A DNA stretch of 64,000 bases from an uncultured Methanomicrobiaceae archaeon. Its GTDB lineage: Archaea; Halobacteriota; Methanomicrobia; Methanomicrobiales; Methanoculleaceae. The DNA lies in the NCBI GenBank assembly GCA_963826525.1, contig CAWGXH010000003.1, positions 192,001 through 256,000 of the forward strand. Reading direction: 5' to 3'. Below, piece after piece: positions 1 through 64,000 of the stretch (the first letter of the stretch is position 1; each line of letters begins with the position of its first letter). The notes under the pieces were generated by a model, which did no database searches, was not told the origin of the DNA, and saw only the letters and a list, made by a program, of their open reading frames with translations. The translations under genes and the position numbers were made by a program.

Positions 1-539
1 CGGCATCGCCGTTCACCCAGTCATACCCGCCGGAGAGGTAGTTTGCCGCAAGGTCGGGGTGGGTATAGTCGACTCCGGTGTCCACGATGGCGATGATGAC
101 GCTCGCGTCGCCCTGCTCCAGGTTCCATGCGTCGTCGGCCCCGATGGCGGCAGGGCCCCACTGGAGGGAATAGTAGGGATCGTTCGGGAGGAACGCCGCC
201 GGAGTGCAGGCATACACGGGGTAGTCCGGCTCGACGAACGCCACGTCGTCCCGGGCCGCCATCTCGGCGATGAACCGGCCGGTATCGTTCACGGAATAGA
301 CGACGGCATTCAGCGGTTCGCAGGTTTCGACCACTGCCGCACCGGCGATCTCTTCGGATACCGGATCGGCAGCAGGGCGCCGCTGCAACCTGCATGCGCA
401 CCGGGGACGGAGTTTTGTAGCCGACGATCACGCGCCCGTGAGTTGCCTCGTCGATGGATGCTGCCGCAACGGCAACGGGTATCAGGAGTATCCCTGCAAG
501 GAATGAAAAGGTCAGTAATCGCTGTATATGGTTGTCCAT
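1..539 (-). CDS. Secreted subtilisin/thermitase-like S8 serine protease, N-terminal part (frameshifted; runs off window)
   Basis: Signal peptide MDNHIQRLLTFSFLAGILLIPVAVAA. Manual translation of bases 190->1 gives LPNDPYYSLQWGPAAIGADDAWNLEQGDASVIIAIVDTGVDYTHPDLAANY, with the S8 catalytic Asp motif (IVDTGVD). Confidence 0.9.
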
Positions 540-784
540 CGCTCTGTTCCCGTTCCGGTCGTTGACATAGTGTCTTTTTGGGTAGGGTATATATAATTGT
601 TCCTTCGGGATACAAGCAGGGAAACTCTGGTATTTTAAAAAATGCGGTATCTTCCCCGGGTGCAGGTGATTTACCCCGATGACCTGCCGCATCAAAAGCG
701 GTATCTTCAGAAAGGATCGGCGGCCCGTGGTGCGCCCTGAAAAATGAGGTGGGGATGAGGATCTTCCCGGTTCTTATCGGACGA

Positions 785-2030
785 TTACTGTCTCTTCCGG
801 GCTACCAGGAGTGCCCCGCCGGCGATCGCTGCAAGCGAAAGCGTGCCGAGGAACCAGGCATCAGGTCCGGACTTCTGGGTCGGCGTTCCGGCTCCCGATG
901 GAGTCTCGCCGGAAGCAGGGGTGTTCGTCGGGCTCTCCGTCACGTCCGGGGTTGCTGCCGCCTCGCCGGCGAAGGTCATGAGGGCGAACTGTCCGGGAGC
1001 GGTGATATCGGCAACGATGGTGTTTCCTTCGATACGGCTCGGGACGATCGTCCAGGTGCCGCTCTCGTATGCGGCAAGGAACGGAGTGGCCGCATCGCCG
1101 TTCAGGTGGAGGGAGAGGGTTGCGGCGGGGCTGAACCGTGCCGATGCGGGCGAGACGACGTAGGTTCCCGCGAGAACCTGCCAGTCGGCGGGCACGTTCA
1201 TCGGGTTCGTCTGGATGATGGCAAGGCTTTCCGGGTTTATCCCGGTGATCGCATCGCGGGCGGCGGTGATCTCTGCAACGCCGTCGAGCGATGTGGCGGA
1301 GACGCTGTCCGAAGGCTCCGGAGTGGTGGTTCCGCTACCGGACGATCCTCCTGTCGAACCGCTGCTTCCGGACTGCGTGGTGCTGTCGGGGATGCCGTGG
1401 GTGTTGCGGTCGGTGTCGCCGTCGGCACTTCGCCGATGACGATGTTCTTATTCACCTCTTCGTTGCCGTTGACGAGGATGATGATCCGTGCCGTCCCCTG
1501 GTCGATCCCCGAGAGGCCGAAGGTTATCTGTGAGTTATCAGGGCCCATCTTCGTCCCGGCTGAGTTCGAGCGAGAAATCGACACTCTCCGAACCGGGCAC
1601 GGCATCGCCGTAGACGCGGAGCAGGTCCATGGAACCGCCTTTGACATCGTCGAGCCCCTGGCGGAGGCTTCACGACATCGTTGCTCGCGATCGCTTCGAT
1701 GCTTTTCGCGGTGCCGCCGGTCTGTGCCCGGAGTCCGGCACGCGTCACCGGTTCGGCACGAACCTGCACGACGGGGCTATTGAGTGAGAAGGGAATATTC
1801 ACGTTGGTGGCCTCGAAACTGAACTCGTCCTGGCCTCCAAGGCTGACTGCGGACTCCATCCGGAGTGCGAACGTGCTGCCGTTCGCAAGGCCGGCAACGT
1901 CAATGGTAACGGTATCGCCGCTCTCAATGTGGTCGGGAGTTATTGTTATGTCGAGGGCCGCTGCTCCTTCCACCGCGCAGAAGGCGAGAAGGATGAGGGC
2001 GCATAGGGTTAGTAATCGTTGATGCTTCAT
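785..2030 (-). CDS. Cell-surface protein: signal peptide, Ig-like domains, Thr/Pro linker, C-terminal TM anchor (frameshifted across ORFs 1524-2111, 1237-1647, 785-1201)
   Basis: N-term MKHQRLLTLCALILLAFCAVEGAAA; PTATPTATPT linker; C-term PTQKSGPDAWFLGTLSLAAIAGGALLVARKRQ (hydrophobic helix plus basic tail, archaeal sorting-signal-like). Confidence 0.75.
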
Positions 2031-2262
2031 GGGACACCCGTTGCAAGAGTATGTAGTCATCTCTATCTCTGTAATTTTATCTAACCTTATCGATATTTTG
2101 CACCCGGTCAAAATGGCTCCGCCTGCCGGTGCGATGTTCTACATCAACAATTTCGAGAAATGCAACAGCAATAACGCTTTTTTTAAGCGAAAGGATTATC
2201 CGGCAACTATGTCTCTCCGGGAGAAAGCCCCGGATTCTTCGGAAATAAAAAAGAAAGGAAGA

Positions 2263-5200
2263 TTAGTTGTTCTTCTTCTCCATGTAGAAGAACGCTGCTC
2301 CCGCCACGGCGAGGATCGCGACGATGGCGATGGCGATCAGCATGAACGGGAGTTCTTCGGTCGGCTGTGTCGGGAGTCGTCGGAGCGACTTCTGTCGGGC
2401 TCGTCGTCACGACTTCAGTGGGGCTGGTCGTCGGCAGGACGCCGGTGGTGTAGACGACCGCGAACATACTGAAGTGCGTGATCGTAGCGGTCACCGTTCT
2501 GGTTGCCGCGTTGACCGTGGTCGGGACATCCTCCCAGGCATCGGTCTCTGCGTTGTACCACTTGATCGTCGGCACCTGGCCGCTGGCGATCATCTGGTTC
2601 CAGTCCTCTTCAGAGAGGGTGGCGGTGAGCGTCATGCCGGGGTCGAAGGTGGTGCCTGCAGGGCCGCACTCATAGACGTAACCGGAGATGCTGAAGACGG
2701 CACCTGCCGGGGCTGCCGGAACGTCGCCTACCCGCTCGATGGTGATGCTGTTGATCGGGTTACCGTCTGCATCGAGTGCACGTACGCCCGCCTGCAGGGT
2801 GAGTTTCGCGCTGTCGTCGTCCGCAAGGACGGCGATTGTCCGGGTCACGATACCGCTGCTGCTGGTCGAGACCACGCCTGTTCCTTCATAGGTAACGACA
2901 CTGTGGCTGCTGCCGCCACTGCCGCCACCGCCGCCGCTGGGCGTGTACGGAGTGGGCGTGGGGGTCGGCGGGGTTGCCTGCACCAGGGAGATGCTGGCCT
3001 GGTTGTAGAGGGTTGTGCTGCCGTTGTTCTCGGTGAACATGTAGAGGTAGTAGTTACCGGCGACAAGGCCGCTCGTTGCGACCTGAACGGTGCTTGCGTT
3101 CGATGCGGAACCGTAATTGCCGTAGCCGGGGGTGATGTAGACGTTGCCGATGAGTTTCTCAACGGTCGTGTTGCCGTTGGCGTAGAGCTTCACGTCCTCG
3201 AGCGATCCGGCGCCGAGGGTCGTGAGGTTCAGCGCCATAGCGCCGGTGTAGATGGCATCCTTGTTGATCAGGATCGCTGCGATGTTCTGCCCGCTGCTGC
3301 CTGCATTGACCACGACGGGGCTGCCGATGGTGTAACTCGAGGCGCTCGGGTTGATGTTCTGGCCGCTCTCGGCGACCTCGAAGGTCTCCATGGTGATGAT
3401 GCTGAACCGGTCCTGGTCGATACAGACCGCGAGGACGATGTATTCACCGGCGCCGAGATCGCTGATCTGGAGCGGGGTGGTGATGCCCGATGCGGTCGCG
3501 GAGTTGAAACCGGTGTCGAGGTCGAGGTAGTTCGCGCGGACCGCGCTCATCAGGTTGCTGGACGCGCTGATGGTACCCTCCTGTTTGAGGATGGTGATAG
3601 AACCGTCATTTGCTACACTGATGATGCCGTAGCCGTACTGTCCGCCACCCTTGCCGTAGAGCACGATCTTGTCCTGGCTGAGCAGCTCCTGGAGCGTGCC
3701 GGCCGTCGGGGAGGCGCTGGACGGGTCGCGCAGCATCTGATCGAGCAGGGTGCTGTTCGCCTTGCCGATCATGATGGTGGCGTTGTCGACGTCGGGCGAT
3801 CTGAACCGCGAAGTCGAGGCTGCCGGTGGGGGTCGCGTAGATCTTGATTGCCGCAGGCAGTTCTCCGGCGGTGACGGGATCGTTCTTCCGGTTGTCGAGG
3901 GTTGCATTGCTTCCCGGAATGATCGTCTTGGTGAACGTGCCGAAGGTCGGGAAGGTCATCGCCGTGTTCGGGCCGGTCAGGGTGATCGCCCGGGCGACGT
4001 CGAAGTAGTTGAAGATCGCGGTCTTCGAGAGATCGATGCCTGCGAAGGTGCCGAGAGAGGCATCGTTGTAGTAGGCGAGATAGTTGTTGTAGAGGTGGAA
4101 CTCGTGCGCTCTGACCCTGGTTGCCCGCGAGGTCGACCGCCGAGACGGTCAGGTTCCGGTTGCCGGGCGCGGTGTTCAGGAAGAGCATGCCGGGGTTTGT
4201 CGTGTTGGTGGCGGTCTCCACCCATGCCTGCTTGAAGTTCGCGTCGGTCACGGTGTAGGAGATGATCAGGTTCTCGTTCGCCTCGACGAACCCGTCACCG
4301 TCGGAGTCCTGGATGCCGGTGATGACGACGACAGGTGCGGTCGTGTCCTTGGTGAAGGTCACGGTTGCGGTCTGCTCGGAGGCGTCGAGCGAGCTCGTGC
4401 CGTTGACGACGACCACGTAGGTGCCGTCCGCGAGGGCTCCGTACGAGGCGTAGTCGAGGGCGATGGCACCGTCGGTTGCGCCGCCGGTGAGCGTGCAGTC
4501 AGCCGTGACGTCGACGGGGTGTAGGGTGCTGCATAGTTCAGTGCGATGGCTCCCTCGGTTACGCCGGTGGGAACCGTACATTTGGAAGTTACATCAACAT
4601 TGTTTAAGAACATCTTCACCGTGCCGCTCGTCACCTGCACGAAGGATGCGGTGATCGGGGGCTGTGCCTGGTTCGTGTAGTTGCCGTCCGCAGGAGCGGT
4701 GATGGTGACACCGGACTCTGCGACAGTGACGCTCACGGAGTCGGTTCCCGGGTTGCCGCTAATGTCGTCAGCCGTGACTACGATCGGTACGTTGCTGCCG
4801 GTATTGACGTTGCTCTTGGTGGCAGTTACCTGGTATCCGTCGGCAATGGCCACGGTGTTCAGGGTGTCGGCTGCCTGGCCGTCGACGGTGACGGCGATGC
4901 TGGACAGATCGACGCCGCCCATATCGGTGATGTCGGCAACCACAGTTACAGTCTGTGCGACGGTTGCGCCGTTAGCCGGAGATGTGATGGTGACGGTCGG
5001 ACCTACTTCATCCTGTGTTTTAAACGTACCGTTACGAATGCCGCCGATGAACTCATTTGTGATAATACTCGCTGATCCATCGGTGATCTCATTTGCGATC
5101 AGTCCGACAGCGGTCTGGCTCCCGTCATTTTTGAGGCTTTCTGCAACTACGGAACAGGCGATACTGCGGTTTGTGCATCCACTGATCCGCCGCCCGAAGC

Positions 5201-5501
5201 TCCGAGGACAAGTGTTGCCGTTCCGGCATTGTTATCGATGACCTCTCCATACTTTTGCCACAATCCTCCTACGATGAAACTGTTCACCTTCATCACAGTG
5301 GGCTTGTAGGTTACGGTAATATCGACTGAGCCGAGACTTTTAGTACTGTGCTGTACTTGCACGTCGAGATTCAGCTGTTGTTGAAATCTTTACATCTGTT
5401 GCATTACTAATTGTAAGTTCTTGAGCAACCGCGCCGGTTACCAAGAGCGGAATGAACAGTAAAAACAGCGTGAGGAAGATTGTTCGATTCACTCGAGTCA
5501 T
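2263..5501 (-). CDS. Large membrane-anchored surface protein: N-terminal cohesin-like module, Ig-like repeats, S-layer-like C-terminal domain, TM anchor (several frameshifts)
   Basis: Signal MTRVNRTIFLTLFLLFIPLLVTGAVA. Cohesin-like LGSVDITVTYKPTVMKVNSF...IDNNAGTATLV. PTVTITSPANG Ig repeats; PTPTP-GGGGGS linker; C-term FMLIAIAIVAILAVAGAAFFYMEKKNN. Confidence 0.75.
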
Positions 5502-5524
5502 AATTTTTTGTCACCTCTCTATAT

Positions 5525-6328
5525 TTATAGCGATTTCCTTTGATGGTAAATAAATCCTGCGAAAATAATCGAAATCAACAAAATTTCCATGGATATTGGG
5601 AGGCTGTTCGATTGGGTTGCAGTTGTTTTTTCCTCGGCCGAATGTGCTGTCTCAGATTGCCCTGAGGGGGCGGTGCTCTCCTGAACGGGTTTTGTTTCGG
5701 TTGCCGAGGGGCTAATCGATTCCGTTGTTCCCTGGCTGGAACCCGTTGAAGTTATGGTTGTTTCAGGCGTTTTTGGCGTAGGAGTTCCTTGTAAATCCGT
5801 ATGCTGACCGGCTGAGGATGGGTTGGAGGTTATCGGGGTTTCAGACGGCTGCGTTCCTGCTCCGGGCGGTACATATCCCGGGCTACTTTCATATGGTGGC
5901 AGTTGCGTTTTTGTGGGCTCTGGGGTTATATCCGGGACATAGTTTTCACAGGTTACCGGGTTTGCGTCGTAGTCGTACAATTCACGAACTATGACAGTAA
6001 AACTGCCGTCCCCTTCATAGTCAAATTCTGCCAGAGGTACTGTTGTTACCTGATTCGTAGTCGGTAAGAGCAAATCCACCTATTTTGGTGATGCCACCGG
6101 TATTGTTAATGTCGGTAACAATCCCGAAAGTGGAGTCTCGTGAACCTTCTGAACCGCTGCTGGTGCTTTATACTGCAACTCTACGAAATAAGCACCGATT
6201 CGCTCGGGGCTATCTGCCTGATAGATTATCCTTCCGGCACCATCCTGCCCTTCGAAAATCACTGAACCCGCTGAGCATATAGTGATCAGGGCAGAAATTG
6301 CACAGATTAGGGCAAGTTGTCTTCGCAT
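5525..6328 (-). CDS. Small membrane-anchored protein with putative cohesin-like domain and Ser/Thr/Pro-rich stalk (frameshift near 6080)
   Basis: Signal MRRQLALICAISALITICSA; IGAYFVELQY...TTVPLAEFDY beta-rich domain; long S/T/P linker; C-term LPISMEILLISIIFAGFIYHQRKSL. Confidence 0.65.
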
Positions 6329-6356
6329 ATTCTTCTCCTCAAAAAATATGGTGGCC

Positions 6357-9300
6357 TTAAAGAGGTTGGTAGAATGCGTCTACGGTGTTGAACCTCTTTT
6401 TCACTGCAAGGAATGCGTCTGCAGTTGTAATGCTGCCATCATTGTTGACATCGCCATAGAACGACTGGTTTTCGGTGAAAACTACCTGGTTGAAGCGTTT
6501 CTTCACCATCAGGAATGCATCTGCGGTGCTGATGGTGCCATCTCCGTTTACGTCACCCCAGAACCGTCCCCCAAAGTCGAGATAGATCTGATCGATATCT
6601 CCGGTATCAACATTGTTCAGGATGAACTGGCCGTTCTCGATGGCGTAGTCGGTGTATGCAAACCAACCGCTTGCATTGTGCACCATGCACGGTGATATCG
6701 TCATTTACGTATGATCGATTCGTCGGTTACCGGTGGTAAGTGTTCTGCTCGCTTCGGGAGGTCAACCGCAATCGTCGCCAGTCCGCCGCTGCTCGAGATG
6801 CTCGAGTTGAACGACATCATGGCTCTGGTCGCGGCACTCCAGCGGTTGGTACTGCCGTTGCTGATCGTCTCCTCGACCGCCGGCGGCATCACGCGTGCAC
6901 TGCCGCTCGCACCCTCGATCTGCGAGATGTGCGGCAGCGTGCGGTCGGAGACGAACTGGGCGCTGTAGGTTGCGGTATCACCGGGCGTGACGGTGATGGT
7001 GGTGTTCACCCAGGAGGTCTCGTTCCGGATTGCGACGGCGTAGGTGCCCTCGACCCTCTTTACCGAGGCGGTGTTGGTGTTCGCTGCGACCGATGCGCCG
7101 TCGACGTAGAAGTCGGCGAGCACTGCCGCCCCGTTTCATCGACTGCATCGAGCGTGATGTTTCCGTAGCCCTTGATGTAGGTTGTCGTGTCGGCGACGGC
7201 CATCCAGGTGTCGTTGTACATCGGGTAGGCACGCGCTTCGACCGAGTTGTTGCCGTAGACCTCGAAGGTCAGCGGCACGTAGAAGGTCTTGCTCGCGTCG
7301 GCAGCGACACTCGGCTTCGATTCGTCATCGGAGCCGGGGTAGACGTAGAGCTTTCCGGTCGTGGCGTTGTACATGTGGTTGATGTAGGTCTTCTGGCCGC
7401 TGTTGTGGTAGTACGCAGCATTCGAGCCCGTTGCACTGCCCGTGAAGTTCACGCGTGACGTGATCGGGATCTCGATGATCATCGTCGTCTGATCCACCGC
7501 TCCGGGGCCGTCGTTGTTGATCGTGAACTCGACGTCGGCCGTATTGCCTTCGACGAGCGTGTATCCGCTGTTCGGGATGGCCACGTCGAGCGTGAAGTCG
7601 GTTGCGATCGGGTCGATGAACTCCTCGGGGATGGTTGCGAACGCGATGGACTGCGGCACCTTCTCGAGGCTCTTGACCTCGACGAAGAGTTTCGCCTCAT
7701 CTACGGTTCCGACATCCGATTTGCCGGAGACGATCACCTGTGCCGTGGAGTTGGCGGAGGGGACGTCGTAGAGTGCGGCCACCTGAGTCGGCGGTGAGGG
7801 TGTAGACGTACTGGAAGTGAGCGTTGTCGAATGCGACGTCGTTCTGTCGACCAGATGCTGTCGCCGTCGCCGTTAATCAGTTCCGCATCGACGGTGAAGT
7901 CGATGGTCGCGTGCGGCTGCACCTGGGTTAAGGTGTTGATGACGACCGCGGTCGCTCCGGGTGCTGCCCCAGCCCCAGCTGCCCTTGGCGCCGAGCAGGT
8001 AGCGGACACCGCCGGCGACCGTCTCGTTGTCGGCGCTCAGTCCGGACTGGTTCAGTGCAAGGACGGCGTGTGCCGTCTCCTCGGCTCCCCAGCCCCAGGA
8101 GTACGATCCGGCTGTTCCAGAGGTCTTCTGGTTCAGGAGTTTCGTCTGGAGGGCGGCGATGGTGCCGTTGATACTATCTGCATCGCCGAGACCGTGGTCG
8201 CGGATGGCGACGAGGCCGTAGATCCCGTGAGCGACTGCCTGCGCGCCTTCGTTGTTGTAGTTGTGGCCCTGGAGCCAGGTGAGCGACTTTGTCGAGCGTG
8301 GCGTTAACCTCGCCCTGCATGGTGGCGTTGAGGTAGGGGTACTCGTTTGCCAGCGTCTCGCTGATGAACCCGGTCCACTCAACGTCGTTGTAGATGTAGC
8401 CGTACTCGGACCAGCGCCCGTCGGCCTTCTGCCGCTGGGTCAACCAGTTCGCACTTGCATTCAGGTCGATCTTGTCGGGGGTGAAGGCGACCGCACTGCC
8501 CCAGTAGGCGGGGTCGTCGTCGTTCAAGAGTTCGGTGATGACGTAGTCCGGGTAGAGCGTGTAGAACGCAGACGGGGTCGAGTACGTGCCCCATGCCCAT
8601 CCGCCGGATCCGTCACCGTACGACTCGCCCGCGAGCTGCTGGGCGTTGTAGCCGTCCGGTGCGCTCATCCGCGCGATGGCATCCTGCATGTTCTGCTGGA
8701 AGGTGGCGTTCATCGCGTCGGTCAGCGCCCCGCGCTGCTCGTAGTACTGCTTGACCCTGAGGATGGCGAGCGCCGGGCTCATCGTCTGCTCGGGGCATCC
8801 GTGCGGGTAGCCGACGAGCTGCTCAAGGCCGTTCAGCGTTCTGCCTTCCGCTCCTGCGGCGAGGGTCACGGTGACGCTCTGCCCCTGCGACGGCGACCGG
8901 TTGAAGACGTCGAAGGTCACCGTATCACCGGCAGTGTCGGCGATCAGGGTGCTGTTCGTCACCTTGATGTCGAGGAACGGCTCCCGCACCTGGATGGTGC
9001 CGTTGACGTAGTCGGACTTGCCGCGTGCCTCAAGGCTGATCGAGTAGGCGAATTCGCCGAGCACCTTCGGTCTGATGTAGTACCAGGTCACGTAGTTCCA
9101 GTCCGAGTCGTAGCAGTACGTGCTGGAGCTTCGCCGGGTAGTAGTAGTAGAGTTCGAACGGTGAGTTCTGTGACAGGTCGACCGGCGTTCCGTTCGCATA
9201 CCAGATGTTCAGGGTGGCGTTCGGCCGTGCTGCCTGGTTTGCGGTGTAGTAGGTGCTGAGGGGAGGTATTCGTTGAGATACGGGGTCTTGTTGTAGTGGT

Positions 9301-12267
9301 ACCAGTACTCGTAGTAGTTCTCGTTGGTCGTGGTGATCTCGAGGTTGAACGGCTGGATCACGGTGTTCTGGGTGGCAACATTCCCGATGGGCTGGTCGTC
9401 GCCCGAGATCTGTGCTTTCACCTCGTAGGTGCCGGGCACCAGGGGCTTCCAGGTGTTAATGGTGTAATACTTGCTCGCGTAGGCTCCGAGCGGGACGTCC
9501 GAAGCCGACCAGATCTCGGTGCCGCCGACCGTCACGTTGACATCGACGGCGACGGGGTTGCTCTTCGCGTTCCAGACGCTGACCGAGATGGTCTGGTTGT
9601 ACCCCTCCGAACCCTGCGTCGGGACCTGCAGGTTCACGCGTGCATCGGAGACGTTCTCCTGCGTGTACAGGCCTTTGGTGATGCCGAGGTTCAGGTAGTT
9701 TCCGCCGGTCGTCTTGACGTAGGCGTCGGTCTGCGAGTCGAGGACGGTCGATCTGCCGGAATCGGCTCTGGCTTTCAGGGTGATCTGGGCTACTTCGGTG
9801 TTGCCCTGGATATCGAGGTTCGTCCCGGTGATCGTGACCCGTCCGTACGAAAGACGACCAGCCGATACTGCTCCTCCGGTCGTCACGGCGGATACGTAGC
9901 AGACGCTCGGGTCGTACTTGATCGGGAGCGAAAACGCCGTGATCGGTGCCGAGACGTTCGTCAGCTGGACGGAGAGGATTGTATCGGACGACGTCGAGCC
10001 GCTCACGCTCGGCAGGATGACGGTCACCGGTGCGTAGGACTGGTAGTCGGTCGTGACGCGTGTTGTTGGTCGTGTCCGTCTCGGTCTCGGCACCGTCGCT
10101 GTTGACCGTGACGGTGAAGGACTTCGCACTGCTGCCGATCGAAACACCGGTCAGCGTCTGCGTCCAGGTCTCGCCGGGCTGCAGGGCGGGAACAGTCGTA
10201 GATGGTGCTTGCACCCTGGTTCGTGAAGTTGAGTTTCGTTGCGACCGCGTAGACGTTGCCGATGTTCCTGACACCGTAGGTTACGTTGTAGGTGCCGGGC
10301 ACGACCTCTTCCTGGATGGTGGTTCCGCTCGACGGGATACCGGCGGTCAGTTCGGTCGAGAGGACCGGGATGAGATCGGGTTTCGTGATGCTTGCGTGGT
10401 GGGTGACGTAGTTGTTCTCCTCGTTGACCTCCTCGACTGCGTTGTCGACGTCGATCCCAAGGCCGATGTCGTAGTTGCCGACATTGATGTCACCGCCGGT
10501 CGTGATGACGTAGGTGCTCTCCCATCCCGATCCGCCCATGACGACACTGTGTCTCCGGATAGCCGGGGATGACGTTCATCGTCATGTGGTAGGTGATGTT
10601 CGCACCGGCGGCGATGTCGTCGGTGATGGTGATGTTGGTCTTCTGGCTCGCCGAAGCCTCCCTCAATCTTGAAGTCATCGGTGACGGTCTCGGTGCCGAT
10701 GTTCTCGATCACCATGGTGGTCGTGAATTCGAGGTGGCCGTCCTTGTACTTCTTGATGTACTCGGGGGCGTCCACGAGGTAGCCGCGGAGGTCCGGGCCC
10801 GACGGCGGGACGATGGTGACTTCGCCGTCCACGATGCTCGCGAACGGAGTGCTGATCGTCACGTTCTCGCGGGGGCTGCGCCACTTCTGGATGTGGTAGG
10901 ATGGGGTGAATTCGGTCTCTTCACCGATCATCGTCCGACCGCCTGCATTTTGAAATCGGCGAGCGGCGTGACAGCGATGCCGTGTTCAGTCCGCTCATAT
11001 TGCCGAAGAATGCCAAGACGGAGTCTGTACCGTGTCCATACTCGTTTATCCACGCGCTCGTCGAGTCTCACGCCGGCGCCTGCGGCGGTCTGGCTCAGCG
11101 TGATGTTCTCGACGTTCGTGAAGGTCACGATGGAGCTGTTGTAATTAGGAGTTACAGGTCATCTCGTCGACCGGTCCCAGGTCCTGCACGGAGAGCGGGA
11201 GCGTTTTCTGGTTGCCGACGGTCACGGTGCCGTTCGGTAGACGTGAGTATGCCGCGGGCTGCCGGGATGTTGCCGCCGGATGCGGTGATGATGCCGTTGA
11301 CGGTCTTGTTGAACTGGAAGTCCCAGTATGCTCGCGCCGACGTCGCCGCCGGACTGCAATCTGCTCGATGAGACCGGTGTTATAGAGATCGCTGGAGCCG
11401 GTTCCGTAAGATCCGTATATCGACGGTCTCGGTCTCGCCCGCCTTGTCCGTCGTGCGGATAGGTGATATCGACGATCGGTGTCGACTCCGAGACGGTAAG
11501 CCCGTCGGGTGCGATGATCCAGGCATTAACGTAGCCTATCGTGAGGAGTACTCGCCTTCGAGGATTCCGTTGCATGCCGCGATCCCTGTGAGAGGATAAC
11601 GCCCTCCGGCATCTCCGGGCTGATCTGCATATCCTCAACGGCGATGTAGGCCGCATCGAACTCCATCTGGATCCCACATCGAGGTCACGTCCGTCAGGTT
11701 TGCAACCTCGACGCTGAAGGTGCCGCTCTGCCCGGAAGCGAGACTCCCGGACGGCGCAGTCGATCATCGACACGGGTTCCTGCGTCGACCGTGAACGTGC
11801 CGTTGACGGTGGTGACCGGGATACTCGGCGCCGCCTCCATCTCTTCAAGGGAAGCGACGAGGTTCAGCGGGCTCGTCTCCCCGGCAGTGCCGACAGCCCG
11901 GAGAGTCACATTGCAGACCTTCACCGTGCCGGTGAGCTCGGAGCCGCTGATCTGCAGTCCCCCGATGGTAACCTGGCCGGTCGTATTGTCGATGTGGTAT
12001 ATCGGAGTGTCGAAGTCGCTCTCCGATAGTGCATCGACATAGACCACATCCGGATCGTACGCAGGACCGACGTCGCATGTGGCGGCGGATGTCGGAAGAT
12101 CGTTGATCATGATCGGTACGGTCATCGTTCCGCCCGGGAGGGCCGCGGCGTCACCGATAGATGACGGTGGTCGCCACGACCGCGCCCGCTGGCAGAATGA
12201 TCATTGCTACCAGAACGAGTAGCAATGGCAAAATTTTAGCGGTATTCTTCGCTTCTTTTTCAGTCAT
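6357..12267 (-). CDS. Giant secreted multidomain protein (~1,950 aa reconstructed): ~4 cohesin-like modules, CARDB/Ig modules, alpha-2-macroglobulin-type thioester domain, C-terminal dockerin (many frameshifts)
   Basis: Signal MTEKEAKNTAKILPLLLVLVAMIILPAGAVVA. Cohesin-like TVPIMINDL..YDPDVVYV..IDNTTGQVTI..VCNVTLRAVG and ITAFSLPIKYDPSVCYV..VAQITLKA. CARDB-like GPDL..VIENIGT and KPDL..VRNIGN..ETDTTNN. LEQLVGYPHGCPEQTMSP. Duplicated dockerin loops GDVNGDGTISTADA / GDVNNDGSITTADA. Confidence 0.8.
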
Positions 12268-12751
12268 ACTCTTCCACCTCAAAAGGATTTCTGCGGAAGG
12301 GAGCGGTTGTGCTCGAATGTAGGGAGATGAGAAGATCATCTCTTCAGGGATGATAAATACGTTTCTATTTGGGAAATCTCTTCAAATTTGGTTAAAACGA
12401 ATTTATGCTCTATATTTAAGCCCGGTTCCGATGGCATCCACTCCGGACTTCCTGCGCCATGGACCCTCGAACCGTACGTGTTCTGTCCGAAAAGTTTCCT
12501 TCCCGCTCCGTATTCTCCGGTTTCGGGCGATGAGGTGGCCGGCGCACCTCCCGAAGAGTACGATGCAGATTCGTGCGTGGTAGTCGCAATTGCCGCTTCC
12601 GAATCTGCATAAAAAGGTATCCGGGCGGAGCTCTCGTGTTCCCGGAGAGACCCGGTCTCCCGGAGCCTTTTTGAGGCAGGAACACGTGGATATCGTATCC
12701 TCCCGTCCGGAGATATCTTTTTATTCGATCATTCAGATATGAGATAACTGA

Positions 12752-13733
12752 ATGCCACCCGACGCACCTGCCGACACGCTGATCACTGCACTGAACCCGC
12801 GGGCGATTCCTCTCGATCTCGCGATCATCTACCTCTGGATCCTCGCAACCATCCTCGGCATCTACCTCCCCGTCCTCAACACCAGTTTTCTCCGGGTGCT
12901 CTTCGCGCTTCCCTTCATCCTCTTCATCCCCGGATATCTCCTGATCGCCGCGCTCTTCCCGAGGAACGACGATCTCGACGGCATCGAACGCGTCGCCCTC
13001 TCGTTCGGGCTCTCCATCGCGGTCGTCCCGCTGATCGGGCTTGCCCTGAACTACACGCCGTGGGGTATCAGGCTCGATCCGATCGTCGTGTCGCTCCTGA
13101 TCTTCAGTGCCGCAATGGGTCTCATCGCCCAGTACCGGCGCTCCTCCGTCCCTGCCGGCAGAGCGGTTCGTCGTTCCGTTCGGCGAAGCCGCCGCTGCCG
13201 TGCGGGGAGAGTTCTTCAACAAAGATGCCCCCCGTCTTGACCGGGTCTTAAGCATCGTGCTTCTCGCGTCGATCCTGGTCGCCGTCGCGACGACCGTCTA
13301 CGTCATAGCCGTTCCGAAAGAAGGGGAGAAGTTCACCGAGTTCTATATCCTCGGGTCGAAAGGAATGGCTGCGGACTACCCGACCGATTTTGCCGCGGGA
13401 ACAGGGCAGACGGTGATCATCGGGGTAGGGAACCATGAATACCGGAACGTCACGTATACCGTCGAGACCCTCGGGCTTAATCAGGTCTTCAATGAGACGA
13501 CGAACGAATCCGCGATCCTCTCGTCGACGTCGCTCGACCGATTCACCGTGACCGTGCCGCACAACGAGACCGTCGAACAGCCTTATACCTTCACCCTCAC
13601 TGACCCGACGGTGAACCGGGTGGAGTTCCTCCTCTTTGAGAATCCCCCGGCAGACTCGGTGACCGCGGCCGAGCGGATCAACGCAAGTTACCGCGACCTG
13701 CACCTCTGGGTCAGGGTACGACCGACAGGATGA
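12752..13733 (+). CDS. DUF1616-family membrane protein (frameshift ~13150)
   Basis: LFIPGYLLIAALFP...IERVALSFGLSIAVVPLIGLALNYTPWGI; EKFTEFYILG..GMAADYP; YRDLHLWVRV. Confidence 0.85.
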
Positions 13734-14481
13734 GCCGGAGCGTCCGGTTCTTCCGGTCCGCCGTCGCCTGCTCGATGGTGCAGGCTTTTCCGGTTCCTTT
13801 TGCCAGCATGCACGCGATCAGGCTGCAGACCGGGCAGGGGCACATGGTGCATGCCTTCGGGGACTCCTTTCGGATCTCCATGCACCCGTCGATGAGCCGG
13901 TATCCCCGGAGTTCGACGACGATCGAGTCGCCCGCCCGCGATGCCTCGACCGTCTCCGCCACTTCGAGGACTTCTTCGCAGACCTCCCGGATCGCTGCCA
14001 GCACCTCGTCCTCCTCGCCGGGGAGCCGGAGATCCGACGATGTTTCGAGCAGCCTGAGCAGCGGGTAGCCGAGCGGCGGTATGACAACACCGCTGCCGTC
14101 ACTGCCGGTCTGCAGTGAGAACCCGTCGGTCGACTCGATGGGCTGGTACGACGAGGCCGGGATCACCTGCATCACCGACGGGCCTGGTGCATCCTCTGCG
14201 GCGGGGACCATGTATGCATTCCCCTTGATCCCGAGGTCGGCGCAGATCCGGGCGATATCGAGGGTGCCCTGCACCGCAAGGAGGCTTGTAAACCGTGTAT
14301 CGAGCGCCTCCTCTTTCGAGAACGTCAGGACGAAGACGCCTGCGATGAAGCTGCTCACCGCCCCGAGCACCAGGGTGGCGCTCGTCATGTCGCCCCGGTT
14401 CGTCACCGCAACGATTACCATGATGACGGCCGCTGCGGCAAAGAGGGCGACTGCGGCCAGGGTATATTCGCTCTGTTTCAT
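13711..14481 (-). CDS. Hypothetical membrane protein with C-terminal Cys cluster (CxxxPCPxC)
   Basis: 256-aa ORF with two N-terminal TM helices and CTMCPCPVCSLIAC; overlaps the upstream gene in the operon. Confidence 0.7.
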   Translation of the reverse strand: MKQSEYTLAAVALFAAAAVIMVIVAVTNRGDMTSATLVLGAVSSFIAGVFVLTFSKEEALDTRFTSLLAVQGTLDIARICADLGIKGNAYMVPAAEDAPGPSVMQVIPASSYQPIESTDGFSLQTGSDGSGVVIPPLGYPLLRLLETSSDLRLPGEEDEVLAAIREVCEEVLEVAETVEASRAGDSIVVELRGYRLIDGCMEIRKESPKACTMCPCPVCSLIACMLAKGTGKACTIEQATADRKNRTLRLILSVVP

Positions 14482-14948
14482 AACTCTTCTTCTCCGAGGC
14501 AGGTCTTCTGCAGCTGGTATCCGGAAAGGGTGATGGCGATCGATGCGATGACGAGTCCTGCCCCGATCGCAAGAACCGGCAGGAGGGTGTGGCGCGACGC
14601 CGTCATACCTGGGTAGAGGAGCAGGACCCCCGCCGCGAGAACGGCAAAGGGAACGAGCTCGCGTCGGAACCGAAGGAGGCCTTGCGCCCGGAGAAAGACG
14701 GCGAGGAGCAGGACCTGCAAGGAAAGAGCAGGGAGCACCGCTCCCGTTCCGACGGCGACGACGAGCGTCTCACCGGCGCAGAGGAGGTAAAAGCCCCGCT
14801 CGGGGAGGTTCCCGGTTCCCCGCTCTGTAATGACAAATATGCAGAGAAGGACGACGATCAGGTACCATATCTCCGATAGGGCGGCGGCTGCCAGCGTAGC
14901 GATACAGAACACGGCGGTAAGGATGCCGGTTACGCTCTCCTCCCTCAT
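14478..14948 (-). CDS. Hypothetical multi-pass membrane protein
   Basis: Hydrophobic ORF from MREESVTGIL, translationally coupled to both neighbours. Confidence 0.65.
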   Translation of the reverse strand: MREESVTGILTAVFCIATLAAAALSEIWYLIVVLLCIFVITERGTGNLPERGFYLLCAGETLVVAVGTGAVLPALSLQVLLLAVFLRAQGLLRFRRELVPFAVLAAGVLLLYPGMTASRHTLLPVLAIGAGLVIASIAITLSGYQLQKTCLGEEEL

Positions 14949-16258
14949 CCGATCACCTCGACGCTCTCGACGTCGGCGGCGAAGAGCGCCTTGAGCATGC
15001 CCGGCGACGCGGTGCTCTCCGGAATCCGGAGGTGGACATCCTTCCGCATCCTTTTTGCCTGGGTGATGGTCTGCCATATGTGGCTCTGATCCCCCTCGAA
15101 CGTACTGAATATGTATACCGCTCCGGCACTGATCGATGCCATGACCCTGCCCATCTGCATCTCAAAAGCCGTCTTCTGATCCCGGTGCATATCCCGGTAC
15201 ACCGAAGCGAGGGTGGTGGTGAAGTGGTAATCCGGGGAATCTTTCGGCATGCGGGCAAGGTCACGCTCGGTTCTGCTCAGTTTCGATCGGACGGCGACCT
15301 CGTCCCGGGCATAGTACTGGTGGACGAGCCGCTCGGCAGGCTGCAGCTCTCCGACGGCAGACATGACCCGGTGGATGTCGCGTTCGCTCGGGAGGTAGCG
15401 AACGACGTTTCCGCCCGAGATGATGAGGAGCGAGACGAACCGGTACTCCTTGATCGCCTCCTCGAGCGCTCCGGTCACCGCGGATACGAGCGGGTCGCTA
15501 TTCGGCATCTCCGGGCGGAGGGTGGCGTCGGGGAGGTCGACGAGGATCAGGGGGAGGTTGCCCTGCTGACTTGCATACTCTTTGACGAAGAGCTTCTGGT
15601 GCTTCGCGGAGAGCTTCCAGTCTATCCGGCGGGGGTCGTCGCCCCTGACATACTCCCGGAACGAGTGGATGCTGTACCCGGCGAACGACGATCGTTCCCG
15701 TCGCTCCGTATCTCCGTAATCGCTGCCCCCGCTCTCGCCCTCGAACGCGCCCGACGGGTGAACGAGGAGCGTCGGCAGCGTCTGCTCTCTCCTCCCGAAA
15801 GTGAGTTCCCCGGTGAAGAACGGATCGGCGATTGTTACGGCGAGACCCGCAAACGATACCTCTCCCCGCGCCATGATCCGCGTCCGGTAGGCGATAGTCG
15901 TGCTCCCCTCGCCGGGCGCTGCGGTGGAGCGCATAACCTCTCCTCCCACCAGGTCGGAGCCGGCCGGCGGGAGATCGCGGATAGTCAGGTTCGTCTCTCC
16001 GGGCAGGGTGTATCCGACGGTGGCCGTCACGTCGACGACGCCTCCCTGCCTGATGATCGTCCGGTTCGTCGTGCGGTCGACCGTGATCGAGCGGGCGACT
16101 GCCCGCATCTTCCGATCGAAGATGACCGCCCGGGACACGAGGAGCAGGGCAAGTGCCGCTCCCGGGATGAAGGCTGCCGGTTCGTCGAGCACCAGGGAGC
16201 ATACAAGGAGCACCAGGATGAGTGCGGCGACGCCTCGCGTACACCGTGTCGTCTGCAC
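14945..16258 (-). CDS. DUF58 domain protein (MoxR partner)
   Basis: SFREYVRGDDPRRIDWKLSAKHQKLFVKEY motif; directly downstream of MoxR. Confidence 0.9.
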   Translation of the reverse strand: MQTTRCTRGVAALILVLLVCSLVLDEPAAFIPGAALALLLVSRAVIFDRKMRAVARSITVDRTTNRTIIRQGGVVDVTATVGYTLPGETNLTIRDLPPAGSDLVGGEVMRSTAAPGEGSTTIAYRTRIMARGEVSFAGLAVTIADPFFTGELTFGRREQTLPTLLVHPSGAFEGESGGSDYGDTERRERSSFAGYSIHSFREYVRGDDPRRIDWKLSAKHQKLFVKEYASQQGNLPLILVDLPDATLRPEMPNSDPLVSAVTGALEEAIKEYRFVSLLIISGGNVVRYLPSERDIHRVMSAVGELQPAERLVHQYYARDEVAVRSKLSRTERDLARMPKDSPDYHFTTTLASVYRDMHRDQKTAFEMQMGRVMASISAGAVYIFSTFEGDQSHIWQTITQAKRMRKDVHLRIPESTASPGMLKALFAADVESVEVIG

Positions 16259-16261
16259 GGC

Positions 16262-17235
16262 CTATGGCACCTCTACCGCATCGAGGATCTCCCTGATAAT
16301 CTGTTTGGTGGTGATTCCCCCGATCTCCGCCTCGCGCTCGAGCATGAGCCGGTGCTGGAAGACCGCGGGCGCCATCCTCTTGATGTCGTCAGGAATGACA
16401 TACGCCCGGTTCTGCAGTGCGGCAACCGCTTTCCCTCCCCTGACGAGTGCGATCGATGCACGGGAACTCGCCCCGAGGCGCACATCGCCGTGCATCCGCG
16501 TGGCGACGACGAGGTCGCGGATATACTGCAGAACGGGCTCCTCGATATGGACCCGATTCGTGACGTCGACGAGATGTTCGATGGTGTTTCTGTTCATCAC
16601 CGGGGTCAGCCGCTCAAAGAAGGGCTGCCACTTCAGCGCCCCGGTATGTTCCCGCCTGACCACCTCGAGTTCGTCGTCCCCCGAGAGGTGGTGCGAGTTG
16701 TAGCTGAACATAAACCGGTCTTTCTGCGCCTCAATGAGCGGAAACGTCCCTTCGAACTCGAAGGGGTTCTGGGTGGCGATGACGAAGAACGGCGAGTAGA
16801 GATCGAGCGTGATGCCGTCGATCGTCGCCTGGCGCTCGCTCATCACCTCGATGAAGGCGCTCTGGGTCTTTGGGTTGAGACGGTTAATCTCGTCGATGAG
16901 GAGGATGTTTGCAAAGACCGGGCCTTTTCGAGCTGGAACTCCTTCGAGTCCTGGTCGTAGACCCGCACCCCGATGATATCCGCGGGCTGGGTATCGACCG
17001 CGCACTGCACCCGGCGGAACTCGCACCCGGTGATCCGGGCCATCGCTTTTGCGATCGTCGTCTTTGCGGTTCCCGGGATGCCCTCGATAAGGACGTGGCC
17101 GCCGGAGAAGATTCCGATCACCAGCAGTTCTATGAGATCGTCGTTGCCGACGATATACTGGCTCAGCATACCCTGGGTGGCGTTGTAGATATTTGTCAGC
17201 AGTGAGAGTTCCTTTTTGATGTTCGCGTCGGTCAT
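16262..17235 (-). CDS. moxR: MoxR-family AAA+ ATPase (frameshift ~16930)
   Basis: HVLIEGIPGTAKT Walker A; ILLIDEINR Walker B; ATQNPFEFEGTFPLIEAQKDRF. Confidence 0.92.
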
Positions 17236-18129
17236 GGTGATCGCCTAGAGTATGTTCCTTCGAAATGCGTACGCAACCAGCAGAAGTACCGGTACATATG
17301 AGAATTATTTTTATTATGCTTGTGCTTTTTCACGGTTGCAAGCAGGGCCGTGACGGCGCTCCCGGCCGTCGTCTCCGAGCTCATCTGGTCGATGAGGAGG
17401 GTTTCGTTGCCTTCGAGGACGTTTCGGACGAACCGCTGATTGTCGCGGACGCTTCCGAGCGTGAGCATGCCGTTGATGAAGAGGCTCGGGTCGGCGACGA
17501 CGAAGAGGTCTCCGTCGCCGATCCGCTCGTATGCCATGACCCCGTGCCTCCCGAGCGCCTCGTCGGCGTCGATGTGCAGATCCCCGTTCGCGTCGACGAA
17601 GCTTAAGATCGAGGTCTGCATGAGTGTCTCGCCGCCGGCGAGCGACGCCGGCCGGTTCATCACGATGACCTCCACCCCTTCGGTGATGGTGCTGTTCGCA
17701 CTCCGGTATGCGAGGACGGTATGAGGGTTGCTGTACTCGACGTCCATGCTCGAGAGGTTCCCGCCCGAGATCCGGATTGTGCTGCCGATGCCCGCGAGCA
17801 GCTGGTTGCCGGTGCCGAAATCGTCCGCGAGAATGAGGGTGTTTCCCGCCTCGACGTAGGCCCGGTAGCGTGCGATCGCGTCGTCGTCGAAGGCGGTGCC
17901 GGGTGCGATGAGGAGAAGGCGGGAGTCCGGATAGGCGTCGAGTTCGTCGAGGTCCAGTGATCGTCACGGCACCGAGATCCCCCGCCCGCTCGAAGAGCAT
18001 GGAGGTGCCGTTCCACTGGATGTTGTATCTGCTGTAGTCATCCGTGGTCGTGGCGAGATGGACGAAGAGGATCGAGACCAGCACGAGGAGAATACACCCG
18101 ACAAGGGCGAATATCTTCTTAATCTGCAT
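17232..18129 (-). CDS. DUF4350-like domain protein (frameshifted)
   Basis: YSRYNIQWNGTS; LILADDFGTGNQLL; LFVVADPSLFINGML; typical position upstream of MoxR. Confidence 0.75.
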
Positions 18130-19860
18130 CACGCTCCGTATCTTCGGAGAGCTCTTCGAAGAGGGCTGTAAGCTCCCGGCGCTCCTCGTCCGTCGGTCTC
18201 TCTCCTCCGTAACGGACGGCCTCGTAGCCCCGGACAAACTCCGCAAGCCGTGCACCGAGCGGGAGTCTTCTGCAGGCGGCGAGCGAGCTCCCTCGGTGTC
18301 ATCGCCAGGTAGCCGTCGATGCGGTGTGTTGTTGCGATCCTGCCTGCCAGGTGTGCGTAGAGCGCGTGAACCGCATCGCTGATCTGGCCTGCAGCGATCA
18401 ACCGTGCGAACCTCTCGGAGACGCTCTCGTCCTCTTCGGGGAGGGGTTCGCCGGCTCCCTGTTCGTCCGCCGTCGGTGCACCGGCACGCTCCTCCGGGAG
18501 AGCTTCTGCCGCCGCCGGTTCGGCCTCCGCCCCTCTCCGCCGGCCGCGGATGTACCAGGCGCTGCCTGCGGCGCCGAGGAGGAGGAACCCTGCGTAGATG
18601 AGGATCGGGGATCCGAAGAGCGAGGGTGCGATCTCCACGAGCACCGGTTCGCTCTCCGATCCGTTGAGGGGGAGGGACGAACTCTCGAAGATCGCCACGA
18701 TCTCGTAGGTGCCCGCCTCGAACTGCCGCTCGAGCGTGTAGTTCCCATTATCGTCCGTCGTTGCCGTTCCGAATCGTCCTGCCGTCCGCCGTTATCCGGA
18801 CGGGGGCATCGGCAACCGGGATCTCCCCTGCCCGGAGGCTGCCGATGAACGTCCGGTTCTCTGCCTCTGCCCCCTCTGCCGCCTCGAGGGTGAGGGCGGT
18901 ATCGAGCGGGAGGACGGTGAAAGTGACGACCTCCGAGTAGGTGGAACCGTGGACGGCGTAGGCGAGGTGCTTCCCTGCCCTGATCCGGTCGACGGTGAAG
19001 GTGGCTCCATACCGCCCGTCGTCACCGGTGGCGACCGTCGTCCAGTACTTACTGTCTATGTAGAGAGTGACGTTCTCCCCGCCGACGACCCTGCCGGTCA
19101 GTTCTCCTGCCACCGAGAGCCGATCGCGGTACACGCCGGTCTCCGGGGTGATCGCGATCGAGAGCCGCTGCGGGGTGGTTGGGGGAGCGGGGGTTTCCGT
19201 CCTCCTCGTCTCCTGCTTTGCCTCGATCTCCTCGACGATATCCTCGAAGTCGTCGACGCTCTGTTCGTAGGCCCGCGTATCGAGCTCGAAACGGGAGCTT
19301 GTGTTTGTCAGGGCGCTCTCGCGGGACTGGTAGCCTTTAAAGTTCTCGGCGATCTGCGTTCGCAGCGCTTCACCCTCGTAACTGACCGAATAGAGGAGGT
19401 CGGGACGATTCTCGTCGCGGTAACGGATCTCGAGGCTCTGCAGCTCCTGGAACCGCCGGGTGTCGTTCAGGAGCGACTGCATGCTTTCCACGTTCTTTTT
19501 GTTGTTCTTCCGGAACTCCTCAAGTTCCGTCTCGGACATATCGAGGTTAATGACCATGCCGTCGAGGCGCCGGGACTGTTCCATATACTGCTGCAGATCG
19601 CGCTCGGCAGATTCAAAGTCCTTGAGCTTGATATTCAGCACCAGGGTGCCGGTATTGTCGAGCACTTCGGACATCAGCGGGAGCATGACTTCGGACTGTT
19701 CCCGGGAGATCTGCTTCAGTGCCTCGGGATTCTGGTGGAACGGGGTGTCGGAGTCGCTCGTGAAGGTGTAGAGGACGGGAGACGCCGCATATCGGGCGAT
19801 AAGGGCAAAGAAAAGGATTGCCAGGATCACGAGCAGGAGCTCTGTGTATCGCCGCCTCAT
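18119..19860 (-). CDS. Membrane-anchored protein with coiled-coil and Ig-like regions and a DUF4129-like C-terminus (frameshifted)
   Basis: N-terminal TM; ORFs 18748-19860 and 18129-18698; C-term YLAMTPRELA motif. Confidence 0.65.
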
Positions 19861-20123
19861 GAATTCAGGATCTCCAGGACTTTATGGGCGACGATGGCGC
19901 CGAAGAGAATGACGCCCGTCGCGATCGCATACCGAAGATAGTGCAGGTAGGACGGCCGTGAGAACGCCGGGTCGATCAGCTCCACGACGATGAGGATGCC
20001 GATGAGCCAGAGGACGAAGAAGATCTCGAGATCGAGGTTTCCTGCGAGGATCATGAAAAACGTGACGATGAGCAGCCAGACGATAAGCCCCCCCGCGGCC
20101 AGCTGTTTCTTTTTGATCGTCAT
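19857..20123 (-). CDS. Small membrane protein, first gene of the MoxR operon
   Basis: 88-aa hydrophobic ORF overlapping the next start codon. Confidence 0.7.
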   Translation of the reverse strand: MTIKKKQLAAGGLIVWLLIVTFFMILAGNLDLEIFFVLWLIGILIVVELIDPAFSRPSYLHYLRYAIATGVILFGAIVAHKVLEILNS

Positions 20124-20246
20124 GGCATCTTCCCCTCATCTCCCGGTCAATTGCATTGTTTTTGGAGATATCCTGTCAGGTAGAGATCTATTAGTTACAA
20201 ATATTTATAATACCAAATGGCATTACTGCCTGAGGAGGTATTCGAA

Positions 20247-20744
20247 ATGAGACGCTATGGTTTAGTACTTCTGTCTCTCCTGGTTGTGGCGCTCCTGACT
20301 GTTCCTGCCAGTGCGTTCACGGCCAATTCGCTCGACATTGTCGTCAATGAGAGCGGGGATGCAGAGGTAAGGTTTGATTATTCGTTCTCGTGGATCGAGC
20401 AGATCGCGGTCTTCTTCAAGATCACGGCGCCCGAACAGGAACTGAAGAGCGCACTTGAGAGTTACTCCGGTAAGCCGGCCGATATCATTGCCGTCGAGAG
20501 CGGATACTCCGTCTTCGACGTCCGGGACTTCGCCCAGATCAAGGAGAACGGGACGAGCAGAGTCTACACCCTCCCGGCGCTTGACTTCACCGCAGCCGAG
20601 AAGAAGCTCAAGGAGTACCGGTTTGCCCCGCTCATCGAGGCCGACTTCTCCCCGGCAGTGACCACCGTCCGCTTCCCCGACGGCTATGAGGAGAAGGTCT
20701 ATGACAAGAGTGCGATCCCGTCAATCTCCCACGAGATTAACTAA
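20247..20744 (+). CDS. Secreted hypothetical protein
   Basis: GAGGAGGT RBS, upstream TTTATAA TATA, signal MRRYGLVLLSLLVVALLTVPASA; T-run after the stop. Confidence 0.75.
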   Translation: MRRYGLVLLSLLVVALLTVPASAFTANSLDIVVNESGDAEVRFDYSFSWIEQIAVFFKITAPEQELKSALESYSGKPADIIAVESGYSVFDVRDFAQIKENGTSRVYTLPALDFTAAEKKLKEYRFAPLIEADFSPAVTTVRFPDGYEEKVYDKSAIPSISHEIN

Positions 20745-20762
20745 TACTCTTTTTTGAGCCTC

Positions 20763-22010
20763 TTATCCAAAGGCCGTTTCGACGAGGAGAGCGGCCGCCA
20801 GCGTCACGATCCCCGCAATCGATAACGGGAGGGTATACCGGCACACGACGGCTCCGAACCCTTCGCCGGTCGTCCGCTTGAGCAGCCAGAAGAAGGGGTC
20901 GCTGACGTAACTGAACATGAACGCTCCTGCGGCGATCATCAGAACGAGCGCAGCGGGATGGATCTCCGGGACCAGCGTCGTCGTGGAGAGAACGGTCGCG
21001 GTGACGGCAGCGGTGACGACCCGGGAGCCCTGCGCCGCCTGAATGAGTGCGGCGATGACGAACGGAAGCAGGAGCGCCGGGAGGTAGCCGGCGACAAGCC
21101 CTGCAACGTCCGACGGAAACGTGCTCGCGGCGATGACCCCGCCGAAAGCGCCGGCGCCGGCAAGATCGAAGATGATGATCCCAGCAGTCTTCGTTCCCCG
21201 CGCAAGCGCCCGCTCCCGAACCTCGGCAGGGACGTCGAGGAGCGCCACGAGGAGCGCCGCAAGAAGCGCGATGTAGATGTTCGAAAACCCCTTGAGCGGC
21301 GGCACCGCAAACCCGATCCCGAGCATCAGGAAGAGAACGATGAGGGGCAGCCACGCCCGGACGGCAACGGCGCTGCCGGACTCGCCCTCCGGCTGCTGCA
21401 CCTCCCCCGCCGGGATGCGCCTTCTCCAGAAGAGGAGAAGGCCTCCGAGCAGCAGGAGCGAGAGCGGGAGGGTGATGAGGTCGACCCGCCAGGGTTCGCC
21501 GGGGTACAGGGTGAGCGTGGTGACGACGGTCTGGATAACCGGCGAGGGATAGAGGAGCACGTAGGAGATGATCCCCCCGACACCGGTTGCAAAGAGGAGG
21601 GCGGTTGCTGCCGCCCGCTCGCTTCGGAGGGCGGAGACGATCGGCGAGAGGATCACGAAAGAGGTGATCCCGCACATCAGGGGTACGGAGAGGAGGTAGC
21701 CGGCAACCCCTGCGGTGTAGAGCGGCCGGTGTACGACCTTTTTGATATCGGTGACGATATCCTCTATCCTGCCGCTCTCCCGGAGCACCTGCGCGATAAC
21801 GACGCCCGCGAAGATGACGATGCCGAGGATGGCAAAGATCCGGCCCGCTCCGGCGGTGATGGCCGGCATGAACGTATCCACCGGCATCCCGGAGAGAGCG
21901 CCGAAGAGCACCGCCGCACTGATGAGGGTGAGAAACGGCGGCAGGTGGTATCTGACCGATGAGAGCGTGATCAGGACGAGGCAGACGGCGAACGGGAGGA
22001 GGGTATCCAT
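20763..22010 (-). CDS. GntP-family permease
   Basis: Multi-TM; PFLTLISAAVLFG; LIQAAQGSRVVTAAV; FSYVSDPFFWL. Confidence 0.85.
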   Translation of the reverse strand: MDTLLPFAVCLVLITLSSVRYHLPPFLTLISAAVLFGALSGMPVDTFMPAITAGAGRIFAILGIVIFAGVVIAQVLRESGRIEDIVTDIKKVVHRPLYTAGVAGYLLSVPLMCGITSFVILSPIVSALRSERAAATALLFATGVGGIISYVLLYPSPVIQTVVTTLTLYPGEPWRVDLITLPLSLLLLGGLLLFWRRRIPAGEVQQPEGESGSAVAVRAWLPLIVLFLMLGIGFAVPPLKGFSNIYIALLAALLVALLDVPAEVRERALARGTKTAGIIIFDLAGAGAFGGVIAASTFPSDVAGLVAGYLPALLLPFVIAALIQAAQGSRVVTAAVTATVLSTTTLVPEIHPAALVLMIAAGAFMFSYVSDPFFWLLKRTTGEGFGAVVCRYTLPLSIAGIVTLAAALLVETAFG

Positions 22011-22066
22011 TGTTATAGGTGTATGCAACGCGGCGCCTCAAAATATCGCCGCTTCGCCTCCGCGTT

Positions 22067-22912
22067 CTATTGGGTCTCTGCCACTCGCGCTCTCGCGATC
22101 GCAGCGTAATCGGGGTCTATCTCGAACCCGATGTACTGCGCCCCGAGCGTGGTGCAGGCAAGAGCCGTGCTGCCGATTCCCATGAAGGGGTCGAGGACGA
22201 GCGTTGCAGCGGAGTAGCCGTGGAGCCGGATGCACATCTCCGGGAGCTTTTCAGGAAAACTCGTGGGGTGCGGTCGTGACGACCGTATCGTCCGGTAGGG
22301 GATGAACCAGGTGTTCCCCCGGTCGCGGAGATCCTGCTGCGCGGCTTTCCACCGGCCGATATTTGATTTGTCCTGGTAGGACACGCCGACGTCGAGTTTC
22401 TTCAGGGAGACGCCGCCTTCTTTCGTGAAGTGGAAGATATGCTCGTGGCACTGGCTCAGGTACCGCGGGCTGTTCACCGGCTGGTAGTGGCCGACCGCGA
22501 TGTCGCCGGTGATGCGCTTGTAGTTCCCGACGTCCGCCTTCTCGATCGCGATGGATTTGACCCAGTGTATCACGTTCTGGAGCGCGTAATACGGCCGAAA
22601 GCGCTGGACCGCATCGAAGGGTATCCAGGGGTCGCTCGGTTTTCCGCCGACGTTCAGGAAGAACGAGCCGTCAACTTTGAGCACCCGCTTTGCCGCAACG
22701 GCCACCTCCTCGATCCAGTCGAGATACTCTTCGCGGGGCTTTTTGTCGTCGTAGCGGTTGTAGTCCTTACCGATATTGTAGGGTGGCGAGGTGACGATGA
22801 TATCGACCGATCCTGCCGGCATCTGCCGCATGCCGGTGAGGCAGTCCATAGCGTGAATCGTGTTCGCCGCAAGGTCGGATGGAGCGTCTCTTCTATCTTC
22901 CACTGCTATCAT
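22067..22912 (-). CDS. Site-specific DNA methyltransferase (beta-class amino-MTase, SPPY, probably N4-cytosine)
   Basis: [10 protein letters not shown] catalytic motif precedes HPTSFP and [14 protein letters not shown]-binding motif. Confidence 0.9.
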
Positions 22913-23162
22913 AGTGAGATTGGCGCTCCTTATCCAAAAGGTGAACGGGATCTGCCGTGATCGGTCGGCTACGATTTGAGGAACCCATCCGCGATCAGCC
23001 TGCAGGGGGTTTGCTCTCCCGATGGCATCACGATACATTTCCCGGAAGGGCGAGAGAGCCCGTGCAGGCTCCCTTATATCCCGAGACCCGCACGCTTCTC
23101 CTCGATGTGCTTCAGGATACCACCTGCCGCCTCGACCGCCACCGGGAGATCCCGGCTGGCCG

Positions 23163-24257
23163 TTACTCCCCTCTTATCTTCCGGAGATCCCTTGCAGATT
23201 TTGCGATTCCTTTCCAGCGCTTCTTCTCAAGCCGGGCAAGCCCTATCTCCGCTTTATCCTGTTCGAATGCGAGCTCCCGCATGAGCCGGTGGAAGCTATC
23301 CAGCCGCGATGCCGGGAGGGTTCCGTCCCTCACGGCCGCCTGCACCGCACAGCCCGGCTCCTGTTCGTGCCGGCAGTCCGAGAACCTGCAGCCCTCTGCG
23401 AGTTCAAGGATGTCGGGGAATGTATCGGCAACGCCGGCAGATGCCGTACCAATGCCGACCTCCCGCAGACCGGGGTTGTCTATCATGAGTGCCCCGCCTT
23501 TCAGGACGAAGAGCTGGCGGACGGTCGTGGTGTGCCGCCCTTTGCCGTCGTAGTCCCGGATATCCGAGGTGTCCTGCACCGGACGGCCCATGAGCCGGTT
23601 GATCAGGGTAGATTTGCCGACACCCGACGAGCCGATGAGGGCGATCGTTGTTCCCGGCGACAGGTACGGATCGAGCCGGTCGACTCCCTCTCCGCTCACG
23701 GCACTGATCGGAATAACCGGTATGCCGGGAGAGACCGAAACGATCTCGTCAGCGAGCGTTGCGGGGTCGTCTGCCAGATCGGATTTATTGATGACGACAA
23801 CGGGGCGGGCACCGGATGCGTGGGCGATTGCCAGGTAACGCTCGATCCGGCGGGCGTTGAGGTCGTGGCCGGCGGCCGTGACGATAAAAACGGTATCGAT
23901 ATTCGCCGCGATGACCTGGTCGGCGCTATCACGTCCCGGTGTTCCCCGCACAAAGCGGGTCTTCTGCGGGAGGATATCAACGATCGTCGAGGTGCCTGCC
24001 TCCGGCTGATTGAGTAGTACGACAAAATCCCCCACCGCGGGAAAGCGGCCGAGTTTTCGCAGGGCTCCGGAGATCCCGGCCATGACGGACCCGCCATCGA
24101 TGAACACGTCCCATACGGTTTTCTGCCGGCAGGCCACGCGGCCCGGCACGTACGACCCGGTATACTTTGAGAATGCCGCACCGTGTTCTTCCGTCCAGCC
24201 GATCTCTTCAAGCGTATAGGGATGCTGTTTTCCGCATCGGGAAGTGGATTGGTTCAT
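23163..24257 (-). CDS. rsgA: Ribosome small subunit-dependent GTPase A
   Basis: PAVGDFV; AANID; NKSD; [12 protein letters not shown]; GRHTTT; DNPGLRE; Zn finger [14 protein letters not shown] (circularly permuted GTPase). Confidence 0.93.
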
Positions 24258-24493
24258 AAAATGACCTGGACTCCGTAAAATGGGTGGCATGCGAAGCGCC
24301 AAGTGCTTTGTGGTCGTGGTTGTCGACCGCCGTCTTCTTTATGCGGCGGGCATCCCAAACTCCCGGGGAGAATCCTGTCATAGTTTGAGTCCTATTATTT
24401 CTGCGTATCGGCGATGTCGCTGCGGTCGCCCTGTCATCCTGGAGCCCGGAAGACCCTCGTTACGAGCGTGACGAAGAGAATCAGCGGGATGCA

Positions 24494-24705
24494 TTAGCGG
24501 ATGAGGAACCGGAAGGCCGGCCCCACCGAGGTCTGCAGGTGCCGCCAGATGACGAGTTCGAGCGTCATGAGCGGCAGGGCATCAGGAACGCTCCGCCGCT
24601 GACTCCCACGATATACGGAAACCGCCGGATGTTTCCGATCCCGACGGCGGAACCGATGCTGGCGAGGATAGATCCCGTCCATGAAGGCCATTGTTCGCGA
24701 ACCAT
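24494..24705 (-). pseudogene. N-terminal remnant of an NSS/SNF-family sodium-dependent transporter
   Basis: Manual translation [43 protein letters not shown], then [18 protein letters not shown] in another frame. Truncated after ~70 codons. Confidence 0.75.
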
Positions 24706-24797
24706 TGCATCCGATGCCTGTTGCCGGTCGGCATGGTCTCCATCGCCTTACGCATTCCCGTGGCCTGCCGCCCCGGGCAGGAAGGTTAAAATGGGGT

Positions 24798-26001
24798 TCA
24801 GGGGTTGCCGGACCCTTGCTCAGAGGCGCAGTACGCACCCTTGAAGAACCAGTTCCGGTAGACGATCGGCGTGATGATGGTGGTTAAAAGGCTCATCAGG
24901 ACGATAGCGACGAAGATCCCCTGGCTGATGAGCCCCTGGTCGAGCCCGATCAGCGCGACGATCATCGCCACCTCGCCCCGCGGTGCCATCCCGAACCCGA
25001 CGATGAGCGAGTCTTCCCGGCACATCCCCATCGCCCGGGCAGGGAGGCCGCATCCGATCACCTTGGTGATGATGGCGACCACGGTCAGCACCAGGAGGAA
25101 GAGGAGAATCTCGGGGGTGAGTGCCGTGAAGTCCGCAAGGATACCGAGTGAGACGAAGAAGATCGACGCGAAGATGATCTGAAGGTACTCGGCGCCTTCT
25201 TTGACGTCCATGCTGTTCCGAAGGCCGACTCCTTCAAAAGCGACTCCGGCGATGAACGCACCGACGATCCCGGAGAGCCCCATCAGGTCGGCGAACATCG
25301 CGTAGAGGAATGCTATCATCATGGCGAAGATGAAGACGAACTCAGGATACTTCTTCGCAAGGCCGGACGCGTCCATCCGCTCGATGAGCCGGCTCACGCC
25401 GAAGAGCCCGATGGCGCCCCCGATGATGATGAACCCGAACGCTTTGACAAGAACGATGCCGATCGAGACTGCCGAGATGCTCCCGCCTACGAGGTCTCCG
25501 GTGATGGAGAGCGCAACCAGGGAGAGGATATCGTCGATGATCGCAACGCCGATGATCGCCCTCGCGGCCTCGGTCTGGAGCATGCCGATCTCCTTGAGAA
25601 CGTTTGCCGTAATGGCGATACTGGTGGCGGTGAGCGCCGTCCCGACGAAGACCGCGCTTGCGATGTCGAACCCGAAGAGAAGGGTGGTGGCGTAGCCGCC
25701 GATCCACGGGACGATGACGCCGATGATCCCGATGACCCCGTAGCGTATTTTGAGGATATCCTTGACGTTGAACTCGAATCCGATAACGAAGAGGAGGATG
25801 ATCGCTCCCAGGTGAGCCAGGCTCTGGACAAACTCTGTGTAGGTGATCAGGCCGAGCATGCTCGGGCCGACGAGGAGTCCGACGAGAATGGCCCCGATGA
25901 CCGCCGACTGGTTGATCCTGGATGCCAGGAGGTAGCCGGCGAGTGCGAGGAAGAGGAGCAGACTCATCTGGAACTCGATAGAGGATGGCGATGCTCTCCA
26001 T
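24798..26001 (-). CDS. Cation:proton antiporter (CPA2 family)
   Basis: GLLVGPSMLG; ALTATSIAI; IIGVAIIDDIL; GMAPRGEVAMIVA. Confidence 0.9.
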
Positions 26002-26406
26002 GCAACCATATGGATGGGAGTTCTTAAAAAATATCCTCTTTTTTTACATTCCGAGGACTATTCGCCGTGCGGGGTTTACGCTGGCTGCCCTTTCGCCGGA
26101 TGGTTCGAAGGCCGGGTAGGGCCTGCCGGTGCGTGAAGAGAGTTCTCCGGTTCTGCCGCTCACAACTGCGGTTGCCGGGATGGGGTGAGAGCCGCCATTC
26201 TTGCCGGCTGCACCCGTCCGTGGATACGGGTGTGCACCGGAGAGCCGGGTCACTATGGGGCAGTGTTTCCCGGAGCTGTCGGCCTGCCGTAGTGCTTGAG
26301 AGAATGGGCGGCACCTCTTGCTTTTGCAGGTGCTATGGTATTGAAAGTGCCACGTCCCTGGTGCATGTCTCACCCGTGCTGTCTACCGGCAAAGGCTGGG
26401 GACGGG

Positions 26407-28134
26407 CTATTCGTCACCGTCTACCTTTCCGAGAAGTCTCCACGCCCGGGAGGGGATCTGCAGTTCAAACCGTGCTCCCCTGCCTGCCGTGCCGGTCTCG
26501 ACAATCCCGATCCCGGTAGCCGACAGAATGTCACGCGAGAAGGCCAGCCCAAGGCCGGTGTTTTTTCCATAGCCGTACCTGAAGATCTTCTCTTTCTCCT
26601 CAACCCCGATCCCGGCACCGTTATCCTCGAATGCCACGATGAGATCCCCGCCTCTCCCTTCCTCCGTTGCTATCCGTATCTCCGTAAGCCCCTCGCCGTG
26701 GTGGAGTGCATTCTCGAGCAGGTTGTAGATGACTTTGACCGAGAGTGGGTCGGTGTAGATCTCCACCGGCGCAATCCGGGTGGTGATCGAGACTCCGTCG
26801 AGAGGAAGGTCGCCGATCGCGCGGGTGATCATCGGTTCGAGTGGCTGCCAGATTGGTTGATGCAGCCCGATCTCCTGATACTCGCGGGAGAACCGGAGAT
26901 GCCGGGTGATCTTCTCGACAAGTTCGATCGATGAGGAGAGATACGCGCTGGCTGCCGGGCTGGTCCGGTCTTCCCGGAGAAGGGTCAGGTACCAGGAGAG
27001 GGCGGTGAGCAGGTTGCCGATATCATGGCGGGTCAGCTGGGTTAAGAGGGAGATCTTTTCCCCGGCTATCCGGAGAGCCGTTTCCGATGCCTTTCGGTCG
27101 GTGATGTCCCTGATGATCAGGACAATGCCGGCAGGCTCCCCATCCGGATCCCTGACGAGCGATCCTGCAATACTGACCACAGTCTCCTCCTTTCCCTCAA
27201 GGACTGCTTCACGATCGGAGAGTCTCCCCTGCTCCGTGACGGTCGCCCTGATCGACGCGTAGGCGATCCCGGAGATGAGCGTCCCAACGGACCTGCCGGG
27301 AAGGTCGCTTTCCGCCACCCCGAATATCTCCGCCGCGGATGCGTTCGCCGTGATGATCCTGCCGTCCATATCTGCAAGGACAAGGCCGTCAGGCATCGTC
27401 CGGATGATGTCCGGGACTGCTGTCTCCGGACTTAAGGTAAAGAGGCCGTACCTGTGAACGGCATACGCAATGAGCAGGGAGAAGATGACGATCCCGGGGA
27501 AGACGAGATTCGGGGTGTATATCCCGTAGGCCGGTAGGAATACCCCGGAGAGGGAGCCGAATCCGATGACGGTTGCAATGCCGATACTGACGAGCCTGTT
27601 CTGGCGCCGGATCTTCCCCGGCCGCGCCTTCTGCCAGGATGAGATACTGACGTACGCCGCAGCGATCATCACGAAGGTGATATAGGCCGCCTCTATCTGG
27701 TAGGCCGGGCTTGCGGATACCGGAAGGTAGACGTAGCCTATCCCGGGCTGGTAGCCGACCGTATAGATCTGGCCGGTGAAGATTTCGACCAGGGCAATGA
27801 GGATGGCAGGGAAATAGAGGGCTATGAGGAGAACACCGCGTCTCTTCTCCTTCGCGAGGGGGTGGCCGGTGAAGGCGAGGATGAAATGGACGGTGAGTAC
27901 GGCGACGAGCGGCCAGAAAGCGCTGGCTTTCAGCCAGAACCAGGTCTCGTCATACCCGGCCGCCTGCCAGATGAAGAACTCCCCGAGAGCCCAGTAGGTT
28001 GCGGCGAGCATTGTGGCGAGGAAGAGACGGTTGACCGCCGACGAAGGGTTTTTGGCAAAGACGTACACTCCGAGGCCGTAGGTGACGAGCGCCGATATGA
28101 GGCAGAAGAATACCAGGTACGTGAAGATGACCAT
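26407..28134 (-). CDS. Sensor histidine kinase with N-terminal 7TM domain and PAS
   Basis: Seven hydrophobic segments; PAS MPDGLVLADMDGRII; H-box TRHDIGNLL; NLLENALHH; DNGAG; GLGL. Confidence 0.9.
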   Translation of the reverse strand: MVIFTYLVFFCLISALVTYGLGVYVFAKNPSSAVNRLFLATMLAATYWALGEFFIWQAAGYDETWFWLKASAFWPLVAVLTVHFILAFTGHPLAKEKRRGVLLIALYFPAILIALVEIFTGQIYTVGYQPGIGYVYLPVSASPAYQIEAAYITFVMIAAAYVSISSWQKARPGKIRRQNRLVSIGIATVIGFGSLSGVFLPAYGIYTPNLVFPGIVIFSLLIAYAVHRYGLFTLSPETAVPDIIRTMPDGLVLADMDGRIITANASAAEIFGVAESDLPGRSVGTLISGIAYASIRATVTEQGRLSDREAVLEGKEETVVSIAGSLVRDPDGEPAGIVLIIRDITDRKASETALRIAGEKISLLTQLTRHDIGNLLTALSWYLTLLREDRTSPAASAYLSSSIELVEKITRHLRFSREYQEIGLHQPIWQPLEPMITRAIGDLPLDGVSITTRIAPVEIYTDPLSVKVIYNLLENALHHGEGLTEIRIATEEGRGGDLIVAFEDNGAGIGVEEKEKIFRYGYGKNTGLGLAFSRDILSATGIGIVETGTAGRGARFELQIPSRAWRLLGKVDGDE

Positions 28135-28534
28135 AGCAATCGCAAGCTCGCAGATCCAGGTGCCCGGGGGCTATCGGGACGGCCTGCCGGACGATTCTGT
28201 GTGGATATACTGGCTCTGTCGTCGGCCGAGAAAACGCTTTGCTTTTCTGTTTGTGATGCCGGTATCCGGTGCGGCGACTGACTGGAGGGCGTCCATTCTC
28301 CCGGAGCCGCACTCGCGGCAAACGTCTTCGAAAAGGGGAGCCATCCTGGCAGGAGATGCCGCAGAGTGCGAGGCGGTCTGAGATGCTGCTGTCTTCCGGC
28401 ATCATGGGATTGCTCTCTCTCCGGACGAAATGTGCGGCGCTACAGGCCAGCCGTGGGTGCCGGGATGCCGGAGAGGTCGCACCCGGAGGCTCTCGGATGC
28501 CTACGCCCGGATAGGGTGACTCCCCCCGTCGTCC

Positions 28535-28783
28535 AATGTGGTCAAATCGGCGTTATTTTCCGGTTTTACGCCTGCTTTATGAGGGCGGATCCGGCCGCTG
28601 CAGAAAACCTGTGCATATCGTGCCGATTGCGAAAAAGAGAAGGATCCTTGAGGTATATTGGCCGTATGAGGGTGGGTAATTTTTCGAGGATGGATTCCCT
28701 TACCGACGTTGCGATCGGCCGTCTGTGGGCTTCTGTGAGGGCGGTCTTTTCGGCGAGTCCGGCCGGGGGTGAGGGTATTTGAG
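28535..28783. repeat. ~250-bp non-coding dispersed repeat, copy 1
   Basis: Shares long blocks with 34063-34310, e.g. ATCCTTGAGGTATATTGGCCGTATGAG and GATCGGCCGTCTGTGGGCTTCTGTGAGGGCGGTCTTTTCGGCG. Confidence 0.9.
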
Positions 28784-29137
28784 CCGGTGTCGGGTTCCGA
28801 TACATCTTCATGTTATCATCCGCTATGATCGCGCCCGCAGGGGCGAGGAGGGGCACAAGCGCCTCATTCCCGGAGCGGAAATGATTCCGGTCGATGCACG
28901 GACAAGCACCCGGATTGCATTATGAGAGTAGGCGTTCGTCCTGGTCAGGATACATGGCCGTGACGGAAGGAGGTCTCCCCGTTCGGTCGCTGCAGGTGCG
29001 AGAGCAGGTGTAACTGACCCGGACTATCGTCCGCCATGGCGGCAAGTGCGGGCTTGAGATCCCGGTGATGTTCGTGTTGGACTCTGTCACATGGCCTTAA
29101 ATCATGTGGCGGAACATCGATTCGGGACTGCTGATGC

Positions 29138-29749
29138 TTATGATCTCTCGTTCGTTTGGGGGGAGATCAGCAGTTGCATTGCCTCCCGCCAGATCCGGCG
29201 CATCTCTTCTTCTCCCATCGACGTCATCTTATAGTTCAGCATGCCGGAATAGAGAGCAACCATGATCAGTGCCAATGTCCGTGAGTCCGTCCGGGCTCTG
29301 ATCCGCCCTTTTTTCTGCTCCCTCTTGATTGCGCTCTCCGTTGCGGATACCAGTGCATCGATATAGTCTACTGCTGCCCCACGGACAGCGGAATTTCGTA
29401 GGGCAAGAGCAAACATCTCGTAAAAGAGGGCACGCCGCTCTTCATCGCCAAGATCGAACTGCTCGAAGATAGGGGAGAATAACGCCGTATACAATTCTTC
29501 CAGCGTCGCATGCTGGGAAGATTCATCGGTTACCTTCTGCATCTCCCTCTGGATGGTAGCCATTACCTCCTGGAGCAGTGCTTCTCTGCTCGGGAAGTAC
29601 CAGTATACTGCTCCTTTGCTGACGTTCAGTTTCTGTGCGATCGCATGGATGGTCGCCTGTGCGTACCCCTTTTCAGCTATCACCTCTATCGCGGCCTGGA
29701 TGATCTTCTTTTTCGCGTCGTCCTTATATTCGGGTATGACTTTCGGCAT
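29138..29749 (-). CDS. TetR/AcrR-family transcriptional regulator
   Basis: KIIQAAIEVIAEKGYAQATIHAIAQKLNVSKGAVYWYFPSRE HTH. Confidence 0.93.
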   Translation of the reverse strand: MPKVIPEYKDDAKKKIIQAAIEVIAEKGYAQATIHAIAQKLNVSKGAVYWYFPSREALLQEVMATIQREMQKVTDESSQHATLEELYTALFSPIFEQFDLGDEERRALFYEMFALALRNSAVRGAAVDYIDALVSATESAIKREQKKGRIRARTDSRTLALIMVALYSGMLNYKMTSMGEEEMRRIWREAMQLLISPQTNERS

Positions 29750-29806
29750 GAACTGTCAGTACTTCAATTCCTGACTGCATTATTTTTGTTATCCGGGTAT
29801 TGTTCC

Positions 29807-29826
29807 ATACCGTTTGGTATTTATAC
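29807..29826. promoter_or_regulatory. Putative TetR operator ATACC-GTTT-GGTAT abutting a TATA box
   Basis: Perfect 5-bp inverted repeat at 29807-29820 followed by TTATA, between the divergent TetR and methyltransferase genes. Confidence 0.55.
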
Positions 29827-29869
29827 ATTCTAATGCGTATGTTTATTTGCGAATCAGGATGGTGATTTT

Positions 29870-30763
29870 ATGACCCCTACGACGAAGGAGAGAAAAGGTC
29901 CCAGCAAAATGGCAGAGGGGATCGCGATGCACCGGTTCAAAGAATCGCAAAAACCCGAAGGCGAACGTCTCTGTTATGACCCGTATGCAATCCGCTTCAT
30001 CACCCCTGCGATCCTGGAGTTCGCAGCGCGTCATCCGGAAGAGGCAACTGCGATGGTGGAGAAGATGGAGCGCACGTTTCCGGGTTTGAGCAGTTCGATT
30101 CTTGCAAGAGTCCGGTATTTTGATGATTTCGTGATGCAATCCCTCGCGGGAGGGCTCGAACAGCTGGTCATCCTCGGTGCAGGCTACGATACCCGGGCGT
30201 ATCGCATCGAAGGAGTGCGCGAGCAGGTCAGTGTGTTTGAAGTCGACCACCCCGAGACCCAATCGGTAAAGAAGGAGAAAGTTCGGGAGCTCTTCGGCTC
30301 ACTTCCGGAGCATGTCGTATATGTCCCTCTCGATCTCGAGACCGGAGATCTCGGTCGGGAGCTGACCTGCAACGGCTACAATCCCGATAGAAAGACTCTC
30401 TTTATCCTGGAGGGACTGGTGATGTATATCCCTCCGCACGCGGTCGACGGGATCCTTGCCTTTATAAGGAATACCTCGGCTCCGGGCAGTGCCGTCATCT
30501 TCGATTACTATCCTTCGAGCGTCGTCGACGGAACCTGCGATCAGGAGATCGCACAGAATATCCGCACGTATGTTGCAGAGCTGGGAGAGCCTCTTTTGTT
30601 CGGCATTCCGGAGGGAACTGCGGAGGTATTTCTTTCGGAACGCGGTTTTTGCAACGTCGGAGATGTGACGAGCGAGGATTATAAAAGGCTCTATTTCAAT
30701 GGGAAGAACGAAAACCGGGAAGTATTTGGCGGATTATATTTCGCACACGGGATGGTGGAGTGA
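29870..30763 (+). CDS. Class I SAM-dependent methyltransferase (LCM/TIGR00027-like)
   Basis: QLVILGAGYDTRAYR; FEVDHP; FILEGLVMY. Confidence 0.9.
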   Translation: MTPTTKERKGPSKMAEGIAMHRFKESQKPEGERLCYDPYAIRFITPAILEFAARHPEEATAMVEKMERTFPGLSSSILARVRYFDDFVMQSLAGGLEQLVILGAGYDTRAYRIEGVREQVSVFEVDHPETQSVKKEKVRELFGSLPEHVVYVPLDLETGDLGRELTCNGYNPDRKTLFILEGLVMYIPPHAVDGILAFIRNTSAPGSAVIFDYYPSSVVDGTCDQEIAQNIRTYVAELGEPLLFGIPEGTAEVFLSERGFCNVGDVTSEDYKRLYFNGKNENREVFGGLYFAHGMVE

Positions 30764-31221
30764 TGGGGCAGAACCCTTTCGCGGCACATTTTTCTGACCG
30801 GTAAAGTGCCGGCACATCGGTTTCGTGTGCACACCCGTATGCCTCACTGATAACTTTTGAAGGAATGCAGGATCATAGTCCCTGTGATTGGGTCATCGCC
30901 CCTGAGCCGTCTCCGAACCTTTTCAAGGCGCCGAAGGCCATACTCCATGGCCTGCATCGCCGGCTAGGCCGGGGCATGCTCGCTGCTGGTGATTGAAATG
31001 GTGCCGATGTCGGCAGGTTTCCTACTCTGGGAGAAGCCTGCGTGACAGATAATCCGGGTGGTGGTAAACCGATGGTTTTCAGGCCCCGATACCAGAGCCT
31101 GTGTCAACGGGATATACGGTCGGTGGATCCCAACGGTCATTCACCTCCCTTCATCGTACTCTCACCGGATGCCCCGGCAGTCGAGTCCGCCTCCCCAGTG
31201 TAAGCCGGGTCTCTCCGTATC

Positions 31222-32412
31222 TCACGCCTTTTTCAGCGTGAACCGGAATGCCGCCCCTTCCTCCGGGTGCCCGGGCACCCGGTCGTCCACCCAGATCTTC
31301 CCGCCGTACCGCTCGACCAGGATCTGCACCAGGTAGAGCCCGAGTCCTTCGCCGACGCCCCGCTTCTTCTGTTCATAGCGGTGGAAGATCGCCTCTTTCT
31401 GGTCTTCCGGCACGCCGGGACCGGCATCCTCGACCGAAACCCGGACGAGCCCGTTCGCATCCTCCGTCCGGATGGTGATCGCGATGCCGGGACCGCCGAA
31501 CTTGATGGCGTTTCCGATCAGGTTCGAGAAGACCTCCGGGAGCAGGTCGTCGACCCGGACCCGATAGGGTGAACCCCTGTACCGGATGATCCCCTCGGGG
31601 AAGTGGCTGCTCTCCTCCCGGATGACTGCATCGAGGTCGGTAGGCCTCAGTTCCGCTGTTTCGGAATGAATTCTGCGGATCTTCGAGACCGTTCTCAGGA
31701 TCGCGATACTCTTCCGGACGCTCCGCTGGAGTTTCTTCGCGTATCCGACTTCCTCCTCCTCCTCCTTCCCCTGCAGGCTGTCGATGAGCAGGTCGGCGTA
31801 GAGGTTCGAGACGTTCTCGGTGTTGCCGATGTCGTGGGTAAGGACATCGAGGTACAGGTTCGCCTCCCGGTGGGCGGACGCAAGGTTCCTGTTCAGCCGG
31901 GCGAGGTCTTCGGCGTGGCGCTGGAGAGCCTCCTCGGCCCGCTTGCGCTCGGTGATCTCGCGGGCCACGGCAACGGCGTACTGCTCCTCGCCGAAGGTTA
32001 CGAACCTGATGGTGATCTCGACCGGCACCTCGGCTCCGCCTGATGTGAGGAGATCTGCGGTCACCATCTGCTGCCGCCGAGCTCGGTTCTTCCCGGACGA
32101 GAGGATCTCGATGACCCAAGGGCGGCTTGCCGGCGCGATCAGGCTGCAGAACGGTATCTGCATCAGATCGTCGCGCTCGTAGCCGAGTTGCACCCAGGCT
32201 GATTCGTTTGCATCGACAAGAAGGCCTGTCCGGGCATCGATGAGAAATATGGCATCGTTTGCCTGGTCCAGGAGTGCACGAAACCGTTCGAGCTCGGCGA
32301 GGCGTTCCTGCAGCTCGGGGTAGTAACTCTTGTGGATCGAGTGCTCCCCGAGTCCGATGATACGCCGACGGAGCGCATCCCAGTCAGGTTCCTGATCAGA
32401 GCGCTGCTGCAT
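31222..32412 (-). CDS. PAS histidine kinase with ErcS-like N-terminus
   Basis: IIGLGEHSIHKSYYPELQERLAELE leader; PAS; THDIGN; NLIGNAIKF; GLGL; overlaps the upstream Fe-ADH gene. Confidence 0.88.
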   Translation of the reverse strand: MQQRSDQEPDWDALRRRIIGLGEHSIHKSYYPELQERLAELERFRALLDQANDAIFLIDARTGLLVDANESAWVQLGYERDDLMQIPFCSLIAPASRPWVIEILSSGKNRARRQQMVTADLLTSGGAEVPVEITIRFVTFGEEQYAVAVAREITERKRAEEALQRHAEDLARLNRNLASAHREANLYLDVLTHDIGNTENVSNLYADLLIDSLQGKEEEEEVGYAKKLQRSVRKSIAILRTVSKIRRIHSETAELRPTDLDAVIREESSHFPEGIIRYRGSPYRVRVDDLLPEVFSNLIGNAIKFGGPGIAITIRTEDANGLVRVSVEDAGPGVPEDQKEAIFHRYEQKKRGVGEGLGLYLVQILVERYGGKIWVDDRVPGHPEEGAAFRFTLKKA

Positions 32413-33562
32413 AGATCTCCTCAATCTCTTTCAGTTCCAGTCTCCGCGGATTGGTTGCCATGCAGGGGTCGATGAGCGCACGTTTCGCAAGATCCGGGAG
32501 ATCGCCAGGTCTTACCCCGAGATCGGAGAGCGTCGCATCGATGCCGAGCGATCGGCGGAAATCGCCGATGGCACGGGTGAGAGCCTTCTGCCGTTCAGTC
32601 CCGGGCAACCTGTCCGGCTGCAGCCCCATTGTCCGGGCGATCTCGTCGAACCGGTCGGGCACCGCGGCGTAGTTGTAGCCGACCACGTGCTCCAGGAGAA
32701 TGGCGTTGCACCGTCCGTGTGGCAGGTCGAGAAGACCGCCGAGGCTGTGTGACATGGCGTGCCCGGCCCCGAGGCTCGCGTTCGAGAAAGCGAGTCCGGC
32801 GTGCAGGCTCCCGAGCATCGTCCGGTAGCGTGTCCGCAGGTCTTCGGGGGCACTGAGAGCGTCCGGAAGGGCGGATATCTGCAGCCGGATGGCCTGCATC
32901 GCGTGCAGGTCTGTTACCGACGAGCTCGCGTTCGAGACATATGCTTCAATCGCATGAGCGAGGGCGTCCACCCCGGTGTCGACGGTCAGTGTCGTATCCA
33001 TCGTGGTGAGCGGAAGCGGGTCGAGGAGGGAGATGTCCGGAACCAGCGTCTTGCTGATGATCGCAACCTTCCGCCGCTCCTCTTCATTCGTGATGATGGC
33101 GAACTGCGAGACGTCTGCAGAACTTCCGGCGGTCGTCGGAACGCAGATGAGCGGGGGACCGGGCAGAAGCACCCGGTCGACCCCCTCGAACGTCAGGATG
33201 TGGCGCCGGTTGGAGTTGACGATCCCGATTCCCTTCGCGCAGTCCATGGGACTGCCGCCGCCGACGGCAACAAGCCCCTGGCATTCCGCCGCACGGTAGA
33301 CCTCTGCGCCGGTCATCACCTCGCCTGCCCGTGGATTTGGGGAGACGCGGTCGAAGATCTCGTAGGAGAGGCCGGCCTCATCGAGGCTGCCGCAGACGCA
33401 GTCGGCCCACCCTGCCCTCGTCACTCCGGCATCGGTGACGAGCAGCACCTTTCTCAGGCCGAAATTGCGGGCGTACCGTCCGGCGAGCTCCAGTGCGCCG
33501 CGGCCGAATATGAACTCGGGAGCGAAGAATTTTTTCAGTTCGAGTTCGTCTCTCACGAGCAT
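32396..33562 (-). CDS. ercA: Iron-containing alcohol dehydrogenase-like protein (ErcA-like)
   Basis: LKKFFAPEFIFG; GGGSPMDCAKGIGIV; PTTAGSSADVSQFAII; DALAHAIEAY; HAMSHSLGG; HGRCNA. Confidence 0.8.
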   Translation of the reverse strand: MLVRDELELKKFFAPEFIFGRGALELAGRYARNFGLRKVLLVTDAGVTRAGWADCVCGSLDEAGLSYEIFDRVSPNPRAGEVMTGAEVYRAAECQGLVAVGGGSPMDCAKGIGIVNSNRRHILTFEGVDRVLLPGPPLICVPTTAGSSADVSQFAIITNEEERRKVAIISKTLVPDISLLDPLPLTTMDTTLTVDTGVDALAHAIEAYVSNASSSVTDLHAMQAIRLQISALPDALSAPEDLRTRYRTMLGSLHAGLAFSNASLGAGHAMSHSLGGLLDLPHGRCNAILLEHVVGYNYAAVPDRFDEIARTMGLQPDRLPGTERQKALTRAIGDFRRSLGIDATLSDLGVRPGDLPDLAKRALIDPCMATNPRRLELKEIEEIYAAAL

Positions 33563-33655
33563 GGACACAATCTCCACCCGCGAGGGATCGTGACGGTCCC
33601 CCAGCGATGGAATTCATCCCCGTTATCCACATATATACATTAGCCCCTCCCGAAT

Positions 33656-33856
33656 TTACCGCTCAGCTACGCTCTGAATCAGGTTCTTTCGGTTAGTCCT
33701 CGCGAAAATGTTCGCCCCTATCAGAGGTACGTTCAGAACGATGAATTTTGTGACAGAGAGCCTTGCATTGCGGTGCATCGCCCGAAGGGCGAACGCTTCC
33801 TTGGCTAATGTGAAGATATCCCCGATCAGGGATCCTACCGTGGATACTCCTCCCAT
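33656..33856 (-). mobile_element. Probable degenerate C-terminal fragment of a methanogen IS (DDE) transposase
   Basis: SLIGDIFTLAKEAFALRAMHRNARLSVTKFIVLNVPLIG...IQSVAER resembles the C-termini of Methanosarcinales/Methanomicrobiales IS transposases (recognised from memory, not searched). Confidence 0.45.
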
Positions 33857-34062
33857 CTCTCCGATGGCTGTGATGGGAGACGGTGGCGAGCGGATAATGC
33901 AAACTGCTCTGCAGATCCTATGGAAATCGCTTTTAAAACGGAAACGGAAGCCGGATTGCCGATTTTCACCTATCGAGCCTGCGGCCGGTGTGGCCTCATC
34001 GGTGGTTTTGGGCTCTCACTCCGGTTTCCCTCTGCCCTGTGGGGCGTCCCCCTCCGCCCAGA

Positions 34063-34310
34063 AATGCGGTCAAATTGGCGTTATTTCCGGTTTTACGCCT
34101 GCTTCCGGAGGCCGGATCCTGCCGCCGCAGGGAACCCGTGCATGTCGCGCCGATTGCGAAAACAATAAGAATCCTTGAGGTATATTGGCCGTATGAGCGG
34201 CGGTAATTTTTCGAGGGTGGATACCCTGCCTCGACCCGAGATCGGCCGTCTGTGGGCTTCTGTGAGGGCGGTCTTTTCGGCGGATTTTGCCCGGATTACG
34301 GGTATTTAAG
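34063..34310. repeat. ~250-bp non-coding dispersed repeat, copy 2 (same orientation as copy 1)
   Basis: Colinear similarity with 28535-28783. Confidence 0.9.
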
Positions 34311-34519
34311 GATTGCTTAACCGAACAGCAGCCTTGATGTATGCGCAGGCCTGAGCCGGTGATGCGAGCGGCGGGCAGGAGCAGCCGTCACGCTGCTAGG
34401 CCGTGCCGAGCGAGGGAGGGCGCCGGCGATCCCATACACCGGGAAGAACCAGGGCGATGTTCTGCAGCGACCACCGGGAGCAAGCTCGCCCGCGACGCCG
34501 CCCGAAAAAGAAGAGACCT

Positions 34520-34680
34520 CCCCATCATTCCCGGTGAGGAAGTCCGCCGCGGCCCGGATCACGTCGACCGCCGACCCGTCGCGGATCTGCCGGAGCCATC
34601 CCGGCGTTGGTAGGCCGCGGAGTTCTCGAGCACCGGCAGATCGGTGCCGGTCATGGCGCAGAGGAATGCAAGATCTCCGC
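34520..34680 (-). pseudogene. Gene remnant homologous to 37195-37325
   Basis: Both encode W-L-x-QIRDGSAVDVIR; shared nucleotides CCGGATCACxTCGACCGCCGAxCCGTCGCGGATCTGC. Confidence 0.6.
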
Positions 34681-34728
34681 CGTTAAGGTTTCATGTGTTT
34701 TGCGGTCGAAAAAGGTATGGAAACGTCG

Positions 34729-34962
34729 TTATTTTTGGATCGACATAAGATCTTCAGCCGCGTCTTTCATGTATTTGTAAGAATCATACACGCCCTGGTT
34801 GTAAAACTCCGGTGCTAATTTTTCCAGTATAAAATCCAACATCAGGCCCGCAGCCAGATCGCCGATCTCTTCTTCTTTCTCTTTCGAAAAATAGCCTTTT
34901 ATCTCAGAGACCATGTCGTTCCTTCTCTCTTTCGTCACTTTGATGGAATTTTCATTTTTCAT
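34729..34962 (-). CDS. DUF2164-family small protein (AT-rich, bacterial-like)
   Basis: IKGYFSKEKEEEIGDLAAGLMLDFILEKLAPEFYNQGVYDS; GGAGG RBS; clearly lower GC than the flanks. Confidence 0.8.
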   Translation of the reverse strand: MKNENSIKVTKERRNDMVSEIKGYFSKEKEEEIGDLAAGLMLDFILEKLAPEFYNQGVYDSYKYMKDAAEDLMSIQK

Positions 34963-35117
34963 TCAGATCATCCTCCTTAAAATCGCTACCGTTTTCATAA
35001 AAATCCTCTTAAGCACGGTCAGGCCGGCGGCACGTGCGAGGCGAGGATGAAATACCCTGCCCCGGCTGTTCTTGTACCTTTTTCCGAGGAGCGGCTTCGC
35101 CTCATCGAACCGGCTCG

Positions 35118-35864
35118 TCACAGCACCGACAGGAAATCCTCGCAGACTCGCCGAATGGTTCCCTCGTCCATTCGTTCGTATTTGTCCCGGGCATCGTCCG
35201 AATCGGGCAATCTCTCGATGCATCCCTTCAGGAAGGCATGGTGGTTCAGCATCTCGCCGAGGAGGTCGAGATCGAGATCGTGCCCGCCGTGCTCCGGGTC
35301 TAGCAGAGCCAGGACGTCGGCATTGTCTTTGACGAGTTTCGAGTACTCCCATTCGAGGTCGGACGATCTTCCCAGTTCGTAGCGGAACGAGCGATCCCAG
35401 ACGGCTTTCAGCTTCATGATCAGGAGCGCTCCGCGTGTCGGTACGGCCATTCGGACACCGCCTCTGATGGGCATGATGACGGCATAGTCGTCGAGGAAGT
35501 CGAGCACAAGTTCTCCCCGGCCGCCTTCGAACGGACCCGGCCGTTCTCTCGAGTAGAAGTCGAGGATGATGGTTTCCGAACCGGATTCTTTTTCCACGGT
35601 CTTATGGTGGGTGTATCGCTTGTAGTGGAACCCCTCGTGGTGAACGAGATGGTTCATCAGGCTTCCCCGTGTCTTGCTGTTGGTGACGAGGTCGATGTCC
35701 ACGGAACCGACGTACGGATTGTATGCATCGACCGCCCAGCCTCCGATAAGGATCGTCGTCGGATTGGGCGAGTCTCCTTCACGCTCGGCGACCCAGGCGA
35801 CGATCTTTCGGAGTTCGGCAAGAGAGCGCTCGACAACCTCCTGGCTCGGGTTATAGAGCGTCAA
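35118..35864 (-). CDS. Predicted nucleotidyltransferase (AbiEii-like, type IV TA toxin fold)
   Basis: TILIGGWAVDAYNPYVGSVDIDLV (GG..A..DxD); LLIMKLKA; KDNADV. Probable TTG start overlapping the upstream stop. Confidence 0.7.
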   Translation of the reverse strand: MTLYNPSQEVVERSLAELRKIVAWVAEREGDSPNPTTILIGGWAVDAYNPYVGSVDIDLVTNSKTRGSLMNHLVHHEGFHYKRYTHHKTVEKESGSETIILDFYSRERPGPFEGGRGELVLDFLDDYAVIMPIRGGVRMAVPTRGALLIMKLKAVWDRSFRYELGRSSDLEWEYSKLVKDNADVLALLDPEHGGHDLDLDLLGEMLNHHAFLKGCIERLPDSDDARDKYERMDEGTIRRVCEDFLSVL

Positions 35865-36883
35865 ACCTATCCACCATCGCTTTGGTGAGATCCATCGCGC
35901 TGTACCCGAATCCTGCAAGGTCGAGCAGGGTTTGTGCAGGGGATACGATGGTGATGCCCTCTTTCTGTTGCGTGTCGGTAAAGACGTCCCTGTCCGGTAC
36001 GTAGATCCATGCCCGTATACTGTTCCGGTTCGGCTCATCGAAGGACGTTTTGAAGATCTCGGTGAAGAGGTCGAGGTTTTTCTTATTGAGGTAGAGGTAG
36101 ACTGCGTCCTGGCGGACCGCATACCCCGTGTAGAGCCCGCCGGCGGTGTAGCCCGTGAAGGCGAACGGCACGTTCTGCTCGGAGAGCATGGAGGTGATGT
36201 CCCTCGCTGCCGGAATCGATCCGTCGAACTGTATCGGGATCTCCGCGATGTTCAGGTTCTTCATCGGCCGCTCCCAGGCGATGCCGTTCAGGAGTTTTTT
36301 CACATCGCTGATCTGAACGTAGTCTGTCGTTCTTCTTTGCGATGTTCTGGTTCATGAGCATCTCCACGGTTTTGTGTGCCCAGCCGTAGGAGACATTCTC
36401 CTGCAGTGCCAGCTGCCGGATGGACGTGCTCTTCTCTTTGAGCAGGCGGGATACGATCTTCCAGGATTTCTCAGAGGTGATCTTGCTCTTCGATGGCTTG
36501 AACTCGTCTTTCAGGGGTGGGCCGAGCGTCCAGGGGAGTTTTATCACCCGGATGCCGAGTTCCCGTGCGAGCTCTTCTTCCCGTGGGCGAATGGTCCTGG
36601 CAGCGATGACCATCTCGACCGGTGGCCGGTCGAGTCCCCGTCGATGCCAGATCTCCCGCAAGAGCTGCATTCGAGCAATCGTGTCGATCGATGCGACGTT
36701 CGCTTTTACCTCGACGAAGTAGAGCTGCTTGTCTTCTTTGAATACGATATCCGGCTGCAGTGGCAGTTCCATGCAGAGCGTATCGTACAGATTTCCGGTA
36801 TCAACGGTTTCGGCTCCTGGTGGCAGGCCGAGTGCGTCTCGGATGAACAGAGCGACTTCCGGAGACTGTTCTGTCAGAATCAT
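35851..36883 (-). CDS. AbiEi-like antitoxin/regulator with N-terminal PD-(D/E)xK-like domain and wHTH (frameshift ~36320)
   Basis: QPDIVFKEDKQLYFVEVKA; SIRQLALQENVSYGWAHKTVEML HTH; FAFTGYTAG...IVSPAQTLLDL C-terminal AbiEi-type pattern. Confidence 0.7.
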
Positions 36884-36886
36884 AGT

Positions 36887-36970
36887 TATCACTATATGGT
36901 GATATGTATTTATAATTATCAGTGATATGTATCACCATTAGGTGATACGTAAATAAATGTATCAGTGATA
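36887..36970. promoter_or_regulatory. Array of four palindromic operators in two 43-bp tandem units
   Basis: TATCAC-N6-GTGATA at 36887 and 36930; TATCAGTGATA at 36917 and 36960; an AT-rich TATA-like box in each unit. Confidence 0.8.
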
Positions 36971-36984
36971 GGCGGTCAGGACGT

Positions 36985-37130
36985 GAGCCGTTCCTGCCTG
37001 CTCTTCCTGTATCCGCTCGAGCAGCATGCTCGCGGGTTCGTATTTCCGCTGAGTGAGTTCCGCTTCGGTGGGCACGAGTTCGCCCCTGAAGGCTCTGGTG
37101 AGAATGGCTTCGGTAAGTCGGTCGACCCAG
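36985..37130 (-). pseudogene. hsdS: C-terminal remnant of a type I restriction-modification specificity subunit (HsdS)
   Basis: VDRLTEAILTRAFRGELVPTEAE...YEPASMLLERIQEE, the typical HsdS C-terminal signature. Confidence 0.75.
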
Positions 37131-37194
37131 GGGGGGGCGACGCCACCCTCGCGATCGCGATGGGCGGCGAGGCCGTCCGCGATGCCTATTCGTG

Positions 37195-37325
37195 CCAGCT
37201 CACGTGCCACGATCCGTCCGGCGAGATCACTTCCGTCACGTTCAGCCGGGACGTGCTCCGGATCACATCGACCGCCGAGCCGTCGCGGATCTGCTGCAGC
37301 CACCGGCGGAGGTCGCGGTAAGGGA
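37195..37325 (-). pseudogene. C-terminal gene remnant of unknown family (homologous to 34520-34680)
   Basis: PYRDLRRWLQQIRDGSAVDVIRSTSRLNVTEVISPDGSWHVSWHE*; no intact 5' part. Confidence 0.55.
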
Positions 37326-37420
37326 TCGCGTCGGTGAACGAGAGGGGCGCCCGGAAGGGTTAAGGGGTCAGAATACAGGCATATAAACATTTACTCGGGG
37401 ATTTGAACCCAAAAACAAAA

Positions 37421-37493
37421 AGCCCCAGCCGAGATTTGAACTCGGGGCCTGCTGATTACAAGTCAGCCGCTCTGCCAGCTAAGCCACTGGGGC
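37421..37493 (-). tRNA. tRNA-Thr(UGU)
   Basis: GCCCCAG acceptor stem; D arm GCTTAGCTGGCAGAGC; anticodon arm GCTGA-CTTGTAA-TCAGC; T arm CCGAG-TTCAAAT-CTCGG; no encoded CCA; T-run downstream. Confidence 0.96.
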
Positions 37494-37543
37494 GCAGCAT
37501 ATACGTTGGTCTTCCCGGATAAAAAGGATGGTGTTTGCAGGGG

Positions 37544-37816
37544 CTATCCCTCGCTGCTCCCGGCGGGAGATCGCTCCCGGCTCCAGACGACCCGATCGCC
37601 GTACCGGATCTCCGTCAGCCGGTGGTACGGGATGCAGGTTATGCGGTCGCCGGCGTCGACCTCGAAGTAGTAGGCGTCGAGCCCGCGGATCTGCCCGCCG
37701 TCGACGGAAGAGACGTCCCCCGGAGCGCCCCGGTTGACGTAGGTCAGTGAGACGAGGGCAAAGTCGCATGCCGGATCGTGGTAGAGCCGCAGCAGCAGGC
37801 GGTGACTTGTTCGCAT
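37544..37816 (-). CDS. DUF504/MJ1316-like small RNA-repair-associated protein
   Basis: MRTSHRLLLRLYHDP...YVNRGAPGD...CIPYHRL..VVWSR. Confidence 0.8.
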   Translation of the reverse strand: MRTSHRLLLRLYHDPACDFALVSLTYVNRGAPGDVSSVDGGQIRGLDAYYFEVDAGDRITCIPYHRLTEIRYGDRVVWSRERSPAGSSEG

Positions 37817-37971
37817 ACGTTCGTGCCCCGTGGGAGACTCGCTCTCCTTTCGTTTAATACCCCCGGTCGCCTCTGCCGTGCGGATCACGCCGCTCCGGTC
37901 GGGCGGATGCGGGTGGGGATCATCCTTAAGTCGAGGTTGTGCTAGAAGAGGGCACAGATCAGGATCTGTCT

Positions 37972-38763
37972 ATGTCCTGTGGAGACCCTACCGCTCCGGC
38001 CGACGACGAAGTCGCGATATCGGTTATCGTACCCGCACGGAACGAGGCAGCGACCATCGGGACCTGCCTTCGTTCCCTCTCCGAGCAGCGGCTGGAACGG
38101 GAGACCTACGAGATCATCGTGGTGGACGGGGATTCCTCGGACGAGACCTGCGATATCGCCGGGCGTCATGCAGACTGTGTGGTCGCTCAAGGTCGGAAGG
38201 GCATCGGCGGCGCCCGGAAAGACGGCGTGGATGCGGCCTCAGGCCGGGTGCTCGTCTTCACCGATGCCGATACGTCTCCCGCGCCGACGTGGCTCACGGC
38301 CATCGCCGAGAATCTGCTCGTGAACGGCTACGATGCCAGCACCGGCCCGATACGCTTCTGCGAAAGAACCATGCGCTCGGAGATCCTCCAGATCTGGCGC
38401 AAACAGTACCACCTCTTTCACATCTTCAACTACTACCGGCTGATCGGCTCGAACATCGCCATCACCCGCCAGGCATACGACCGGATCAGCGGGCACCGCG
38501 ACATCTCGCTTCTCGAAGACTACGATCTCTCGCTCCGGATGTTCCGCGAAGGCTCGATATTCTGCAACTATGACCCCCGCCAGATCGTCTACACCTCGAG
38601 CAGGCGGATCTGCAATCTCTTCAGTTACATGCTCGTCTACCTCTACGGCCAGTACCACTACCACGTCACCCGGGACTATACCCGCCTGCTGCAGTATCCC
38701 CGGTTCGACGAGATGAGCCTCAAGGTGATGCTCGAGCACCTCGCCGAGAATGCGGAAGAGTGA
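37972..38763 (+). CDS. Glycosyltransferase family 2
   Basis: ISVIVPARNEA; EIIVVDGDSSDET; FTDAD; EDYDL. Confidence 0.9.
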   Translation: MSCGDPTAPADDEVAISVIVPARNEAATIGTCLRSLSEQRLERETYEIIVVDGDSSDETCDIAGRHADCVVAQGRKGIGGARKDGVDAASGRVLVFTDADTSPAPTWLTAIAENLLVNGYDASTGPIRFCERTMRSEILQIWRKQYHLFHIFNYYRLIGSNIAITRQAYDRISGHRDISLLEDYDLSLRMFREGSIFCNYDPRQIVYTSSRRICNLFSYMLVYLYGQYHYHVTRDYTRLLQYPRFDEMSLKVMLEHLAENAEE

Positions 38764-38837
38764 GCGGGCGGCTCCGCACCCCGCTCCTTGCGGCGAATAA
38801 CAAACTCATTATGCAGTGATGACAAGAGTGTACCACG

Positions 38838-40064
38838 ATGGCTCACCTCACCGTTGATATCGGCGGTCGCCCCGGCCTTGACTGCAGAGGGTTCTGCGAC
38901 TACTGCTACTTCAAACACGTCTCCGGTGTCCGGTCGCTCGGGTGCCGCTACTGCCTTCCCTTCAAAGTGGGATGCGACTACTGCACCCGCGGCGTCCGGG
39001 AGATCTACGAAGGGTTCAAGGATCTCAGGACCGTGGCGGACGAGACGCTGGCAAACCTCAGCATCCGCGGCGACGACATCGACCGGATCACCATCAGCGG
39101 CGGGGGCGATCCGAGCTGCTACCCGCACTTTGCCGACCTCGTCGACCTGCTCTCCTCCATGGAAGCACCGCTCCATATCGGCTATACGAGCGGGAAGGGG
39201 TTCGACGACCCCGGCGTTGCCGACCTCTTGATCGACGGCGGGCTCTCGGAAGTCTCGTACACGGTCTTTGCGTCCGACCCGGCGCTCCGGAAGCGCTGGA
39301 TGCACGACCCCACCCCCGAGGCCTCGCTGAAGGTGCTGGAGCGGCTCGCCGAGGAGATCGACGTCTACGCTGCTGCGGTGGTCGTCCCCGGCGTCAACGA
39401 CGGCGAGGTTCTCGAGGAGACCTGCGACTGGCTGGAAGGGTGCGGGGTGAAAGGGCTCATCCTGATGCGGTTTGCAAACACGACCGAGCAGGGGCTGATC
39501 CTCGGCAACGCTCCCATCCTGAAGGGGCAGCAGGTGCATACGGTGCGGGAATTCGAGGAGATCGTCAGCGGCGCTGCCGAACGGCACGCTCTGAAGATAA
39601 GCGGAACGCCGCTTCTCGATGCGGAGATCGGCTCGCCGTTCGCCATCCTCCACGAACCCGATCTCTTAAAGAAGCTCCCTCGCGTCAGGAAGCAGGCGAC
39701 CGTCATCACCGGAAGCGTCGCGGCGCCGTTCATCCAGCGGGTGCTGCAGATCCGCGGCTACCAGTCCCGGGTCGTCAAGGTGAAGAAGGATATCGCCTGC
39801 CTGATCACCATCGACGATCTCCGCGCCCTCGACCTAAAGCGCCTTGAGGATGTCGTGATCATCCCGGGCAGGGCGTTCGTGCACGATAAAGAGGCGCAGG
39901 AGGTCCTTTCAGCCGATGGCACCTACCGTGAGGTGGTGCGCGGCCCTGATACGCTGACGGCCGATGCCGAGACCAGCATGGGGATGACGAAGGCTCAGGT
40001 TCTGCAGATGGAGCTCGACGGGTTTGCCGCCCTGATCAACATTATCAATCTTCACGGGAGATGA
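38838..40064 (+). CDS. mmp10: Methyl-coenzyme M reductase arginine methyltransferase Mmp10 (methanogenesis marker 10, radical SAM)
   Basis: DIGGRPGLDCRGFCDYCYF (CxxxCxxC); second Cys set GCRYC..GCDYC; ISGGGDPSCYP; LMRFAN; RGPDTLTADAETS. Confidence 0.92.
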   Translation: MAHLTVDIGGRPGLDCRGFCDYCYFKHVSGVRSLGCRYCLPFKVGCDYCTRGVREIYEGFKDLRTVADETLANLSIRGDDIDRITISGGGDPSCYPHFADLVDLLSSMEAPLHIGYTSGKGFDDPGVADLLIDGGLSEVSYTVFASDPALRKRWMHDPTPEASLKVLERLAEEIDVYAAAVVVPGVNDGEVLEETCDWLEGCGVKGLILMRFANTTEQGLILGNAPILKGQQVHTVREFEEIVSGAAERHALKISGTPLLDAEIGSPFAILHEPDLLKKLPRVRKQATVITGSVAAPFIQRVLQIRGYQSRVVKVKKDIACLITIDDLRALDLKRLEDVVIIPGRAFVHDKEAQEVLSADGTYREVVRGPDTLTADAETSMGMTKAQVLQMELDGFAALINIINLHGR

Positions 40065-40100
40065 CGCTCTCGGCAAGTTCGGCCTTTGGCAGCGTAAACC

Positions 40101-42692
40101 TTATCGCTGCTCCTTCGCTGGGAGAGCCCGGCACCCGGTCGTCCGCCCATATCCTTCCGCCGTAGCGTTCCACGAGGGCACGGCTGATATAGAGGCCGAG
40201 ACCCTTTCCGCTCTTTTTCCCCCGCTTTTGCGAAACCGGTAGAAGACCTCGGGTTTCAGGGGGTCGGGAATCCCGGGGCCGGTATCCTCCACCGATATCT
40301 CGACGTACCCGTCCGTATCCCGGGCGCCGATCGCGATAGCCACAGCCGGGCCGCCGAATTTGCGGCTGTTGCCGATGAGGTTGATGAAGACCTCGGGAAG
40401 GAGATTGTCGGCGAGCACGACCGCATCCGTCCCCGGGTAATGGACTTCCGCCTCTGGAAAGAGGTGAATCACCTCGCGGATAACGGTATCGAGCGTGGTC
40501 GGCGTTACGGCAGGTGCCTCCTCCTGCAGCCGCCGTATCGTCGAGACATTGCCGATGATCTCGATGCTCTGCCGGATGCCGGTGAGGAGTTTCTGCGCAA
40601 ACAACTTCTCATCCCCGGTGAGGATCTCTTCGAGGAGGGATGCGTACATCAGGGACGAGGTGTTGGCGTTGCTGATATCATGCGCCATCACGTCGAGGTA
40701 GAAGTTTGCCTGCTCGTTCGCCTCCTCGAGCCGGCGCTGGAGCATCAGCCGGTCGAGGGCTCTGCCCACCTCCCTGCCGATCGAGATGAGGATGCTTTTT
40801 TCCTCGTCTGTGAAGCGGTGCGGGCGCCTGCTGGTAAGGATCATAGCCCCGATACGGTCGCCGTCTGAGGTGAGGGGGATACGTGCAAGGGCACGGATCC
40901 CGGCACCTCCCGGATACCGGGACGGATAGTCTTCAGCGAAGCAGGGGCTCTCTCCCCCGAGGATACGGTCGTAGGGAGACTGATTGAGGCTGATCTCTCC
41001 CATATCGGGCATGAAACCCGGGGGGAGCCCTCGCCTGACAGCCGTTCTCGCCGTGCGGCCGGAAAGGTCGAAGAGGGAGATCGCTCCCCCCTCGAAGGCG
41101 ACGAGATCGAGCGTCCGGTCGAGAGCTCTCTGCATCAGATCGTCCGGGTCGGTCGAGGTGCTCGCGGCGCCGATCACCTGATTGATCGTATAGAGCTGCT
41201 TGTTACGCCTTTTTATCTTCTCTTCGGCGATTTTCCGCTCGCTGATATCGTTGAAGTAGAGGGAGAGCCCTCTGTTCCGGGGGAAGACCCTGACCTCGAA
41301 GTACCTGCCGTGCGAGGGGTCGAAGGTCTCGAAGGTGACGGGACGCTGCTCGTCGAGCACCCGGCGGAGGAGATCCTCAAAAGCGGTGCTCCCGGGTTCC
41401 GGAAAGACCTCGGTATACCGCTTTCCGATGAGTTCGTCACGCTGCACCCCGAGCAGCCGCCCGGCAGCCTCATTGGTATACGTGATGGTACGATCGCTGT
41501 CCATGGCGATGAAGGCGTCGCTGATACTCTCGAGGATCGTCTGAATCTGCGTCTTCGACTCGAGCAGCGCTGCCTCCGCCTCCTTCCTCTCGGTGATATC
41601 ATGGACGATGGAATGGAGGAGAGGCCGATTTTTCACGGTGATCGCCCCGCTGTACACCTCGACGTCCCTGACTTCGCCGTTCGCAAGCATGTGGCGGAAT
41701 ACGAAGTAGTTCCTGCGTTCGGCCAGTGCATGCTCCATCTCGGCTGCGACCTCACCCTCGTTCAGCGTATTGATCTCGGCGATCGTCATTCCGGTCAGGA
41801 CGTCGTGCGGATACCCGTAGAAACGTGATGCAGCGGGATTTGCGTCCACGATCTCGCCGGTGGCGGGATCGATGAGGAGCATGACGGCGAGGCTTTCGGT
41901 AAAGATATTTCGATACCGCTCTTCGCTCTCGCGGAGACTCTGTTCGGTCCGTATCCGTTCGACGACCCGGCCGAGCCGTCCGGCAACGGCGTCGATGAAC
42001 AATCGCTCCTCCTTCAGGAACGGCCCCACCCCTTCATCCTCCTCCGGATGTTCGCTCTGGTAGGAGACCTCAAGTCTCCCGACGGGTCTCCCGTGCACCC
42101 TGATACTGCTCGCTAAAAGCCAGGGCGTCGCGGTGAAAGCCTCGGTGCCGAACACGCGGCCGTCGAGAACGATCCGGACAACGGTATCCTTTGGGTACTG
42201 GAAGGCAGATAGGATGATGCTGAGCGCTTCCGAAAAGAGGTCCTCGAGCTGCAGCCCGGGGGTTTCGATGAGACGGGAGATGCCGTAGAGGCATGCAAGT
42301 TCCCGCTCCCGCTTCTGCAGGTTGCGCCGCTCAAGTGCGCAGCGGACTGCCTGCCGTATGAGGTCGGGGCCGAGCTGCTCTCGGGGAAGGTAATCCACGG
42401 CACCCTGCTCGAATGCCTGTAGTGCCGGCTCGTCGTCGGAGAGGATAATTATCGGTATGTCGCCGGCCTCCCGGTGCAGGCGGGTAAACGTCTCAAGCCC
42501 GCTGCTGTCGGAAAGTCCGAGGTCCAGGAGTATGATCGCGAACGTCCCGGCGGCAAGTGCGTCAAGCCCTTCCGAGAGACTACCGACGTGAACCGTTTCG
42601 AAACGGGGGAAGACCTCCTCGAGCAGTCTCCTGACGAGCCTTGCGTCTTTCGGGTTACCCTCGATGAGGAGGACCTTCTGTTTCATGTTCAT
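40101..42692 (-). CDS. Hybrid REC-PAS-PAS-GAF histidine kinase (frameshift near C-terminus)
   Basis: VLLIEGN..ILLDLGLSDSSG REC; two PAS; GAF; AHDISN; NLIGNSRKF; DTGPG. Confidence 0.88.
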   Translation of the reverse strand: MNMKQKVLLIEGNPKDARLVRRLLEEVFPRFETVHVGSLSEGLDALAAGTFAIILLDLGLSDSSGLETFTRLHREAGDIPIIILSDDEPALQAFEQGAVDYLPREQLGPDLIRQAVRCALERRNLQKRERELACLYGISRLIETPGLQLEDLFSEALSIILSAFQYPKDTVVRIVLDGRVFGTEAFTATPWLLASSIRVHGRPVGRLEVSYQSEHPEEDEGVGPFLKEERLFIDAVAGRLGRVVERIRTEQSLRESEERYRNIFTESLAVMLLIDPATGEIVDANPAASRFYGYPHDVLTGMTIAEINTLNEGEVAAEMEHALAERRNYFVFRHMLANGEVRDVEVYSGAITVKNRPLLHSIVHDITERKEAEAALLESKTQIQTILESISDAFIAMDSDRTITYTNEAAGRLLGVQRDELIGKRYTEVFPEPGSTAFEDLLRRVLDEQRPVTFETFDPSHGRYFEVRVFPRNRGLSLYFNDISERKIAEEKIKRRNKQLYTINQVIGAASTSTDPDDLMQRALDRTLDLVAFEGGAISLFDLSGRTARTAVRRGLPPGFMPDMGEISLNQSPYDRILGGESPCFAEDYPSRYPGGAGIRALARIPLTSDGDRIGAMILTSRRPHRFTDEEKSILISIGREVGRALDRLMLQRRLEEANEQANFYLDVMAHDISNANTSSLMYASLLEEILTGDEKLFAQKLLTGIRQSIEIIGNVSTIRRLQEEAPAVTPTTLDTVIREVIHLFPEAEVHYPGTDAVVLADNLLPEVFINLIGNSRKFGGPAVAIAIGARDTDGYVEISVEDTGPGIPDPLKPEVFYRFRKSGGKRAERVSASISAVPSWNATAEGYGRTTGCRALPAKEQR

Positions 42693-42851
42693 GTCTGGCA
42701 CACGACCGGGATCTTTCCTGCGTCCCATGCGTTCCTGCGCTCGGCAGAGCGCGGGCAGGCATACACCCTCTCTCAAGGGCGATGTGAGTATTAAGGATTA
42801 CCCTCTTTCGAAAGATACCCTGCGGGTCGCGGGAAAAAAGGTGTCCGGTCT

Positions 42852-43418
42852 TCAATCCGCGAGGCCGCACTGCTGCAGGAAGCGGGTCACGACCCACTCG
42901 TTCCGCACTTCGGGATGGAACATCACGCCGTACACCGGCAGCGTCCTGTGCCTGATCGCCTGAACGCACGCATCGGAGCGTGCGAGAACCTCGAACGAAG
43001 CGGGCGGCTCGGCTGAGAAGTTGTGCAGTTCGAAGGCCGTAAACCGGTCGTAGCCGTCAAAGAGCGGGTCTTCGACGGATCGCAGGACCTCGGTCATGCC
43101 GATCTCGCTGCACGGCACGATAGCACCGCAAAAGAGGCGTGCGATGATCTGCATCCCCGCACAGATGCCGATTACGGGTTTTTTGTACGAGCGGAGCCAC
43201 GCGAACTCCTCATGCCTCTCGGCAAACGCGTTGTCCATCAGGGCGGTTCCGCAGAGGATGATGCCGTCCGCCTCGCCGAGCAGTCCGTCGTCAACCTCGG
43301 TGAAATGCCTGACGGTATACCGGGCATGCGTCGTCCGCACGATCTGCACGAGCGGCCGGACGAACTCGTCCACACCGAGCGAGTCCTTCGTTTGGCAGAG
43401 ATCGACGATGAGTATCAT
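42852..43418 (-). CDS. Class I glutamine amidotransferase
   Basis: PVIGICAGMQ nucleophile elbow; GVMFHPEV His-Glu. Confidence 0.9.
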   Translation of the reverse strand: MILIVDLCQTKDSLGVDEFVRPLVQIVRTTHARYTVRHFTEVDDGLLGEADGIILCGTALMDNAFAERHEEFAWLRSYKKPVIGICAGMQIIARLFCGAIVPCSEIGMTEVLRSVEDPLFDGYDRFTAFELHNFSAEPPASFEVLARSDACVQAIRHRTLPVYGVMFHPEVRNEWVVTRFLQQCGLAD

Positions 43419-44096
43419 CGCTCCACCAGCCGGGCTTTTCGGATCAGGTACCTGCCGTTATGGTTCCGGTATATCCGTGGAGGCCTCTTCGATCAGAATA
43501 CGCTGTGTAAAGAACGGTGCATCGATCACGAACGTCTCGTACTCCCCGCCTTCGCCGGTCAGGGTGATCCGGTGAGTCCGAACCATCTTTCGGAGATCGC
43601 AAAGGGCGGCTTCGTCAAGCTCCCTCCCGAGCCACTCTTCGTCGAAGGGGGCGGAGAAGACCCCTGCGATTATCACCCGGAAGCCGGCCGCAAGCAGTGA
43701 TTCCATGTACGCCTCCTGGTCGATATACCAGAGGGGGTTATAGCACCAGAGGTGCAGCTCGTTGCAGATACGCTGGATCCGTGTTGCCTGGTAGACCGAG
43801 AGGATTGCACCGGTGACGACGCCCTCGATCCCGTATTCGTCCCGGGCGCGAAGAAGCGCCCGCTTCAGGTCGTCGAGTTCCGCCTCTTCCTCGCCGAGCG
43901 TCTCCACCTCGACGAGCGGGAGTCCGGCGGCCTCTGCCTGGAGCGCTGCGAGGCGGATGTTCGGGGTGTGAAACATGTAACTCTCGTCGTTTTTGGAGAC
44001 GATGGTGATCAGGCAGACGACGTCTTCCTGCATCATTGCCCGGTAGCAGGCAAACAGGGAATCTTTCCCTCCGGAGAATAATACACCGAGTTTCAT
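43415..44096 (-). CDS. Diphthine--ammonia ligase / MJ0570-type PP-loop ATPase (frameshift near C-terminus)
   Basis: LFSGGKDS PP-loop; SYMFH; GAILSVYQ; GEGGEYETFV. Confidence 0.88.
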
Positions 44097-44188
44097 GATT
44101 GAGGTACTATCGGGCGAACGGCCGGAACGTGAGTGATCATATCTCGACCCCGGCCACAAAAAAGGTATGCGGTCTTTCAGGTGCAGAA

Positions 44189-45434
44189 CTATCCGGCACC
44201 GCTCGTTTTGAGAGTGAACCGGAATGCCGCCCCTTCCCCGGGAGAGCCCGGCACGCGGTCTTCGACCCAGACCGCTCCGCCGTAGCGTTCGACGAGGGTT
44301 TTCGCGATGAAGAGGCCGAGCCCTTCACCCCGTCCTTCGTTCTTCCCCTGCTCGAAACGATAGAATATCGCCTCTTTCGTATCGTCCGGAATCCCGGGGC
44401 CGGTATCTTCCACCGCAACAAGGAGCGTCCCGGCGCCATACTCCTCGACGCGAACGGTGATCGCAACATCGGGCCCGCCGAACTTGGCGGCGTTTCCGAG
44501 CAGGTTTGCAAAGACCTCGGCAAGGAGCGGGTCGGCCAGGGCCCGGCGTGGTCCGCATTCGTACCGGATCTGTATATCCGGGAAGTTTGCGATACTCTCA
44601 CGGATGATACGGTCGAGGTCGACGCTCATGTTCCGGACGGTCTCCTGGTGGATCCTCCTGATGGTGGAGACGTTTCCAAGGATCTCGATGCTCTTATGGA
44701 TGCTGGTCATGAACTTTCGTGCATACTCTGACGGGTCGTCCCCGTCATTGAGATCGAGCAGCAGGTCCGCATACAGCGTGGAGACATTGAGCGCATTCCT
44801 GATGTCGTGCGTGAGGATATCGAGGTAGAGGTTCGCCTCCCGGTTCGCCGCCTCGAGCTGCTGCTGGAGGCTGCATTCGAAGAATCCCGGAGCCGATCTC
44901 CCTCCCGATCGCCTCGAGGAGCATCTTCTCCTCGTCCGTAAAGATCCGGTCTTCACGACTCCCGATGAAGATCGCACCGACGGTTGCGGATGTGGCGATG
45001 AGCGGGATACAGGCGAGGGAAGATATCCCGAGTTCCTCAAGCATCAGGGTCTCATGAGGACTTCGAACTATCCCGGCTTCGATATAGTGCGGCTGCTGCC
45101 TGATCAGGACGGTATGGCACGGCCACTTCCCGATGGGGAGCACCCGGTGCCGCGAAAGGTACTCCTCGGGCACGTTCAGCGAATGCCGGATCGCTGCCTC
45201 CGTCTGCCCGGCGTCCAGCAGGTAGATCATGCCGAGGTCAAGACCCATCAGGGTGAGCACGCTCTCGAGAGCATCGGTGAGCATCGCATCGAGAGACTCC
45301 GAGGCGGCGGTAATCCCGATGATCCGGTTCAGTACGGTGAGGTGTCTGTTCTGCTGCCGGAGCGCCTCTTCTGCCGCTCCTGCTCTTTCCTCCCGGTGGT
45401 TCGTCTCTCTCCGGGTAAGCCCGATGGAATTCAC
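44189..45434 (-). CDS. GAF-domain histidine kinase (frameshift ~44875)
   Basis: GAF in ORF 44745-45434; THDIRNALN, NLLGNAAKF and GLGL in ORF 44189-45040. Confidence 0.85.
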
Positions 45435-45774
45435 TGGTCCTCTCTTCCCCCTGCGTTCAACTGTGTAACAGAATTATTCGTTGTATTTTATACTGCTATG
45501 GTCTTGGAAAGATCCAATGGTACTGGATCGAGGCTTTTTGGGGCTTTCCTGACCTTTCAGGTTCTAAAAAGAGCGTCAATCGGTGATATGATTCATTATA
45601 TGCTCTAGAATGGTATTCGGAAGCCTCGGGGATCTCTGCTGCCGTATCCCTGCTGAAGGCCGGTATCCGGCTCCGCCGAACCCCTGCGTACTTATTTAGG
45701 ACTGCATACCCTACAGTCCCCTGCATCAAGAGTGACGACGCTCCTTCGCCGGGCACCGGCGAAGGGGCAGACAG

Positions 45775-46930
45775 GTGAATTGTAACGTACGCCATACGCT
45801 TTTACCGGATATTCGATGCCGGCGATACGATAGATCTGAACTTTCTCGAAGAGAATCTTGCCATCGGCCATGCGACCACCCGCACGAGCTTCACCCGGGT
45901 CAAACCGAAATCGGTCTCGCTGGATGTCCCTCCGCTGCTTGTCAGGCTCCCGCCTGTCCAGGTGAACGCAGGCGATCGAGAGTGGCAGATGGCCACCGTC
46001 GCCCGGATATACGATATCGGTGCAATCAGTCTCTGCTTCATCCTCGAGAACCACGAAGCCCCGCCCTCCGCTCTCCAGGAGGCGGCTCTCCTCTTCGCCG
46101 GACAGAGCGGCCTCGATCCGCTGTACTCCGTCTTTCTCGATCAGATACGAACGATCCTCCACCCGCACCTCGGGGATCTCCCCATCGATCCCGGATTCTA
46201 CGAGGATTATACCATCTTCATCACCGATCACACCGATGAGGCGCTCGACCCGGTCGTCCTCCTCCTCGGGGAGGATATGGTCTACAGTGCGCAGACACGG
46301 GAGGATCTGCTGAAGAATTCACTGAGTTACGGGATCGACGATCTCACCATCCTCTCCTGGGACTCCGCCCTGCTCGTCAGCCCCGATGCTCCCGGTGATC
46401 TCATTGATATCATCGAATATGCTGCCGTACAGGCGCTCGAGTTCCGCTACTACGACCGAGTGCTCACGCAGCAGATGGAGCGGATGTACGAGGATATCGG
46501 GGGTACTGAGCGGCGTTCACAGCTCCGGCGCATCGCCAGGTACCGTAGCATCATGACCCGCCTGATGGAGACCCTTGCCGATATATCCGAGATCACCGAT
46601 AAAGTCGATAACCTCATCAAAATTACCGAGGATATCTACTACGCCCGCGTATACGCAATGGCGCTCGGGGTGCTTCGCATCTCGCAGTGGCGTTCCAGCG
46701 TCAACCGGCGGATCGAACTCATTCACCGGAACTACGCGATGCTCTCGGACGAAGTGAACATCCAACACTCGCACCTCCTCGAGATCATCGTCATCCTCCT
46801 GATCGCTTTCGAGGCCGGGCATTCTCCTCTGGGAGGTCAGCGGTTTTCAGTAATGTCCGTCGTACCGGCCATGGGTCGGCTGCCCGGCCGGCCGGCGATC
46901 GGAGACGACGCCGGGACGCTCAAATTATAA
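45775..46930 (+). CDS. Hypothetical protein, RMD1/DUF155-like (frameshifted)
   Basis: ARIYDIGAISL; YEDY; DIIEYAAVQALEFRYYD; DIYYARVY; C-terminal LEIIVILLIAFE TM. Confidence 0.65.
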
Positions 46931-46976
46931 GTGTACTTTATATATAATTCCGTTTATGTCCCTCCGGTGATGACTA

Positions 46977-47678
46977 ATGGCAAATGGAATCATCCCGTCG
47001 CAGATGACGGCACAACTGGGAGAGATCAATAGCGCGATCAGCAACACCGTTGCGTTCCTCCCGAGTCTCGTAGCAGCGATCATTATTCTTATCATCGGTT
47101 GGATTATAGGGCGAATCCTGGGACGGGTCGTGGCAGAAGTCCTCGACAGGATCGGCGTCGACGACGCTCTCCGGAAGACCGCCTTTGGAAAGTATATCGA
47201 ACGCTCGAAGATGACCCTCGGACATCTCTTCGATCTCATCGTCCGCTGGTTCATCTATCTTATCGCAATTCTGACGGCGGTCAGCGTACTTCAGATCGCC
47301 TCACTGACGGCTGCCGTCGCAGCCATTGTCGCGTATATCCCGAACATCGTGGCATTCCTGTTGATCCTGATCATCGGGTTCATCGTCGTCGACTGGCTGC
47401 TCGACTTCATCCAGAACTTCGGTGAGGCGGAGGGGATCGAGTATATGAGCTTCATTACCCTGGGGCTCCGGGCGCTCTTCTACTTCGTCATCGTCATCCT
47501 CGCCCTTGAGCAGCTCCTGATCGACCTCTCGATCATCTACGTCTTCGTCGTCCCGATCGCATGGGGCGTCGGTCTCGGCATCGGTGCTGCAATCGCCATC
47601 ATCGTCGGGTTCGGCCTCAAAGACCGGGCGCCGGAGATTATGGCATGCATGACGGGCAAGATGAAAAAGAAAGAATAA
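46977..47678 (+). CDS. Conserved-TM-helix (CmpX/MscS-associated) membrane protein
   Basis: Repeated FLPSLVAAIIILIIG / YIPNIVAFLLILIIG units; AIIVGFGLKD. Confidence 0.8.
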   Translation: MANGIIPSQMTAQLGEINSAISNTVAFLPSLVAAIIILIIGWIIGRILGRVVAEVLDRIGVDDALRKTAFGKYIERSKMTLGHLFDLIVRWFIYLIAILTAVSVLQIASLTAAVAAIVAYIPNIVAFLLILIIGFIVVDWLLDFIQNFGEAEGIEYMSFITLGLRALFYFVIVILALEQLLIDLSIIYVFVVPIAWGVGLGIGAAIAIIVGFGLKDRAPEIMACMTGKMKKKE

Positions 47679-48009
47679 TCTCTATTTTCGGAGGATTCCT
47701 CCGGGAATTTCCTCTTCCTGACGCAACTGGCGCCGCTTCTGCGGACTCTCATCTCTGCCCACCGTTCGGGGGAGCTGAAAGGGGAGGTCGGCGCCTGTCG
47801 AGAGCCCTTGCAGCAGGGGCCTTTTCCAACGCGAGCAGGGAACGCCGGTTCGGTATTCGGATCGAGTCTCTCTCCTGAGGGAAAGGGCGGCGCACCCCGT
47901 TCCCGGCGGAGTGAAGATACTATTAAGTGGGCGGAGGACGTGATTGCCGCCCCTGCCTCACACCGGCAGGAGTACCTTCGCCCTGAAGAAGGAAGGGGAG
48001 ATGATCTGA

Positions 48010-48900
48010 ATGGCTGATGGGATATCGAGTGTTGTTCTGGAGCGAAAGACCCGGAAGACGGAAGCGGAAGGGTTCATGAGGTCCGAGCATATTGTCGGGA
48101 AGCATGTGAAGAATATGGAAGGCTACGACCTTGGAGAGATCGCGGGCATGTGGGTAGGGCTGCTCCGGGGCCGGGTCGAGTACGCCGTGCTTGCGTGTAC
48201 GGCGGCGGCGGGAGGAAACTGTTTGCCGTTCCGATCGAGGCTCTCGCCTACCGGCCAGGGGACGATGTCTTCCTGGTAAACATCGACAGGCAGACGCTTG
48301 ATGCCGGGGAGGGCTTCCCGGAGGATGACTGGCCCCGTAAAGCGGACTGGGATTCTGATCGCGTTGACCCGCCCCGTGATGCCGCCGACCCGGGAGGAGG
48401 CGCTTGCCGTGGAATCGACCGAGGCTCCGCCCCCGATGATCACCACCACGGAACGCGTGGTCGTGAGCACCGGGCTCACGCCTGCCAATTCCGTGATCGT
48501 AGATCAGCAGGTCGAGGTCATGGCGGGGGAGTGGACGCCCTCCGGGGCTTCGGGGGATGCGGTGATTGGAGGCGAGGATGCCTCTCCTCCGGTTACCGGG
48601 GCTGAAGCGGCGCGGGGAGAGAAGACGGTGGCCGGACAGGGGCGGCCGGAGCAGTTTTATACAGGACACCGAAAAACCGGTGTCCGGGAGGGGGCACCGA
48701 CGTCTTCCCGGCACATGGGCTCTCCTGAATTTCTTGCCTACCTCGAAGGCACGGAGTACCCCGCAGGAAAGCACGACCTGATCGATCGGGCGAAGGCGAA
48801 TAATGCACCGAAGGACAGTATCGACCTGCTTGCTAGATTCGAGACGAAGAAGTATTTGTCCGTCGAGGATGTGAGAAAAGAGTTGAGCCGGGCCCGATGA
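48010..48900 (+). CDS. PRC-barrel protein with C-terminal DUF2795-like domain (frameshifted)
   Basis: IVGKHVKNMEGYDLGEI..GRVEYAVL; KLFAVPIEAL; C-term YLEGTEYPAGKHDLIDRAKANNAP. Confidence 0.75.
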
Positions 48901-49118
48901 CCCATTTTCGATCCGCCCGGGAGCGGACAGCCGGATGCCGATCCGTCTGTCGGGCTTGCGCATTCCCACGAAGCACCGGCCGGTTCTGTCCCCGAAAACG
49001 CATCCGCCGTGCCCGCTTCATGCCCTGCGCAATGCTTAAGTGGTCTCAGTGCATCACTGCCGGCCCTGCACTGGTGCGGCCGATGCATCAGGGCCGGCAG
49101 ATAAGGGAGATGAGTGCA

Positions 49119-49608
49119 ATGGCTGAAGGAAGGTCAGGGATGGTTATGGAGCAAAAAGTGCGGGAGACGGGAGCAGAGTGGTACATGTCGGGCAACGACG
49201 TGATGGGTAAGAGCGTCCTCAACCCGCAGGGAGAGGAGCTTGGCAAGGTATCCGATATGCGGATTGTTTTCCCCCAGGGCCGGGTCGAGTACGCTGGTAC
49301 TCAGGCACGGCGGCATGCTCGGCATGGGAGGGAAGCATTTTGCCATTCCCGTCGAGGCGCTGACGTACCGGTCAGGAGACGGTGTCTTCGTCGTGAACAT
49401 CGCAAAAGATACCCTGGACAACGCAGCAGGCTTTTCGGAGAATGAATGGCCGAAAGAGCCGGACTGGAACCTGATCGAATCGGCACGGGCACGGGCACCC
49501 CCGAGCAGAGAAGAGGCAGAGGCCATGGAATCTACGGAGACACCGCCGCCGGAGGTCGTTACGACGGAACGGGTCGAGGTGCGCGAACAGCCGCCCCGGC
49601 AGCGGTAA
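49119..49608 (+). CDS. PRC-barrel protein (frameshift ~49297)
   Basis: VMGKSVLNPQGEELGKVSD; GGMLGMGGKHFAIPVEAL; paralog of 48010. Confidence 0.8.
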
Positions 49609-49713
49609 CCTTCAGGAAGATTCCTCCTCTCTACCTTTTTTTTGTCGGTATGTGCGAATCACCACAACCTTTTTCGAACCTCCACGCAAGGGGCACCCTC
49701 GGAGGGTGAGCGT

Positions 49714-50256
49714 ATGGCACAGAATGTGATTGATATACTGAAACAGGAGCACGACACGGTTCTCCCGGTGCTTGAGGAGCTGACGGAGAAGGGCCTCGGC
49801 GACCGAAGCGGCACGTACTCTTCGATGAAGAGCGCTCTTCTGTTGCATATGGAGGGTGAGGAGAAGGCCGTCTATCCACGGTTCGAGCAGGCGGGCATGC
49901 ACGACAAGATTCTGGAATCGATACAGGAGCATAACGCGGTGAAAACCCTGCTGAGCCAGCTCGACAGTGTTTCCATGTCGAACGAGGACGAATGGGTTGC
50001 CAGGATGAAGGTGATCCGGGAGAACGTCCGGCACCATGTCAAAGAAGAAGAGAACGAGATCTTCCCGAAAGCCCGACAGTCTCTCAGCGAAGACGAGCTC
50101 GAAGAGATGGGTAGCCGTTTTGAAGAAGCAAAAGGGAAGAGTGCCCATGGCGGCACGCTGACCGCCACACCTTTTCCCGCGACGCAGGGTCGGCATCACC
50201 TGGTTACCTGCAGGATGTACTGCCGGCCGTCTTTCAGAGTATCCGTTCGAGGATGA
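49714..50256 (+). CDS. Hemerythrin-like domain protein
   Basis: LKQEHD; HMEGEEKAVYP; QEH; HHVKEEENEIFP. Confidence 0.85.
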   Translation: MAQNVIDILKQEHDTVLPVLEELTEKGLGDRSGTYSSMKSALLLHMEGEEKAVYPRFEQAGMHDKILESIQEHNAVKTLLSQLDSVSMSNEDEWVARMKVIRENVRHHVKEEENEIFPKARQSLSEDELEEMGSRFEEAKGKSAHGGTLTATPFPATQGRHHLVTCRMYCRPSFRVSVRG

Positions 50257-50668
50257 CGACGGCATCCCGTACAAATTCCGGGCATTTCGTGACAAACAAT
50301 CCGTCCCGGCCAGCTTTTTCGTATTCTTCGGGGTTATCGAGGTTGTATCCGAGGAGGTCGGTGCAGTTGACCGATCCGTGCCGGAGGGAGAACTCCTCGA
50401 TGAACCTGCGGACGAGTGCACGTGTTTGCGCCGTGGCTGCATCGTCTCCCTGCTTCGCTTTACCGTACTTCAGCCCGATGACGAGGACGGCGCCCGATAC
50501 TGCCCCGCAGATGTTGCCGGTTTTTGAAATGCCGGCACCGAATCCGGATGAGATCTTTCTGGCCGTCTCGGCGTCCAGACCCATCTCCTCGGAGAACGTG
50601 GAGAGTACGGCTGACGAGCAGGTAAATCCATCTTTAAAGCAGGCAACGGCCTGGTCTGATTTGTCCAT
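50234..50668 (-). CDS. C-GCAxxG-C-C family putative redox protein
   Basis: FTCSSAV; ICGAVSG; VNCTDLLG; KCPEFV. Confidence 0.88.
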   Translation of the reverse strand: MDKSDQAVACFKDGFTCSSAVLSTFSEEMGLDAETARKISSGFGAGISKTGNICGAVSGAVLVIGLKYGKAKQGDDAATAQTRALVRRFIEEFSLRHGSVNCTDLLGYNLDNPEEYEKAGRDGLFVTKCPEFVRDAVVILERIL

Positions 50669-50838
50669 GGTACTTCCTGGAGAGGAATATTTCTCAGTGC
50701 ACTATCATGAATGCACGCCCCCTGCTCCCACGTTCGTCCGTCATTCCGGTATGCACCGGCGGCACTGCACCGGAAAAATTGGCGCCCGGTCGGTCAGCGG
50801 GCCTGGCCGAGGAAGGTCTCACGATCGCGGTGAACTCG

Positions 50839-51714
50839 TCAGGGTACTGGGTACATGAGCCCGTGGCCTGCTCCCCGTACCTGCATCACGGAGGCCGAGG
50901 GGATCCGCTCGCCGATGAAGAAGGAGTTCCCGGGCGGGGCGAGGATGTCCCGGTCACCGACGATGAGGAGGGTGGGCTGCTTGAGGGTGCCGAGCCATGC
51001 CGAGACGCCCGTCCTCGCTCCCATCGCCTCTCCCTGCCGGGCGATATTCTCGGGGCTGCTGCTCTCGGTGACGTTCGGGAAGTACTCCCGCGGGTCGGGG
51101 TGTTCTGCCATCCAGTCTGCGGGGAAGAGGAGCGAGAGCAGGCGCATGCCCCGCTCAGCGTCCGTGCCGGAGGTGTCGAGGAGCCGCTTCTCTACCTCGG
51201 GATCCATGGGGATGCTCTCGTTTCCGCCCGGATCGGCGGCATACAGCACGAGCTTCTCGACCTTTTCCGGGTGCTCGTGAGCGAGCGCGAGCGCGATGTC
51301 GGCACCCATCGACCAGCCGAGCACGGGGGCCTTCTCGATCCCGATCGCGTCCATGAGGCCGGCGGTGTCGTTTGCGAAGAGCGGGATAGAGTAATTCTGT
51401 TCGGACGAGGTGGAAAGGCCCATCCCGCGGTTATCGAAGACAATCACCCGGTACTGGCGGGCGAGCCCTTCGAGCATCCGCGTGTCCCACATGTCCATCG
51501 TCCCGGCATAGCCCATGACGAGCACGAGCGGCGGCCCGTCCCCGAACTCCCTGTAGGCGATCTCGATATCGTCGACGGCAACCGTCTGCACGGTTACGTT
51601 CTCGATCGGGTCAGGGGCAGTCTCCGGTGGTGTCCCGGTGCAGCCGCAGAGGAGGCAGGTTGCGGCGAGAAGCAGGAAGACGGCGCCCGTAAAGGCAGGG
51701 GATAGCGTATGCAT
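50839..51714 (-). CDS. Alpha/beta hydrolase with lipoprotein-like signal
   Basis: LLCGCTG; FDNRGMG; GWSMG nucleophile; GDRD; GHG. Confidence 0.88.
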   Translation of the reverse strand: MHTLSPAFTGAVFLLLAATCLLCGCTGTPPETAPDPIENVTVQTVAVDDIEIAYREFGDGPPLVLVMGYAGTMDMWDTRMLEGLARQYRVIVFDNRGMGLSTSSEQNYSIPLFANDTAGLMDAIGIEKAPVLGWSMGADIALALAHEHPEKVEKLVLYAADPGGNESIPMDPEVEKRLLDTSGTDAERGMRLLSLLFPADWMAEHPDPREYFPNVTESSSPENIARQGEAMGARTGVSAWLGTLKQPTLLIVGDRDILAPPGNSFFIGERIPSASVMQVRGAGHGLMYPVP

Positions 51715-52397
51715 GGTGATCTCTCTTCCTGAAGATCCCATCCGGCAGTTGAAGTAATTTTTTAAACGACATTATCCAGCCTTTTCCGGGATGAGAGCCT
51801 CTCTCTTCATCACCCGGTGACCTGCCCCCGGAGAGCATGCCGCATACCCTTCTGACCCCGATCTCGGCTGCCCTCCTCAGATCTCCCTGGACCGCAGGAC
51901 GAAGATTGGCAGACACTGCAGAACCCGTCTGACCTGCAGGAGGAGATGGCCCGGTCATCAGAGTTCTGATCGTGGATGGCGCTGCCATGCATTTTCCGGC
52001 AGTCGAAGTGTCATATGTCACGAGGTTGAGAGTAGATCTATCAGCGGCACCCGGGAGGCGGCCAGAAGAATTCAGCGGCAGATATCCTTCACCCGGGATT
52101 ACGAGGATCTGTGGGGGTGAGGGCACCCGAATGGCAACGGGTAGAGACGGTCGTCACGCTGGGTAGAGAGTGTTTCGATGGAGGGGATCGACCTCGTGGT
52201 GCCTAAAAAAGGATCTCAAATGGTGTCCGGATGAACATTCTAATCCCTGTGCGTGTTCTGTCGGATCGGCGATGTTCTCTGCCGAATTCCGGATTTCCAT
52301 CCCCGAAAACGTGGGGCAGGATTCTCTGACTGTCCGGATCACCTCACCTGCGTACGTCTGATGTTCGTCCTCTCCTCGCACTGCAGTACTTCCCGGC

Positions 52398-52985
52398 TTA
52401 CCGGGGCCTGCCGCCGCCGGGGAACTCGCCCCCGGCCTGGCCTGCACCTGATGAGCCTGCATAGGTCACGATACCCGAGATCGTAACGTCGGCAACCTCT
52501 GTTCCTGCAGTATAGGTTCCCCCGGAGTAGAGGCCGTCGGTGACCGTCCCGGTCGCGCTGCCTCCGGAGTAGATCGTGTAGGTTGCACCCTCTTTGAGTT
52601 CCGGCGAACAGAAGACCACCGACTGATACGCCTTTGTCGGTACGAAGGTAAGAATGTCTTCGCCGTCTCCGGCTTCGATGTGAACCATCGTGCCTGCCGG
52701 CTGTGCCGATGCGAACGTCACCATCACCGAGCGTTGGGTCGATGAGGTGCCGGGAGCCTGCGCCATGCCGGAGCTGCCTGCCGCAACAAGATACCCGCCG
52801 GTAACGGTGAACGCACCGTCGTAATCGAGAGCGCCGTTCCCGTTGTTCGTCGGGCCGTTGACGATAACGACGCCGCCGGTCATATCGATCGAACCGTTTA
52901 CGTCGATACCGTCGCCTGCGGCATCGACGACGATATAGCCGCCGTTGATATGAAGCGAGTTGTTACCGGAAGAGGCGAAGGGCGT
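52398..52985 (-). pseudogene. C-terminal fragment of a Cthe_2159/DUF4353-like beta-helix carbohydrate-binding protein
   Basis: LHINGGYIVVDAAGDGIDVNGSIDMTGGVVIVNGPTNNGNGALDYDG; no N-terminal half or signal peptide upstream. Confidence 0.7.
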
Positions 52986-53420
52986 CCTCTCCCCTGGTCA
53001 GACGGTGGTCAGGGATACTATCACAATCTCTGAAAAACGGCCTTTTGGGGGCGGCAAGACCTGCGGCTCAGGATACGACGGCGGCTGCGCCGGAGTATGT
53101 GTGGATCCGAAGAGTGTAGTAGAGCCGTCAGACTCGGTTTTCATCACGCTGAGCGCGGGTAGCCCGGATTTCAGATGCCGGGTACGGAGTCCCGGGTACC
53201 TACGGGTTGCCGGCTGATCCGTGATTCGCCGCACTCTCTTCCCGTGGCTCCCCCTTATCTCGTATAAAACTCCGGGAAACAGAGTGCGGTTAGCCCCGGC
53301 TCAATGGTCACCGTCACCCCGGCACCCCGGACGGCTCCTCCTCTCCGTGCATGAGCCCTGTATCGGAGGATCGCTTCCGCTCTGCCTTCCGACCGGCAGG
53401 TAAGCCCTCTGCTGATGGGT

Positions 53421-56400
53421 TTACCTGTTGCCTTCCGCTCTCCATACCCCGGCAGGGGCGAAGATCTCGAATCTGGCCCCCCACCCGGCCCCGCCGTTCT
53501 CGGTGATGGTCATCCCGGTGATGGCGAGAATCCTGCGGATGAGAAACAGTCCAAGTCCCGTATTCCTGCCGATGCCGCGCTCGAATATCCGCTCTTTCTG
53601 GTCGTCCGGGATCCCGACCCCGTCATCTTCGTAGACGACGGTCAGGCCTTCCTCGTCTGCAACGGAGGAGATCCGGATCGCGGATACTCGCTCTCCGTGG
53701 CGGACGGAGTTGTCGACCAGGTTCTCAAGGGCCTTCACGAGCATCGGATCCGCATAGATCTCTCCGGGGGCGCATTCGACCGAGAAGGCGATCCCTTTTT
53801 GCACCTGCAGTTCCGTGGCAAGCACACGGAGATCCTGCCAGTACGGTTCGGTGGTGCCGAGGTCCTGGTAGACCCGGGAGAACTCTAACTGGGACTGTAT
53901 CTTCCAGGTTGCAGCCTCCAGTTTCTCAAGGTAGTAGGTAATAAGCGGGTCAGGTGAGACCTCCCGTGCAAGTTCGATATACCCGAGGATACCGGTCACC
54001 ATGTTGAGAATGTCGTGCCGGGTGATGCCGGAGAGAAGATTGAGTTTTTCGTTCGCAGCCCGGAGCGCCTCTTCCGCATGCTTGCGGTCGGTGACGTTGC
54101 GGAACGATAGCAGAAGTGCCGGTTCCCCCTCGTACACTATCTGCTTTCCTGTGCACTCCACGAAGACGCGGCAAGAATTCGGTGTCAGCAGGACGTATTC
54201 ACCATCGGAGACCTCGTTCCCGCGGGCGAGCTCTTCCAAGCTTCCGGGCGGCAGCCTCCCTCGATTCGGGGGCGATGAACTCCAGGACGCTCCTGCCGAT
54301 CGGGAGATCCTTCTCCCCGTACCCTGCGGTGGCTGCGGCCGCTCTGTTGGCAAGAAGGATGGTGCCTGTCCGGTCGAGAACAAGCGTGCCCTCGAGCGCA
54401 TGCTCGACCAGTGTGCGGGACTTCGCTTCGCTCTCCCGGAGCCGCTCCTCAATCTCTTTCTGCTCAGTAACGTCGTGGCCAACGGACTGGTATTCGATGA
54501 GCCTTCCGCTCAGATCGAAGATCGCCCGCCCGCTCCACCGGAGCCAACGGACGACGCCGTCCTCCTGGATAACGCGGTGCTCGTTCATCCCAGCCGGATG
54601 AGCCTTTGTGAGGGACGCGAAGAAGTCGCTGATCCCCTGCCGGTCTTCATCCGGGACAGCGGGGTAGAAACGCCTGCCGATCAGGGTCTCCCGCGAAAGA
54701 CCGAAGTAGCGCAGGAACGCCTCATTGACAAAGAGGAACACTCCGCCCGGCGTGAACCGGCAGATGAGTTCGGTCTGGCTCTCCACGACATCCCGGTAGC
54801 GCTCTTCACTCTCCCGGATTCTCCGGTGCGCTTCTGCGATCTCGTCCACCTGTTGGCGGAGTTCTTCTTCCACTGCTGCCAGGTGTTCGTTCGCCGCCAG
54901 AAGTTCCTCATTCGCCCGGAGGAGCGCCCGTTCCCCTGCTCGCTGTTCCGTAATGTCGCGGATAGACTCGATGGCACCGACGATCGCTCCGGTTCCATCG
55001 TAGAGCGGGGTCGCCGTAGCCCAGAGAACCACATTCTTTCCCTTCAGCCGGGCATTCTCCGTCTCGATTACGGCGCTCTGCCGGCTGTGGCTGATCCGGG
55101 AGTAATGCTCGCGCAGAGGCGCTTCGTCGCCCTCCAGTACAAGATCGATGAGAACCGGCCGCCGCTCCCCGTAAAAGAGGCGGGCGTACTCGTAATCTCC
55201 TTTACCGACGACCTCGGCCGACCCGATACCGGTCATCTCCTGAATTGCCCGGTTCCAGGCGATGACCTTCCCGTCGGCATCGATGACGAAGGTGGCATCG
55301 GGGAGGAACTCGATGATATCGGCAAGCCGGCGTTCGCTCTCCCGCAGATGCTCTCCGGTGGCGGCGAGGTCGTCGAAACTCGTCCGGAGTTCCTCTTCGA
55401 TCGCCGTGAGCTCCTCGTAGGCCGAGGCGAGTTCCTCGTGCTGCCGGGTGAGCATCATCTCCGCATCTTTCCTTCCGGTAATATCGAGCAGGGATGCGAT
55501 GCTCCTGCCGGTTCCGGGGAGGATCCCGATGGTCATGAGTATGTCGTGCACCGCTCCGTCTCTCGATACGAAACGGAACTCGTACTGCTGCACTGCCTTT
55601 GCCGGGGCGGATCTCCGAAGCCGGTGCTGCTCGAGCATCTGTTCGAGGTTGGCCGGGTCGATGAACTCGGTCCACTGCTTTTTCCCCTCGATCTCCTCCC
55701 GTGAATATCCTGATAGCCGGACGAACTCTGCGTTGACGAGGCTGATCGTCGTATCGTCCTCGACGGTGACGATAGCGGTGCCGGTGTTCTCAAACATCGT
55801 CCGGTACCGCTCTTCGCTCTCCCGGAGCGCTTCTTCCGCGAGCTTCCGGTCGGTGATATCCTGGCCCTGGGCAATGGTCGCGATGATCCGCGATCCGTCC
55901 CGGTCGAGGATGTTTGATGTGCTCCAGAGGATGGTTCTGATGCTGCCCGAGCGGTGGCGAATGGGGATCTCCACCGCTTCCAGCCGCTCACCCGTCAGGG
56001 TCATCCTGAACCGCGCCAAGGCGGTCTCGTGACGCTCGTCCGGAAAAAGGGCGGCGAGCGGGCTTCCGACAGCCTCGCCGACCGGTATGCCGGTCAGGTC
56101 TTCGGCGGCGCGGTTGAACCGGGTGATGACGAGTTCCGGGTTCCAGACGATGATCGGGGCGTTTGCGTATCCGATGAGGTTCTCGAGAAGATCGGTCTGT
56201 GCCGCAAGTTCCGTCTCCGCCCGTCGCGCCTTGACGGCCTGCCGCAGCTTATGCGCAAGTTCGGCAAACTGAGCCTTTGGGTCGCCCCCTTTCTGGAGGT
56301 AAAAATCGGTACCGCTGTTTAAGGCCTCGATCACGACCTCTTCCCGACCCTTGCCGGTGAATATGATGAACGGGACAGTGCAGCCCGACTGGCGGATCGT

Positions 56401-56622
56401 CTTGAGCAGCGTGATTCCGTCCATTTTCGGCATCTGGTAATCGGAGACGACAGCCTCGTAGCGTCCGGATGCCGCCTGCAGGGGAGCCTGCCTCGGATCC
56501 GCAAGTATATCGACGGAGAAGTCACCGGTGCGTTCGAGGAAGAGTTTGGTCACTTCGAGCAGCGCCGGTTCGTCGTCGACGTAGAGGATAGGGATGATCT
56601 CGGCACCTGCAGTATCGGGCAT
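53421..56622 (-). CDS. Hybrid REC / multi-PAS histidine kinase (frameshift ~54240)
   Basis: ILYVDDEP..VVSDYQMPKMDG REC; five PAS repeats; TRHDILN; NLVDNSVRH; GLGL. Confidence 0.9.
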
Positions 56623-56882
56623 GGCGGTCTCCAGTAATTAGAGACACTCTTTTCATTACTTAAGTGCTTCTATACGAGCCCCTGCGTGACGGTACCTCTT
56701 GCGAGGAATAACGCCCTCCGATGCGGGAACTGCCGCTCACCGGGGCCTTCGGGTGAGGTGTTTAATGAACAGCATCGGCGTACCGGCCCGGCTCTGGCAC
56801 CTGCTCCCTGCATATGCAGCTCTCTGTTCGTTTGCGAGGACGACCGAACCAAAGGGAAGAGTATTCGGCTCTCGAACGAGAG

Positions 56883-57485
56883 ATGTACTTCATGGAAGAA
56901 CCGGTGGCGGAGATCCTGGCGTATGTCAGGACGGTGTTTCAGGATTCGGGGGCGCACGGGTTTGATCATACTGTCCGGGTCACCCGCCTCTGCGAACTGC
57001 TCGGCGTCCGTGAAGGTGCGGATATGGCTATCCTCGTCCCGGCCGCTCTCTTCCACGACGTTGGAAGGCCTTGCGAGGAGGAGACGGGTCTTCCCCACGA
57101 AGAGGAGGGGGCGAGGATGGCGGAGTCCTTCCTCGGGTCGATAGGTTTCCGCGAAGACCTCATTCCCGCCATTACCCACGCCATCCGGGCACACCGGTAC
57201 AGCACGGGCATGCTCCCTGAAACACTTGAGGCACGGATACTCTCGGATGCGGACAAACTGGATGCGATGGGCGCCGTCGGCATCGCCCGGACGTTCATGC
57301 AGGCAGGGGCGCGGGGAGGGGGCATTGCGGACGCGACCGGCCACTTCCACGAAAAGCTGCTGCAGTTACAGAGCCGCATGTATACAGAGAGTGCCCGGAC
57401 TATCGCCGAGCGCAGGCATGCGTTCCTCACCGCGTTTCTCGAGGCTCTCGACGACGAGATGAACGGCACCTCCGCTCTGCCGTGA
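56883..57485 (+). CDS. HD-domain protein
   Basis: HGFDHTVRV; LFHDVGR; SDADKLDAMGAVGIAR; HFHEKL. Confidence 0.9.
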   Translation: MYFMEEPVAEILAYVRTVFQDSGAHGFDHTVRVTRLCELLGVREGADMAILVPAALFHDVGRPCEEETGLPHEEEGARMAESFLGSIGFREDLIPAITHAIRAHRYSTGMLPETLEARILSDADKLDAMGAVGIARTFMQAGARGGGIADATGHFHEKLLQLQSRMYTESARTIAERRHAFLTAFLEALDDEMNGTSALP

Positions 57486-57529
57486 GGGCTGTTCCCGGAA
57501 TATACTATTCACCGGAGCGGTGTACCTCT

Positions 57530-58260
57530 ATGGTCTCCGCAACCTCCCGGATAACGATCTCGTTCGCGCTTCTCACCCTGATCATCACCGCCGGGGTCGG
57601 GACGTTCGTCTCGGTCTTTGCAAACGTCGTCGGGAGCCTCGTATCGCAGAACGAGCAGCAGGCACGCCGCCGGAAGATCAGCCTGATCCTGGGCATCTTC
57701 CACAGCGAGGCCGGAACCGAGATCCTCACGGCCTTCGCCCGCATCGACCCGGATGTCGGAGAGATCCGGGTATGGACGACTTCAAGCGAATCAGGCGGCG
57801 TCTCGAGGGGCACCGGTATGCCGTCGACGGCGGTGCGGCGGATCTTGCAGGGCTGCAGCAGTTCCTCGACGAGAAGAGGGTCGGTTTCTCCTGCGGCTCA
57901 CGGAGAACCCGGCCATCTTCGAGCACGACGCGTTCACCGACCTTCTGCATGCGTTCTCCACCTGCGAGGGAACTCATGCTCCGCGATGACCTCACGGCGC
58001 TTTCCGAGGCCGATCGTGCCCACCTGGCGGGCGACTTCTCCCGGGCGTACCGGCACCTTGCCCTCGAGTGGCTCGGCTACCTGCAGACGACCTACCCGTA
58101 TCTCTTCTCACTGGCAGTCCTGAGAAACTCCTTCGGCGATCGTGCATCTCCAGGCGAATCCGGTGACCGGCAGATGCGCCGGGGTGCCCGGATCGCCACC
58201 GGCTTCCTCCCTGCCTTTTCTCCGGATTCGCCTGGAGGATCCCGAAGCATCGGGCCGTAG
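57530..58260 (+). CDS. Truncated/frameshifted membrane protein (ion-channel-associated type)
   Basis: TM LLTLIITAGVGTFVSVF; ILGIFHSEAGTEIL; LTENPAIFEHDAFTDLL; YPYLFSLAV. Three frames are needed. Confidence 0.5.
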
Positions 58261-58514
58261 CCGTCGTGATATTCACACCTCCCGCTTCCACAGGTTCTTG
58301 CCGTTCTCCCGGGTCTTCAGCGTAGTTCCTTCCCCGTATACGCTCCTCTGCTCTCTCTCTGCCCTTCGCACTCCGGCACCGGCCGGTCGGTCGGCTTCGG
58401 AGCACGTTTTTCCCGGCAGGATCTCTCAAAATACGGCAGTAGCGGGAGAGAATGCGCATGCAGACGAATAGAAAGGGTGATATGTGCGTCAGACAGTATT
58501 CCTGTAGTGTAACT

Positions 58515-59344
58515 ATGGAAAAGATCCCCTCTCTGGATATCTATGACGAATTTCGTGAAGAGATTCAGGCTATCTTCCGATCGAGGCTTTTAACCCAGAT
58601 GCTGGTTGCTCTGGGGAGCGGAAGCAGGTCCCTCTCCGACCTCCGTGACATCACCGGCAGTTCCTCGCAGGCGCTCATCCCCAAAATCCGGCAGGCTGGA
58701 GTCGGCTCACTACATCGAATCCGACAAAGGAGATTACACGCTCTCCCCACTCGGCAGGATTGTGGAACCCGAGATCGAGCGGCTGGTAACACTGATGGGA
58801 GCGCTCCAGCGTCACCGGGACTTCTGGATACAGCACGATATCGAGAGCATCCCGCCGGAGTTCCTGAAAGAGATCGGCGACCTCTCCAATTCGGATGTCG
58901 TCAGGGATGTCGAAGAGAACATATTTGCCGTATACACCACGTTTTTGAGTCTCCTGCAGAACGCGAAGTGGATACATGCCGTATCCTCAATCATGAGTCC
59001 GGCCCACGCCGAAGCAATGATGGGTACGGTACGACAGGGCAAACCGGTCGAGCTGGTCGTCTCTGACAGATCTCGCCGATAAATTAACCGCCGAGCCGTA
59101 CATCAACATGCTACAGTCCGTGGGCGACTTCCGGGACTTCAAGATCCATGTTGCTTCGGTTCCGGTCAGGCTTGGGATGACCGTAACCGAAGGGTGCCTG
59201 TCACTCGGACTCTATAAACGGGGCACCGACGCCTACGACGCCGCCGTAGACCTTATCAGCCTTGATGCAACGGCGTTCGCCTGGGGCGAACGGCTGTTCC
59301 AGTACTACAGGCAGCGATCAGAACTGCTGGTATACGACCCCTGA
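58515..59344 (+). CDS. Winged-helix regulator with DUF1724-like C-terminal domain (frameshifted)
   Basis: SLSDLRDITGSSSQALIPKI HTH; FWIQHDIESIPPEFLKEIGDL; AFAWGERLFQYY. Confidence 0.8.
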
Positions 59345-59493
59345 AAACCGTTTTTATATCTTCTATCGCCGGAAGAAGTGTTTTATTTCCCTATTCTATG
59401 AGCCCCGGCGTTGAACCTTCACCGATCGTATTAATTTGATCGATGAATTTTCATTGTCATAATTAATGTTAACCTACCCTCTGAAAACTATGC

Positions 59494-60406
59494 ATGTTCG
59501 AGACTGCATATCAGCCCGAAACCAATCTGATCGACTTCCGGGGGATTATTCATCCTCTGGTGTACAGTTCTGCGTACCTCTCGCTCGCCGGTGCGGCGAT
59601 GGTCTGGATCTCCTGTGTTCTGCAGGGTCTCGCCTTCGATCCCATCGCCGCAGGCATCATGGTGCTCGTCACCTTCTCCATCTACAACCTCAACCGGAAG
59701 ACGGATGAGAGCGAGGATGCCATCAACCATGCCGAGCGGTACACGTTTACGAAGAAGTACGGAAAGTTCCTCTTCTATTCTGCAATCGCTGCATATGGTA
59801 TCGCTCTTCTGGTATCCGTTATCCTAGGGTTTCGACAGCCTCCTGATAGCGGCCATACCGCTGATCGGCGGGGTCGTCTACAGCATTCCGCTCCTCCCGG
59901 CGTGGACCGGCTATCGGCGCTTAAAAGAGATACCGGTGATGAAAAGCCTGATCGTGGCCGTCGCCTGGGCGGTCCCGCCCGCTCTCCTGCCGGTCTGTCA
60001 TGCCGGTCTCCACGCAGACGTCTCCACCGCTATCGTCGGAGTCTTCTACTTCTCGCTGGTCTTCATCAACACCGTGGTCTTTGACATGCGGGACGTGGAG
60101 GGCGACATAGTCTCCGGCGTTCGCACCATTCCGGTGATCCTCGGCATGCGGAGGACGAAACTCGTCCTTACGATTCTCAATGTCTGTCTCGGGGCTGCGA
60201 TCGTCTATGGCGGCCTCTCCTGTATGGGGCTGCCCGTGACGCTGCTGCTGATCGTGAGCGTGCTCTATGCCCAGTGGTATATTACCTCCTTCAACCGCCT
60301 CTGCACCGAGAAGATCCTCGGCGAGCTGCTGGCGGACGGGCAGTTCATCCTGCTCTCCGGGGTGTTGTATGTCTTTGTCAGCGTGATACCGCTTCGTCTG
60401 CTGTGA
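59494..60406 (+). CDS. UbiA-family prenyltransferase (frameshift ~59840)
   Basis: YNLNRKTDESEDAIN; FDMRDVEGD..GVRTIPVILG. Confidence 0.85.
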
Positions 60407-60539
60407 ATTGACCATCCGGCCTTCTCGCGGGCCGGTGAACCCCCTCTCTTTTTAGGCCCCGGGATCTCCAAAATTCATGCATTTGACGAATCTTCATCGA
60501 CGGAATAAATGTCTATGATCTTGGAGAATTCTTCATTGC

Positions 60540-60806
60540 GTGATGAACCTGTCAAGCCGCGTCTGCCTGGCGATCCGTGATGCAGACGCAAACGTGGATC
60601 ACGCTGCACTCAGTTACGAGGGGACGGCAACCGGCAGGTATGCGAAAAGAGGCGACGTAGTCTCTCTGACAGAGAAATTAAAGGAGAGGCCGACCCGGTG
60701 CGGGTGTGCCCTGTGCCCTTACTACGACCCGGAACGCGCCTACTGCCTCTATGTGGATACCCCGGTGACTATTCTGTTCGCCTGCCCGCGGTTTCTTGAT
60801 CTGTAG
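60540..60806 (+). CDS. Possible small Cys-rich protein
   Basis: CGCALCPYYDPERAYC..CPRF; short ORF, no recognised family. Confidence 0.3.
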   Translation: MMNLSSRVCLAIRDADANVDHAALSYEGTATGRYAKRGDVVSLTEKLKERPTRCGCALCPYYDPERAYCLYVDTPVTILFACPRFLDL

Positions 60807-60895
60807 GATAACGGCAGTATTCCGCCCGCCGTCTGCATCACCAGTTCAGGGTGTGGAGTGCATCCGGGTCGGTGCAGTGCCTCTCTGAAAGGGAG

Positions 60896-61300
60896 TTACC
60901 CGGAGAACTCGTCGCCGTAGACGCCCGTCGCGATCTCGTCCTCGATCGTGCCGGTCTCCGTCTCCTCAATCGCCTCCTCCCGTCGCCGCTGCAGTTCCCG
61001 GACGAGGTCTCCGACGGCATGCGGATCAGGGGCGGACTCCGGCGAAGACTCACGGGCAAGGGCGGCAATCTCCAGCAGTGCCTCGCCGATGCGGTCGAGG
61101 TCGCTGTACTGCCCGATCTCGATCAGGAATCGTTCAAGGGTCGGCCCGGACTGGTAGGCGAAGTCTCCCTGGATTGAGGCGAGCATGAGGATCTCGTCGG
61201 CAGCACCGCCCGCTGCCACCTCGATCTCGAGTCTCGCCGGAGAGATCTCGTAGGTGTCGCTACCACCTGTTTCGAACGACCGAACCAGCCGGATCCTCAT
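60896..61300 (-). CDS. Hypothetical acidic protein
   Basis: MRIRLVRSFETGG...GVYGDEFSG; host-like codon usage. Confidence 0.6.
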   Translation of the reverse strand: MRIRLVRSFETGGSDTYEISPARLEIEVAAGGAADEILMLASIQGDFAYQSGPTLERFLIEIGQYSDLDRIGEALLEIAALARESSPESAPDPHAVGDLVRELQRRREEAIEETETGTIEDEIATGVYGDEFSG

Positions 61301-61442
61301 AGCCCGGCCGCTGCCGGACTCCGCATCACAATCCCTCATGACTACATCCCTTCCAGGAGATCGCCGTGCCGGAGGATTACTGTTTGCTTTTTTACCTGCG
61401 CCGGATCGTAATGTTAATACGTCAACCTGCTCATGTTGACAC

Positions 61443-61888
61443 ATGCCTCTCCCTCACAGCGACCGGCAGTTCGAGTTCTGGAGACTCCGCAGAAGTGGTC
61501 TTCCGAATATCCGGATCGCCGACCTCTTCCGCATATCCCGCCAGGCGGTCTCAAAGGCACTCCTCACCATGGATCGGAAGGTCGAGGGAGACGCTCCTTG
61601 AAATGGCTCACGCAAACCAGATAGACGCAGAGAAGCTGAACGCGGAGATGGGGAGTCCTCTTTGGGCGGTCCATCCCGCTCAATGCGAATGCTCTCATCT
61701 TCATCTCCGCCGGACACGGGGTGCAGGTCTGGTACGAGCATGAAGGAGACTGCGACGCCTCCCGGTATGCCCGGTGTATCGACATCCTCTGGGACGTTGC
61801 CGACGAGATGGGGATTGTGCTGATGAAGACCGATGACCCGACACGGATGGCCGACGAACTGTTTCTGAAACTGAAGGGGCTCGTATGA
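61443..61888 (+). CDS. HTH-containing hypothetical protein (frameshifted; missed by the ORF track)
   Basis: Manual reading MPLPHSDRQFEFWRLRRSGLPNIRIADLFRISRQAVSKAL...GVQVWYEHEGDC...DPTRMADELFLKLKGLV*. Confidence 0.65.
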
Positions 61889-62056
61889 CGGTATGCTCTT
61901 CTGGATCTGGTACGGAGGCGGCTGGGCTGGTGCCCGATGGAAGGGCCGATGCAGGCGCACCTGCCGAGGCAGCCGGAGATCCGGACGGAGGGTGTCCCGC
62001 GTGGGCATGGGAAGCGGGAGACCCCCGGCTGCCGCCGGTCATACCTACGTTATCTC

Positions 62057-64000
62057 TCAGCGAGCCCGAACTCTCCCGGAGCGTGAACCGGAACGCCGCC
62101 CCCTCCTCCGGCCTGCCCGGCACCCGGTCGTCGACCCAGACCTCTCCCGCCGTAGCGCTCGATGAGGGCCTACGATAAAGAGCCCGAGGCCTTCGCCCTT
62201 CCCCTTGGCTCTGCCCCGTTCGAACCGGCTGAAGATCGTCTCTTTCATCTCGTCCGGGACGCCCGGGCCGGTGTCCTCGACCGCGACCAGCACTTCACCG
62301 TCCTGCATCTCCACCTGGATGGCAATCTCCACATCAGGTCCCCCGTAATTGACGGCGTTGCCGATGAGGTTCGTGAAGATCATCGGTAACAGATTGTCCG
62401 CCAGCACCTCGACCGAAGGGTCCATGTACCGGATCGATGCCCCGGGGAAGTTTCCGATCTCCTCCTTAATGACGGCATCGAGGTTCACCGGCACCAGGCG
62501 GCCGGGTTCCTGCTGAATCCGCCGGATGGTGGCGACGTTTCGGAGAATCTCGCTGCTCCGCTCGATGCTGTCGTGCAGTTTTCGGGCGTAGAGCCACTGA
62601 TCGCCCGCAAGCAGTTCGACCAGGAGGTCGGCGTACATGCTCGAGACGTTGTTCGCGTTCCGGACATCGTGGGTCATGATATCGAGGTACAGGTGCGCCT
62701 CGTCGCGTGCTGCTACGACCTCTTCGCTCTTCCGGACGAGGTCATCGGTCCGACGCTGAAGTGCTTCTTCCGCCCTTTTGCGGTTGGTGATGTCGATGAA
62801 AACCCCTACCGCGCCATGGGATCTGCCGTTCTCATCAAGCAGCGGTACGGCATTGCCGAGCAGGTGCCGCAGCGTCCCGTCGCTGAAGACCAGATCGAAT
62901 TCGAACTGTTGTACCGGCCGGCCGGTTGCGGCGGCTCTCTGTAACGGAATTTCCTCCGGCGGGATCTCGGCGCCGTCTTTCATAATCCGGAAATGTGCCG
63001 GCCGCTCGCCTTCGGGTGCCGATTTTGAGAGGTTGCTTCCCGGTGGCATACGGAACAGGTCGTAGGTGCACCTGCTGCCGAAGATGGAGCGGCATTCGGG
63101 ATCGAGCGCGATGAAGACCGCGGCCGGCACCGCTTCCATGATCGCCTGCAGCTCCGCCGCCCGCTGCCGCTCCCGCTCCTCGCTCTCCCGGAGTGCCTCC
63201 TCGGCGAGTTTGGTCGTTGTCAGGTCCACGGCCGCGGACGCCACGCCGATGATCCGGCCGTCGCGGTCGCGGATCGGCTCCCAGATGATATCGAGATACA
63301 TCCGTCCGGTGGGCCGGTCGAGCCATATCTGCTCGCGCTGTTCGATGCCTTCTTCGAGCACGCGCCGCTCGATCGCCGTGAAATGCGCCGCCTCTTCGGC
63401 AGTGAAGATCTCGTGGTCGAGATGCCCGACGATCTGATCCGGTCCGCCGACCGCTGGTTGTACGCCCAAACGTAGCGCAGGTCGCGGTCCTGCGCCGCCA
63501 CAGACACCGGCGAGTTCCTTAGCGCCAGCCGGAAGCGCTCCTCGCTCTCGCGCATGGCCTCTTCGGCCTTTTTGCGCTCGGTGACGTCGCGGGCGTTCAC
63601 CACAAAACCCCGGACAGCCGCCTCTTCCAGGAGATTGACGCCGATTACATCAAAATACAGCCAGTCTCCCGAGTGGTGCCGCATCCGAACTTCGAGGGTG
63701 ACCCTCTTGTCCGGATGGGTGGCGGCAGTAGAGAGGGCGTCCATCACCAGCGGCAGATCGTCGGGGTGCGTCAGTCTGAGTATCGGCATTCCGGTGAGTT
63801 CTTCGGGTGCATACCCGCTGACCTGTTTCACCGAAGGGCTTGCATACACGATATGCCCCCCTGCATCGAGGACGACGACGACATCCGAGGCATTCTCGGT
63901 GAGCAGCCGGAACCGCGCCTCGCTCTCCCGGAGCGCCCTCTCCGCCGCGTTCACCTGGCGGGAGATATCGGTGACGGCAACCCGGAGCCGGGGCGTATCG
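62057..64000 (-). CDS. Multi-PAS histidine kinase, C-terminal part (frameshifts; 5' end outside window)
   Basis: PAS repeats; THDVRNANN; NLIGNAVNY; DTGPG; GEGLGLF. Confidence 0.88.

Follow-up and report, generated by a model that had tools for sequence, protein, structure and literature searches.

What does a methanogen build from cohesins, dockerins and a thioester domain that are encoded side by side? Since 1999 the occurrence of cohesin-dockerin modules in archaea has been a puzzle, and we know of no role assigned to archaeal thioester proteins. The locus described here joins the two. It was found in an uncultured Methanomicrobiaceae archaeon, at the beginning of the window, i.e., the whole stretch of 64,000 nucleotides that was analysed. 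Coordinates are window positions unless another sequence is named; the genome holding the window is designated G000, and a relative from the same genus G001. An earlier note had read the locus as a cohesin-dockerin surface system built around a thioester protein, and this overall reading was partly supported.

Gene order and domain content

The genes A, B, C, D and E were all (5/5) located on the minus strand. Their start codons are at 12267, 6328, 5501, 2030 and 539, respectively, and the stop codons at 6357-6359 (A), 5525-5527 (B), 2263-2265 (C) and 785-787 (D); the 3' part of gene E lies beyond the window start. N-terminal signals in A to E bore out the description of five co-oriented secreted genes. 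A and E have this signal only, and B, C and D have a C-terminal transmembrane helix in addition. The features are as follows.

6357..12267, minus strand: gene A, secreted scaffold, ~1970 aa after frame repair (Pfam, tblastn, intact 1971-aa orthologue)
11787..12161, minus strand: A cohesin 1 (Pfam Cohesin E 2.3e-8, residues 14-138 of ORF 11694-12200)
10800..11732, minus strand, boundaries approximate owing to many frame errors: A cohesin-like modules 2 and 3 (hhalign; mapped via tblastn)
10050..10512, minus strand: A CARDB Ig domain(s) (Pfam CARDB)
9740..10027, minus strand: A cohesin 4 (Pfam Cohesin E 9.5e-8, window fragment 9209-10150)
7887..8947, minus strand: A thioester domain (TED) with GYPHGCPEQTM (Pfam TED_complement E 8e-8, window fragment 8174-9208)
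6360..6599, minus strand: A C-terminal dockerin (Pfam Dockerin_1 E 1.9e-11, window fragment 6357-6704)
5525..6328, minus strand: gene B, minimal anchor (cohesin at about 5950-6270)
2263..5501, minus strand: gene C, large anchor (N-terminal cohesin at about 5000-5420)
785..2030, minus strand: gene D, signal peptide, beta-rich domains and C-terminal transmembrane helix
1..539, minus strand: gene E, 5' part, S8 subtilase with signal peptide (Peptidase_S8 E 2.3e-4, window fragment)

From the N-terminus, A consists of a signal peptide, the cohesin modules Coh1-Coh3, an Ig/CARDB and a CARDB domain, Coh4, a CARDB-like and an MG7/CUB-like domain, the TED, four beta domains and the dockerin. The intact orthologue in G001 (L011:11487-17399, 1971 aa) gave two Cohesin matches, CARDB, TED and Dockerin in Pfam, the Pfam set of A was repeated in 15/15 further family members scanned, and six A orthologues could be aligned end to end. 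The sole hydrophobic segment of A is the N-terminal signal, and the description of A as a single secreted protein that combines cohesins with a CxEQ TED and a dockerin, free of a transmembrane anchor, stood. It had been credited with about four cohesins. Two of these, Coh1 and Coh4, passed Pfam, and the other two were recovered only by hhalign of orthologue alignments against the local cohesins (Coh2, probability 81%, E 1.2e-5; Coh3, 90%, E 1.5e-6). CARDB was detected at E 1.6e-8 and 8.9e-4 in window fragments and at E 1.4e-16 in the intact orthologue. The dockerin, of type I, has two Ca-loop/helix repeats, DVNGDGTISTADAFLMVKKRF and DVNNDGSITTADAFLAVKKRF, with D-x-N/D-x-D-G loops conserved in both.

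Positions 8795-8797 encode the thioester Cys, and G-C-P-E-Q was invariant in 52/52 aligned members of the A family. The window copy, G001 and 15/15 relatives all scored above the Pfam cut-off for TED_complement, with coverage up to 17-309 of 312. Searched against PDB, the family profile of the TED matched C3 (E 7.7e-7), C4, CD109 and A2ML1. Upstream of the thioester the homology continues for ~100 residues, reaching the MG7/CUB segment of CD109 (positions 801-933, E 7e-5), and the pre-TED profile also aligned to A2ML1 910-981 (E 2.7e-5); the region after the TED gave no match in the PDB profile search. In Pfam searches at E<=0.01, A2M_BRD, MG2, A2M, bMG10 and A2M_recep were found in 0/15 family members and in neither G001 A nor the window fragments. 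CARDB Ig domains occupy the place of the A2M bait and MG-cage domains in A.

B is composed of a signal peptide, a cohesin, a Pro/Thr linker and the C-terminal transmembrane helix. Its N-terminal domain was assigned to the cohesins by hhalign (83%) and by an Atlas model, which matched cohesin clusters at TM 0.72-0.79, and a B profile search pulled out a protein bearing 14 Pfam cohesins. C has a signal peptide, an N-terminal cohesin, Big_7 Ig domains, a ~500-aa region with no assigned domain and the C-terminal helix. Its N-terminal domain matched cohesins at 96% in hhalign; the window fragment 5147-5389 was a weak Pfam Cohesin match (E 1.6e-3), and the orthologue in G007 was above the cut-off (28.1 bits). 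Both proteins are thus membrane-anchored with N-terminal cohesins, as had been suggested. The cohesins of B and C were unlike each other (hhalign 11.6%), which is odd if one dockerin face serves both. D had been called an anchored Ig protein: the C-terminal transmembrane helix was confirmed, but its conserved beta-rich domains gave no match in Pfam, NCBIfam or PDB (0 Pfam, 0 PDB), and the Ig assignment is not supported. A neighbouring protein, F, has one Pfam Cohesin over the cut-off and a C-terminal PGF motif and helix; its C-terminus reads ...AAPGFSIWLALAGVLL..RR, with no NCBIfam match at E<=0.01. All three Pfam cohesins of G000 are situated at the A-F locus, and its seven dockerin matches are dispersed over the genome.

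Cargo and the proposed assembly

The earlier reading of E as an S8 protease held, and a look at its C-terminus, just outside the window, disclosed a dockerin (G000:C3:190833-191000). The rest of E, on L017, matched Peptidase_S8 (E 4.5e-22) and Dockerin_1 (E 9.5e-10); the pieces of E in G000 matched Peptidase_S8 at E 4.5e-22 and 2.9e-9, and the intact orthologue in G001 covered positions 3-288 of 288 (E 9e-63) and had a dockerin as well. A homologue of one of the S8-dockerin proteases was present in 19/62 loci. The metagenomic protein P0050 is a fusion of MAM, S8, four CARDB domains and a TED, and therefore links E to A; in G007 a protease of the P0050 type bears a dockerin and adjoins A. The dockerin-bearing cargo examined comprised PKD, NosD/beta-helix, NHL/Kelch/SBBP propeller and S8 proteins. 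No glycoside hydrolase or CBM was found among the dockerin proteins of G000 and eight scanned proteins of the G014 island, in agreement with the cargo being non-cellulolytic.

We consider it rather probable that the locus encodes a two-tier, cellulosome-style, non-cellulolytic surface assembly with a displayed, protease-activated thioester. In the first tier, B and C would be held in the membrane by their C-terminal helices and present their N-terminal cohesins outwards, and the internally symmetric C-terminal dockerin of A would plug into the cohesin of B and/or C. In the second tier, A would present its own 2-4 conserved cohesins to cargo, F, with its putative PGF-CTERM anchor, would add one cohesin, and the cohesins of A and F would be filled by another dockerin class. 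This class is more conserved and is found on E and on beta-propeller, PKD and beta-helix proteins encoded elsewhere in the genome. As effector, A would display a TED of the C3/alpha-2-macroglobulin type in an MG7/CUB-like context. Activation would most likely occur by proteolysis, with the S8 protease E of the same assembly as the obvious candidate; the activated CPEQ thioester could then form a covalent bond with a nearby nucleophile, and through this bond the complex, or its prey, would be fastened to the cell surface. Domain content, topology, synteny, co-variation and the fusion protein were observed; the partner choice of dockerins and cohesins, and all action of the thioester, are inferred.

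The same assembly architecture could serve another effector role. A would then be a tethered suicide inhibitor, like a bacterial A2M, that covalently traps foreign proteases directed against the proteinaceous S-layer envelope, with cohesin-dockerin contacts only holding A and the S8 protease being cargo unrelated to TED activation. Bacterial A2Ms are reportedly membrane-tethered guards of the envelope. The homology of the TED to A2ML1, CD109 and C3, the pre-thioester junction included, fits such an anchored protease trap, as do the nearest Atlas clusters by features, all of them bacterial A2M families (scores 0.76-0.79, a lead only). However, the bait-region, MG2, A2M and bMG10 domains were missing in all 15 members, a natural S8-CARDB-TED fusion such as P0050 would hardly be expected if the TED protein inhibited the protease, and the S8-dockerin homologue is a recurrent neighbour of A. 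We regard the trap as doubtful.

A hypervariable dockerin-cohesin cassette

The A-B-C order with all five tracked modules was present in 39/62 loci examined, and the 34 distinct ones were used as the co-variation set. Throughout this set, the A dockerin and the N-terminal cohesins of B and C (Bn and Cn) form a hypervariable cassette that is inherited together. Distance correlations were 0.80 for dockerin-Bn, 0.85 for dockerin-Cn and 0.91 for Bn-Cn, but only 0.30-0.55 between cassette modules and the directly adjacent backbone; the partial Mantel r among cassette modules was 0.74-0.88 (p<=0.0005). The modules were sorted into 16, 15 and 16 types, respectively, versus 6 backbone types, with ARI values of 0.78-0.97 among cassette modules and 0.09-0.15 between cassette and backbone. 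In two independent close pairs the differences were confined to the cassette modules, and in the pair G007/G012 the B linker was 83% identical, whilst the flanking modules on both sides were only 54-63% identical. The G001 cassette was 75-90% identical to that of lineages with a backbone identity of 53-60%. In the window the cassette was like that of Methanoculleus bourgensis (the A dockerin 60% identical to this type versus 43% to G001), and the remainder of the locus was M. taiwanensis-like. The two dockerin repeats changed in concert (identity 0.68 within versus 0.30 between proteins, n=31), with variable positions in both helices and fixed Ca-loop residues. There were exceptions to the matching: L034 had a different dockerin alongside similar B and C cohesins, and one dockerin cluster went with two B/C types.

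The docking of A on B and/or C through its dockerin, as proposed earlier, is supported indirectly by the conserved gene order and the strong co-variation. Since the plug-and-socket set is hypervariable and co-inherited in many alleles, each A is likely to match its own anchors alone. A complement-like, strain-addressed capture could be built on such a cassette: the scaffold's own bound S8 protease would be a convertase-like activator, the thioester would covalently tag or glue partner cells, competitors, viruses or particles, and the cassette would be a lock-and-key address returning the released scaffold of each strain only to cells with the matching anchor allele. This extension appears improbable to us; if true, methanogens in dense communities would discriminate self from non-self in this way, or 'privatise' a good that they secrete.

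The cassette modules are contiguous, so block recombination alone could produce their correlation. The cassette might thus be a hot spot of recombination or diversification, e.g., of exposed epitopes used as virus receptors, where co-variation comes from adjacency and the A dockerin binds F or a cohesin that escaped recognition. In 34/34 loci the GC content of the cassette was 8-10 points below the flanks, as expected of frequently exchanged DNA, and the broken dockerin-cohesin match in L034 also fits linkage. However, the breakpoints keep to module borders, and the far lower correlation of the adjacent backbone, together with the conserved B linker between two variable modules in G007/G012, is suggestive against block recombination alone. 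Helices that vary around fixed Ca-loops, with repeats changing together, are the pattern expected when binding specificity changes, and F and A's own cohesins stay conserved where the dockerin is swapped. Linkage with no binding behind it seems quite improbable. As for A polymerising into chains, dockerin on own cohesin, which the presence of both module kinds on A had suggested, the distances of Coh3 and Coh4 correlated at 0.86-0.97 with the backbone and only at 0.28-0.44 with the A dockerin, and Coh1 and Coh4 were 78-82% identical between G000 and G001 versus 43% for the dockerin; A's cohesins thus follow the backbone, and this proposal is highly unlikely.

In the window copy all five genes are broken, and the copy can be translated only after frame repair. 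Comparison with intact same-genus proteins by tblastn gave at least 14 frame changes in A, four in C, one in D and one in E, and gene B has an in-frame TAG at 6080-6082 and ~35 middle residues out of frame. Altogether 78 non-triplet gaps, mostly 1-nt insertions, were counted across window positions 1-14369. The stretches between the breaks are 82-97% identical to the intact relative. Unrelated genes elsewhere in G000 are split alike, as is the neighbouring DUF1616 gene, and completeness of the 16-contig assembly is just 87.6%, which points to an assembly artefact rather than locus-specific decay; a genuinely decayed pseudogene array, suggested by the number of frame changes, is very hard to reconcile with these data. 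The concern that A might split on polishing fails, since in intact orthologues (1700-1996 aa) a single reading frame spans the cohesins, the TED and the dockerin. The intact cluster was found in relatives from Methanoculleus, Methanoplanus and Methanocalculus.

Relation to known systems and significance

In cellulosomes, enzyme dockerins bind scaffoldin cohesins, and the scaffoldin dockerin binds the cohesin of an anchoring protein. The locus resembles the clostridial cellulosome in its Pfam Cohesin and Dockerin_1 modules, in a multi-cohesin scaffold itself ending in a dockerin, in separate one-cohesin cell-bound anchors, and in two dockerin classes with two symmetric repeats in the dockerin. 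Unlike the clostridial system, the methanogen dockerin proteins examined carry neither glycoside hydrolase nor CBM, the anchors are transmembrane helices or a putative PGF-CTERM instead of SLH or sortase, and the scaffold, in an archaeal host, has a thioester domain and a hypervariable anchoring tier. With the A2M of E. coli ECAM/YfhM type and with C3, A shares a TED with CxEQ and the homologous pre-thioester junction; its predicted membrane tethering is as in ECAM, and a serine protease goes with it, as with C3. However, A has cohesins and no detectable bait region or MG2, A2M or bMG10 domains, it would be tethered by a dockerin and not by lipid as bacterial A2M, and an S8 subtilase takes the place of the trypsin-like convertase.

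Archaeal A2M/TEP homologues have been described from Halobacteria and Methanomicrobia (Makarova et al., 2021, PMC8416519): they are secreted, combine Ig/CARDB domains with a TED of intact CxEQ, and are encoded in the company of endoproteases and further surface proteins. A is alike in these traits. The main text of PMC8416519 has 0 occurrences of 'cohesin' and 'dockerin', whereas A carries both modules; its authors state that they found the C-termini unshuffled, and in A the shuffled part is the C-terminal dockerin. For scaffoldin-like proteins of ANME, with one dockerin, up to five cohesins and non-cellulolytic cargo, a part in organising the cell surface and in contacts between cells has been proposed (Chadwick et al., 2022, PMC9012536). 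In its passages on these proteins, PMC9012536 includes no thioester domain, anchor cassette or co-variation analysis, and names ABC substrate-binding proteins as cargo, in contrast to the PKD, beta-helix, propeller and S8 proteins here. The claim that no characterised system has this architecture holds for the literature searched, as far as these sources go, with parts of it already published (PMC8416519, PMC9012536): TED proteins and scaffoldin-like proteins are each known from archaea, and the co-varying cassette is new.

The A-B-C genes are intact and operon-like in cultured Methanoculleus bourgensis MS2, M. taiwanensis, Methanoplanus endosymbiosus and Methanocalculus spp., and the system is therefore testable at the bench. 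The matched cassette alleles constitute a natural panel of ~16 putative orthogonal binding pairs, useful for studying the evolution of cohesin-dockerin specificity and as building blocks in protein assembly. Should the thioester prove active, the locus would be a prokaryotic, surface-organised relative of covalent capture by complement and A2M, with a candidate activating protease attached, and would bear on the adhesion of methanogens to syntrophic partners or on the defence of their protein envelope in digesters.

Gene cluster and frame breaks in the window copy

Positions 1-12267 of the window are coding on the minus strand, with no long frame intact. Searches of the stop-to-stop pieces against Pfam placed the domains of the cluster as follows.

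Pfam matches in the window copy of the cluster
11694-12200, minus strand: cohesin of A, the giant secreted scaffold protein (Cohesin, E 2.3e-8)
9209-10150, minus strand: cohesin of A (Cohesin, E 9.5e-8)
8174-9208, minus strand: thioester domain (TED) of A, containing GYPHGCPEQTM (TED_complement, E 8e-8)
6357-6704, minus strand: dockerin of A (Dockerin_1, E 1.9e-11)
5147-5389, minus strand: cohesin of C, a membrane-anchored protein (weak match)
minus strand: CARDB of A
window start, minus strand: beginning only of E, the S8 protease (Peptidase_S8)

The reference for comparison was G001, which is Methanoculleus taiwanensis according to the name on its protein record, belongs to the same genus and carries the entire cluster intact. 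Against its proteins, tblastn on the window showed at least 14 frame changes in A, four in C, and one each in D and E, and DNA alignment with G001 gave 78 non-triplet gaps across window positions 1-14369, mainly single inserted bases. Unrelated genes of the same assembly, G000 (3.06 Mb in 16 contigs, marker completeness 87.6%, contamination 5.3%; the window is G000:C3:192001-256000), were likewise split, i.e., DUF1616, a ligase-like gene broken over three frames, and a number of ABC ATPases. Such single-base indels break genes into two or three frames, for example at window 12752-13730 (DUF1616) and at C4:680097-681418. The assembly looks unpolished, and the frame breaks in the window are, judged from these comparisons, very probably assembly errors; the architecture was therefore taken from intact orthologues, and window coordinates were obtained by mapping. 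Among 41 related genomes searched with the TED piece, seven, G000 included, had a close orthologue, and in all six relatives A forms a single uninterrupted frame of 1700-1996 aa. The proposal that cohesins, thioester and dockerin belong to a single protein is borne out by these frames.

In G001 numbering, A comprises 1971 aa, its signal peptide being the sole hydrophobic segment, and matches Pfam Cohesin twice, CARDB, TED_complement and Dockerin_1. Profile comparison with cohesins of the same locus showed Coh2 (81% probability) and Coh3 (90%) as two more cohesin-like modules; short forms without Coh1 and Coh2 occur in G007, G012 and G029. In B (260 aa) the signal is followed by a domain of about 110 aa, then a stretch rich in Pro and Thr and, at the C-terminus, a TM helix. 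C (1047 aa) begins with a signal and an N-domain of about 140 aa, continues with Big_7 Ig domains and a large region without family match, and ends in a TM helix. D (416 aa) has a signal and a TM helix, with no domain recognisable in Pfam, NCBIfam or PDB. E (578 aa) is an S8 subtilase with a dockerin, and F (330 aa), encoded just outside the window, has a cohesin, a PGF motif and a helix. The C-terminus of E also lies beyond the window, as the earlier note had foreseen, and its dockerin was found there.

Features of G000 contig C3 outside the window
190833-191000: dockerin of E
190328-190714: F

NCBIfam gave no match for A, B, C, D or F, PDB sequence and profile searches gave nothing meaningful for B, C or D, and PADLOC returned only generic subtilase/IetS matches for E. 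A homologue of D in Methanocalculus taiwanensis (L015:12308-13162) ends in a dockerin-like tail in place of the TM helix, and a D-like N-domain stands ahead of a PKD-dockerin gene in G000 (L018:4247-4759).

Arch_flagellin (PF01917, E 8e-24 and 2e-25) is matched downstream of F by two overlapping frames (L017:4603-5960, i.e., G000:C3:188602-189959), which point to putative archaellin- or pilin-like genes beside the cluster. The upstream context (window 12400-34000) looks unrelated to it and contains DUF1616 on the plus strand, DUF58, DUF4350, a GntP permease, a DNA methylase, an RsgA GTPase, a Na/H exchanger, a PAS histidine kinase, TetR, an LCM methyltransferase and Fe-ADH.

A second, split variant was found in seven relatives (G002, G015, G020, G021, G022, G031 and G036) and was not seen in G000. 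In it, a cohesin-dockerin protein of about 1770 aa adjoins a cohesin-TED-dockerin protein of about 1277 aa.

Example of the split variant
G002:C3:111996-116334

The theme therefore recurs widely across Methanomicrobiales. In addition, a contig of 4980 bases that bears the label Candidatus Nanohaloarchaea (L029) encodes an A-like TED protein of 30% identity, after which come an ORF carrying a dockerin and another that matches the cohesin profile of the C type.

Cohesins of the anchors and the thioester domain of A

The N-domains of B and C had been described in the earlier note as cohesin-like, and this description stood. For C, hhalign against the cohesins of the locus gave 96% probability (E 3e-9), and the domain from G007 exceeded the Pfam cut-off with 28.1 bits; Pfam scans of whole C orthologues missed the cohesin in six out of six. 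Pfam gave no match in the N-domain of B. Here hhalign against cohesins gave 83% probability, and the ESM Atlas model of B from G001 aligned to cohesin clusters with TM 0.72-0.79 by query. A 31-member profile of the B domain, run against 1.84 billion proteins, retrieved 120 representatives, most of 235-280 aa with the layout of B, and also a 2059-aa protein whose 14 matched stretches are 14 Pfam cohesins; Pfam Cohesin was present in seven of nine multi-stretch matches tested. Three lines, i.e., hhalign, the Atlas model and the profile search, agree on the N-domain of B as a cohesin. A homologue search allowing longer proteins grouped B-like proteins into 42 clusters, all annotated as hypothetical only.

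A 52-member profile of A matched complement C3 (E 7.7e-7), C4, CD109 and A2ML1 among PDB structures, along with dockerins and CARDB structures. The CD109 and A2ML1 matches (E 7e-5 and 2.7e-5) reach back some 100 residues from the thioester into the pre-TED segment of these proteins, and G-C-P-E-Q is invariant in all 52 family sequences. Bait region, MG2, A2M, bMG10 and receptor-binding Pfam models matched none of the 15 members scanned out of the 52, and the post-TED region had no match among solved PDB structures. In language-model feature space, the closest Atlas clusters were all bacterial A2M families (scores 0.76-0.79), a kinship that we treat as a lead only. On these profile matches, A bears a TED and is related to the A2M/TEP/C3 superfamily. 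A Gram-positive TIE/TED adhesin was set aside, since A matches the alpha-helical, complement-type TED. Among viral contigs, alignment with A found no relative, and the window dockerin alone matched merely a 14-residue stretch of the Ca-loop.

Archaeal TED/CxEQ homologues of A2M have been described (Makarova et al., 2021, PMC8416519); the main text of that paper does not mention cohesin or dockerin and reports no C-terminal shuffling. For ANME archaea, Chadwick et al. (2022, PMC9012536) described proteins that combine one dockerin with as many as five cohesins. In the full-text literature open without subscription, nothing was found joining cohesin-dockerin with a thioester/A2M protein, and nothing on Methanoculleus dockerins.

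Covariation of the proposed anchoring modules across loci

Synteny, suggested earlier as a check, was followed in 62 loci, comprising nine genome and 47 metagenome loci from an A-alignment search and six from relatives. Five module HMMs were used, i.e., for the A backbone beside the dockerin, the A dockerin, the B cohesin, the C cohesin and the C Ig region beside the cohesin. All five occurred in the order A-B-C in 39 of the 62 loci (34 distinct), and the remainder were mostly contigs ending too early. Two distant TED homologues of about 32% identity, L030 and L031, were without dockerin, B and C.

The A dockerin and the two cohesins, which we call the cassette, were strongly correlated in their distances (dockerin-B cohesin 0.80, dockerin-C cohesin 0.85, B cohesin-C cohesin 0.91), but correlated with the adjoining backbone stretches of A and C at only 0.30-0.55. 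Partial Mantel tests given the backbone yielded r 0.74-0.88 (p<=0.0005, 2000 permutations), although these statistics overstate independence, as the loci are related and the modules neighbouring. At 60% identity there were 16, 15 and 16 module types versus six backbone types, with type agreement (ARI) of 0.78-0.97 inside the cassette and 0.09-0.15 against the backbone. One exception, L034, combined a different dockerin with similar cohesins. Distances of Coh3 and Coh4 of A followed the backbone (r 0.86-0.97) and not the A dockerin (0.28-0.44) in the 19 loci with complete A.

The contrast between cassette and backbone was visible in individual genomes as well. Between G007 and G012 most of A is 96-100% identical, whereas the A dockerin and B cohesin are at 54-58%, the B linker at 83%, the C cohesin at 57-63%, and the sequence beyond at 85-98%. 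Between G000 and G001, window 6747-4886 is 35-60% identical and the flanks 82-97%. The G001 cassette is 75-90% identical to those of four lineages with a backbone just 53-60% identical. The window dockerin (60%) and C cohesin (41%) are nearest to M. bourgensis, while every other module is nearest to G001 (78-88%). In the dockerin alignment the Ca-loop residues are fixed and the helix positions variable; the helix repeats share 0.68 identity within one dockerin and 0.30 between dockerins (n=31, L034 being left out as the registration motif is absent and four rows being visibly mis-registered). In the best-supported model, the anchoring tier would diversify as matched alleles.

The cassette also differed in base composition, its GC being 8-10 points under the flanks in all 34 loci (means 0.48, 0.46 and 0.46 versus 0.56 and 0.54). 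In the window, GC dips at the cassette (4886-6747) to 0.48 versus 0.62.

Candidate cargo proteins and reading of the system

The listing of further dockerin proteins in G000, another check named earlier, gave seven Dockerin_1 matches and three Pfam cohesins, all three within this locus. Contig C1 (13.8 kb) and C4:549000-556000 (L020 and L021) carry near-identical genes, the PKD-dockerin gene among them, but in opposite orientation. The dockerin matches on C1 and at C4:551758 are probably one gene assembled twice, and the true count may therefore be below seven. Six of the seven matches, E and five others, share the C-terminal type ...AMYLAKH.LGIPGFE.LH, unlike that of A, on carriers with PKD, NosD/beta-helix and Big_13 domains. 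In M. bourgensis MS2, the 28 kb or so upstream of A contain six of seven dockerins; their carriers are NHL/Kelch/SBBP propeller-PKD proteins and an S8 protease, adjoining an F-like cohesin. This island (L080/L081, G014:C1:2206000-2232000) encodes NHL, Kelch and SBBP propellers with PKD, DUF3821, DUF7948 and the S8 protease, and most of its cargo proteins share the tail ...ADFNGNGAVDIGDAAKIAYYFVGKIEAL. No glycoside hydrolase or CBM was found among the dockerin cargo proteins scanned in G000 and in the M. bourgensis island, and a true cellulosome was set aside for want of carbohydrate-active cargo.

A MAM-S8-dockerin protease stands immediately upstream of A in many loci. Homologues of one of two S8 protease types were found in 19 of the 62 loci, the flank being too short to tell in many others. 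A metagenomic protein of 3390 aa, P0050, fuses an InhA-like MAM and S8 with four CARDB and a TED, and has no cohesin or dockerin. This fusion suggests one complex in which both the protease and the TED protein act.

The observation of a cohesin-dockerin surface system built on A was confirmed, while its earlier interpretation was supported in part. The best-supported model is a two-tier assembly, which would consist of B and C as anchors, A as scaffold, and E and others as cargo. Both B and C are candidates for the socket of A: the C cohesin tracks the A dockerin slightly better than the B cohesin does, and B, with its single-domain layout and its place a few bases behind A, would fit a dedicated anchor of A. 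Any role of the thioester is our inference. As P0050 is a fusion and no bait region was detected, we would prefer covalent tethering or capture, set off by the attached protease, to a classical protease trap.
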